Shown piece after piece: positions 1-64,000 of a stretch of 64,000 nt of DNA; positions within the stretch are counted from its first letter, which is position 1, and each line of letters opens with the position of its first letter. The notes below the pieces were generated by a model, which was not told the DNA's origin, ran no database searches, and worked only from the letters and a program-made list of their open reading frames with translations. The position numbers and the translations under genes are program-made. This DNA is from Magallana gigas (taxonomy: Eukaryota), in the NCBI RefSeq assembly GCF_963853765.1, contig NC_088859.1, positions 38,254,001 to 38,318,000 of the forward strand. Direction: 5' to 3'.

Positions 1-214
1 CATTGTTGCAATGAGAAATATTTCTGAATATAAAATTCACCGTGCCAAAAAAGTTTATCTGTATTATGTCAGACCAATATCTATATTTTAGGGAATTTTA
101 TGATCATTTTAATTGCACTTTTCAATCTATTTCTCAAACATAATCATAATTCAATAATTAAACATATAAGTGGCAAGCCAATATAGGACAAAATGCAGCA
201 GAAAATTTACATAC

Positions 215-3200
215 ATGAATGGATATATCCACCACTTTTCCAATTCCGACATTGTAGCCTTTCAAGAAATTGACAGGGAGTCTGATGTTGACTAAGTAGT
301 AGTGGTTAGTGATGCTTCCCAGCTCAAACAGCTGCAGGAGTTCACAGTCATACAAGTAACCTTCCCCTTTGCCCTTTTCCTTTAACAAATAAATTGTAGC
401 TAGAGCATGCGTCAGAGAATGTAAGGATTCTAAATTGCAAGTCAACATCAAATGGACACATGGTTCACATGCAAACTAAAAATATGTTAATGACTGTCTC
501 AGACTTGCATCAAATCAACGAATTTTCCTCTTTGTCATTAGGAAATAGTTATACTGAGTTAGTTACCAGTGTACATTGAAGGTTACGGTCTTCTACCGAG
601 CTGGCAATTTGTTTCCAATCATCTTCATCGTCACCTTCATCTCTGGCCCCTAAACGAACATCGAGCTGAAGAACAGGATTCTTAGCTGTGGAAAAAAAAG
701 AATTAAGAAAGCTTAGTTACATGTCCTTTACAATTCTTAATTTACAATTTTTGAAATATATCACACCAGAAGAACTACTTTATACATGTATTTTGTGTCA
801 AAAACGAAAAATATAGAAATATTATATAATGCCCCAGAAAACTTACACAATGGTACTTTATCACTGTGTTCTATATCAACTTGCAGGACAGCTAACATGT
901 TTTGAAACAGAGGGGTCATTTTCCTTTCTTCACCACCTCTTGGACCAGGTAGCCAAAAGGAAAAGACCACCTGCTTCTCTGTGATGCTTTTGTTCACTAT
1001 CATCTCATCGGTAGGATCAAGATTTTGTAGTTCCTCACACTTGTGAATTCCCCTTGAAACAAACCATTTACTCCTGTTGAGCTTCTTTCCATTGTCATAA
1101 CATTTGGTACCCAACACTGTGACAACATTTGATGGCTTGGGTGCTGAAAAAATAGTTATCAATACATGTTAATATATTGGTTAAAATGTATTAGCCACAA
1201 ATTTCAATTTTTTTTGACAGTCGATAAATAATCCTTAAAAACATAAACATGACAAAACAACCAATATTTGACAGGACAATGCTGAGAAAATTCATAATAA
1301 TCAAAATATAAATCAAAATACAGTTTGGCTTAGGTTCAGCACTATCTCTAGTCTTGATTTTAATAGCTAGAAAACAGCTCAATTCAGCTATATATAAAGT
1401 ATTTGTATGCTATGTTCTTGTTCTTATTATGCAAGAAATAGACAAAAAGCCCCAGTTCATTTTTTTTCTCATATCTGTGCTGTGCTATGGACTATTCAAA
1501 TAACACCTGCAATTAAAGTAAGAGATATGCCACCATAGGCTATTGAACATCTTTAAAGATCTGTTTCATGACCATACTGTTACCGAAAAAGGAAGCGGGC
1601 CTAATCAAAACAAGCGTTATTTACCTGGATCCTGGAATAAATAGGGATCATCGAGGTGCTAATTAAAACATTATACACATGAATTACATTGATTCATTGT
1701 AATCAATATTTGAAACTTGATAATCTTGCATATATATCCATCCATATAAAATTTGATAAAAAAGAAATATTCAGTTCAGTGTACATTTTTCTTCATTTGA
1801 TTATTTGCTCTATCCACTTCATTCCCGCCCCTATCTGTAGTACTTTTTAAAAACATAAATGGTAATTTGTTTATAAATAATTTTATATTTTGTCTGAATA
1901 TTTTTATAACTATATAGCTGATAGAATATCAAATTATGTAAAAATTTTGTTTTAAAAGAAGTATCTGTGTGGTCATTAATCAATTGCTTTACATATAGTC
2001 TCAAAAGTTTTAGAACTTACAGTACAAAGTCAATGAAGAGGGAATGATTTGGTGAGTGAAATTTACAAAGGTCTTTTGTTTAAAGATACTTTTCAGGAGG
2101 CACAGTGGTGAACAACATAACCATCAGATCTACCTAAAATTTTAAAATATGATTTGTTTACCTGTAAACTATTAATAACTTAAGAAAAATCCATAAATTT
2201 TAACTTTTAAATTTGGGTATTTTCCTTTATCTTTATATAGGCTCTTAATAATCTTCTACAGGAGATCAATACAGTCTAAATATGGTCATGACCATCGACC
2301 TCTCATTAGATCTATAGGTCTATTAAGCTGTAGGTCGGTAGCTCCCAGTCTGGAAAAAATTTGAATAGACGACCTGGGAGTACTGTTCCTTATGTGTAAA
2401 AAAGTTTCTATTTATGGCACAAAAAAACTTGCATTAGTTTTGGACGGTTTAGCATGTTTATTCTTATCCTAACAAACTCTGTACAAATGTTGTTTTAAAC
2501 CATAAAAATCCTCAAGCATTTTAATACACATATCGTCACTTTACTTGCCTTTGATATTCTTTCTTAATCCCCATCACCAGCCCCGTAAAGTGATGATGAT
2601 CGAAGCAGCGTCTAATTTGTTAAACATTTACAAATAAAATTGGCAACTCTCAACCTGCACGTGATTCTAACATACTTCATTTTCCAAGGTGCGCATGTTA
2701 AGAGAAAGTCTGAGGCAAGTTAAGCAAAGACAACAGTGGTAAACTGTCTGAAGAATTTAATGGTACTAGTTATTTCCAGAGAATTTGCATGTAAATACAA
2801 TTTCAAGTTAATTTGCCAAAACTAGCACAAATTATGTGCGCAGTAAATTGCAACTTTTTAACACATAAGAAACTGTTACTCACAGGTCATCCACCCCATT
2901 TTTGTAGACCATGAGCTGTACTGGCCAGGCATGTGATCAGTTCTCACCAAACACCATTTCTCGTCATTGCATTGTTACATCATTTTTGTATATAATTGTA
3001 TGTGTTAATAAAATGAGAATACAATGCACTGGCGAGAAATGATACTCGGCGAAAACTGATCATACGATAGTAGTCAGTATACAGACCTGCAGCTTTTAAA
3101 AGACTTGCCAAAATTAGATTAAAAAACAGATGATCAATGAACATTTAGTTACTGGTTGGTCAATTAAGTAGATTACCTAAAAATTGTTAGAACAATTTAG

Positions 3201-3400
3201 TAGTGACATTTTCTGTAACAAAACAGTGTTGTTAAATCATGTGCAATTATGTATGGTATTACGAGAAAATTCGAACGATATAAATAATGCTTACCTACGA
3301 GGCCTCCAACCAAAAAGAATGTGATCAATAAGACCAAAAGGAATACACCGAGTATTATAAGCTTCTTCCAGCTTAGATTTTCGAGAACGACACCTGCCAT
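215..3400 (-). CDS. WLS: Wntless (Wnt secretion chaperone), first four coding exons; gene continues beyond the window start
   Basis: Exons 3295-3400, 847-1143, 567-685, 215-379 join in frame with GT-AG sites (phases 1,1,0). Peptide MAGVVLENLSWKKLIILGVFLLVLLITFFLVGGLVAPKPSN...FELGSITNHYYLVNIRLP matches the Wntless N-terminus and lumenal domain. The 567 donor could alternatively lie ~12 nt further on. Confidence 0.95.
2916..3085. mobile_element. Degenerate palindromic MITE-like element in wls intron 1
   Basis: Imperfect inverted arms: gatcagttctcaccaaacaccatttctcgtcattgcattgt vs acaatgcactggcgagaaatgatactcggcgaaaactgatc. Ends approximate. Confidence 0.45.
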
Positions 3401-4459
3401 GTTATAAAGTTGGCTATTGTTGATCAGTTAGTCATCTCATGAGTGGTCTGCACTCAATTTCACTTGGTTTAAAGCTCTTTCAGGACAAAGATGATGGAAC
3501 ATTCCAATACATGTGGGGTTTAGTTTAAAAGTCTATTAAATATCTCTTGTACTATTAAGCTTTCATACCCTCACGTTTATTTTTAAAATTTTACAATGTA
3601 TTTGAGAAGTTATTGGTTAAGGTTTATAGTTTAAAAACACAAACACATTAAATTTTCCTATGTGTATCAGTTTTTGCACCCCTACGTGGACAGTTCCAAA
3701 AGATCAAATGGCGGTTTTTATTGAAGTAATTTTCCTCGCCGAACGAAATTAGCCTACAGACAACAGAGTTCTGCTAGATGGAAAATAATCTCTTTATGCT
3801 GTTCAACTCCGACCAAATTGTAATAACTTTGTTTGCTATAGATTTCTTGTGAGAAATAGACTGCTTATACATTGATTTTGCAATTTGTTGCAAACATTGC
3901 CTTTGCGGGATTTTTTTGGAGCAATTGAATAGTCTAAATAGGCCTAACGTTATATTTCGTCGGACAGGAGTGTGAAAATCAATTTCGCAAATTTTTCGTA
4001 GAAATGTGATAATTTAATCGATATGAGCATTTTGTTGTGCAGTTATATCTACGTAGCGACAGCGGGCCTGCGGTGGCTGCCCCCCTCCCACACTTTTTGT
4101 GTCATATTTCTATTATAAGTTTGGTTTTTTTGGGGTGTTTTTTTTTTTGCTAACTAGCCCATTCACTTTTTAGGGACAATGTAAAGTTAGTATGCAACAG
4201 AGTAAAGTAGTATTTGAGGTAGTCCACACCCCCCCCCCCCCCAATTATATTAATGGTTAACAAGTGTTATAGTATAAACTTTTGTTGTTGCTAGTTTGCA
4301 AATCTTGTCATGGTTTGTTTGGGTTTTGTTCAACAACAAACCAAAAATCTACCCACTTTCAAAAGACATGTATTTATCATTAAAAATTTCATTCAGATTG
4401 TGCTGTATTACATATGAAAAGTTAACATAAAACTTTTCTTATAATATACAGAATGAAAA

Positions 4460-5320
4460 ATGACAGAACCAGCTATAAATGAGGAGACAGAATTTTTTGC
4501 TAATGAAATTGAATCTGAGAAAGCTTTGACTGCTGAAGGAGATTTTTCTGAGTAAGGATAAGTTTATGTTTCTTTAAGTTTTCTTTTGTTTATGGAGCAT
4601 TCAATACCTTTGTAGATTGTATATAACAAAGCATTTTTAATTGTTTGAATGTTTAAACAAAATTAAGTATGTGTAGCAATCCAAGGATGAATCTATCGAA
4701 AGTTATACAACTTGTAAACAAATTTGTTGCAGAAAGCCATTAGAAGATGCCAAGGAAATCTGTAATTATCAAAGTGGCGAATTCAGCAGTGAGCATGTGT
4801 TTAAAATTCCAGAGAACAAGGGTCTTACAAGGCTAGAAATACAGGATGCAGCCAATAACATCATTGAAGCAACAAATAAGAAACGAAAGAGAGACTCTGA
4901 TATGTTGAGAGACTTCAAAAAGACAGCAGAATACCAGGTGGAATCTCATTTATAATGTACATCACTGTATTACAGCTATTTTGAATCAAAGAAATAATAT
5001 TTTGTTTCAAGTTTTTATTAAATGTTTAAACATGATTACATAAATATACACATAGAAAAACAAATACCAATATTAAACTCTAATCACATTCTGGGTACTT
5101 AAAACTATTTTAGAAATAATAGTGATTTTTTTCTTAGCTCAGCGCAACCCTTCTTGAAATGCAGCACCATATTCACAAGGTTTATGAAAGACAGGGGAAA
5201 TTAATGGAGGATAAGATGCAGGAATTGATGGCACGTCTGGAGAAGATTGGAAAGCTGGAGCAAGAACTGGGGGAGTTCAGGAAAGCCCTGCAGCTCCTGT
5301 ATCATGATATGAACAGTTAA
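4460..5320 (+). CDS. SYCE2: Synaptonemal complex central element protein 2-like (159 aa, 3 coding exons)
   Basis: Exons 4460-4551, 4733-4937, 5138-5320 join in frame (phases 2,0). The core IQDAANNIIEATNKKRKRDSDMLRDFKKTAEYQLSATLLEMQHHIHKVYERQGKLMEDKMQELMARLEKIGKLEQELGEFRKALQLLYHDM aligns without gaps to my recollection of the mammalian SYCE2 coiled-coil core (AQELIENINKSRQKD...IYQIY...QEKLQEF...ISHLETEL...VYKDL). Confidence 0.82.
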
Positions 5321-5564
5321 CTTATTCAATCAAGCAGGGTTGTTATTCCTTAACTTAATTATTTGTTTTATATATTGATTTAAAAAAAATTGTTGTTTCA
5401 GAGAATTTGTTTTATTTTCTTTGACATTCTGAGGCTGTAAAAAAGTGAGCTTTGTAAACTTCATTTGAAAATGATGTGGATACCGTCTTTTTTTTAAATC
5501 TAGCTGGTGAATTTTAGTCTCTGTAAAATTGGGAACTGGTATACTGTTCCAAAAAATTATTTCA

Positions 5565-6365
5565 TTTTTATGCCCTCCTTCGAAGAAGGGAGGGCATATT
5601 GCTTTGCTGCTGTCTGTCCGTCGGTCTGTTGGTCGGTCGGTCCACCAACAGTTTCCATTCATTTTCTTCGCAGACAATAAACATATTGGAATGAAATTTG
5701 GTATACAGGTTTATCATGATAATATCTAAGTCAAGTTCGATATTGGGTACGATCGAGCAATTTTCGACAGAGTTATGTCCCTTGGACGTAGAAAAATTCC
5801 AGTTATTTGCAGTTTCCACTCATTTTCTTCGCAGAGGATGAACATATTGGAAGGAGATTCGGTATACAGGTTTATCATGATAATATCTAGGTCAAGTTCT
5901 ATATTGGGTGCAATCGAGCAATTTTCGACAGAGTTATGACCCTTGGATGTAAAAAAATTCCAGTTATTTGCAGTTTCCACCCATTTTCTTCAGAGGATGA
6001 ACATATTGGAAGGAGATTTGGTATACCGGTTTATCATGATAATATCTAGGTCAAGTTCTATATTGGGTGCAATCGAGCAATTTTGGACAGAGTTATGTCC
6101 CTTGGACGTAGAAAAATTCCAGTTATTTGGAGTTTCCGTTCATTTTCTTCGAAGAGGATGAACATATTGAAATGAAATTTGGTATACAGGTTTATAATGA
6201 TAATATCTAGGTCAAGTTTTGATATCTTGTATGATAGAGCAATTTTTGACAGAGTTATACCCCTTGGACTTAAAAGAATTCCAGTTATTTGCAGTTTACG
6301 TTTATTTTCTTTGTGGAAGTTTCCAAGGGAGGGGGGCATAAGTGTTTTACAAACATCTCTTGTTT
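5565..6365 (+). mobile_element. Non-autonomous Helentron-like (HINE) element carrying four ~160-bp satellite-like repeats
   Basis: 5' hairpin atgccctcc..ggagggcat after a T-run; (GTCY)n microsatellite at ~5610-5642; repeat units starting at 5652, 5813, 5974, 6133; 3' inverted subterminal motif ggggggcata, short stem tgttt-tac-aaaca, then a T-run. Confidence 0.8.
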
Positions 6366-6430
6366 TTATTTATCATAGTATGACAATGGAAATACATGTA
6401 CATAGATACAAATGAAATTTCAATTAATAT

Positions 6431-7460
6431 TTATGCCGGGTGAGGCTATTCAAAGAAGGGAGGGCATATTGCTTGCAGCTGTCCGTTTGTCTGTCGCTCC
6501 ACCAACAGTTTCTGTTTAGTTTCTTTGCAGAGGTTACACATACTGAAATGAAATTTGCTATATAGATTCATCGTGAGAATATTTAGGTCAAGTTGATTTT
6601 GGGTAAATCAAGCAATTTTTAACCGGGTTTTCCAACGGAAAAATCCCGTTATCAAAATGGTGAAAATGCCGGGCGGGTCGCTGCTAAAAGGGTACCCTCA
6701 TTGTACGGATAACTCATCCTACAGTTTTCAATATAGGAAATTGTTCTTTTGCAGATCAATTGTACATATATCAGAGGTATGCATATTGCTAGGATTTTGA
6801 TTTCTGATAATTTATAAAAATAATACCAGCTTTTGAACTTTGTCATTTTTTGGCAAAATATTGCAAATAGGGTACCCTTATTGTACGGATAACACCTCCT
6901 ACAGTTTTCAAGATAGGAAGTTGTTATTTGCAGATAAATTGTACAATGATTTCTGATAATTTATGAAAAAAAATACCAGCTTTTGAATTTGGTTATTTTT
7001 TGGCAAAATATTGCATGTACGGTACCTTTAAAAAAGGGCTTATTGTACAGATAACTCCTCCTACAGTTTTTAATTAGGAAGTTGTTCTTTTGAAGATCAA
7101 TTGTACATATATCAGAGGTGTGCACATTGCTAGGATTTTGATTTCTAATTTACGAAAATAATATCAGTTTTGAACTTGGTCATTTTTGGCAAAATAATTG
7201 CATATAATTGCATATGGGTACTCCATTTCTCTGGATACGGTAGGTAGTGTTTATCAATTCAGGGTTGACATGGATTATGGATACAGTTCACATTAAAGAA
7301 AACCCGGTTTGCTGTCACATTGACAGCTTTTTACGTGTTGATAGTTATGCTCCTTGGACTTAAAAAAAACAATTCCAATTTTTGGAGGGAAGTTTCCATC
7401 CATTTTCTTTGCAGAGGTTTCAAATGGAGGGGGCCATAAGTTTGTGAAACATTTCTCGTT
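6431..7460 (+). mobile_element. Second, more degenerate copy of the same HINE family, interrupted by a nested element
   Basis: Shares aagaagggagggcatattgct...ctgtccgtttgtctgtcg...ccaccaacagtttc with 5580-5660 and the 3' ggagggggccataag...gaaacatttctcgtt end. Its single repeat unit is split at a T-run at 6620. Confidence 0.7.
6621..7332 (+). mobile_element. Nested HINE of a different family with ~3 repeats of ~150-195 bp
   Basis: 5' aaccgggttttc; 3' inverted copy gaaaacccggtt (7298-7309), then hairpin gctgtca-cat-tgacagc (7311-7327) and ttttt. Internal units start with ggtacc at ~6690, 6870, 7020, 7216. Confidence 0.8.
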
Positions 7461-8723
7461 CAAGCTTTCCTTTAGATAGTTTTTAAGTGAACTCTTTATA
7501 TTTTGGAGTAAAATAGCTATTGGTAATTAAATAAATTTTTGTTAAAATGGATAAGAAAATTCTTTATTGACCAAAGGAGCCATGTGGCTCATAGGCATAT
7601 AATACACACAATTAGCAGGAGAAAAGATAAGGTGTTTTTAGAATAAAAACAATTAGCTAATGATGAAAGATTACTGAAAACAAATTTTAAATGCTCTCGG
7701 ATCCTATAAAATTTTAAAGAATTTGTTCACTATTAGCTTATCAATAATGCTCGTAAACAGTCATTTCAAAACAATGTAGGTTAAATACCACAGCACCCCA
7801 TCCAACACTTGAGATGTGATGAACAACATAACATCTTACATTTCCCTTGCTTCTTTAATTCTTAATTCATTTTTACGTGCTATAATAAAATACTAATTTG
7901 AGCAATGTTTGAATCAACAGGATAAAAATCAATGTATGGACGTATCAATATCTATACCAGCAATTGTACTCCACAGACCCGTCACTTGTACCATGCATTC
8001 TAAAATTCTTATTTGGGCAATGCAATGTATACTGATAATCTGTATAAATTTATCAAATTTTGTGTAAATGAATGATAATGGAGGAAGTTGAGTGTCAAAC
8101 AATTTATTTCAAAATCTTTCAGAAAATAAGAAAAAAAGATGCATTAAATATAAATAATGCAAAGAATTAACAAATCCTGAGAAAAGTAATATAACATTTT
8201 TACAAAATGTGTGCACCATTCTACAATTAAATTATTCTGAACCATGCAAAGCTTAAAAAGGCACATTTAAGATGGGATAGGTTTAAATCAAGCAACCAGT
8301 AACACAGGCCCGCAGTGTAATTACATGTAACATTCAAGAATTAGACTACTAAAGTACATGTAGCAAATAAACTTAAATAGGAAATTATTTAATTTTCATT
8401 ACTTAAACAGATAAGGTACATGATCTTGTTGAAAATTGATCATGCAGACTTCTAAGCTAATCATAGTACAACTATTAAATTGAATATACCGTACATATAT
8501 AATATCGTAGTTTCTAAATTTATCATGTCGCACAAAATGTGTAATAGTATGTGAAATGGATGAAAAATTTTGTTCATCACATAAATCTTGTGCATGCATG
8601 ATTCTGAACACTACTGTATGGGTAGACAACTGGGACTCGAGATATGTATAATAGTCTCCGACTACTTTTGGCAATAATAAAACGGTCACAAACAGCACCT
8701 ACATGTACCGGTATAGATACAAA

Positions 8724-9285
8724 TGGGAACACTAGGAGTGCACTGGGAACACTAGGAGTGCACTGGGAACACAAGGAGTAAACTGGGACCACTAGCAGTA
8801 CACTAGGAACACTAGGAGTACACTGGGACCTCTAGGAGTACACTGGGAACATTAGGAGTACATTGGGAACACTAGGAGTAGACTGGGAACACTAGGAGTA
8901 CACTGGGAACACTAGCAGTACACTGGGAACACTAGGAGTAAACTGGGAACACTAGGAGTAAACTGGGAACACAAGGAGTAAACTGGGACCTCTAGGAGTA
9001 CACTGGGAACATTAGGAGTACATTGGGAACACTAGCAGTACACTGGGAACATTAGGAGTACATTGGGAACACTAGCAGTACACTGGGAACACAAGGAGTA
9101 AACTGGGACCTCTAGGAGTACACTGGGAACACTAGCAGTACACTGGGAACACTAGCAGTACACTGGGAACACTAGGAGTACACTGGGAACACTAGGAGAA
9201 CACTAGAAGTACACTGGGAGAACACTGGGAACACTAGGAGTAGACTGGGAACACTAGCAGTGGACTGGGAACACTAGTAGAAGAC
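8724..9285. repeat. 20-bp minisatellite (cactgggaacactaggagta), ~28 copies
   Basis: Directly visible head-to-tail array with a few recurring variants and no spacers. Confidence 0.95.
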
Positions 9286-10470
9286 TAGATTGGTGAATGG
9301 ATCTTTAGACATGTGGCAGCAAGCATGGTAAGCTCCTTATTGTAAGAAAACTATATAATTGAGTAACTATGTAACAAAAAAGTACAACTGGTAATTGAAA
9401 ATATTTAAAGGAAATTGTTTCTAAAAATATATATGTACCTCCCTTTCATCAGTATCGAAAAGGATGACATTCTGAGCAAACAACCAAATTGTTCTTAGGG
9501 ACAGAACAAAAGAGGAGCTTGACCTTTGAATCCATGACTAAAGATGGACAAGACTTCTTTTTTTAATGCCAACAGAATAAGGTACCTAAGTACCATTACC
9601 AAGTTTGATGCCTGTTCAGCAAAGGGTTCATGATATATTGACCAGAAAACTAGTGTACAGGACAATGTCCAGAACAGTTTCACCCTTGAACAATGACAGT
9701 GAGATTTTTATGATTTAAATTTACCATTGATTGTTTTACTCAGATAATTACCGGTAACTTTTGTAATAACAAGTCTACAAGTTTCATTGTGCTACGTCAC
9801 ATACTCCATGTAAAATATCAACAATACAAAATCAACAATATTTTGGTCCATGGAACTATGAAAGATAAATTCATATATATATACACTAACACACATACAC
9901 ACAAATAGGATTCAACATGTTCCCTCTCTAAGTCAATAACAGCACTGTGTATGTGATTGTGCAGTTCATCCAAAATGAGGGATACCACCTCAGTACTGAA
10001 GTATGGTACTTGTATAGCTATACAGATCAGCAGTCAAATCTATGTCATGGAGGCTCAAAGTCTTTTCAACTTTTATCATGCTTTTGTGTAACAATGAAAT
10101 TTAAAAAGTGAATCATGTTAAGAAACTGCTTCCCCTTTTTTCGAAAATGTTTACAAAATGTACTGTTAGAGACTTACAATAAATGTGCAAATTTTTTAAA
10201 ACAGCACAACAAATATGTAATTCCATACAATGAGAGACTAGAATGCAGAAATGCTGCATTGGTGTGAAGTATGTGCTTTTAAATTATATATTATAAATTA
10301 ATTATTATAACAGAACAGTAAATTCTAACTGACATGAATAATAATTAATCTTTGTTACTTTAGGGAAATTCATACAAAACTAAAGTCATGTCATTACTGA
10401 ATTGCGCATGCTGAAACTTGCAACAATGTCTACTGTTATAGTCTGGTTCTTGCGTTGAATCAATAAGGCA

Positions 10471-13150
10471 CTAAATAGCATTTGCTGCACTTGACTGGTC
10501 CTCATCTTGGTCTAGTGTATGGCAGATGGACTGGTAGCAATTGTACTGCTCAGTAGGGTGGAGAAAAATCTTGATGTCTGATGCCTTGGGGTGGCAGGTC
10601 TTGTAGTAAATAAGTTGAATAACAATATGTAACACACAACCTCCTGCTACTGCTCCAATGGCAGTGAAATAAAGCCAGTCTTCCTTCTCACTCCCAAAAT
10701 GCAACCACATTCCAAGCATGAAAATGTTTTCAGCATAAAAAAGAATGTAGTAAACAATTGCTCTGTACCTTGTATGACCATCTCTAGCATTCAGGAAACA
10801 AAAGATCATGGCATATCCCAGGATAATGTTAAAGATAACCTCATCTCTCCTCTTCTCACCATAAAAACTAGTCTTCTGACAAAGCAGCCACAGAGTCATA
10901 ATAATCCAATGAATAGCGGCAGCTACAAGTACGAAATAGGTAAATTTTGAAGCAAACAAGGCCAAAATAAGCACCCTTGGTCCAATCTCGCACATCCTCC
11001 AAGAGAAATACCCGATGGTAAGCATTAGTGTGGCCAGAAGGCTTTGTTTCTTTGGCTTGTGGTTTTCGTTCTGGTCTTCTTTACTGACGTACTTTTCGTG
11101 GAGTTCCGAGTGTTGCATGGCTCTAAGTGCTTTGTGGTAGGAAGTCAGACTGAAGGAAAGGCCTATCCAAGATCCAACCAGTGCAACCACTCGAATGATT
11201 TCTGATAAAAGACAAAATTTGCTACCAATTACTTAATTTATCAGACATTTTGTGTCAGATTTTCATTACTTTTTTTTGTGACTTCTGATACTGTAATTCA
11301 TTGTACATATAAACTGGTCTGTTTATAATGTTTTGAAGCAAAGAAAATAGAACAATCGTACACATACATCATATTAGCATGTATAGTACTTTTCCGACCA
11401 TCATTTATTATAAGGTTGGCGACAAATTACATATCAGATTACATATCGGATATGTTACAATAATAAGTCACAAGTGTCAAATAAATTTCCAAAAACGACC
11501 AAAAATCAAATTATTATCTGGTAAATGAAATTCAGAAAATGAAGCTGTAATTTTCTTCAGGAACATCAGGCAAAGCATTATACAAAAAAATAAAATTTGA
11601 AAACAAGCTTAACATAAAATGCTTACTCATATGCCCATGCTCTACTAGATCATTGTTCCCATCCACACCATTCTCAATAATTTCTCTAAACAAGATGAAA
11701 AGCTGAAGGACAAGTTGTGGAGCAGCCTCCAGAAAGCATTCAAACATGCGAACCAAGCCAGCATCAGTATCTTCATACAGCATTTGTTTATAATGATGCC
11801 ATTTCTTCTTTCTTTCTTTTTCTGTTGCATCACTACCTGACTTGCTCTTGATGCCGTGGTAAATGAATTCAGAATGTCTGAAGTGTAAAGTAATTGTTTG
11901 TCTTGAGCAATGTTTGGCAATGAGATAGATTTTGCATGTAAAAAAAAAATATACTGTGTATATTAGGGCTTGACAACTTTAAAATGTCAGATCCTATTTG
12001 GGCAAGCAAAGCAATAAAGCAAACTTTTTTTTGAATTAATTTTTGTTGAGTGAACTGCCATAACAAGACCAATGTTATTCAATATTATTATATATTTTAA
12101 GTGATACTGTATGTCGTTTTAATTCCACATCACTGTGTTGAAATTTTACGATTTCTCAAAAAGTACTAATCGCAATCCAGAATGATTTCATGGTGCAGTG
12201 ATCAAAGTATGAAGCATTAAAACGTATTTGAGAAGTAATGATAGTATTCACGATGGGTCAATTTTGCGGGAAAATCCCTCACACTGTGAAATTAAGACCC
12301 TCGTGATTATGTGCCAATTTACAGTATTTATATACTCTATGGATGCACGATTGGATTTACAGGCTTATATAGTTTGTCATTTTGGTAAAGTATTGCAAGC
12401 TCGCAGATATAGTCATCAAGACAGAAGAATGAAGTGACGTCAAGTGCAAGTCTCAAGCCCCAAGTAACGTGATGATGTAGGTTAATAACATACCTCTGAA
12501 GAGACAAAGAAGTACAGGTATATAATATTTTTTAACTTTATAGTAAGTACAAAATTAAGTGAAATATACCTTACAACTGGTCCCAACATCAGCGGAAACG
12601 TGAAGAAAATTCTTAAAGCCCAGATCCTGAATGGGGTAACCTCAGTCTTTGGTTTCTTTGACAGTTTTTTCTGCTCCTGCTCATAGTCAACCAAATACCA
12701 CCGAGCACTTTGTCCATTTGATATCAGAGCTGGCAACACAATAAACCCAGTCGTGAATCCAAATGCAACCCATCTATCAAGTGCATAGTAGTGTACAGCC
12801 AACAGAACATCTGACACAACATCATAAAAGAACAGAATGATTGAAAACACGGCAAAAATAATGTCATAGTACTGAAATGGGTATTTAATGGTTTTAAAAA
12901 TCTTTGTTTTCTTTCCCTTTCCTTTGATTTGTACGGCGCAGTCTGGTTGAGATTCCCCTGAATCTCCATTTTCAGGTATGTCTATGTCGTTCTTTTTTAA
13001 GTTGTTCTCAATCAATTCGAGTTCCCTGTCAACAGTGTCCAGCCTTTCTGCCTTTTCTTTTTCTGCATAATACACACGGCGAGTGTAAGGCACTTTTCCA
13101 CTCTTAACTAAAGGCATTAGTTTATGTCTGACAGTATCACCGGAATTCAT
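10471..13150 (-). CDS. XK-related protein (XKR4/6/7-like phospholipid scramblase family), 520 aa, 3 exons
   Basis: Exons 12570-13150, 11627-11877, 10471-11201 (phases 2,1) total 1563 nt. XK family motifs include YDVVSDVLLAVHYY, FECFLEAAPQLVLQL and SWRMCEIGPRVLILALFAS, with multiple TM segments. Exact paralog not assignable by eye. Confidence 0.93.
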
Positions 13151-13248
13151 TTTGATATTTGCTCAAGGCCACAGTATCTATACAACTACGTATTTATTGA
13201 ATGATAAGAAGTTGATTCACATTTTGAGTCAGTTCGGATTAAAAATTG

Positions 13249-13633
13249 GAATGTCAGACACCTCGGCCCAACGACACCTCGGCCCCAGGACACCTCGGCC
13301 AAGACGGGTCGGCCCAAATTTTGAGACACCCCGGCCCAAGCAAAAGACATCTCGGCTCAAGCAGAATTAAAATAAAATATCAATGATTTTCATGTTTTAT
13401 TTATATTTTATTGAATATAAATTATATGATATATATAATTTGTAATTAAAAAAATATTTGTGTTAGCTGTATATTTCCAATCTTCCCCCCGCGCACATGG
13501 GCACACGACACACCTGTTGAGTATATCTTGTATATTATGTGTTAGTTAGCTGTATATTTCCAATCTTCCCCCCGCGCACATGGGCACACGACACACCTGT
13601 TGAATAGATCTTGTATATTCTGTGTTAGTAAGC

Positions 13634-13664
<31 letters not shown>

Positions 13665-14340
13665 CACGGTCTTATACGCAAATGAATAAAACCATGTCTA
13701 GACAAACAAAGCAGCAATATTCTCACCCTGTTTATTAAACTTAAATCATGAATTATTCAGTTTTTTACTTTGTTTAAGAATGTGATAAACTTAACAAAAA
13801 TGATCCAAGGTTAAGAAAAAAGGATTGTGTTTACTGTTTATAAATTCTGCTTTTCATTTTCAAAAAAAAAATAATTGACTACAGTCATAATTTAAAAAAA
13901 TATTGCAATAATTTACACCAGAAACATTAGAAATGCTTCTAGTATATATCCACTTTTAAGAGTCTATTAAATTCATTATTTTTAATGAACTTTTAATTAA
14001 ATTTTGGGACACGTAATAATAATATAATACATTATCAATTAAGGAACAAAGTAAGTATGTTAGTGTATTAGAAAAATACGTATTGTAAGATACTGGATGA
14101 AACTTTTATCATCAAAAAATTGTATTGAATTAATTGTGTCTTTATGAGTACAAGAACATACGTTCGACTGTCTATCAAATATTTTAAGAATCATTGTTTC
14201 TTTGGGCCGAGGTGTCTTGTACATATTTTTAAATAAAAATTTCTGTGGGCCGAGGTGTCTTGTACATGGGCCGAGGTGTCAATAGTTTTGGGCCGACCCG
14301 TCTGGGCCGAGGTGTCGTTGGGCCGAGATGTCCGTCTACC
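13249..14340. mobile_element. Non-autonomous TIR DNA transposon with repetitive (foldback-like) termini
   Basis: Left end has repeated gacacctcggccca; right end has the inverted tgggccgaggtgtc copies; the gacgggtcggcccaaa block is mirrored. A candidate 8-bp TSD aaaaattg lies at 13241-13248 and 14341-14348. Confidence 0.8.
13461..13650. repeat. ~83-bp direct repeat (2.3 copies) inside the TIR element
   Basis: gttagctgtatatttccaatcttccccccgcgcacatgggcacacgacacacctgttga occurs twice, followed by a partial third copy. Confidence 0.9.
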
Positions 14341-14566
14341 AAAAATTGTTGACATGTTAACTCGTTCTTAAAAATACACTTGATATTTACTATCAAATTT
14401 CATGCCAAAGCATTATTTTAACATTTCTATATATATTTGAAATTCCTTTCTTTTTACAACCATATTTTCATTTTGTTAAAGAGTTTATTACCCAGTAAAA
14501 ATCAACTTGGAAATGTTCTTGGTACGATTTAATTTTATTGAAAGTAAAAAATGTCAAAACCATGAA

Positions 14567-17500
14567 ATGGGATGTTTGGGGTTATTTTGGTTTTTGCTAC
14601 TGTTTGCTTTGCTGAAATTCTGCCATGCTGGTAATATATCGTGATATCGTATTTTTGTTAACAGTGATTTCATTTCTATTTTCTTTTACGACACTCCCGT
14701 GATATTTTGCTTTTGTAAATAAGTGTAATATTTTGTTAAAGCCAAGAAAGGAAGTTTTATTCTGTCTGAACTGCATTGTAACATTTGTATGTTTTTGTTG
14801 CTTTGAAATCATTATTTTATGCCATTACTTAGAAGAGTATCATTTTGACAAGCTTGATTTGCTAAAAAAATGTCAAAACTGCGGTAGTTATTGTTAAAAC
14901 AGGTGCTTTCTTGAAACTCCACTGTACAATAGGGTTTTTAATCTGTTAATTTCTATCTGTAACCTTATAGGAATATAATGTCAATGTGCATATTTATGTC
15001 TACATGCAGACAGATTGCAATACAATGGAAGTTACTAACGATAATTTTTTTTCAGGATTTGATATTTATAATATAAAGGGAAATCTTTACTTACTTACTA
15101 TCTATATATAGTGATCCGCTAGATCTGCATGCAAGATGCAACATATTTATATCAACATGCAACATATTCATGACGACATGTTTAAATTACATATTTATGT
15201 TGATATGCAACATATTTACATGTATGTTGAGAAGCTTGTTAATTAAATAAATACTTAAAATATATATATGAATGTCAGTATAGGCTGGATAAATATGTTG
15301 ATTTGCAACTTCATTATGTCAGCATGCAATTGACTCGTTTCTTTATAGTAATGAATCACAACATTATTATGGTGCATCTTGCATATAAGATGTCAGATAC
15401 TAGCTGGTCTTAGTAAGTAGCTTTATTTACATCATCAAAATCAGATTTTATTCAATCTGAGATTTGTAACTTGGATGAAAACTTAATATTTTAAATTACC
15501 GGGTATTATCTTGCATGTGACGCACAAACATACAGAATTCTGCCAAAAAATTATCCCTATATTGTGTTTGGTTGAAAGACACACTTTCACAGCTAAAAAT
15601 TCTTTATGGATTTTGCATATTAAAATGATTTAAAAATAGTTTAAATTATTTAATCAAGAACTTTAAAATTGATAAAAGATAACAGAGTTTTCCTTTATAT
15701 ATTTTTATAAGAAACATGTTTTATGTGTCAATTTTTCTGGGGTATATAGAAAGGACATATTTATTAAGAAATCATGGACCTTTTTTTTCACTGATTTTCA
15801 TTGGAGTAAATTATTAATAGTTATTTTTTTAAGCACAGAATTGTATGCATTTGTTGGTGTCTTTATTCGAACATGTTATTACTGTTTGTTTGTAAATTAC
15901 AGAGTCAGAATGCATGGTTGGTGAATGTATGTATGGGAATGACTTCTGCATTAGTGGCAGGGGGTGTCTCTATGGATGCCGGCAGGGGTACTCTGGCAAG
16001 AATTGCGATAGAACTTGCTCCTCAGGGTAAAATTTTCTCTTTTTACCATTTTGTTAGATACACAAGCAAGAGTTTAGATAGATTCATATACAGTACTCGT
16101 ATCAATTTTTTTTTCTCTGTATTTTAAATTTAGCAAAATAAAAAAAAATGCACTAGTATGCGGTACATTTGATACTTTTTGTGTAAGTTACTTAATTTTT
16201 GGACATTTTAGGTTCTAAAATTTCATATTTTTCAAATGACCTGCATTAACCAATATTTTATCTAAACCTGAATTTGTTCTTTATATTTGTAATTTAAAAA
16301 TAATCCTAAAAAGTCTAGAAAGGTTGTTTTGATATAGAAGTGACCGTATGATTGCTCATAGAGACAATGTGCATGTGTTTTAATCTGAAATGCTCTGATA
16401 AAGGAACAGTTACATTTTATTTCTTTCAAACAGTTGTGTGGAATGTCTCTGGGATGGTTATAATGAGACCTGCACTATGTGTAAACCTGGTAAATATGGT
16501 GCAGGCTGTACAGAATACTGCAGCAAGAACTGCAAAATAAACCAGACGAAATGTGACAGGTTTGGCCACTGCCTTTATGGCTGCAATATTGGCTGGAGAG
16601 GAGAAAGATGTGATGAGCAAGATTGTGATTTTGAAAATTGTGTGAGCTGTGGCGTTGCCAATAACTACATTTACTGTTCAAACTGTACTTTGGGAAAGTT
16701 CTGGAACATTACCTCCCATTCTTGTGTGAACTGCAGTGATTTCTGTAAAGGAGGAAGTCTTGCCTGCAATACTACAACAGGAGTCTGCTTCAATGGCTGT
16801 AAGCATGGATACTTTGGTTACAACTGTGATAAAATATGTACGATAGACCACTGTAATGAATGCAAGGAAAACTACTACCACAGAATGGACTGCTTGTCAT
16901 GTGATGAAGGGTATTACTCAGAGAATTATCAATGCTTGCCCTGCAGAGGACACTGTGGCAATGGAGAGTTCTGTGATAAAAATACAGGAGTGTGCCATAG
17001 TGGTTGTGCACACGGATGGTATGGAAAGTATTGTGACAGAGAGTGTCTGATCGAGAACTGTACAAAATGCTCTGATCAGGATTATCCACAAATGGTTTGT
17101 TTGAACTGTGACCAAGGGTTTCATATGTCAATGAATGGATTAATCTGCAAGGAATGTAGCAGTCACTGTAAGGGTGGTCAGTCAGCCTGCAGTAACAGTG
17201 ATGGCAGGTGTAGAGATGGCTGTGAGTTGGGATTCTATGGGGAAAGTTGTGAGACGAATTGCAGTGCATTCTGTGCTGGTGATGGCTCTTGTTTGATGCA
17301 AGATGGTTATTGCACATATGGATGTCTAAAAGGCATGTATGGCAATCAGTGTGATAGGAGGTGTCCCACAGAATGCACACAGTGTCAGGTATATATAGAC
17401 ACAGGGATGTGCTCAGAGTGTTTTTCTGGATGGTATGGAACAGTTTGTGAACAACAATGCAGTCAGTACTGTAAGAGAAATGCTTACAGTAATTTCATTC

Positions 17501-20500
17501 ACTGTGACAAAGACTCTGGAAGCTGTTTGGAAGGTTGCCTGCCTGGGTATTACGGTGATTTTTGCAATTTTACCTGCAGTGAGCATTGTTCATTGAAAGA
17601 GTGCTACAGAGAGAATGGAAAATGCAAGTATCCCTGCAGTCCGTTCCGTTTTGGGGACTACTGTGAAAGTACTTGCCCTAAAAACTGTAAATATCAGTCA
17701 CCTGACAGAAAGGCTTGTAATGAAATCACTATGATGTGTGTGTACGGATGTCAGGATGGGTTTTATGGTGACTACTGCAATAAAACATGCCCTCTTAACT
17801 GCGAAAAAAGTCAGTGTGATAGGGTATCTGGGATATGTAAAGACTGCATACCAAAATTCTATGGACCTCAATGCAACATTACATGTCCTGTAAATTGTAA
17901 TAAAGACATATGTAGTCGTTATGATGGATCTTGCACCCAGGGATGTTCTTCTAATATGTTTGGAAAGAACTGTTCCTCTCGCTGCAGTTCTTGGTGTCAG
18001 GGGGGCACCTGCTTCCACCAAAATGGCTTCTGTGACCAGGGGTGTGATGTTGGTAGGTATGGATTGGAGTGTGAAAACACATGCAGCTCAAATTGCCAAG
18101 GTGCTTTTTGTGAGCAGATGTCTGGAATATGTACCAATGGATGCTTGGAAGGATGGACAGGAGACAAGTGTGATAAAAGTAAGTCTGGAGACCAATCAGA
18201 ATTAAGACAATGTTCCTATCATAATGATGAACTTATTAGTGATTGGCAAACTCAGATTGTTGCACATGATGTGTAAGATGTATTGCATAAATACAAATGT
18301 AAATGTATTTTGCAATATTCAGTGCAGGTAATAAACTATAAATGACAATGCAAATTGTTTTATAAAATATTAATGAAGATTCTGTTTCCTTTTACAGAAT
18401 GCATACCTGGCAGTTTTGGACCTAACTGTGATCAGAGGTGTGGAGTGTGTAAGGACAATGAGGCATGTGACTATCGCAATGGAGCGTGTCCCCAGGGCTG
18501 TGCTGAGGGGTGGACAGGGTCAACTTGTCAAATGGGTAAACAAATTATCAGGTTGTCAAAGAGGATTTTATATTTATTGTCCCATTCTACTGATTCACCA
18601 TCGTGTATTAAAAAAAGCAAATGACAACCATATTACCGTATATATGAACATTACAAATATATGTATCAAGCCAGGTATAAACAGGATGTAACATAGCAAT
18701 GCATATAATAATTTACATCTTTTTCCAGCTCTCAGAAGCTCCAATAGCTTGAAAGATAAAAATGCTGACACCATGGCCATTGCAGGAAGTGTGACAGCAG
18801 CCATGTTGTTGACAATTTTGACAATCATCATTGTAACAATTATTGTCAGGCGGAAGCACATGCATCTCTGTGCTTCATGTACAAAACCCCAAAAGAGCAC
18901 TAATGTCCTTGAAGATGAAAACCACTCTCCAGAGGTAAAAAAAAAGACTATTTCTTAAAATTAAGTTTATGATTTGGTTTGTCTGTACGGTATGTACTGA
19001 TGTGATTGAATGTTTTGTCGAAGAAGAAGGCAAGCTACATACTTACTTACTTACTGCCTGTGAAGTCTTTGGTGTATAGGGCAGTAAGTAGAAAAAAAGA
19101 GCTTCTTCTTAAAACAAGACAGAGAAACTTGAAATAGTGACACACATTTTGTTTTGCATGTACTTTTTATTGTACGTGACATTAATTTTGGGGGAACTCA
19201 GTTGGTATTTGGAGGGAGAAGTGGTGTAAGAATTTTTAAATCAGCTTTCTATAACAAATAGGAAGGTGTTCCATTACTTCATACCATCTGCCCTTGGCTC
19301 AGGCACCGATCGCAGAATTTGGATGAAAATGTAAGCATCTCACTGAAATAAAGTGTGGAATGTGTAATATATAACTCTTTAATTTTAAAAATGGCTTTAA
19401 AGAGTTGAATTTAGCTTTCATAGTTAGAAAATTGGTATTAAATGAGGTGTATATAATGACATTTAACATATCTATGAATATATCATAGATGTTGTTGTTT
19501 TTTGACAACTGAATTGAGTAGTCGGACTAAAAGCTAGTGTTTCATTGCTATAATATTTATCTGCTTGTAATACCTATATAAATTCATTAAGCAGTTAGAC
19601 TTCTTATGATATATTAGATGCATAGATAAAATGAATCAACTTGAGAGCTTTGATGGTCACTCATGTTATAAACTACGGTCTTGTATATAACACACACTAT
19701 ACTAACAATCTGATTATCAGGTTCCAGAAATTTTATTACTTATTCACTACCATGGCTCTGGTGGCCTTTTGTCTGGTATTGTGGCGTGTTGTGCATTATG
19801 ACTCAGTAGATTCCCTACCTTACTGCATTCAGTTGAACTTCCAATATCTCAAACACCGAATTCTCAAATACCGCTACAATGGATATGTGGAATTGATTTG
19901 AGAGTCCCAACCCCTTTTTTTTGAGTATTTTACCCTCGATATCTGGAAGTTTTTAAACAGTCCCATCTAGTTCGTGATAACGAAGTTTGACTGAATGATA
20001 TTTTATATCCAAGTATTAATTGTTGTTAATTTGATGCACCCAATAGTGTGTTTTTTAAATTATAATAATATTATCATCCCTGTAGCCAACCTGTATTGTT
20101 AAATAATTGTTTAACATCTTCAATACTATTTAATTCTACCCCTTAGATATTGATATATCTTCCTATCCATGCATCACAACACATTAAATTACCCACTGGA
20201 AAGAACTGTGAATTTCCATGGATTTTTTACAGAGCTTTAACTAAGGTTAAGGTCCATGGGTCTCTTGTTTATTTCGGTCATGGAAATAAATACCTTAGAA
20301 TCAAGAAAAGAGGGTTGAAAACCTTTCTGTGAGACTTTTAAACTCAGCAATATCTTAAAAGTTTAATGTTGCTAGAAGTTCAATATTTCTGTGCATCTCA
20401 GTCTCAAGTAAAGAGATTATCATCTGGAACATTTGAACTGCTAAATTGAATGATAATCCTGAAATTAAAAGCTAAAGTGGTTACCCAGTCACTCAGACTT

Positions 20501-23500
20501 GGGGTCAGTGTTAATTATTATCTGTCTACTTCTCATTACCGGTAACTGAAAAGTTTTACAGTGTACATGAACAGTATGTGAAATCTTATGGTATTCAGTA
20601 AGTACAATCTTTTAGCAACTGTTACAAAATATTTAATTTATTTAATGATAAGAAGAACATGTTTTTCAGACTTTTGGATTCCAAATGGAGGGTGGCACTG
20701 CTATAAGAAATGCAGGTAGGGAGTTTTTATCCACTGCTGGTCAGAGAAACTTGGATCTGCATTTTCTACAAGTCTCCTCGGAGGCCTCATTCCTCCAGAT
20801 GCCACTGGACATATCACTACGCAATGGGGAATACAAGCATCACGCTGTGCTTGTCAAGTGTCTAAACAGAGGTCTGAATTTTGTAATATTTTCATCCTTG
20901 GTGCTTTTGGTTCTTTGTAAAAATGAATTTAAATTTATAATTAAAATCTGTGAGTATCAAGGTGCTGGATTTAGCTTTAATTGTAACAAAATATTAAATC
21001 AGGAATATATTTCAAGTGTGTGTCTTGTACGTTTTTTGAAACATACATGTGTCATATTATGAATTTGTAAAAAGGAAAATGTCAGGGTTGTTTAGAAGTT
21101 GTGTAGTTTGAATTCCTTGATATTCCTTGAATATAATATTTTGTCATTACATGTATTTAACTAATATTGTTAATTTCTTGTATCTTTAAAGAGCGCAATA
21201 AAAACCAGAGGGTCAGATTTAAGAATGAAGTGGATATTCTACGGTCTCTGGAAGATGTGAATAGCTGTTCTAATATCTTCTGTTTTTATGGCTATTGTGA
21301 GGATGAAAGTAAGAAACAAAATTATCATGAGTATAACCATGTCTTGAGGAAATGGGATGATTATTATATGTTAAAAGTAAATTTAAACATACATTACATG
21401 TACTTTTATTTAGTACCATAAATTAATAAGGAAGGATTCAGAATTAGGTTTTAAAATTTTTTGAATTTTAATTTTTTCCAACAGAGTTTGAATACAGTGT
21501 CTTTGAGAAGTGTGACCAAGGGGACTTAAAGCAGCATCTGAAACAGCTTCGATACAGCTCTGAGAACCCTCCTAATGTAACCTTCAGCACCAAATCTACT
21601 GAACTAATCACACACGCTCTCGACGTTTTAGCTGGAATCATCTACTTGAAGGAGAAAAAGGTATGGTGTATTGTATGCATTTTGAATACCAGTACAAAAA
21701 AATTGTTCAACGTATTTGAAATTCTTTATTAGGTATTTAAGAGCATATGCTCTTTTTTATTTTGTGAAATCATATTTCTTTTTTTGCTCCTCTCTCACAG
21801 ATAATACATAGACTTGTGATTCCAATGAATGTGTACCTGTTTTCTAATGGAAGAGCTAAACTCGCCAACTTTTACTTTGCCATCAGCTCATCCTCAGAAT
21901 CTCAGTCAGATCCTGTAAGTCAATTGTACTACATGTTATTTACATTGTGATATCGTACAATGTGTACTGAAATGTACAAGTACTTCTGGAAATTTTTGAC
22001 AATGGAAATTAACTTACGAAGGAGAAAAAAAACCAACTTGTATACAATAGTTTGCTATGGTCTGATATTTAAGAATTTACATGTATATGGCATGTAAAAT
22101 GTTGCATGGATGTACATGTATATGTACTTGTAGATGTAGATGATTTTGACGGTAATTTTATTGACAGGTTCCTAGAACATATTACCCATGGCTGGCTGTG
22201 GAGTCCAAAAGACAATTGATATATTCTAACCAAAGTGAAATGTGAGTTTTACATTTTGCATTGTTTGAGTCATACAATACAGACTTTACACTTAAATATT
22301 ACAAGATGTTAAACATTGCTGTTTTGAACTTTTCATAGCTTCATAGCCTTGACAAAGAACTATATATGATAAGAGTTAAATTTGGCCCCCATAATTCACC
22401 ATTTTTTAAAGTGTTTTGGGTACAATAAAATGTTATGTTATAATTTAGAAGAGTTGATATAAAATATATTTTTTACATATTTGCTTGATTTATCTGCACT
22501 CACTTGCAGTATATGACCTCAGAAGTGACACTATTTCTATAATTCAATCAAAATTAGTCGAAAATTGACATTTTTCTTATCTTTTTACAAATGGGAAATA
22601 TAAAGCGCATGCTTGAACCTGGACAAATTTTTTGTCACTTATTAGACTTGGCTAGATACATCTCTGATTAAAATAATTTGTTGGTTCAAGCATGCGCTCT
22701 ATGTTTCCTGAAAGAAAAACTGCTTGAAAACAAGCTTTTTTATGCTAATATCCAAAAATGGTGCGAAAAGGTTGTCTTTACAATGCCGTTTTTCTAAATT
22801 GTGGGCACTTAAATCGAAATGAAAATTACGTTTAAACATCACATATATATCTGTACAAAGAAAACAAAGAATTACAGTAAAATAATGATATTCCTATAAG
22901 GGGGCCATTTTAGGCCCATACCATATATTGTCCTTTGAGGAATGAATAAAACTATAGTTATAAAAATTTCACTTCATATAAAATGGAGTCACAATATCCC
23001 AAGATCATGTTTAATCACATGTACCTGTATCTATTTAATTTTTTTATGTCAGAATGGTAAGTATACATTGCATATTATTATGCAAGTTCAGTCTCTCTTT
23101 GAAAATATTTGATAATTTTAAGGAGGAAGTCAGTTTAATTAAAATCAATTTATGAATAACATACATGCTTTTCTTATTGGTGACATAATTTTTTTGAAAT
23201 TGAATTGTGTGTTCTTTGATTTGATACTGGGACAAGTTCTGTTGCAGGGTTTTATAGAGTCTCTCCTTGAATATAGCAGTATTTTCAATCACTCTCTGAC
23301 TTAATTACTAATATGCTAGTGTCTGGTTTCAGATGGACATTTGGGGTCCTTCTGCTGGAGATTGTTAGTCTCGGATACAGTTTTCCTAGAGAAGAAGGGG
23401 AATTCTACCTTATACCTCCAAAGTCATGTGACAAGAAGTTGTAAGTTGTAATTAGAGCACAGATCCTTTGATTAAAGCTTGATTGTTATGATATGAAAAT

Positions 23501-24531
23501 CTAGCGAATACTGTTCAAACTGTATTTGTGCTGTTTTAAAATTACCATACTCTCAGTAAAAGCATGCTTGTTCTCAAAGAACTTGCAGTGCTCTATGGAC
23601 TCTCCTTTTATGTGGATGTAAAATTAAATACATCCAGGAAGTCGGAGCAGTATTCCTTACAGATTTATGGGTTTCTGATGATGAATTTGAATTTGTATGT
23701 ACATGTATATTCAGTGTGATCTTATTATCGGATGTTAACATCAAAAATAAATTTGTATCCTCTCAGAAATTGGTTGATGGAATCTTGTTGGAGCAAATCT
23801 CCTGCTAGCAGACCATCTTGTCAGGAAGTGTACAGTCAACTTCAGGGTATCAGACATCACGTGGTAAGTCTTAGTATCAGACATCACCTGGTAAGTCAGA
23901 GTAACTGACACCACCCATAAAGTCAGAGTAACTGACACCACCCATAAAGTCAGAGTAACTGACACCACCCATAAAGTCAGAGTAACTGACACCACCCATA
24001 AAGTCAGAGTACCAGTCAACACCAGATCTGTAAAAGTGGTTATTTACGCTTGGGGGGAAATTTACACTAGTTACGCGGTAAGCTGAAAACCGTGTAAATT
24101 TCCCCCTCGTGTATGGTAAAATATTAAACACAGAGTGGTAAATCACGTATCTGCGTATTTAATACTCACGTGTATTATTTGACCATAGAAAACGCGTACT
24201 TAACCACCAGGGTAAATAACCATTTTTACAGTAAGTCAAAGTATTAGACATCCTGATAAGTCAAGATATAATTCTATAGTGAATATACAGTCCTGTATTT
24301 TGAGATGGTCCTTAAAAAGAACCAGATGGTTGTTTTTCTCAAACTGTGCAAATTAAATAGAGTTGGTTTAAATTACCTATGGTTTAAAAATTAAGAGTTT
24401 TACTTTTGTAGTTTTCTGCCAAAAAAAAACCAAATCAGCCTCCCTAAACATTATGTATGAATTTTATTTTTTTTTCTTTCCAGGAAGTTAACCAGGAAGA
24501 TGATTCGATTGTCATGACAACCATGGTGTAA
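14567..24531 (+). CDS. Single-pass receptor: signal peptide, multiple EGF/laminin-EGF-like Cys-rich ectodomain, TM helix, tyrosine-kinase-like pseudokinase domain (~1,090 aa)
   Basis: Exons 14567-14630 (signal peptide MGCLGLFWFLLLFALLKFCHA), 15903-16026, 16434-18178, 18398-18535, 18729-18934 (TM AIAGSVTAAMLLTILTIIIVTIIV), probable 19262-19330, 20670-20871, 21192-21308, 21485-21660, 21801-21914, 22168-22241, 23333-23440, 23767-23863, 24484-24531. All junctions are GT-AG with matching phases. TK-like blocks include FKNEVDIL, GDLKQHLKQLR, AGIIYLKEKKIIHR, PWLAVES, EIWTFGVLLLEIVSLG, LMESCWSKSPASRPS. Confidence 0.9.
19040..19085 (-). mobile_element. Possible 3' tail remnant of a non-LTR retrotransposon
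   Basis: Minus strand reads gccctatacaccaaagacttcacaggcag(taag)n; (TAAG)n tails resemble RTE-type LINE ends. Very short. Confidence 0.25.
22353..22937. mobile_element. ~585-bp MITE with ~37-bp imperfect TIRs
   Basis: Left caaagaactatatatgataagagttaaatttggcccc; reverse complement of right end caaaggacaatatatggtatgggcctaaaatggcccc. Confidence 0.7.
23847..24012. repeat. 27-bp tandem repeat starting at an exon 3' end/splice donor
   Basis: Two copies of gtatcagacatcac(g/c)tggtaagtc, then four copies of aagtcagagtaactgacaccacccata. Confidence 0.9.
24028..24231. mobile_element. 204-bp MITE with 20-bp TIRs
   Basis: ctgtaaaagtggttatttac ... gtaaataaccatttttacag (1 mismatch); the host repeat (taagtcaaagta) resumes after it. 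Confidence 0.8.
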
Positions 24532-25686
24532 GAGGAAATGCAATTTTTGAAGCTGAATATTCAGACCTTGTTCAGAAATCTACACAGAAACAATTTCTTC
24601 CTATTTCCTCTGCATTGCATCATTACATCTGTCCTCCATCTATTTTTTTTTTCTGCTTTAAGTGTGCTTTTAGATACCAGACAGTCCCAAGTCCCATCAC
24701 TGTTTGGTGTGAAGGCAATATAGGGGACTTCGCCTTTAAATGTGCTAGTACCACATTTCCATTTACCAAAACAAATTCACTATGAGTATTGCCCTGACAA
24801 TTTGTATTATAATTATTCTTCAACATGTTCAGTATTTAAGTATAGATCAGGAGATGTCCAATGTTGTTATTGTAACCAAAATGTTTCTGTGTTGTTTTTG
24901 CTCTGGAAGGAACTATATGTACAATGTACATGCATTCACTGGAACTACATGTATATAATGCAATGCCTGTACATGTATGTAAACTTGATATTGTGTGTGC
25001 CCCGGTAATACAGCGCCAAGGGCTTGTGTTCATGTCTTAAAAAAAAACCAGTTTAAAGCATTCCTTTATTGTTTTGTCTGTACATATCATGTATAATCAG
25101 GTTAATTTCTTTTTTTACTTTTTTATTGCAGATATTTTATATATGTTCATATCAACAAAAAAGATTTTATTTTTCATAGTTTTATCAATGTGTTATGTGT
25201 TTGTCATTTGTTCTGTTTCTTTCTGAATGGTTTGACATTTTGTTGCACCATTTGTTTACTTATATATTTATATATGCTTGATGTTGTGCTTATACATGTA
25301 GACACATAGTTACCAAATACAGCATATAAAATTGATATACTGCAAGTGTGTTACATTTGGCTGTGTATTCTAGTAAAGGTCTTTGGCAGGAAGCAGTTTA
25401 TGCCAAATCATGTACATTGCTAAATACCATGCATATATGTATAATGATAAGTCCATGTTGAAAAAAAAACATGTTAATTCAATTCCTTGCTGATATGTTG
25501 AAAAATCAATTTCTGCAAAGTTTTGTACACCTAAATAAAATATGTTCACAGTATATAATTACAAAATGAAATCAGGTTTATATTCCTGACTTAATGTTGA
25601 CATATGGTGCTTTAATTTACTTGACTAGCATGATGCAAACTACTTGAGCCAATAAGGTATTCATGTTTCAATCTCTTTTATGTGAT

Positions 25687-25901
25687 TACTGTATACAGGA
25701 AAATATTCACCCCTGTTTTATTTTTGCCCCTTTGGGCCTTGTCAGGGAGTGAATTCAAAACGATTTTTAAATAACTATGTTAATTAAAATAAGAATTTAT
25801 CATACGTTTTGTATGGATGAATTCAAAATGGAGCAATATGCAGTTTGCAAAAGTAGAAGGGCAAAAAAAAGGCACGAGGCAAAAAAAATCTGTATACAGT
25901 A
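25687..25901. mobile_element. ~215-bp MITE with TA-flanked TIRs (Tc1/mariner-like ends)
   Basis: tactgtatacag ... ctgtatacagta. Confidence 0.7.
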
Positions 25902-40800: not shown

Positions 40801-42326
40801 TATATAATGATAATCTGGTTTGGAGACACAGCATAAGTTTATTACCCAGAGTGAGGAAGTAAGATATATATTACAAGTAAGTAGGATCTTCTAAATAACA
40901 CGAGCAACACTTGTATGTATTTATTCTGAGCCTCTTCCCCATTAGTTCCATATATACATATGTATCTCTAAAAAGTTGTTTGTAAAAGTCAGAGGACTCT
41001 GTCTCCAATTAGAGTCTATATAAGACAATGCTCTCTAAGAAGATACCATCATTTCTTGTTCTTTAACCATGCTGATTCAATCTTAATGCATTTTGCATAA
41101 ATCTCAATAATGTTATTTAATCAAAACTCATTAATGTTATCTAATCATATAAACGTTTACTCAAACAATCTTTTAAACATCATTTCCTACCTGGACTTCT
41201 ATTAGACTGCACTTTTCAGTTAAAAGTTAGTTTCAGTTTCTATTCTTGATCCAAGTCATATCTCAGGGTTTTCCAACGTGCTTACAGGTAGTTCTCCAAT
41301 TACAAGAAAATTTTAAAAACAATGTAAAATTTGTTTCACAGTTTGTCAAGTTAGCATATATTCAGAATGCCAATATGTACATGTATATAAATGTACATCA
41401 AAAATATAATGTTCATATACTGGTATTTATTTCTCATACAAGTTCTGACTCAAGAATAAGATCTGTGCATTGCTGAGTTTATCAAGGTAATTCCAGCCCA
41501 TAGTCTTTTGTTGTTTAAGAATGAAGAATGAATGGAACATATTTATCACTGTTGATGACATGTTTCTTTAAAAATAAAAAATGAGATCTCTTGTTTTATA
41601 TTTTATAGCAACCAAATATTGTTTTACATGGATAATGTCAATTTCAGATGAACAGATGAAGTGAATCTGAGTTTATACTAGTACATATGTATTACATGTA
41701 TTATGTTCATTTTGATAATGTTGATTGTTTCATCTATGAATATTGAATACTAATACGTAATATAAAGGAAAAAAATGTTATTTTCATTCAGATCGATTCT
41801 AATCATATCATACAAAGAATTGGTTATGGCAGTTTGTACCTTCTTACTAAATTTTATGAACAAATCAATGCATAAGGATTTAATAGACAGATCTTTACTT
41901 TATTTGATAGCCTATACCAAAAGAAAACAATAGGTATAAGTATTAATGTAATAAACTGATTATTTATAATCGATTAAAAAAATCTCAAATTGATAATCAT
42001 AAATCGACCATCTTTCCCACTATTCATCGATTAAAATTTGATCACCAGGACAACACTATAAATGACATTGTTTGGGGTTTTAAATAACCCCCCCCCCCCC
42101 CAAATTCATTCTGGGTAGAAAAAATGACAAGAGTTATACCCCTTTTCTGTGGAAACTGACAGAAATGTTCTATGCACCAAAATGCATATGATACTTTCTT
42201 CTCTTCTATATTCATTGACTTCTTACTTCACACATTACAGAAAAGTATTTCTCTTGCAATTAGTTTTACATTATTTCAGTAAACAATAAAATGATTAGAC
42301 TAATTTTTCTTAAATTGCCCTTTAAG

Positions 42327-42328
<2 letters not shown>

Positions 42329-42372
<44 letters not shown>
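42329..42372. repeat. (CT)n microsatellite
   Basis: About 22 perfect dinucleotide repeats. Confidence 0.97.
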
Positions 42373-42376
<4 letters not shown>

Positions 42377-43888
42377 ATAGACTAGACAGTATTGAGTAGT
42401 CAATGACTATTGCTTCTAACTGTTGTTGTTGAACTTGATAAATACTGTACAATACCTCGACTTACCAGTAATCAATTTTCAGCACTTAATGATGAGAAAA
42501 TACATGTACGACTTGATTGACTCATGTTTTAGCAAATTCTTGCATTTCGCCAAGAAGAATAAATGCTTGAACATAAAAATCAATCTTCTGAGAACTGTAT
42601 AACAATCAAAGTTTGTTTCATAAACTAAAATATCTGGCTAGGTCCATTTGCAAAAAGTTCAACATGTTGTGAATAACCATCTTGCAACCACTCTGTCAGA
42701 AAACACCCTAACATTACTTCTGATTCATCTCTTGCAAATTCAACTTTGCAAAGTAGCCATTGCACTAACACAACTTTGCACAACATGCTACTGCATTAAG
42801 CAAATTTGCACAACTCACCATGACACAAACACAACTTTGCAAAACCATAGCCATCACGCTATACTCTGTCCCAAGATATTCTGGATTCACATTTGGCTTA
42901 ATTGCTTGATATTTATAAATACCTCAGGGTTCAAACGATGTTCACTCAAAAGTATGAAAAATTTCCAAGATTTCTCAGTCGAAACCACAAGTTGTTTGAT
43001 GGAACTCATTTTGAACATACTATTGGCTTTTGAAATGGCCCTATCTGGACCCCATAATAAACAAATATTTTTTGGTAAGTTTTGCATACTAAAAAAAAAC
43101 TCTAAATCACATTTGTTTGACTTGAATATTCCATAGCTATTATTTAATGTATGCACGTACAACCGAATTAGCTTGATGGTGCAGGGACTTATGTTATTAT
43201 ACTATAACTTTAAAAGTATATACGTCCCTGGGTTGACAATCTTTGCACTCCTTTCCTATACTATAATAGCGGAACGAAGACCCCTTGGCAAGGGAAGATG
43301 TGGGTTGACATACGATTCTAAAAAAATATTTTCACTTTCGTTTGTTTCTGGGGAATATGTCACTGTTAAGTATTTAGCGCAATTTCTCAATTTGGTTTCC
43401 TGTTCTCATAATACATTAGGCCTACATACAATAAATTTACAAAATGCACGCAAAATTAAAAAGGCGTTAGCTAACTTACCACTGATAATATGACTGCTTT
43501 CGCTGTTTTCGTTCTTTTAAATAGTTTACCGTTGTCGTAAAAATCATAAATTATTAGTTTAAATCTATGCTTTAATAAAAGTCATCTAATAAAATAAATG
43601 CACTGATATGAACAATAACATGTAGATATTATGAAACTGACATAATCGCGATGCGTCTCAACGTTACACTTTACGACATTAACTTCAAATACGGAGTTGG
43701 CCAAAAGTCAAACCCAATGTCGATCAAATAGAGTGAACTGACAAATATAGAAAAAGCGGCTTATTTTTCGAGTTTAATGGACCAGTTTACCACAGGAATA
43801 GTTTTTTTGTTCATATAAAATATATCACTCTCTTCAAACAAGTTTATCCGGTCGTTGAGTTTTCTCAAGTCAAATAAGGTTTTATTGG

Positions 43889-44630
43889 TTTTTAGCTCAC
43901 CTGAGGTATTCATAAATATCAAGCAATTAAGCAAAATGTGAATCCAAGATATCTTGGGACAGACTATAGGTGAGCTATTCTAATCACTTTTTGTCTGGCG
44001 TACGTCTGTCTGGTTGTCCGTCCGTCTGTAAACTTTTTACACTTTCGACTTCCACTGGACTGGCCACTTCAACCACACTTGGCACAAAACATTCTTAGAT
44101 GAAGCTAGGGGATTCTAGTTTATCAAAACGATGGGCCACGCCGTCTTTCAAAGGAAAATAATTACGAATTGAAAATTTGTTGGTATTTTTCAAAAATCTT
44201 TTCAAAGGCAGATCGGCTAAAAAAGCCGAAATTTGTGTGAAAGCATCCCCAGGTAGTGTGCCGGATTGAAATTTGTTTAATTCATGATCCCCTGGGGTAG
44301 GGTTGGCCACAATGGGGGATATAAATTTTTACATGGGAATATATCATGTATATAGAGAAAAATCTTTTTAAAAACTTCTTTTCAAATAGGCCAAAAAAAG
44401 CTGAAACCTGTGTGGAAACATCCTCAGGTAGTGTAGATTGAAGTTTGTTCAAATAATGATCCCCGGTTGTATGATGGGGCTGCATGGGGGTGGGGATAGT
44501 ATTTTTACACAAGAATATAAAGAGAAAAACCTTTAACAATTTTATCAAAATCCAATTGGTCAGAGAAGCTGTAACTTTAGTGAAAGCAACATTAATAGAT
44601 AATGTAAATTCAAGTATGTTCAAAACATGT
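43889..44630 (+). mobile_element. 3'-truncated HINE/Helitron-type non-autonomous element with degenerate satellite-like units
   Basis: 5' ttttagctcacctgag...aggtgagct inverted motif; (GTCY)n microsatellite at ~44005-44030; related blocks repeat (aaagcatccccaggtagtg / aaacatcctcaggtagtg, gaagtttgttcaaataatgatcccc). Resembles the oyster Cg170-type satellite from memory, not verified. Confidence 0.7.
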
Positions 44631-46599
44631 CTGCACTTAACGCCGCTTTTTGGGTCCTTTTACGATCACTATTATTACGTTTATTCCTCGCTCAGTTATA
44701 CTTCAAGCCATTTGTAATATAGTTGGTCAATTTCCAATAATAAAAAATATTGTCGTAATGGTTTCAAACTGCGATGCAATAAAATAAAATCTCTTAATAA
44801 TGAGATCTTTTCTTGTAATTACGAGATAAAAATATTTTTGTGTGTTCTTATTCGTCTTTCGTAACAATTTAATAAATGTAATAATTCCTGGAATTGGTGT
44901 TTGATATTTCTTATCCCATACGAAGAAGAAAAGCAAACAATTCCGTACTATTGGTTCGCTGGCTACGATTTATAAAAAAAATGATAAAACTATAATCAGT
45001 TTGATACATTGGTTCTGATTTGTTACGTTATTAAAGAGTTCTTAAACAATCAGAATATATTTGAATCTCTGCTAATTATGATCTGTTGTTATGGATACTG
45101 CACTAAGCTAAATGTAATGAAGTATAATCAACAAATACCGGTATGAGGAAGGAAATATCAGTTTCACAAGTTTTTCTTCATAAATCATGATTGATCTAGT
45201 GGGGAAAGCTTTGTTTTTGTTAGAATCAATCTCTGTGTGTGTAACAGACGTGCGAATAAAGTACAGTATGAGGCCCATTGCATATGACAATATGTCAATA
45301 AGATAGTTTTTTTTTAAATGGCATACTTAATTGAAAATTTTAATTTTACTTATGACTATATATTTTTACAGATTAACATTTGCATATATACAAGTGTCAT
45401 TCGTGATTTTCAGTTTGATAATAATGACAAAATGCATCCTATAAACACCTTTAATTTAGCTTTTACATTGCAGTGTTGCAAAAAATCATTAATTTTCTAG
45501 CATATTTCACTGATTGCAGACTCTAAGTAATACATTACATATCAACATTTTACACATTCATTACTCATTATTGCATGAAATATCATTCTTGTTCAAAGTT
45601 TGCTCTGTGACCAGTACGGTTAAACGTCAAGAAAACGTATTATTCTATTGACATTTGAAGTTAAAAACGAAATATGCAGTACCATTGTCATACACATCAC
45701 ACTTTGGAAAGCTTCGCCACAAACGTTTGATAATGCAAATATAGTCCAGGCTTTTTTTCAGCAGCATGTGACCAGTGTCCATATTTGACATGAAAATGAT
45801 AAAAAAATCCTGGACATAGCTTATTTATTTATAAGTCAAACTTTAATTAGGGCTGTTCCTGACTGTCTATGGAACAATTTCAGTTCGTTAAAGTATATAG
45901 AAGGCAGTGTAGAGATGAACTTTAACAAAAATCTCAACACTGTAAGTTATTCAGAATCACAGGGGCTCATACAGGCATGATTTTATATTTATAAACAAAT
46001 ATTAAAACACTTCAAAGGAAGTAGTATGTTGTTGCAAAATATTGAACGTTTATGATTCACAGAATCTGTTCCCATCGTGTACGTAGGAAATACTTAGACA
46101 AAAGTTTTAATAATAATATCCTCTTTTATGCATCTATTTGTGGCTGTAAAAATCTCCTGAGTGTACGTAGCATCAAGGGCTTTTATACACTTTATATTGA
46201 AAATTGAAATTGAAAGTTACTCTGTCATATATAAACTATAGATTATAATTATAATCTTTTTATTAATTATCGTAATGGGATTTTGATTTAATTATAATCG
46301 CCCGCTCCCCGAGTTACGGGCGACACAATATTCGAAAGAACTTTGCCCGGTGGGCGTTTATTATTTCTACATTTTTAAAACATACTTTTTGATTAATGAT
46401 GGTGAACCATAGTTTTTGTGTTTTATCCATTACTTTAAAAATGACATGAACAAAAAATATATATCATAAAGCTGTATAAGTTAAAATTTAAATAAAACAG
46501 GTGTAATTGTATTGTTTTAACCTAGGTGACTTATTTATTGGTGTCTATACTTGTAATGAGTAAATTGTTTCTGTGATGGTTCAATTTGCATATTTCAAC

Positions 46600-47297
46600 C
46601 CCACCCTCAAACTTGATCAAAGCACGTACGGTTCCAACTCGATTTTTGGGAGTTGATTTTAATCAACTCTCCTATGCAATCACGCAGACAAACCGAAAGT
46701 GAAACAGTGTTTGGACCTCAGCACAAATCATTGCTGCTGACAAGACTTAGTTCTTGAAAATAATTGATGAATTTGATGTAATGTGTGCTAAAGCATTGTT
46801 TTTCAAGGAAACTTATGTATAAATACCTTCAAAATAGTCAGATTTTAAATGGTACGAACAATTTAAATATTTTTTGTAGTCGTATGTATTCCTACGTCAG
46901 AGTCCAACTCGACGCTCGGCTGTCTCCGTAAATTCTTGTCGGAGATTTACGGTGTCAGCCAAGCGTTTGGTTGAACGAGACTAGAGTTCAATATTGCTTG
47001 GATCCATACAATTTTCAAGAAATATTTCTATCACTGATATACATAGTTTGATTGAATTAATTTTATCTTTAAATATTATTTAACATGATTCATATGGGGG
47101 GTTCTCGACATTCTTGTCGAAAAAGTCCAAAACTCCATATAATAAAAATGTGCGTAATTCAAATTAGAAACAACTATAGAAATTGTATATGTACTTGTCA
47201 TGCAAAATAACATATCATTGATTTTAAAATAAATAAACATCGACAAAATCAACTCCCGTCAGTTCTTCAGTACTTTGATTAATTCAGGGTTTTAAGC
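46600..47297. mobile_element. Degenerate TIR element (~700 bp) containing an internal hairpin
   Basis: Left gatcaaagcac...gggagttgatttt vs right aaaatcaactcccgtcagttcttcagtactttgattaattc. Boundaries approximate. Confidence 0.45.
46896..46983. repeat. ~90-bp imperfect palindrome
   Basis: caactcgacgctcggctgtctccgtaaat pairs with atttacggtgtcagccaagcgtttggttg. Confidence 0.8.
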
Positions 47298-47500
47298 TTA
47301 GTAAAAGTATAAGTGCCTATATATAGATTTACATCTTCCTTGTGATAGATCTAAGTGGGTTTGTCCTGTAACAATTCTGTAGTTAGAGAGAGAATATGTT
47401 GGGGAACAAAAAAAATTAACTATATTGTTGGGGTAAAAAAAAAGTTTTTTTCATTCGAAGTAGTAGGGAAAAGTCTTTTCCGAAGCACTCATTCACTTAA

Positions 47501-47948
47501 GGTCAGACGACACGTTCCTCGAGAATCTTTTTTGTATCTCCTCGTAATAAAGAGTTCCAACAAAAAATTTTAATTTTATAATTACTTTTAAAATGATCAA
47601 AATTTACTTGCATTTGGTTATATGCCTAGATGGTCGAGTGGTTAGAACCGTGGCCGCTCACTGCCAGTTGCGTATAGGTTCTAGAGGTCGTGAGTTCAAA
47701 GCCCGCCCCGGCGGAAATATAGGTCTATTTTAGAGAATTTAGCTTTGCTGTAGATGTATTTATTTTCATATCAGCAATTCAAGTGTATCTTCAAGAAGAT
47801 TATATAGGAAATTGCATATTCTAGTATTTTGCAGAAATGCCTGGTAAGGTACCCTAATTTTTTGCAAGAAAGCTTGTCAAAGTAGTTGTAAACCAGTAAC
47901 AAATTCCCGGAAAAAGTTATCTAAAATTGAGGAACGTGTCGTCTGAAC
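47501..47948. mobile_element. 448-bp non-autonomous DNA transposon with TTAA TSD (Kolobok-like termini)
   Basis: TTAA|ggtcagacgacacgttcctc ... gaggaacgtgtcgtctgaac|TTAA; 20-bp TIR with 1 mismatch. Confidence 0.8.
47624..47714 (+). other. tRNA-derived (SINE-head-like) Pol III promoter segment inside the TTAA element
   Basis: A-box-like tggtcgagtgg (47631) and B-box-like gagttcaaagcc (47692); no clean cloverleaf or anticodon arm. Confidence 0.55.
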
Positions 47949-49230
47949 TTAACATGCACCCATCCGGAATATTTTTTCCAGAAGGGTCCGAGGGATCGAT
48001 CATTTTATTCAAAGGAGAATAGAGTGATTTAAGGTCTAATTTTGATTCCCTCCCCAGTCCTGTTTATCAGAATTTCGGAGCGTAAAAAAATCTTATTTAT
48101 CAGATTTTATTGTGTCGTTTTTATTTTTTATATGTAGTATATAATGTGTAACGTTTACAAATGAATACATATATATTTTCATTGTGATACATGTACTTAC
48201 ATATGATACTGGGCATGCATAATATATACAGCTCTCAAAACTTTTCTTTATCAATTATGTATTATAAAAACACGTAACCGGCAAAAATACAATTGAATAC
48301 GACACGGTGTTTTCTTGAGCTAGGAATTCTTAAAGACTTTTTATCGCTCTTCCTCAAACATGTTTGTTGGTCATTCTACAAAACGCTATGAATTTATATC
48401 CAAGTTGCATCCAAGAGATTTCTTGTAAGTCATACCATAGTGAATAACAGTTTCGGCAACAGTGATTTTGAGATTAAATCCATGTTTAGCCAAAATCGGC
48501 CTAACGTCAAAAGCAATTAATATTGTATTAGAAATATTCTAAAACATTTTTTCATTCGTTATGTAACTTTTTTTCATGTTTAAGGATTCAGAAATTATAT
48601 TTCTGATGTTTATCTAAGACGCTATAATAGCGAAAAACGGGTGCTTTTTATAGCGTCAAGCATGGTCATTTAAGGAAGAACGTTTCATTTAATCTTACAA
48701 AAATATATATAAACTCAAAACACGTGGTGACGTTTATATTTGTGCTCAAGGCGCATGCATTAGCAAGGTGTATTCATAGAAAATTGAACGCCGTAGATTT
48801 CCAATGCAAACATAAGGGGAAATGTACACTGAATGTAAATATCAAACAATATGCAACTTTAAACATGAGTATCTCCATTTTCAACTGTCTTTGTCTGTGA
48901 TAACATTACGAATTAAATTTGAAGCCTATAGCCCAATAGTTTCATATTAAAAGATGAAATTGGCGTGTCTTATAGCATAACCGAAAAACGGTATTGGCCG
49001 CGCCTAATACATACGTCTAGCATGTGCTACATGAAAAAAAAATAAGGCTTCATTGGATTTGACCACGGCCCGATCAAAATTATCACCTCATAGGCCTAAT
49101 GCTCAAAGAATGATTCCTTATAAGTGATTCCTTAACTTTGCTTGACCTTGACCTTTCCGGAGACATCTTTTTTCACTCAACATTTACAAGTAGCTCCGTT
49201 TCAATGACATATTTTTTAAACGGGATGCTT

Positions 49231-49414
49231 ACACTATATAAATAGTGCCTGTTTGGGAGGGTAACAGTTGAAATTGACACCCTAAGAAAACCATTGTCAA
49301 TTGACACCCTAAGAAAACCATTGTCAACCGACGCTTCGCGTCGGTTGACAATGGTTTTCTCGGGGTGTCAATTTCAACTGTTACCCTCCCAAACAGGCAC
49401 TATTTATATAGTGT
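49231..49414. repeat. Near-perfect ~180-bp palindrome with a 27-bp duplication in the left arm
   Basis: acactatataaatagtgcctgtttgggagggtaacagttgaaattgacacc ... ccgacgc-ttc-gcgtcgg ... mirror image. ttgacaccctaagaaaaccattgtcaa occurs at 49274-49300 and 49301-49327. Confidence 0.92.
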
Positions 49415-49527
49415 TACCCGTTGCTAAGTGTGTTGCTAACGCTGATGGTAATAGAACGGATTATTAACTGCGTCTAAACCAATCAGATTTCAGCATTTAA
49501 CATGAAAGTATATCAAAATAAAATGCT

Positions 49528-49658
49528 TTCTTTGGTTATTCACGCGGGATATGAAGGTAGCGGTATTGCAGAAAAAATACAAAACCATCGTTAGCGGTTT
49601 ATGTAAAAAAAAAATCCGCAATGATCACTACCTTCATAGTCCGAAAAAATCATCAAAG
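49528..49658. repeat. Second, more degenerate palindrome next to the first
   Basis: tctttggttattcacgcgggatatgaaggtagcggtattgc pairs with gcaatgatcactaccttcatagtccgaaaaaatcatcaaaga; centre cgttagcg. Confidence 0.7.
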
Positions 49659-50588
49659 ATATAATTCTGTTGTTTATATTTACATTCTTCTTTTGACAAA
49701 TTAATGACTTGATCGTAAAAAGTAAGTAAAAATAACATAATTATTTTAATGTACAGCAGTAAGGTAGGTAAAAGAAATAGTCAATATATATATTCCGAAT
49801 CTGACATCATCATGATTATTTCGTGCAGTCCGTGATTTTCTTGGGCTGCTGTATGTTTCGACTCATCGATTATTTCGTTAGATCTCAACCGTGTAGATTT
49901 CGGTCCTGTCAGTTTCTATAGAGCCGTGAATTACAATCATTTTACATAAGAAATGGAGGGAATAATATTAAGTGGATGTAAATATTCTATCATGATTTTT
50001 GCCATGTTCATCAAAATGATGGTTGAGATTATTTGTCTTTCAATACATCGTGAATCAGTTTTGTATACGATTTGCTTTTCAGCAATTTATTAACCAACAG
50101 AGATGAATACATGTATGCCAATCATTTAAGTCCAACAATTTATGTCAGTATACAACGATTCAGTAGAAATTTAAAGGATTTGAATAAATAAATGTTATAC
50201 AAACTGTAACGTTAGGTGTATAAACCATAATGCTATCAACTTTTAAAATGCATCAAACTATACATGTGTATCTGTGGGGGGTTTTCCACTCGTCACAGCA
50301 CACATTATATGCTGAACTTATAATTCAACACATATAATATACTGTATACATAAATACTGAGAATAGATGTCCATGTAACTTAGTTATATACATGTAAATT
50401 TAAGTACACAGTACTTTATAGTAAAGTGTAATTAGTTACATTTATTTTGTACATGCATACGACGTATGTGGTTTCAAAAAATAGATGATTATTAATTTAC
50501 ATTATTGCACGATATATATACCAGTAGTAGCATCAAAAGAAATACTAGGTTGATTTTTGAGAATGATAACAGTCTACAAGAACAATGT

Positions 50589-53250
50589 CTACAGGTAGAT
50601 GTAGGTGGTGGTCACTCCAAATTTTGCGGAGTTTGCAGCACTTGGTGGATCCCCGGGATCGTTCTCATCTTCCGGTTCAATTCTCCTACCACTGATCTGA
50701 AGAATTCGTTGAGCAAATTTAAACTTATACTTTAGTTCTCTGAAATACGCATGTCCTTTGGCGTCACACAAACGCAAAGCTTTCTTCACAACAGGATGTG
50801 AATATAGATCATGCGTATTGAGGGCTAGTTGGAAGGTCAGAGGTGAAGAAACCGGAAGTTCCAGCATCGTGAATCCGTGTGGGTCAAGAATGCAGCCAAA
50901 GAGGGTAGTTTCTTCAAACGAGTCCAATAGCGTGAAAAGCCCAGAAAATGACGTCAATCGCGGTCGGTTTCTGCCGCTTATGAACCTGACAACGATAGGG
51001 AATTTTTGCGAAGCAATTAAACTGTCAGCGTTGACAGACATTCGCCCGTTACCCACAGGACTGGGAAGAGCCTCAATGAACTCCCCTGGTTGGGACATGG
51101 GGATAAGGACTTCCACGTCTTTCTCGTCTCTGCATTTCAAGTACTTAATTTGTTGAATCTGTGTTGATTTGCGTGAGAGAATGGATTCCGATTTGACCCG
51201 AGCCGTTCCCATGAACACCTTATCCACCAGAAAAACGTTCCCCGATGTGTATGTAATTTGTTGATAGTCATTGGACTGGGGATTTTTGGAGATTTGAAAA
51301 GCTGCCATTTTGCTGAGATTCAGAAAAGCCCTGGCCTTGTACTTTGCAAGTGACTCGATGCTTCTGTGACAGGTGTGGTCCTTTGCAGTTCTTGATTGCA
51401 AGCGGAGGAAAAGGCCTGTTGGAAAGACAATGAATAGAGAAATCAGGATAGTTCAAGTCTGGTTATGATGTTTTGCATAAAACTGGCTTCATAGGAATCA
51501 AATTCGTTGATAATTGTTAGTTAAACGAGTAGCACTATAAGCGACACCCTCACTGGAACAACCCACACCTCTCGTTCTCTTTATCACGCAAGGCGAATCG
51601 ACTGACTTTTGATTTATGGAAAATGGTCACTTTTGTCATTGGTACATAGGGGTATGACTGTTAACGAATCTCTTTACCTTTAATGTTGATCTACGGGGAG
51701 GACATTATTGAAAATCAAATAAGTAAATTATGGTGGGGGGGGGGGGGTAGAAATAATGTAATTCTAGTTAGTGGAGCGTGATCTTTAATTATGTGTATAT
51801 TCATGTTAAGACTGTAGTATATAACGCCTACACATCAAATCAGAGAGAAAACCCAATGGCGCAAAGTTTGTAAAGCGATTAAGTGGTCGTGAAAGTTAAA
51901 AGTATGTGGTTATATTTTAAACATTACAAATATGCATTTGCCTTAAGGTGCATTCTAATGGGGGATTTGTAAATTCTTTCAAGGGTATTTCAGTTAATAC
52001 GGTGAGGATATTGGCAGTTTAGTACTTCGAAGAGGACCTTTTTCTCGCACAAATAAGCATAAATACAAATAAGCATAAATACAAATAAATAGACAAAATC
52101 AAAATTATCTTACATGAACATTTTGAAGTTTGAAATGTGAAAAGTTGTTTTGTTATACAAGTATTCAAACTGCAAAATGACCTATTTTATAAAAATTGAC
52201 AAAATACAGGAAGATGATAACAAACGGGTTGAATTCCGCTTGAATCGCATTAATTCCTAATTGTTTAATGTCGTTTAACCAGAAGCTTGATAATGATAGA
52301 GATAGTTTAAAAAGAATTCAAGCTAAACAATCCTACTTGCACAATTTCCAGGAATTTAATTGAAACCCGAAACTCATGTCGTTCGTAAACTTAGTAATTC
52401 TATATTTTCCCCGTACTGAAAAAAAAATACCCGATTTTCATTGAAACTGTCTGGCTTGAACAATGTTGTCTAACTGGTTTTGGCGATCAAAAATATACTG
52501 CAGGAACAATGGCCCGTCTCCCTACACTGGGGAGCAGGCTGTTGTTGACATGGATGAAAGCATTGAATTGGTTTAAATAAATATCTACATTACTTATAAG
52601 TTGCTTTGAAAAGAACCAGGACCGGTCTGGTTTAGGTCACAAGAGATTGTAGAGCAGCTGCCCTACTTTGATGCATTAATTGAGATGCACCAAAAAGAAC
52701 AAAAGAACATTACACAATATTTTGGTTTATTGTCAAACTGAGATAATAATAAACATTGTTTAAAACAATGCAGATCCGTTTTCTTTGTATTTAGCATATG
52801 ATTGTACGAAATACATGCAATTTATTTTGAGTAGACTTCATACGATTTTCTACCTTAAAACCAAATATTATTGCTATGCTTGACTATTGCAGCGTTCCTA
52901 AAGACTGACTTACCGTCATAATCTGCCGGAATAACGACGGTTTCGTCATTTTCGCTGTAACGATGTGTTGTAGGGTCCAAAACAACGTTCCTGGCCAGGA
53001 GTTTCCGGATTGTGCGTTTGTCGTGAAGCAGGATCGGTTGCGCCAGGTTAATTGGTAGAGGGACCTCCCGTTTCACCAAAATGGCTTGCTGGTTACATTT
53101 GACAATTTGCGGCAAGGCGAACTGTTGTACGATGTCCTCCGCGGTAAATGACTGTGTACTCCATTGCGCCCTGGACTGCTCGGCCCCCGATTCACTCCCG
53201 TTCTTCTCCCGCCAGGAATTGGTCCGGCTGTGTGTGGATCCGTTCATCAT
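50589..53250 (-). CDS. CABIT-domain protein A (Themis/GAREM-related domain family), 387 aa, 2 coding exons
   Basis: Exons 52914-53250 and 50589-51415 (phase 1), 1164 nt. Motifs SFTAEDIVQQFALPQIVK, VVIPADYDG|LF and YLKCRDEKDVEVLIPMSQPGEF fit the CABIT signature hxC-x(n)-hxLPh-x3-GxF; FPIVVRF marks the second subdomain. Confidence 0.85.
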
Positions 53251-55250
53251 GTCTGCTGGAAAATGGAAAACATTTAACAGTGTTTAAGGGCTTTAGCAAT
53301 ATTCAAACAAACTACCCACGTCTGAAAGTTTCGCTTCAATAGACGCGTTCTTTTCAAGTGTCCCCGTTGGATCGATGCCTTGTTTAAAAAGCAGGGATCT
53401 ATTAATGTTCCAAGAGAATGCCAAATAAAATTCTTTCCAATCCGCAGTTATAAATAGTAAAGCAAATTAAGAGAAAGAGAGCTAGAGAGAGGCACTAACC
53501 ACGTCCTTCCAGTTTGCGCTTGAGACTGTAAACACACAACGAGCGATCTTTTCATGAACCGGTTCAATAGATTATGAAAAGAATTCAGGACGAATCCAGT
53601 TCACGCTGTTGAGGCCACTGTTTGGTTGCATAATACGCTTGAGATTACTGGCCACAATACAATAGACACAAATTCACTTGATATAATCAAATGGCCCGAA
53701 GAAAGGAAAGTTTAGAATAGTTAAGTTCTCAAAATAATTGTGTCACAAATTAATCATAACATAGACATAGATGAAAGATTCCGTGATAATGGCCATTTAA
53801 AATTGAAAAGTAAGCAATTCATACTCGTCCCTCTTTAAAACAATATGACAAGCTTGCTTACTGACTAAAGAATAAAGGCACAGATAAAGATATTGTTAAC
53901 TGTTAGCTGTTGTTGTTTACTTTAACTTCCCTTTGTTGGATTTGTAAGCTCGTAAAAAAAGAAATAATGTACTTTTAAGCTCCTTGTCTTGAATGTCCAC
54001 AAACGGGGCAAACACAAATCTCGGATCTCTGCAAAAAGCTCACTATAATGACCAACGGCATATCATAGGATACACAGATTAATAAAGTACAGAAATTGTG
54101 CACTTAAATTTTACATTAGAAGTTGTCTTTAAAAACATTTGTATGAAAGAAATTGTGCTCAACCAAGAAGTCAATGTCACCTTTTCAGAATAAATATATA
54201 TTCATAATATTTCATACTCCAGGTGCAGTTTAGAAATGATGTACCTTTGCTGGTGGTTTATGTGAGTATGAATTTAGCAAACACGGTAGTACATATTTTT
54301 AATTTGCAACAGCGGATTTTAGAATTTATTGCAGTAATGAATATTCTTGAACCGAAATCGAACCAACAAAAGAAAAGAAAAAAAGGTGTATTTTACATCT
54401 GTTAGAATATTTCTATAATTAAAAGACGAATAATCTTTATTTTTGATCACTACATGTCAAGTAGGAGCCATTTCTCAATATTTGCAGACTACTAAAACAA
54501 ATTTGGAAGTCTGACGTGGGTCAGAGCATTCCGTGTTTCAGAGTGACCAAACCTTCTTTGATTGAGAGTTTGAAACAAGCATAATTTCACAATGTGAATA
54601 TTGTTCATTATAAACCCTAGACTTGAGTAAATAAATTTATACGCTGAGAAGTGGTTTACTCTTCATCAGTTAAATCTAGATACGGTTTGGCAGTGGCTGC
54701 ATGAACCCAATGGTATTTCTTTTCTTTTTTGTCCATTTTTTTAACGAGAATTATTCACTGGATGTGTACGTTGCAATGTGTCTGTTGAAGAAAACTTTAA
54801 ACTTTTATAAAATAAGATGCAGAAAGGTTTCAATGGTTTTTTTTCTATTAAAATCCACTAGATCACTGGCAACATAAAGCATACAGTACATGCCAGCCGC
54901 ATCCCCTGCACATAGGATATTTAAACGAGTTATGTACATCCCTTATATAAGATAATCTTACATTTGAATGTGTGCGGCATTGCAGTTATAATATAGAACT
55001 GCATTGCATGACCATTAATAAATATAGAGCTGTACTTCTTCTCTTTGTTTCATTAGTGAGTAACCATATTACAGCTTGATCTCAAGTATTATTGTCACGT
55101 GACATTATTCGTACTGAGCATGATCGTTGTCTATTTGTGGTCTTTGTCTTAAAGATTTTGAGTATTTCTCAAAATAATTCCATGTTGAAAAAACTGTTTT
55201 AATTACCTAGAACGGGAAGAAGAAACGCAGATATGATAAAGAAAATGTCT

Positions 55251-55316
55251 GCTATGATTCGAACAACCTCTCAACCGAAAGCGAGTGTCTACAATCCTCC
55301 GCCATTCACAATGGGC
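55251..55316 (-). mobile_element. Degenerate tRNA-derived SINE head
   Basis: Minus strand: A-box-like tggcggagga and B-box-like gttcgaatc. Confidence 0.3.
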
Positions 55317-56414
55317 TACGATGACATATTACAGACATAGTTAATAAACTTTTATAGTTGGACAATTATTGATAGTTGAAATTTTTTTTTGGGGGGGGGG
55401 GGGGGGAGGGGGGGATAAAATACTAGGAATGACCCAGTAGGAGTCTCGACGCCACTTTAATAATTCAATTATAAAACTGAAAGAAGACTAATCCTTAAAA
55501 TAAAAGTACTTTTAGGATGGAGTTAAGACCAATTCATACCAAAATTTTGCAATTTAGCACAGTAAATGGTGAAGATTTTGGCATAAAAGACCGTATGGAG
55601 GGGGGAGGGGGTAGTGGGTAGTGTACCTTTGTACCTTTAACTTCAATGTTCAATTTTAATTTGTATTTCCTTCCTGCAGTCGTACGAATAATAGCTATAC
55701 TTCTTTTTTTTTTATAGTGATCAATTTACTATCAACATCATAAAAAGAAATAAGCAATTTAGAACAAATGATCGAATTATTACAAAAATGATAAGACGAG
55801 GATTATTATAATTAAAAATAAACAGTGAGCGGAATTGACACCCCAAAGATGTACATGCGTGTTAACACATAGAAAATAGTATTAATTGATGTATGCATCC
55901 TCTGTATTCAGTGAGAAGATATTGTTGATAAGTCTTCAAGACTACGACTGATAAGCCAAGGTGACTTTTTCAAAAGATGGTCTGTCACACAACTAGTTTC
56001 TGTAGCACACCTCAGAACTCAGTATTATATACCAATTTGCTCCTCATAAATCTACCACAACATGATAGCGTAAAGGTTGAATAAATTGTCAAATAATTGT
56101 CACTCTCCTCGTTTTATCTCCACCAAATCTTCAAATAAATGCCCCCTGAAAAGGTGATCTGAAAGCGGTTATAGAAAAGCAGAGTTTGTGCGATATGGCA
56201 TCCGTTTATTTGAACTCCGACGGCGGATGGAATGTTTACATATGTTTGTCTCAGTCTATTTGCTTTTAAAAATGCATGAAAAATTACATGTTTATTCAGG
56301 CGTTTCGAACGAATGATTTCATCCAAAGAGTGAATTAAAAAGACGTTAACTGCGCAGAGGAGACCCCAAGGTTTGTTTATTTTGTGTGGGACAAATGAAC
56401 AGCTAAACAGTGCA

Positions 56415-58090
56415 ATGTTTAAACGAAAACTGACCAATATCCTGAAAAGGACAGACAACCAAGCGGCCGATCTATCGAGCATGCAATGGAGTTCCCAGAG
56501 TTACACGTTAAAGGATATTGTGGACAACTTCAAACTGCCCCTGGTTGTGAAATGTAGCGACACTACATGCACGGTGAATCATGGAGACTTTCAGTTTGAT
56601 CTCGGGGAATCTATTTTACTTCATTCCAGGAAATGGACGCGGAAAATCAAAGTGAGCTGTCTCCAGAGAGATGCTGCCTCAGGACAAATCACAGAAATCC
56701 AACCCCACTACATCATACCAGAGGAACATGAGGGTAACTACAGGTTTTTTTTTAAGTTTTGCAATTTGTCTTTTTACTACGACTTAGCTTTGGAAATGCA
56801 TATAATTGACAGATTTTTGCCGTTGTAAACCGCGAGGCATTGCAGCAAACTGTCTTCTCTTTTTCAACCTGAATATTGGTGATGGTTTGGATAAATATTT
56901 CAATTCAAAATAAAATCACTTCAATTCCTCCACGCCTGAAGAGATAAGAATAACTTTAAAATGCACAATCATTCAGTGAAACCTTTTGTTAAGTTATGTA
57001 TACATCATAATTATGAATAAATCATTTTCTCTATGTAGGCTGGTTTCAAATAATAGACAGCCCGGTGGAAAAGGCGACACCCGATACCACTCTGGAAACA
57101 GTGGTGGAAAGCACAGCCGAACAGTTCCTGTCTGCCAAGAGTCTGAGCTGTTTGTCTTTGGTAACTTCAGACAAAGAGTCTCCTTCATTTGTCAGACGAC
57201 ACATAGACAGTGGTGAAGTATTCACTGTAAGGGGGTTATATCAGGAGGAAGGTGAACAGAGGGCCCAAATACGGAATGTTTACAAAGAAATTCAAAACCA
57301 TGGACACGCTCAATCAACCCCTAAATTTCTTGTGTGCACTGACGAGAAAGATGATCATGTTTTGATTGACACTTCACAGAAAGGATGTTTTTACAGAATA
57401 TTTGAAAGGGAAGAAAATGGCCGGGGACTTCTGGGGGCTGAAGATTTGATTGATAAATCAGACAAGTTTCCTTTGTTAATTAGACATGTTTTCGGTGAAT
57501 TGCCAATTGTGACGTCTTCATATTCAAGTGTCATGAAATGCATCGACGTTGTCCAAGAGGAGTCAGCGTTGGCGGCAACTTTACTTTCACAATCCCCTAC
57601 TCTTTTAGAACTTCAGTGCAAAAGCCCAATTCGTTTTAAAATTTGCTTGAACGAAGCACTATTGAAAAATTCAGAATCTTGTACCGAGGCGTTGCAGATG
57701 TGCCAAACTGAAGGCAATGATTTTTTGTCAGGTATAAAAATAGCCTTTACAATACAAAAACAGTGTAGTGGGTCCTTAGAAAATATCGAAAACATAGCAT
57801 GCATGGAAGAGAAAATAAGCAATTCTCTATCCGAGACACAGACGACAGCAGCAACCGATACGGAGGAAGTGACGTCAGTGTATGACTCGATCAGTGAGTA
57901 CGGTGAAGAGGACGCTAACTCGGAATTTTCGTTCGCGTGGACACCGGAACCCTTGATTAAAAACAAAAATAATGTCAAGGAGGACAGGAAAACAACCGGC
58001 CCAAAGTTTTTCAATAGTAGTCTAAACAGTCCGATGGCGTCCAAGGAAAGCAAGCTTAACGCCTGGAACGAACAACCCGATGTTGTTTGA
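56415..58090 (+). CDS. CABIT-domain protein B, 456 aa, 2 coding exons, acidic Ser/Thr-rich tail
   Basis: Exons 56415-56733 and 57039-58090 (phase 1), 1371 nt. Motifs SYTLKDIVDNFKLPLVVK, YIIPEEHEG|WF, FLVCTDEKDDHVLIDTSQKGCF, FPLLIRHV. Colinear with protein A, with the intron at the same position. Confidence 0.85.
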
Positions 58091-58775
58091 ATGCAACACG
58101 AGCCCATTCATCGTCTCAAACCATGATCCGGAGTCTCCTATATGGGAGAGGATCGTACATTTTGGACGTGGTTTGCGACGATGAAGTCAATTCCATCTTA
58201 ATGACATATGTTTCCCAAATGACCCAAAATTTATCTATTGGAAATTTTGTGGGAATGGAAATTTTAACATTCTATATAGTATACAGTTTTTTTTACTTTT
58301 GCCGAGGCTTCAACATTATTTTTTAATATTATAGCAAAATAACAACATTGGTATTTCTGTATTTGGAGTAACGTATTATATTCGTTTGATGGCACCGAAA
58401 CCTAAAACGATTATGATCCCTTTTTTATGTTTTTTTCCCGTTGGTTCGTTTTTTATCTGTTTTTTTTTGTTGTGTGCATCAATAATTTGATTTACCATTA
58501 TGAAATATCCTTATATTCTCACACACAATATAACAGTATAATATTTAACTTCAACCTTTTATAAAGTGAAAAAAAAAGGAATCCTGTGCATTTTGTTTGG
58601 TTTATTTTCTAACTCCAGCTCCCTTATAACAAGAACACAATAAATAAATGTCAATTCTTTGTTCACCAACAACATGAGCATATAAAAGTCAATGACCTCT
58701 GATAAAAAGATGATCACCAATCAAGAGACATACTCACTACATACTAGTTCTGTCAACCCCTTGCATACTTACATA

Positions 58776-58837
58776 ATGGAGACATATACGTGTTAAATGG
58801 AGACATATACGTGTTAAATGGAGACATATAGTGTTAA
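58776..58837. repeat. 21-bp tandem repeat, ~3 copies
   Basis: atggagacatatacgtgttaa repeated. Confidence 0.85.
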
Positions 58838-61800
58838 TGAAGTAAACACGTGACCAACTGAGATCAAAGAACAGCAAACAAATGTAAATAAATCCACACA
58901 ACTCTTGAAACCCATTGATTAATACTGAATTATAATCCATGATTATGATCGAAATTAAGCTTTTCTGTAACCTTATATGAAATTAATTCTTTTATATCAT
59001 CTTCATTTATTTTCATATAAAAAGAATAAACGAATCGAACCCTTGGCTTGCTTACATCATTCAGAAGTAGATCTATTGATGCGATCTCATAGCCCCCCCC
59101 CCCCCCCCTCCTTCCGATAAAGTCGACCATTCAGACCTTGAAATTACTAATTTGATTTGTTTAACACCACCCCTTCTTTATAAGAAAATAACGCTCCTGC
59201 AGATTAATATTGATATGGTTACAGATACAGACATTTATATGAAAACGGAGTTATTTTTAAGGAACGAATTAATTGATGATTTTAATTACCGGTACACATA
59301 TAGATATTTGTTTGGTTCAGTAATTATCACACACAGACAATGCCCAATGTGTACAGTGTATTCAAAAAGTCATGCACTAGTAATATGACAAAACGGAATA
59401 CAATTTGAAATTTAATTTGAAATCGTTTCATACAATTTGTCTGATATCTATCTCCATTTAAACATTATGCTAATTTGTTTCAGAGAAAAAAAGCAATTAT
59501 AAACCAAATTTCACTGTCCTTAATCAAGTTGCAATCATTTAACCTGACAAAAGAAAATATTTACATGTACTAACATCACACGTGTGAAATCTGTTAATTT
59601 TTCAAATTCAACTATTCATGCCCATTCCACTGGTCACATTTGTTTCAACTAGAATTGAAACTTTTCAAAGTAAAACTAGACTAACCACTACAAATATAAA
59701 GATTAAAACAAAAGGCCAAGTATCCGGTACTCTTCACAAAGCACTAGCCTTACTCTGGCAGTCACAGGTTCCAAACCATCAGGTCATCAATAACTTTGAA
59801 CTCTTCTATGAAACCAATATTTTGTGGACTGTCTATGATGTACGGGTACACTGGGACATGATATTTCAGAGAATGATAGATACTTTTTTGGTATAAAAAA
59901 ACCCATATAAACACCAATAATAGAATACCTGGTAAATGATTTTTTGTCCACTAGATGAAATGATTTCAGATGATATAAAAAGACTGTTATTAATCAGGAT
60001 ATTTCCTGTTATTTACATTCAACAATTTAAAAAAACTCAAGAAATGGAATGTAAAAATAAACATCTGAAGTAATGAAGAAACAATGTTCAAACTGAACCC
60101 TTTTATAGACATAAAACTGTTTAAACGTTCAATACCCATATGAATCATTTTGCAAAAATGCACATCTTGCATTTGAGAGGAACATCTTCATATACATGTA
60201 TAAACATATTGATGCAATTCTGCAGGGTGAAACGGCACTTCAGTTTGAAATGATAATACTTCTGCTATAAAAAATGACTACCAGATCAAAAGTATACATA
60301 AAATGTGAAAAAAAGGTTAAAAACACCATACCCTTAAAATCACACAACTCAATAACTGTGGAATGAGAATTAAATATATTTTAATGAAAATGAACTCTGT
60401 TGATCAAAACAGAGATGTTGATTAAACTATATAAAGAAAAAACTGCAACTGTATAAAAAAAATTGTTGTTTTAAAGAACTTCATACACCGATGCGCTATT
60501 AGACTAGATTTCACATCCTGTGTTCAGATACGATGAGGGAAGAAATTACAGCATTTTTCTGATATTGCAATGGATTATAGAATTAAACACAATGCTGAAG
60601 TTTCATCAATATTTGTTGAATACCAATTTTCATGGATTTCTTTGTTGACACCATCCATAAAATTACATGTTCATTAAAGTGCAATTTCTACTGTATATTG
60701 TATTGAGAGGATCACTGAAATCCTTGAAACTGTAATTTTCACCAAATCCATGTAAATTGATACCAACGAATAAATAAAAGCAAAGTACTAACAAGAATTA
60801 ATTTGGCTTTGAAAACCAGTTTTTGGAAAACAGGTTTTAAAAATGGCACTTTATATCATTCTCAATATCAAAAGCATGTGATAAAATGTTGTTTTTGACA
60901 CCTAATGTTTGTTGACCATACAATAGGAACCTTTGTGAAATAAACAGTTGTTAACACTGTTTTCCAAGAGAGACTGATTAAAACCCATACATGACTAGTT
61001 TAAAATCAAACAAAATTCAACAAATGAAGGTCTAACACAAACAATCAAATGTAATAAAATCTAGCACCTTATATAAATATATGTACATATATAAATGCAC
61101 ACTAGCATTTCATTGAACGAAATTACTAATGAACAAATAACAAAACAACGTTTTGAAATAAAATACATGTAGTAAAGATAGTCTTTTTAAATAGAAACAG
61201 GTTTTTGTTCATTTGATTACCAGTCATAAAATTCATATTTCTAAAGAGCATGAATATGTTATAAAACTATGATACTGTATCACATGCCCTACTATTAAAC
61301 ACAACCTCTGTACAGCAGTAAAGCTTACTCATTTAACTCTTAATTCACTGGTTACAGAGGGGGAAACAGATGTTAATGTATAAACATTTACAAATTTACA
61401 AGTATTACACAGTATGTAGTTAAAGGTATATACAATTCTAAAAGACAGCACCACAATTAAAATTATTAAACTTCTGCTCTGCAGATTTATAAATCATAAT
61501 TGAAATATTTATAGGTATAATATTAGTATGAAAACAAGAAGTTACATACTGCCTCATTTATAAGATTGTCCAATCAGGATGTTTGTTTCAAACACTGTAA
61601 AAATTATGAATCCCCAAATTCTGTACATTTTTCACCACTAGAACCTGATTTAACATTTGGCATAATAATAAAACTAATAAATCAATCTATCAAAAATTCA
61701 AAAAAATATTTACTGGTTAGCAAAATTACTTGTTATATAAAAGTTGCGTACAATTTTTTTTCTTGGAAAAAAATTTCTGCTTCCAACACACACATTGAAA

Positions 61801-62151
61801 TGAATACCGGGCAAAAATATACAAAAAAAAATCTTTTAAAATCCAGTGCAATAATACTTTGTACAATATTTCCAAACATTCTAATGAAGAAGTTTTTATA
61901 TAGGCTCCCTAAAAAACCGATTTTCTATACATACATGTATTAAATATGATAATGTAACCAACTCAAAATATATACCGGTACATAAGGCAAATACTGCAAT
62001 AACAAATAATACTAGCTTCTTCTCAAAACTGATATATGCTTTTACAGTGACACCTTTTCCTAGAATTAGTAACTGGATATTCATCTTTTGCATATTATAA
62101 AGGTACATGTAATGACATCCTTCACATCTCTAGAATAATTCCCATCCTGCA

Positions 62152-63993
62152 CTACCTCTTCTCTTTGTTATGTTCCATTGGTTTGGCAATGTGCTGTTCT
62201 AAATATTTGTAATGATCAAACAGAGTTGCTAATAGACCATTGTTGTTCACAACTTCTCTCCTTGAGGAGTAGTCTATAAAGGCTCCCTCTAGTGTAGTCA
62301 TTTTCCCATGAAATGCGGATAAAATGGCATTTCCGGCACAGATATCCCATTTCTTTATTCTAGTTGTGTGAACATACGCATCGGCTCTACCTTCAATCAC
62401 TTCCAGGGTTTTGTATCCTAAAATACATAATACCCATAAAATATAATCAATATACATGTATTCAAAAATTTCTATCAAGAAACTCTCACTATCCCCTAGT
62501 GACATTTTCAATTGTTTTCTTTCCTTCTAATTAAACTTTGTATATTTCACAATCTTATTATTATGACTTTAACTGCATAAAAAGTAAATATATACAGTTA
62601 ATCATGGTCGACCTGTAAGTAAAGTTTAATTTGCTCTCAAGATTTTGGTTGGATATCATATGAACTTCCACCCAGCAAACCAAACGATAGACATTTGCAA
62701 ACAAAATGCCCAATTCTTAAAAGGAGAAAATAAAATTATCAGAATCTATTATAACAGTCAAATTAGTTTATTCATAAGATATACCCGATTGTATGAATTG
62801 AAATCATATTCATTTCAAGTCAAACATTAAATTGCTGATTATGAGTTACCTGCTCCCCCAGCTTTGACGATATTGGTGTTGTTTCCCAGACTTTTTATGA
62901 CACTCTCCATCACATCCCCCGTGTGAGAGCGAGATATGATGATGTTGTAAGGATCACCATCTTTCCTTTTGTTCTCTACCATTTGGAAATTGGATGAATG
63001 TCCAGAGCCAACCCAAGCCCATACTGAAAAACATATTTAGTATACAATACACAAAAAATAAGGAAAAATGTCATAGAATTAAATTAGATCTCTTTATTCA
63101 ACTCTCTTTTCAAGAGGGCAGAATGCTTCATAAGCCTTTTAACCATGTACAAGCACCAGAGTAAATTTTGTACAAGACACAGTAAAATATTTTATAGTTC
63201 TAAAGTAAAATTTAAGGCAACTCAGTTGGATTCACCACTATTACAAGTTCTGCAACAAGATCAGAGGTAATTGTACACGAAAATGAATGCAAAGTAATAC
63301 AATCAAAACTTTGAATATATTTTTGTTTTTTATTCAAAAGATTCATTCCATCTATCTCAATGTTGACAAAATTTCATTGATGTCAAAAATGTCCATCTAG
63401 GCATTTAGTATTATTTTGACAATTTGAGAACCCTGAGAGAGAGCAAAATAATATCTGCTAAAAATGTTTACTGTAAATGATAAATTTTCACTTATACTTG
63501 AAAAAGTTTTTTAAGTTGAAAAAGGAAAACCCCAGAATAACATTAAAACTGCTATATTATTTTCTGTTGAGTGAACTCATAAATTTTGAGTTAAATAATT
63601 GTTCATGATTAAGAATAATAATTACATGGCTTTACAATGTTAATTTAATATACAAAAAAATATATATATATATAAAATGGGAATTTTTACATAAAAACTA
63701 GATTAAAACCTGATAATAAAAAAATCTCTCATTTTTTTGTGATGCTTTATAGTTTTTATTTGAATTGTGTGTTTTAATTCTTCACCATTGCCAAGGTTTA
63801 TGAATACAGTACACACAACTTAATGGATAAAAACCATATATCACAAATCATAAGAGATCCTATATCCATCTACCGGTACTTTTATTTTAAATATTACCTG
63901 TTTTTTGTTCAAACGGTTTGTGAATTACTCCAATGGTTGGCTGGCCATTGACAGCTACACATATCATCACAGTCACATACTGCTTCAAATTCT
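62152..63993 (-). CDS. IMPAD1: Golgi 3'-phosphoadenosine 5'-phosphate phosphatase (inositol monophosphatase 3), last three exons; 5' part lies beyond the window
   Basis: Exons 63898-63993, 62850-63023, 62152-62417 (phases 1,1). Peptides [65 protein letters not shown] are characteristic of IMPAD1/BPNT2. Confidence 0.92.
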
Positions 63994-64000
63994 CTGTAAC

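What the first reader, a model, noticed from the sequence alone, without database searches (positions are those of the whole stretch)
20670..24531. EGF-repeat receptor whose tyrosine kinase domain is an intact-frame pseudokinase
Eight small exons, mostly absent from the ORF track, splice into a complete TK-like fold with the key catalytic motifs altered. The Gly-rich loop reads VSSEASFLQM (no GxGxxG), the catalytic loop reads HRLVIPMN (HRDLAARN with the catalytic Asp replaced by Leu), DFG reads NFY, and APE reads AVE. The beta3 Lys (VLVK), alphaC Glu (FKNEV), catalytic-loop Asn and C-lobe motifs remain, with no stop or frameshift. This suggests a maintained non-catalytic receptor (scaffold, decoy or co-receptor), like PTK7, RYK or EphB6 but on a multiple-EGF ectodomain. 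I do not recognise this combination as a named family.
Basis: partly seen in the sequence, partly recalled or inferred. Interest (0 to 1): 0.82.

Follow-up and report, generated by a model that had tools for sequence, protein, structure and literature searches.

The report
Bivalve EGF-repeat receptor with dead kinase
This Pacific oyster gene encodes an expressed, correctly spliced cell-surface receptor whose Tie-like tyrosine kinase domain lost its catalytic residues in an early bivalve ancestor yet has been kept under strong selection, so it is a real, undescribed receptor pseudokinase family rather than a decaying gene.

Summary
The eight exons at 20670-24531 all have AG/GT borders and splice in frame to a 311-aa kinase-like domain. 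RNA contigs from three studies plus stranded raw reads confirm every junction, including the join from the transmembrane exon.

The full gene (14567-24531, 13 exons plus one cassette exon) encodes a 1070-aa type I receptor. It has a signal peptide, a 686-aa EGF-repeat ectodomain, a transmembrane helix, the kinase-like domain and a C-terminal T-x-V tail.

Orthologues with the same architecture occur in oysters, pearl oyster, mussels, scallops and venerid clams. All lack the Gly-rich loop, the HRD Asp and the DFG Gly. The 13 pseudokinase domains form one clade (97/95). dN/dS among three oyster genera is 0.08-0.18, as low as in the ectodomain.

The protobranch Solemya has the same architecture and all seven kinase-domain intron positions, but canonical GxGxFG, HRD and DFG motifs. 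The loss therefore probably predates the pteriomorph-heterodont split.

The closest solved kinase is Tie2. "AVE" is the Tie/RET-type A-I/L/V-E, not a degeneration.

I infer a non-catalytic scaffold or co-receptor anchored through a PDZ-ligand-like tail. I found no literature describing the family; databases call it MEGF6/10/11.

The parts
14567..14630 (+). Exon 1: start codon and signal peptide (MGCLGLFWFLLLFALLKFCHA)
   Evidence: In-frame ATG followed by a hydrophobic leader and a GT donor. It joins in frame to exon 2 and parallels the N-termini of the C. virginica, Saccostrea and Ostrea orthologues. Inferred; no RNA was laid here.
15903..16026 (+). Exon 2: first EGF-like module
   Evidence: 72% identical to C. 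virginica P0031 residues 21-63. AG/GT borders; in frame in the full model.
16434..18178 (+). Exon 3: large EGF-repeat exon (about 580 aa)
   Evidence: Lies within the 612-aa ORF. 63% identical to C. virginica and 43% to Pinctada. dN/dS is 0.10-0.11.
18398..18535 (+). Exon 4: last EGF-like module
   Evidence: The loose end of the RNA contigs upstream of the TM exon reads the end of this exon (table 7). Homologous in Saccostrea and Ostrea.
18729..18934 (+). Exon 5: transmembrane helix (protein residues 708-730), RRKH stop-transfer and juxtamembrane segment
   Evidence: Covered by RNA contigs at 18728-18932 in X1, X4 and X12. Weak Pfam hits to TM_ErbB1 and EphA2_TM. Hydrophobic stretch located.
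19262..19330 (+). Alternative 69-nt cassette exon (23 aa) in the juxtamembrane region
   Evidence: Junction 18934|19262 is seen in the X1 contig and in 2 raw reads of X20. Skipping is seen in X4, X12 and 3 reads of X20. The exon is in frame with AG/GT borders and is homologous to a segment present in the Saccostrea and Ostrea proteins.
20670..20871 (+). Kinase exon K1: juxtamembrane TFGFQ motif, degenerate G-loop, beta3 Lys (VLVK)
   Evidence: Junctions 18934|20670 and 20871|21192 are in RNA. Alignment.
21192..21308 (+). Kinase exon K2: alphaC helix (NEVDIL) and beta4
   Evidence: Junctions 20871|21192 and 21308|21485 are in RNA.
21485..21660 (+). Kinase exon K3: beta5, hinge, alphaD-alphaE
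   Evidence: Matches Pfam PF07714 positions 79-122. Junctions are in RNA.
21801..21914 (+). Kinase exon K4: catalytic loop HRLVIPMN and NFY (in place of DFG)
   Evidence: Junctions 21660|21801 and 21914|22168 are in RNA. Alignment.
22168..22241 (+). Kinase exon K5: activation segment end and P+1 loop (PWLAVES)
   Evidence: Junctions 21914|22168 and 22241|23333 are in RNA.
23333..23440 (+). Kinase exon K6: alphaF (WTFGVLLLE) and shortened alphaG region
   Evidence: Matches Pfam PF07714 positions 188-203. Junctions are in RNA.
23767..23863 (+). Kinase exon K7: alphaH-alphaI (LMESCW...RP)
   Evidence: Matches Pfam PF07714 positions 236-258. Junctions 23440|23767 and 23863|24484 are in RNA.
24484..24531 (+). 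Kinase exon K8: C-terminal tail ending ...MTTMV plus stop; the T-x-V resembles a class I PDZ ligand
   Evidence: The junction is in RNA. The T-x-V terminus is conserved in all pteriomorph orthologues, while the preceding residues vary.

Best explanation
What it is. The locus (window 14567-24531, + strand; Magallana/Crassostrea gigas chromosome contig C7) is one expressed gene for a 1070-aa single-pass receptor, or 1093 aa with a juxtamembrane cassette exon. It consists of:
- a signal peptide;
- a 686-aa ectodomain made only of MEGF-type EGF-like repeats (116 Cys);
- a transmembrane helix;
- a complete tyrosine-kinase fold that cannot catalyse phosphotransfer, because it has no Gly-rich loop, the HRD Asp is Leu and the DFG reads NFY;
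- a conserved C-terminal T-x-V.

Evolution. It belongs to a family found so far only in bivalves, whose kinase domain is closest to Tie. The catalytic residues are canonical in the protobranch Solemya. They are lost in every pteriomorph and venerid member, which form one clade. The domain therefore became a pseudokinase once, before those lineages split, and has since been held under purifying selection as strong as that on the ectodomain.

Mechanism (inferred). The EGF ectodomain binds an extracellular partner. The dead kinase domain serves as a folded interaction or allosteric module, and the C-terminal tail tethers the receptor to PDZ scaffold proteins. Signalling would then depend on recruited partners, not on its own phosphotransfer.

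Shown: gene structure, splicing, expression, fold, motif states, conservation, single origin of the pseudokinase clade.

Inferred: lack of activity, PDZ binding, the scaffold or co-receptor role, and Solemya as the direct orthologue.
For: - Splicing and frame. All junctions appear in RNA from 3 studies plus stranded raw reads, with first mates on the minus strand only, so the RNA is + strand.
- Full ORF of 1070 aa. Ectodomain composition and TM position.
- Orthologues: C. virginica 70%, Saccostrea 66% and Ostrea 64% identical in the kinase-like domain. Pinctada, Mytilus, four scallops, Ruditapes and Mercenaria are 27-40% identical, all with intact frames.
- Synteny: the same 8-exon structure and the same XK-related neighbour in Ostrea.
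- Motifs: the residue after H-R is L, H, M or A (HGC in P0156), and DFG reads NFY, NFN, NFD, NFH, NLF, DFY, DFC or DFN. Solemya has LGKGNFGEV, VAVK, HRDLAARN and DFG.
- Selection: kinase-domain dN/dS is 0.08, 0.18 and 0.14, against 0.10-0.11 for the EGF exon.
- Phylogeny: the careful ML tree places the 13 pseudokinase domains in one clade at 97/95, with internal topology like the species tree and Solemya as sister in the best tree.
- Intron positions: all seven kinase-domain introns are shared by M. gigas, Ostrea, Pecten, Mercenaria and Solemya.
- Nearest solved kinase: Tie2 is the top hit for three members.
- Fold: the AF2 model of the 70%-identical C. virginica domain has pLDDT 88.3 and pTM 0.86. 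Foldseek top hits are RTK kinase domains with TM 0.74-0.83.
- Tail: T-x-V or V-x-V is conserved in all members that lack the catalytic residues.
Against: - No biochemical test was done. Some kinases with degraded motifs keep weak or unusual activity.
- dS among the oyster genera is saturated (about 1-2.5), so the dN/dS values are rough, though pN/pS of 0.23-0.31 points the same way.
- Solemya's sister position has weak support on the kinase domain alone (34/22). I could not exclude an active co-orthologue lost or missed in oysters.
- The beta3 Lys and alphaC Glu are replaced in Mytilus, and the catalytic Asn varies, so nucleotide binding is not a family-wide constraint.
- PDZ binding is inferred from a 3-residue motif only. 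Venerids have V-x-V, not T-x-V.
- The structure model is of the C. virginica orthologue, not of the window's own protein.
Confidence: 0.78

Rival explanations
1. Dependent co-receptor of an active RTK. The dead kinase domain heterodimerises with an active Tie-like or other receptor kinase and activates or restrains it, as ErbB3 does with ErbB2 or Tie1 with Tie2. It is phosphorylated in trans to create docking sites. This is a variant mechanism, not exclusive of scaffolding.
For: The kinase domain is Tie-related. The 2016 oyster kinome table lists a bona fide Tie-like kinase with 46.5% identity to mouse TIE1, alongside a 29%-identical 'Tenascin-X' entry that probably is this gene. The conserved alphaC, alphaF and alphaH-I core would fit a dimerisation surface.
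Against: No tyrosine is conserved across the family in the alignment. No active paralogue with the same ectodomain was found in the genome. No partner was tested.
Confidence: 0.25
2. Atypical but active kinase that uses non-canonical residues for catalysis, as WNK or CASK do.
For: In the oyster protein the beta3 Lys, alphaC Glu and catalytic-loop Asn are retained. The fold is predicted with high confidence.
Against: The position of the catalytic base is Leu and varies across orthologues (L, H, M, A, or G in the HGC variant), so there is no conserved substitute base. The Gly-rich loop is replaced and lengthened. The Mg-binding Asp is Asn in all pteriomorphs. Lys becomes Arg or Gln, and Glu becomes Asp, in some members.
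Confidence: 0.07
3. Recently inactivated gene on its way to becoming a pseudogene, with an accidentally open frame.
For: Several catalytic motifs are lost. The window's own exons give only weak Pfam scores.
Against: Frames are intact with the same losses in at least 11 named bivalve species from several orders. dN/dS is 0.08-0.18 while synonymous sites are saturated. The gene is spliced, polyadenylated and stranded in RNA from several studies. The pseudokinase clade follows the species tree.
Confidence: 0.02

Closest known systems
Tie receptors (Tie1 / Tie2-TEK)
   Same: Tie2 is the best solved-structure match for the kinase-like domain of three family members: 96-107 bits against about 78-88 for the next RTKs, and 229 against 205 for Solemya. 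Both share the A-I/V/L-E-S P+1 motif. Both have EGF-like repeats in the ectodomain and are single-pass RTK-type receptors.
   Different: Pfam finds no Ig-like or fibronectin III domains in the family. The ectodomain is about 15-17 EGF-like repeats only. The Gly-rich loop, HRD Asp and DFG are lost. The protein ends in a PDZ-ligand-like tail. The family is seen only in bivalves.
Vertebrate and insect receptor pseudokinases (PTK7/CCK4, RYK/Derailed, ROR, EphB6, EphA10, ErbB3)
   Same: The same kind of molecule: an RTK-type receptor with a conserved but catalytically impaired kinase fold. From general knowledge, several of them (RYK, Eph receptors) also end in PDZ-binding motifs and act as co-receptors or scaffolds.
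   Different: The ectodomain differs: EGF-only, against Ig, WIF, Frizzled-CRD/kringle, ephrin-binding or L-domain ectodomains. The kinase lineage also differs. PTK7 (6vg3) scores below Tie2 and the FGFRs. The loss of activity is independent and bivalve-specific.
MEGF10/MEGF11/Draper/CED-1 and MEGF6 (the names given by automatic annotation)
   Same: A long array of MEGF-type EGF-like repeats followed by a single transmembrane helix. All named orthologues carry these names.
   Different: Those proteins have no kinase-like domain; from general knowledge, their tails carry NPxY and ITAM-like motifs. No EMI domain was detected here. The name is an annotation transfer from the ectodomain only.
Bivalve EGF-repeat receptor tyrosine phosphatases
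   Same: They were recovered with the same ectodomain profile (P0041, P0044, P0048, P0051 from M. gigas, P0058, P0061). They have the same kind of EGF array and are single-pass.
   Different: The cytoplasmic part is one or two PTP domains instead of a kinase-like domain, and ectodomain identity is only 26-30%.

Membership tests
Protein tyrosine kinase fold (Pfam PF07714) | Significant sequence match to the PK_Tyr_Ser-Thr profile over the whole domain | tested here: met
   The orthologues P0002 (120 bits), P0003 (154 bits) and P0156 (181 bits) are far above the 23.1-bit cut-off. The window's exons 3, 6 and 7 hit colinearly but below the cut-off when searched singly. The assembled window domain scores 430 bits against the family HMM.
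Protein tyrosine kinase fold (Pfam PF07714) | Bilobal kinase fold | tested here: met
   The AF2 model of the 70%-identical C. virginica domain has pLDDT 88.3 and pTM 0.86. Foldseek top hits are FGFR, MerTK, KIT and RET kinase domains with TM 0.74-0.83. This is by proxy; the window's own spliced protein could not be passed by reference.
Catalytically competent protein kinase | Gly-rich loop GxGxxG | tested here: not met
   The window reads VSSEASFLQM with no Gly, and the loop is lengthened. Solemya reads LGKGNFGEV at the same place.
Catalytically competent protein kinase | Catalytic base: Asp of HRD | tested here: not met
   HRL in the window. The residue after H-R is L, H, M or A in 12 of the 13 clade members and HGC in P0156. 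Solemya has HRD.
Catalytically competent protein kinase | Mg-binding Asp and Gly of DFG | tested here: not met
   NFY in the window. The Asp is kept only in venerids (DFY, DFC, DFN), and the Gly is lost everywhere except Solemya.
Catalytically competent protein kinase | Beta3 Lys, alphaC Glu, catalytic-loop Asn | tested here: met
   The window has VLVK, NEVDIL and ...PMN. These are not universal in the family: Mytilus has VMVR and RDAAML, P0197 has KLVQ, and the Asn is S, D or H in some members.
Tie receptor family | Kinase domain closest to Tie among characterised kinases | tested here: met
   Tie2 chains are the top single-domain hits for P0002, P0031 and P0038. No tree including Tie sequences could be built.
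Tie receptor family | Ectodomain of Ig-like domains, three EGF repeats and fibronectin III repeats | tested here: not met
   Pfam finds only kinase domains, plus a weak EGF_TEN match, in P0002, P0003, P0038 and P0156. PF10430 (Ig_Tie2_1) gave no hit in the genome, but that search rang in no control genome either, so it carries little weight.
Tie receptor family | Active kinase with canonical catalytic motifs | tested here: not met
   See the catalytic motif rows above.
MEGF10/Draper/CED-1 family (database name) | EMI domain plus EGF array, with a cytoplasmic tail that has no kinase-like domain | tested here: not met
   A kinase-like domain is present. No EMI match appeared in the Pfam scans.
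Conserved functional pseudokinase (as opposed to pseudogene) | Purifying selection, intact orthologues, expression | tested here: met
   dN/dS is 0.08-0.18. Orthologues are intact across bivalve orders. Spliced stranded RNA was seen in several studies. The clade has 97/95 support.
Class I PDZ-ligand-bearing receptor | C-terminal S/T-x-hydrophobic-COOH that binds a PDZ domain | tested here: inconclusive
   The motif is present and conserved as T-x-V in all pteriomorph members and as V-x-V in venerids. Binding is not testable with these tools.

The most novel reading that the evidence does not exclude
This would be a bivalve-specific receptor family, several hundred million years old, in which a Tie-type kinase was converted once into a pseudokinase at the base of the non-protobranch bivalves. 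It was then retained, with a PDZ-anchoring tail, as a non-catalytic signalling scaffold. A living protobranch (Solemya) still carries the catalytically canonical form with the same ectodomain and the same intron positions. That gives a natural before-and-after pair for studying how an RTK becomes a pseudokinase and what new constraint replaces catalysis.
Probability: 0.5. Interest if true: 0.65.

Novelty: new variant of a known kind. Interest (0 to 1): 0.52.

Why it matters
Receptor pseudokinases such as PTK7, RYK, ROR, EphB6 and ErbB3 are central to Wnt, planar-polarity and growth-factor signalling. Almost all known examples come from vertebrate and insect models.

This locus adds an independent lophotrochozoan case with a different ectodomain (EGF-only) and a different kinase lineage (Tie-like). 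It is well conserved over deep time and expressed.

Because a protobranch relative keeps canonical catalytic motifs, the family offers a tractable comparison. One can ask which surfaces stay constrained after catalysis is lost, and whether nucleotide binding persists.

It also corrects annotation. These genes are filed as MEGF6/10/11 or 'Tenascin-X', and probably as an ordinary Tie kinase in the oyster kinome. That hides both the kinase-like domain and its inactivity from studies of oyster development, immunity and biomineralisation.

Tried and rejected
1. The window's own annotated protein. Three word-index searches returned only a 622-aa fragment (P0001) covering the large EGF exon plus read-through into the following intron, and orthologues from other species. 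The spliced M. gigas protein therefore could not be passed by reference to the structure or library tools. I did not type it in. The C. virginica orthologue (70% identical, same HRL and NFY) was used as a proxy.

2. C. virginica genomic DNA for dN/dS was not on record. Saccostrea and Ostrea loci were used instead.

3. Close paralogues in the genome. Exon K3 and the C. virginica domain hit only this locus, then generic tyrosine kinases.

4. A possible active sister gene.
   - The best genomic match of the Solemya domain, at C7:42.68 Mb, is a ROR-like RTK with a Frizzled-type Cys-rich domain.
   - Candidates at C6:16.58 Mb and C8:39.10 Mb are other RTKs without a matching ectodomain. I read the C8 gene as RET-like from memory.
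   - None is an EGF-only Tie-like gene. The search was not exhaustive.

5. PF10430 (Ig_Tie2_1) in the genome gave no hit, but no control genome rang either, so this is uninformative.

6. P0108 and P0109, which sat near Solemya in the quick tree, are unrelated multi-domain kinases.

7. The quick tree split the venerids from the rest by long-branch placement. The finished careful tree united them at 97/95.

8. Literature. Searches on oyster or mollusc pseudokinase RTKs, invertebrate Tie and EKC37702 found no description. One search failed on term length.

9. Earlier scan notes held nothing.

10. The alternative frame 'DFWIPNGG' at the start of exon K1, which looks like the W-x-I-P of tyrosine-kinase juxtamembrane regions, ends in a stop. 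It is not the frame in which the RNA-confirmed junctions keep the reading frame open.


Full report
**Where and what**

The window is G000:C7:38254001-38318000 of a 564-Mb, 29-contig assembly. RNA runs that hold the stretch are labelled oyster. I therefore treat the genome as the Pacific oyster.

**Check of the observation**

Reading 20400-24800 and assembling the eight proposed exons gives AG acceptors on all eight and GT donors on the seven that splice onward. The total is 936 nt in frame, encoding 311 aa with a TAA stop at 24529-24531.

Exons 3, 6 and 7 on their own hit Pfam PK_Tyr_Ser-Thr at colinear profile positions (79-122, 188-203, 236-258), with weak scores. The assembled domain scores 430 bits against an HMM of its orthologues.

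Every quoted motif is present. In an alignment with a canonical relative and other tyrosine kinases, each sits at the expected place:
- G-loop VSSEASF.
- VLVK.
- NEVDIL.
- HRLVIPMN.
- NFY.
- AVE.

**Transcripts**

Fourteen RNA-labelled or probable RNA runs hold about a third of the sampled words of 18700-24600, which is roughly the exonic share.

I laid RNA contigs of three studies and raw stranded poly(A) reads on this stretch. They show these junctions, and no others inside the coding exons:
- 18934|20670
- 20871|21192
- 21308|21485
- 21660|21801
- 21914|22168
- 22241|23333
- 23440|23767
- 23863|24484

One 4090-nt contig (X4) carries the junctions shown for it, from the transmembrane exon to exon K3. 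Raw-read first mates lie only on the minus strand over the exons, so the RNA is + strand.

A second junction, 18934|19262, reveals a 69-nt cassette exon (19262-19330). Its 23 residues are homologous to a segment present in the Saccostrea and Ostrea proteins.

**Whole gene**

Using the C. virginica orthologue as a guide, I built a 13-exon model. It begins with exons 14567-14630, 15903-16026, 16434-18178, 18398-18535 and 18729-18934, followed by the eight kinase exons. This gives 3213 nt and 1070 aa, or 1093 aa with the cassette.

The protein has these parts:
- a hydrophobic signal peptide;
- a 686-aa ectodomain with 116 Cys (16.9%), 15 G-x-x-G-x-x-C signatures and 12 N-glycosylation sequons, which is roughly 15-17 EGF-like repeats;
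- a TM helix at residues 708-730, followed by RRKH;
- the kinase-like domain from residue 760;
- the tail ...MTTMV.

**Relatives**

Word-index searches found proteins of the same length and architecture, all with PF07714, in these species:
- C. virginica (P0031), Saccostrea echinata (P0029) and Ostrea edulis (P0030);
- Pinctada imbricata (P0002);
- Mytilus californianus (P0003);
- four scallops (P0032-35);
- Ruditapes (P0036);
- Solemya velum (P0038).

The exhaustive profile search added Mercenaria (P0085) and three unnamed transcript-derived proteins (P0087, P0156, P0197/P0214). All named members are bivalves and are auto-named MEGF6/10/11.

The listing of that search ends at about 200 bits of summed score. 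Single-domain kinases scoring below that are therefore not visible, and I do not claim a score gap.

Kinase-domain identity to the window is 70% (C. virginica), 66% (Saccostrea), 64% (Ostrea) and 27-40% for the rest.

The Saccostrea and Ostrea loci have the same eight kinase exons in order. Ostrea has the same XK-related gene upstream on the opposite strand, as the window does at 10471-13150.

**Motif states**

| Group | Residue(s) after H-R | DFG position | P+1 motif | C-terminus |
|---|---|---|---|---|
| Oysters | HRL | NFY, NFN or NFD | AVE | T-x-V |
| Pinctada | HRL | NFY | exon missing from model | T-x-V |
| Scallops | HRL | NFH | PPE | T-x-V |
| Mussels | HRH | NLF or NFF | AAE or AVE | T-x-V |
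| Venerids and P0197 | HRM or HRA | DFY, DFC or DFN | SPE or APE | V-x-V |
| P0156 | HGC | NFY | PPE | T-x-V |

None of these members has a Gly-rich loop. Mussels also have Arg for the beta3 Lys and Asp for the alphaC Glu.

Solemya has LGKGNFGEV, VAVK, HRDLAARN, DFG and ALE, with a long unrelated C-terminal extension.

**Selection**

Nei-Gojobori estimates were made on codon alignments of the eight exons.

| Region | gigas-Saccostrea | gigas-Ostrea | Saccostrea-Ostrea |
|---|---|---|---|
| Kinase exons, dN/dS | 0.08 | 0.18 | 0.14 |
| Large EGF exon, dN/dS | not calculable | 0.11 | 0.10 |

For the kinase exons pN is 0.13-0.18, pS is 0.57-0.72 and pN/pS is 0.23-0.31. For the EGF exon, the gigas-Saccostrea value could not be computed because pS exceeded the correction limit.

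dS is saturated, so the ratios are rough. Even so, the kinase-like domain is at least as constrained as the ectodomain.

**Phylogeny and gene structure**

A careful ML tree of 42 kinase domains places all 13 pseudokinase domains in one clade (ultrafast bootstrap 97, SH-aLRT 95). Its internal order follows the species tree: Crassostrea pair, oysters, Pteriomorphia at 97/83, venerids apart.

Solemya is their sister in the best tree, but with weak support (34/22).

All seven intron positions of the kinase domain coincide, within the fuzz of HSP ends, in M. gigas, Ostrea, Pecten, Mercenaria and Solemya.

Together with the shared EGF-only ectodomain, this makes Solemya the likely orthologue that retains the ancestral active state. 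The loss then falls before the pteriomorph-heterodont split. That step is inferred, not proven.

**Nearest characterised family**

Tie2 chains are the best single-domain solved-structure matches:
- Pinctada: 107 bits, next CSF1R at 88.
- C. virginica: 96 bits, next FGFR4 at 78.
- Solemya: 229 bits, next FGFR1 at 205.

PTK7 scores lower.

Tie2 itself reads W-M-A-I-E-S (alignment). An oyster kinase that I take to be RET-like also reads A-I-E. AVE is therefore inherited, not degenerate.

Pfam finds no Ig or FN3 domains in family members, so the family is not Tie by architecture.

**Fold**

An AlphaFold2 model of the C. virginica domain, built with a 41-sequence alignment, has mean pLDDT 88.3 and pTM 0.86, with the expected beta-rich N-lobe, alphaC and helical C-lobe. 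Foldseek returns FGFR, MerTK, KIT, RET and ROS1 kinase domains with TM 0.74-0.83.

**Mechanism**

- Shown: an expressed, conserved, folded kinase-like domain without a catalytic base, Gly-rich loop or DFG.
- Inferred: no phosphotransfer. The variable residue at the catalytic-base position argues against a substitute base.
- The residues conserved across the family are structural: the His-Arg of the catalytic loop, the Lys before DFG, the alphaF G-V...E, and the alphaH-I C-W...R-P.
- The C-terminal T-x-V is conserved across pteriomorphs while the preceding 10-15 residues vary. This is the pattern of a class I PDZ ligand.
- I therefore favour a scaffold or co-receptor whose output depends on recruited partners. 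A Tie1- or ErbB3-like dependence on an active RTK is the main alternative.

**Prior knowledge**

The 2016 oyster kinome paper (PMC4883820, S1 Table) lists three TK/Tie entries. One is EKC37702.1, 'Tenascin-X', with 29% identity to human TIE2 (E 2.75e-23), expressed from egg to organogenesis. Its name and similarity level fit this gene, but I could not check the sequence.

The paper does not discuss inactivity. No other paper found describes an EGF-only Tie-like pseudokinase.

**Verdict**

This is a new variant, in both lineage and architecture, of the known class of receptor pseudokinases. It is of moderate interest, raised by the apparent survival of the active form in a protobranch.

Noticed in passing
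window 19262-19330: A 69-nt alternative cassette exon in the juxtamembrane region adds 23 aa, beginning EGVPLLH. It is included in some transcripts and skipped in others. The homologous segment is present in the annotated Saccostrea and Ostrea proteins and absent from C. virginica isoform X2.
   Followed up: yes
window 19882-20078 and 22246-23033: Intronic stretches show RNA word depth 20-100 times that of the exons, on both strands, with many loose ends. They are probably copies of an abundant transposable or MITE-like repeat transcribed elsewhere.
   Followed up: no
window 23846-24011: The end of exon K7 with its GT donor is duplicated about 27 nt downstream (…atcagacatcac[g/c]tggtaagt twice). 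It is followed by a perfect 27-bp tandem repeat of 4.4 copies at 23893-24011. Only the first donor is used in the RNA seen.
   Followed up: partly
window 10471-13150 (minus strand): The upstream neighbour looks like an XK-related membrane protein gene. The same neighbour, with a Pfam XK-related hit, lies upstream of the Ostrea orthologue in the same orientation (L006:1-652), which supports orthology by synteny.
   Followed up: partly
window 20844, 21586-21587, 21914, 23369, 24531: Transcript variants between runs include two non-synonymous sites (Ala to Thr just before VLVK; Ser to His or Asn in the alphaD-alphaE loop), two synonymous sites, and a TAA/TAG stop-codon polymorphism.
   Followed up: partly
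P0033, P0034, P0035 (scallop orthologues), C-lobe: Scallop proteins carry a 100-190-aa Pro-, Ser- and Gly-rich repetitive insert between alphaF/alphaG and the C-x-x-x-L...CW helix of the kinase-like domain. It includes near-perfect PGPSTADHRN repeats in Pecten maximus.
   Followed up: no
P0002 (Pinctada imbricata model): The annotated protein lacks the 24-aa exon K5 equivalent (P+1 loop, ...PW.A.E...). This is probably a skipped micro-exon in the gene model rather than a real loss.
   Followed up: no
L007:45331-50824 (Solemya velum): A second gene with a tyrosine-kinase Pfam hit starts about 4.5 kb downstream of the Solemya homologue on the same strand and runs off the fetched locus. Its first 5.5 kb shows no similarity to the EGF ectodomain.
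   Followed up: partly
P0041, P0044, P0048, P0051 (M. gigas), P0058, P0061: The same kind of EGF-repeat ectodomain is joined to tyrosine-phosphatase domains in many bivalve proteins. This suggests modular reuse of one ectodomain type with opposing, or dead, catalytic tails.
   Followed up: no
G000:C7:42679916-42681589 (L004:5417-7090): A single 557-aa open exon encodes the TM segment, the kinase domain and a Ser/Pro-rich tail of a ROR-like RTK, with a Frizzled-type Cys-rich exon upstream. It is the best PF07714 hit in the genome (E 1e-96).
   Followed up: partly
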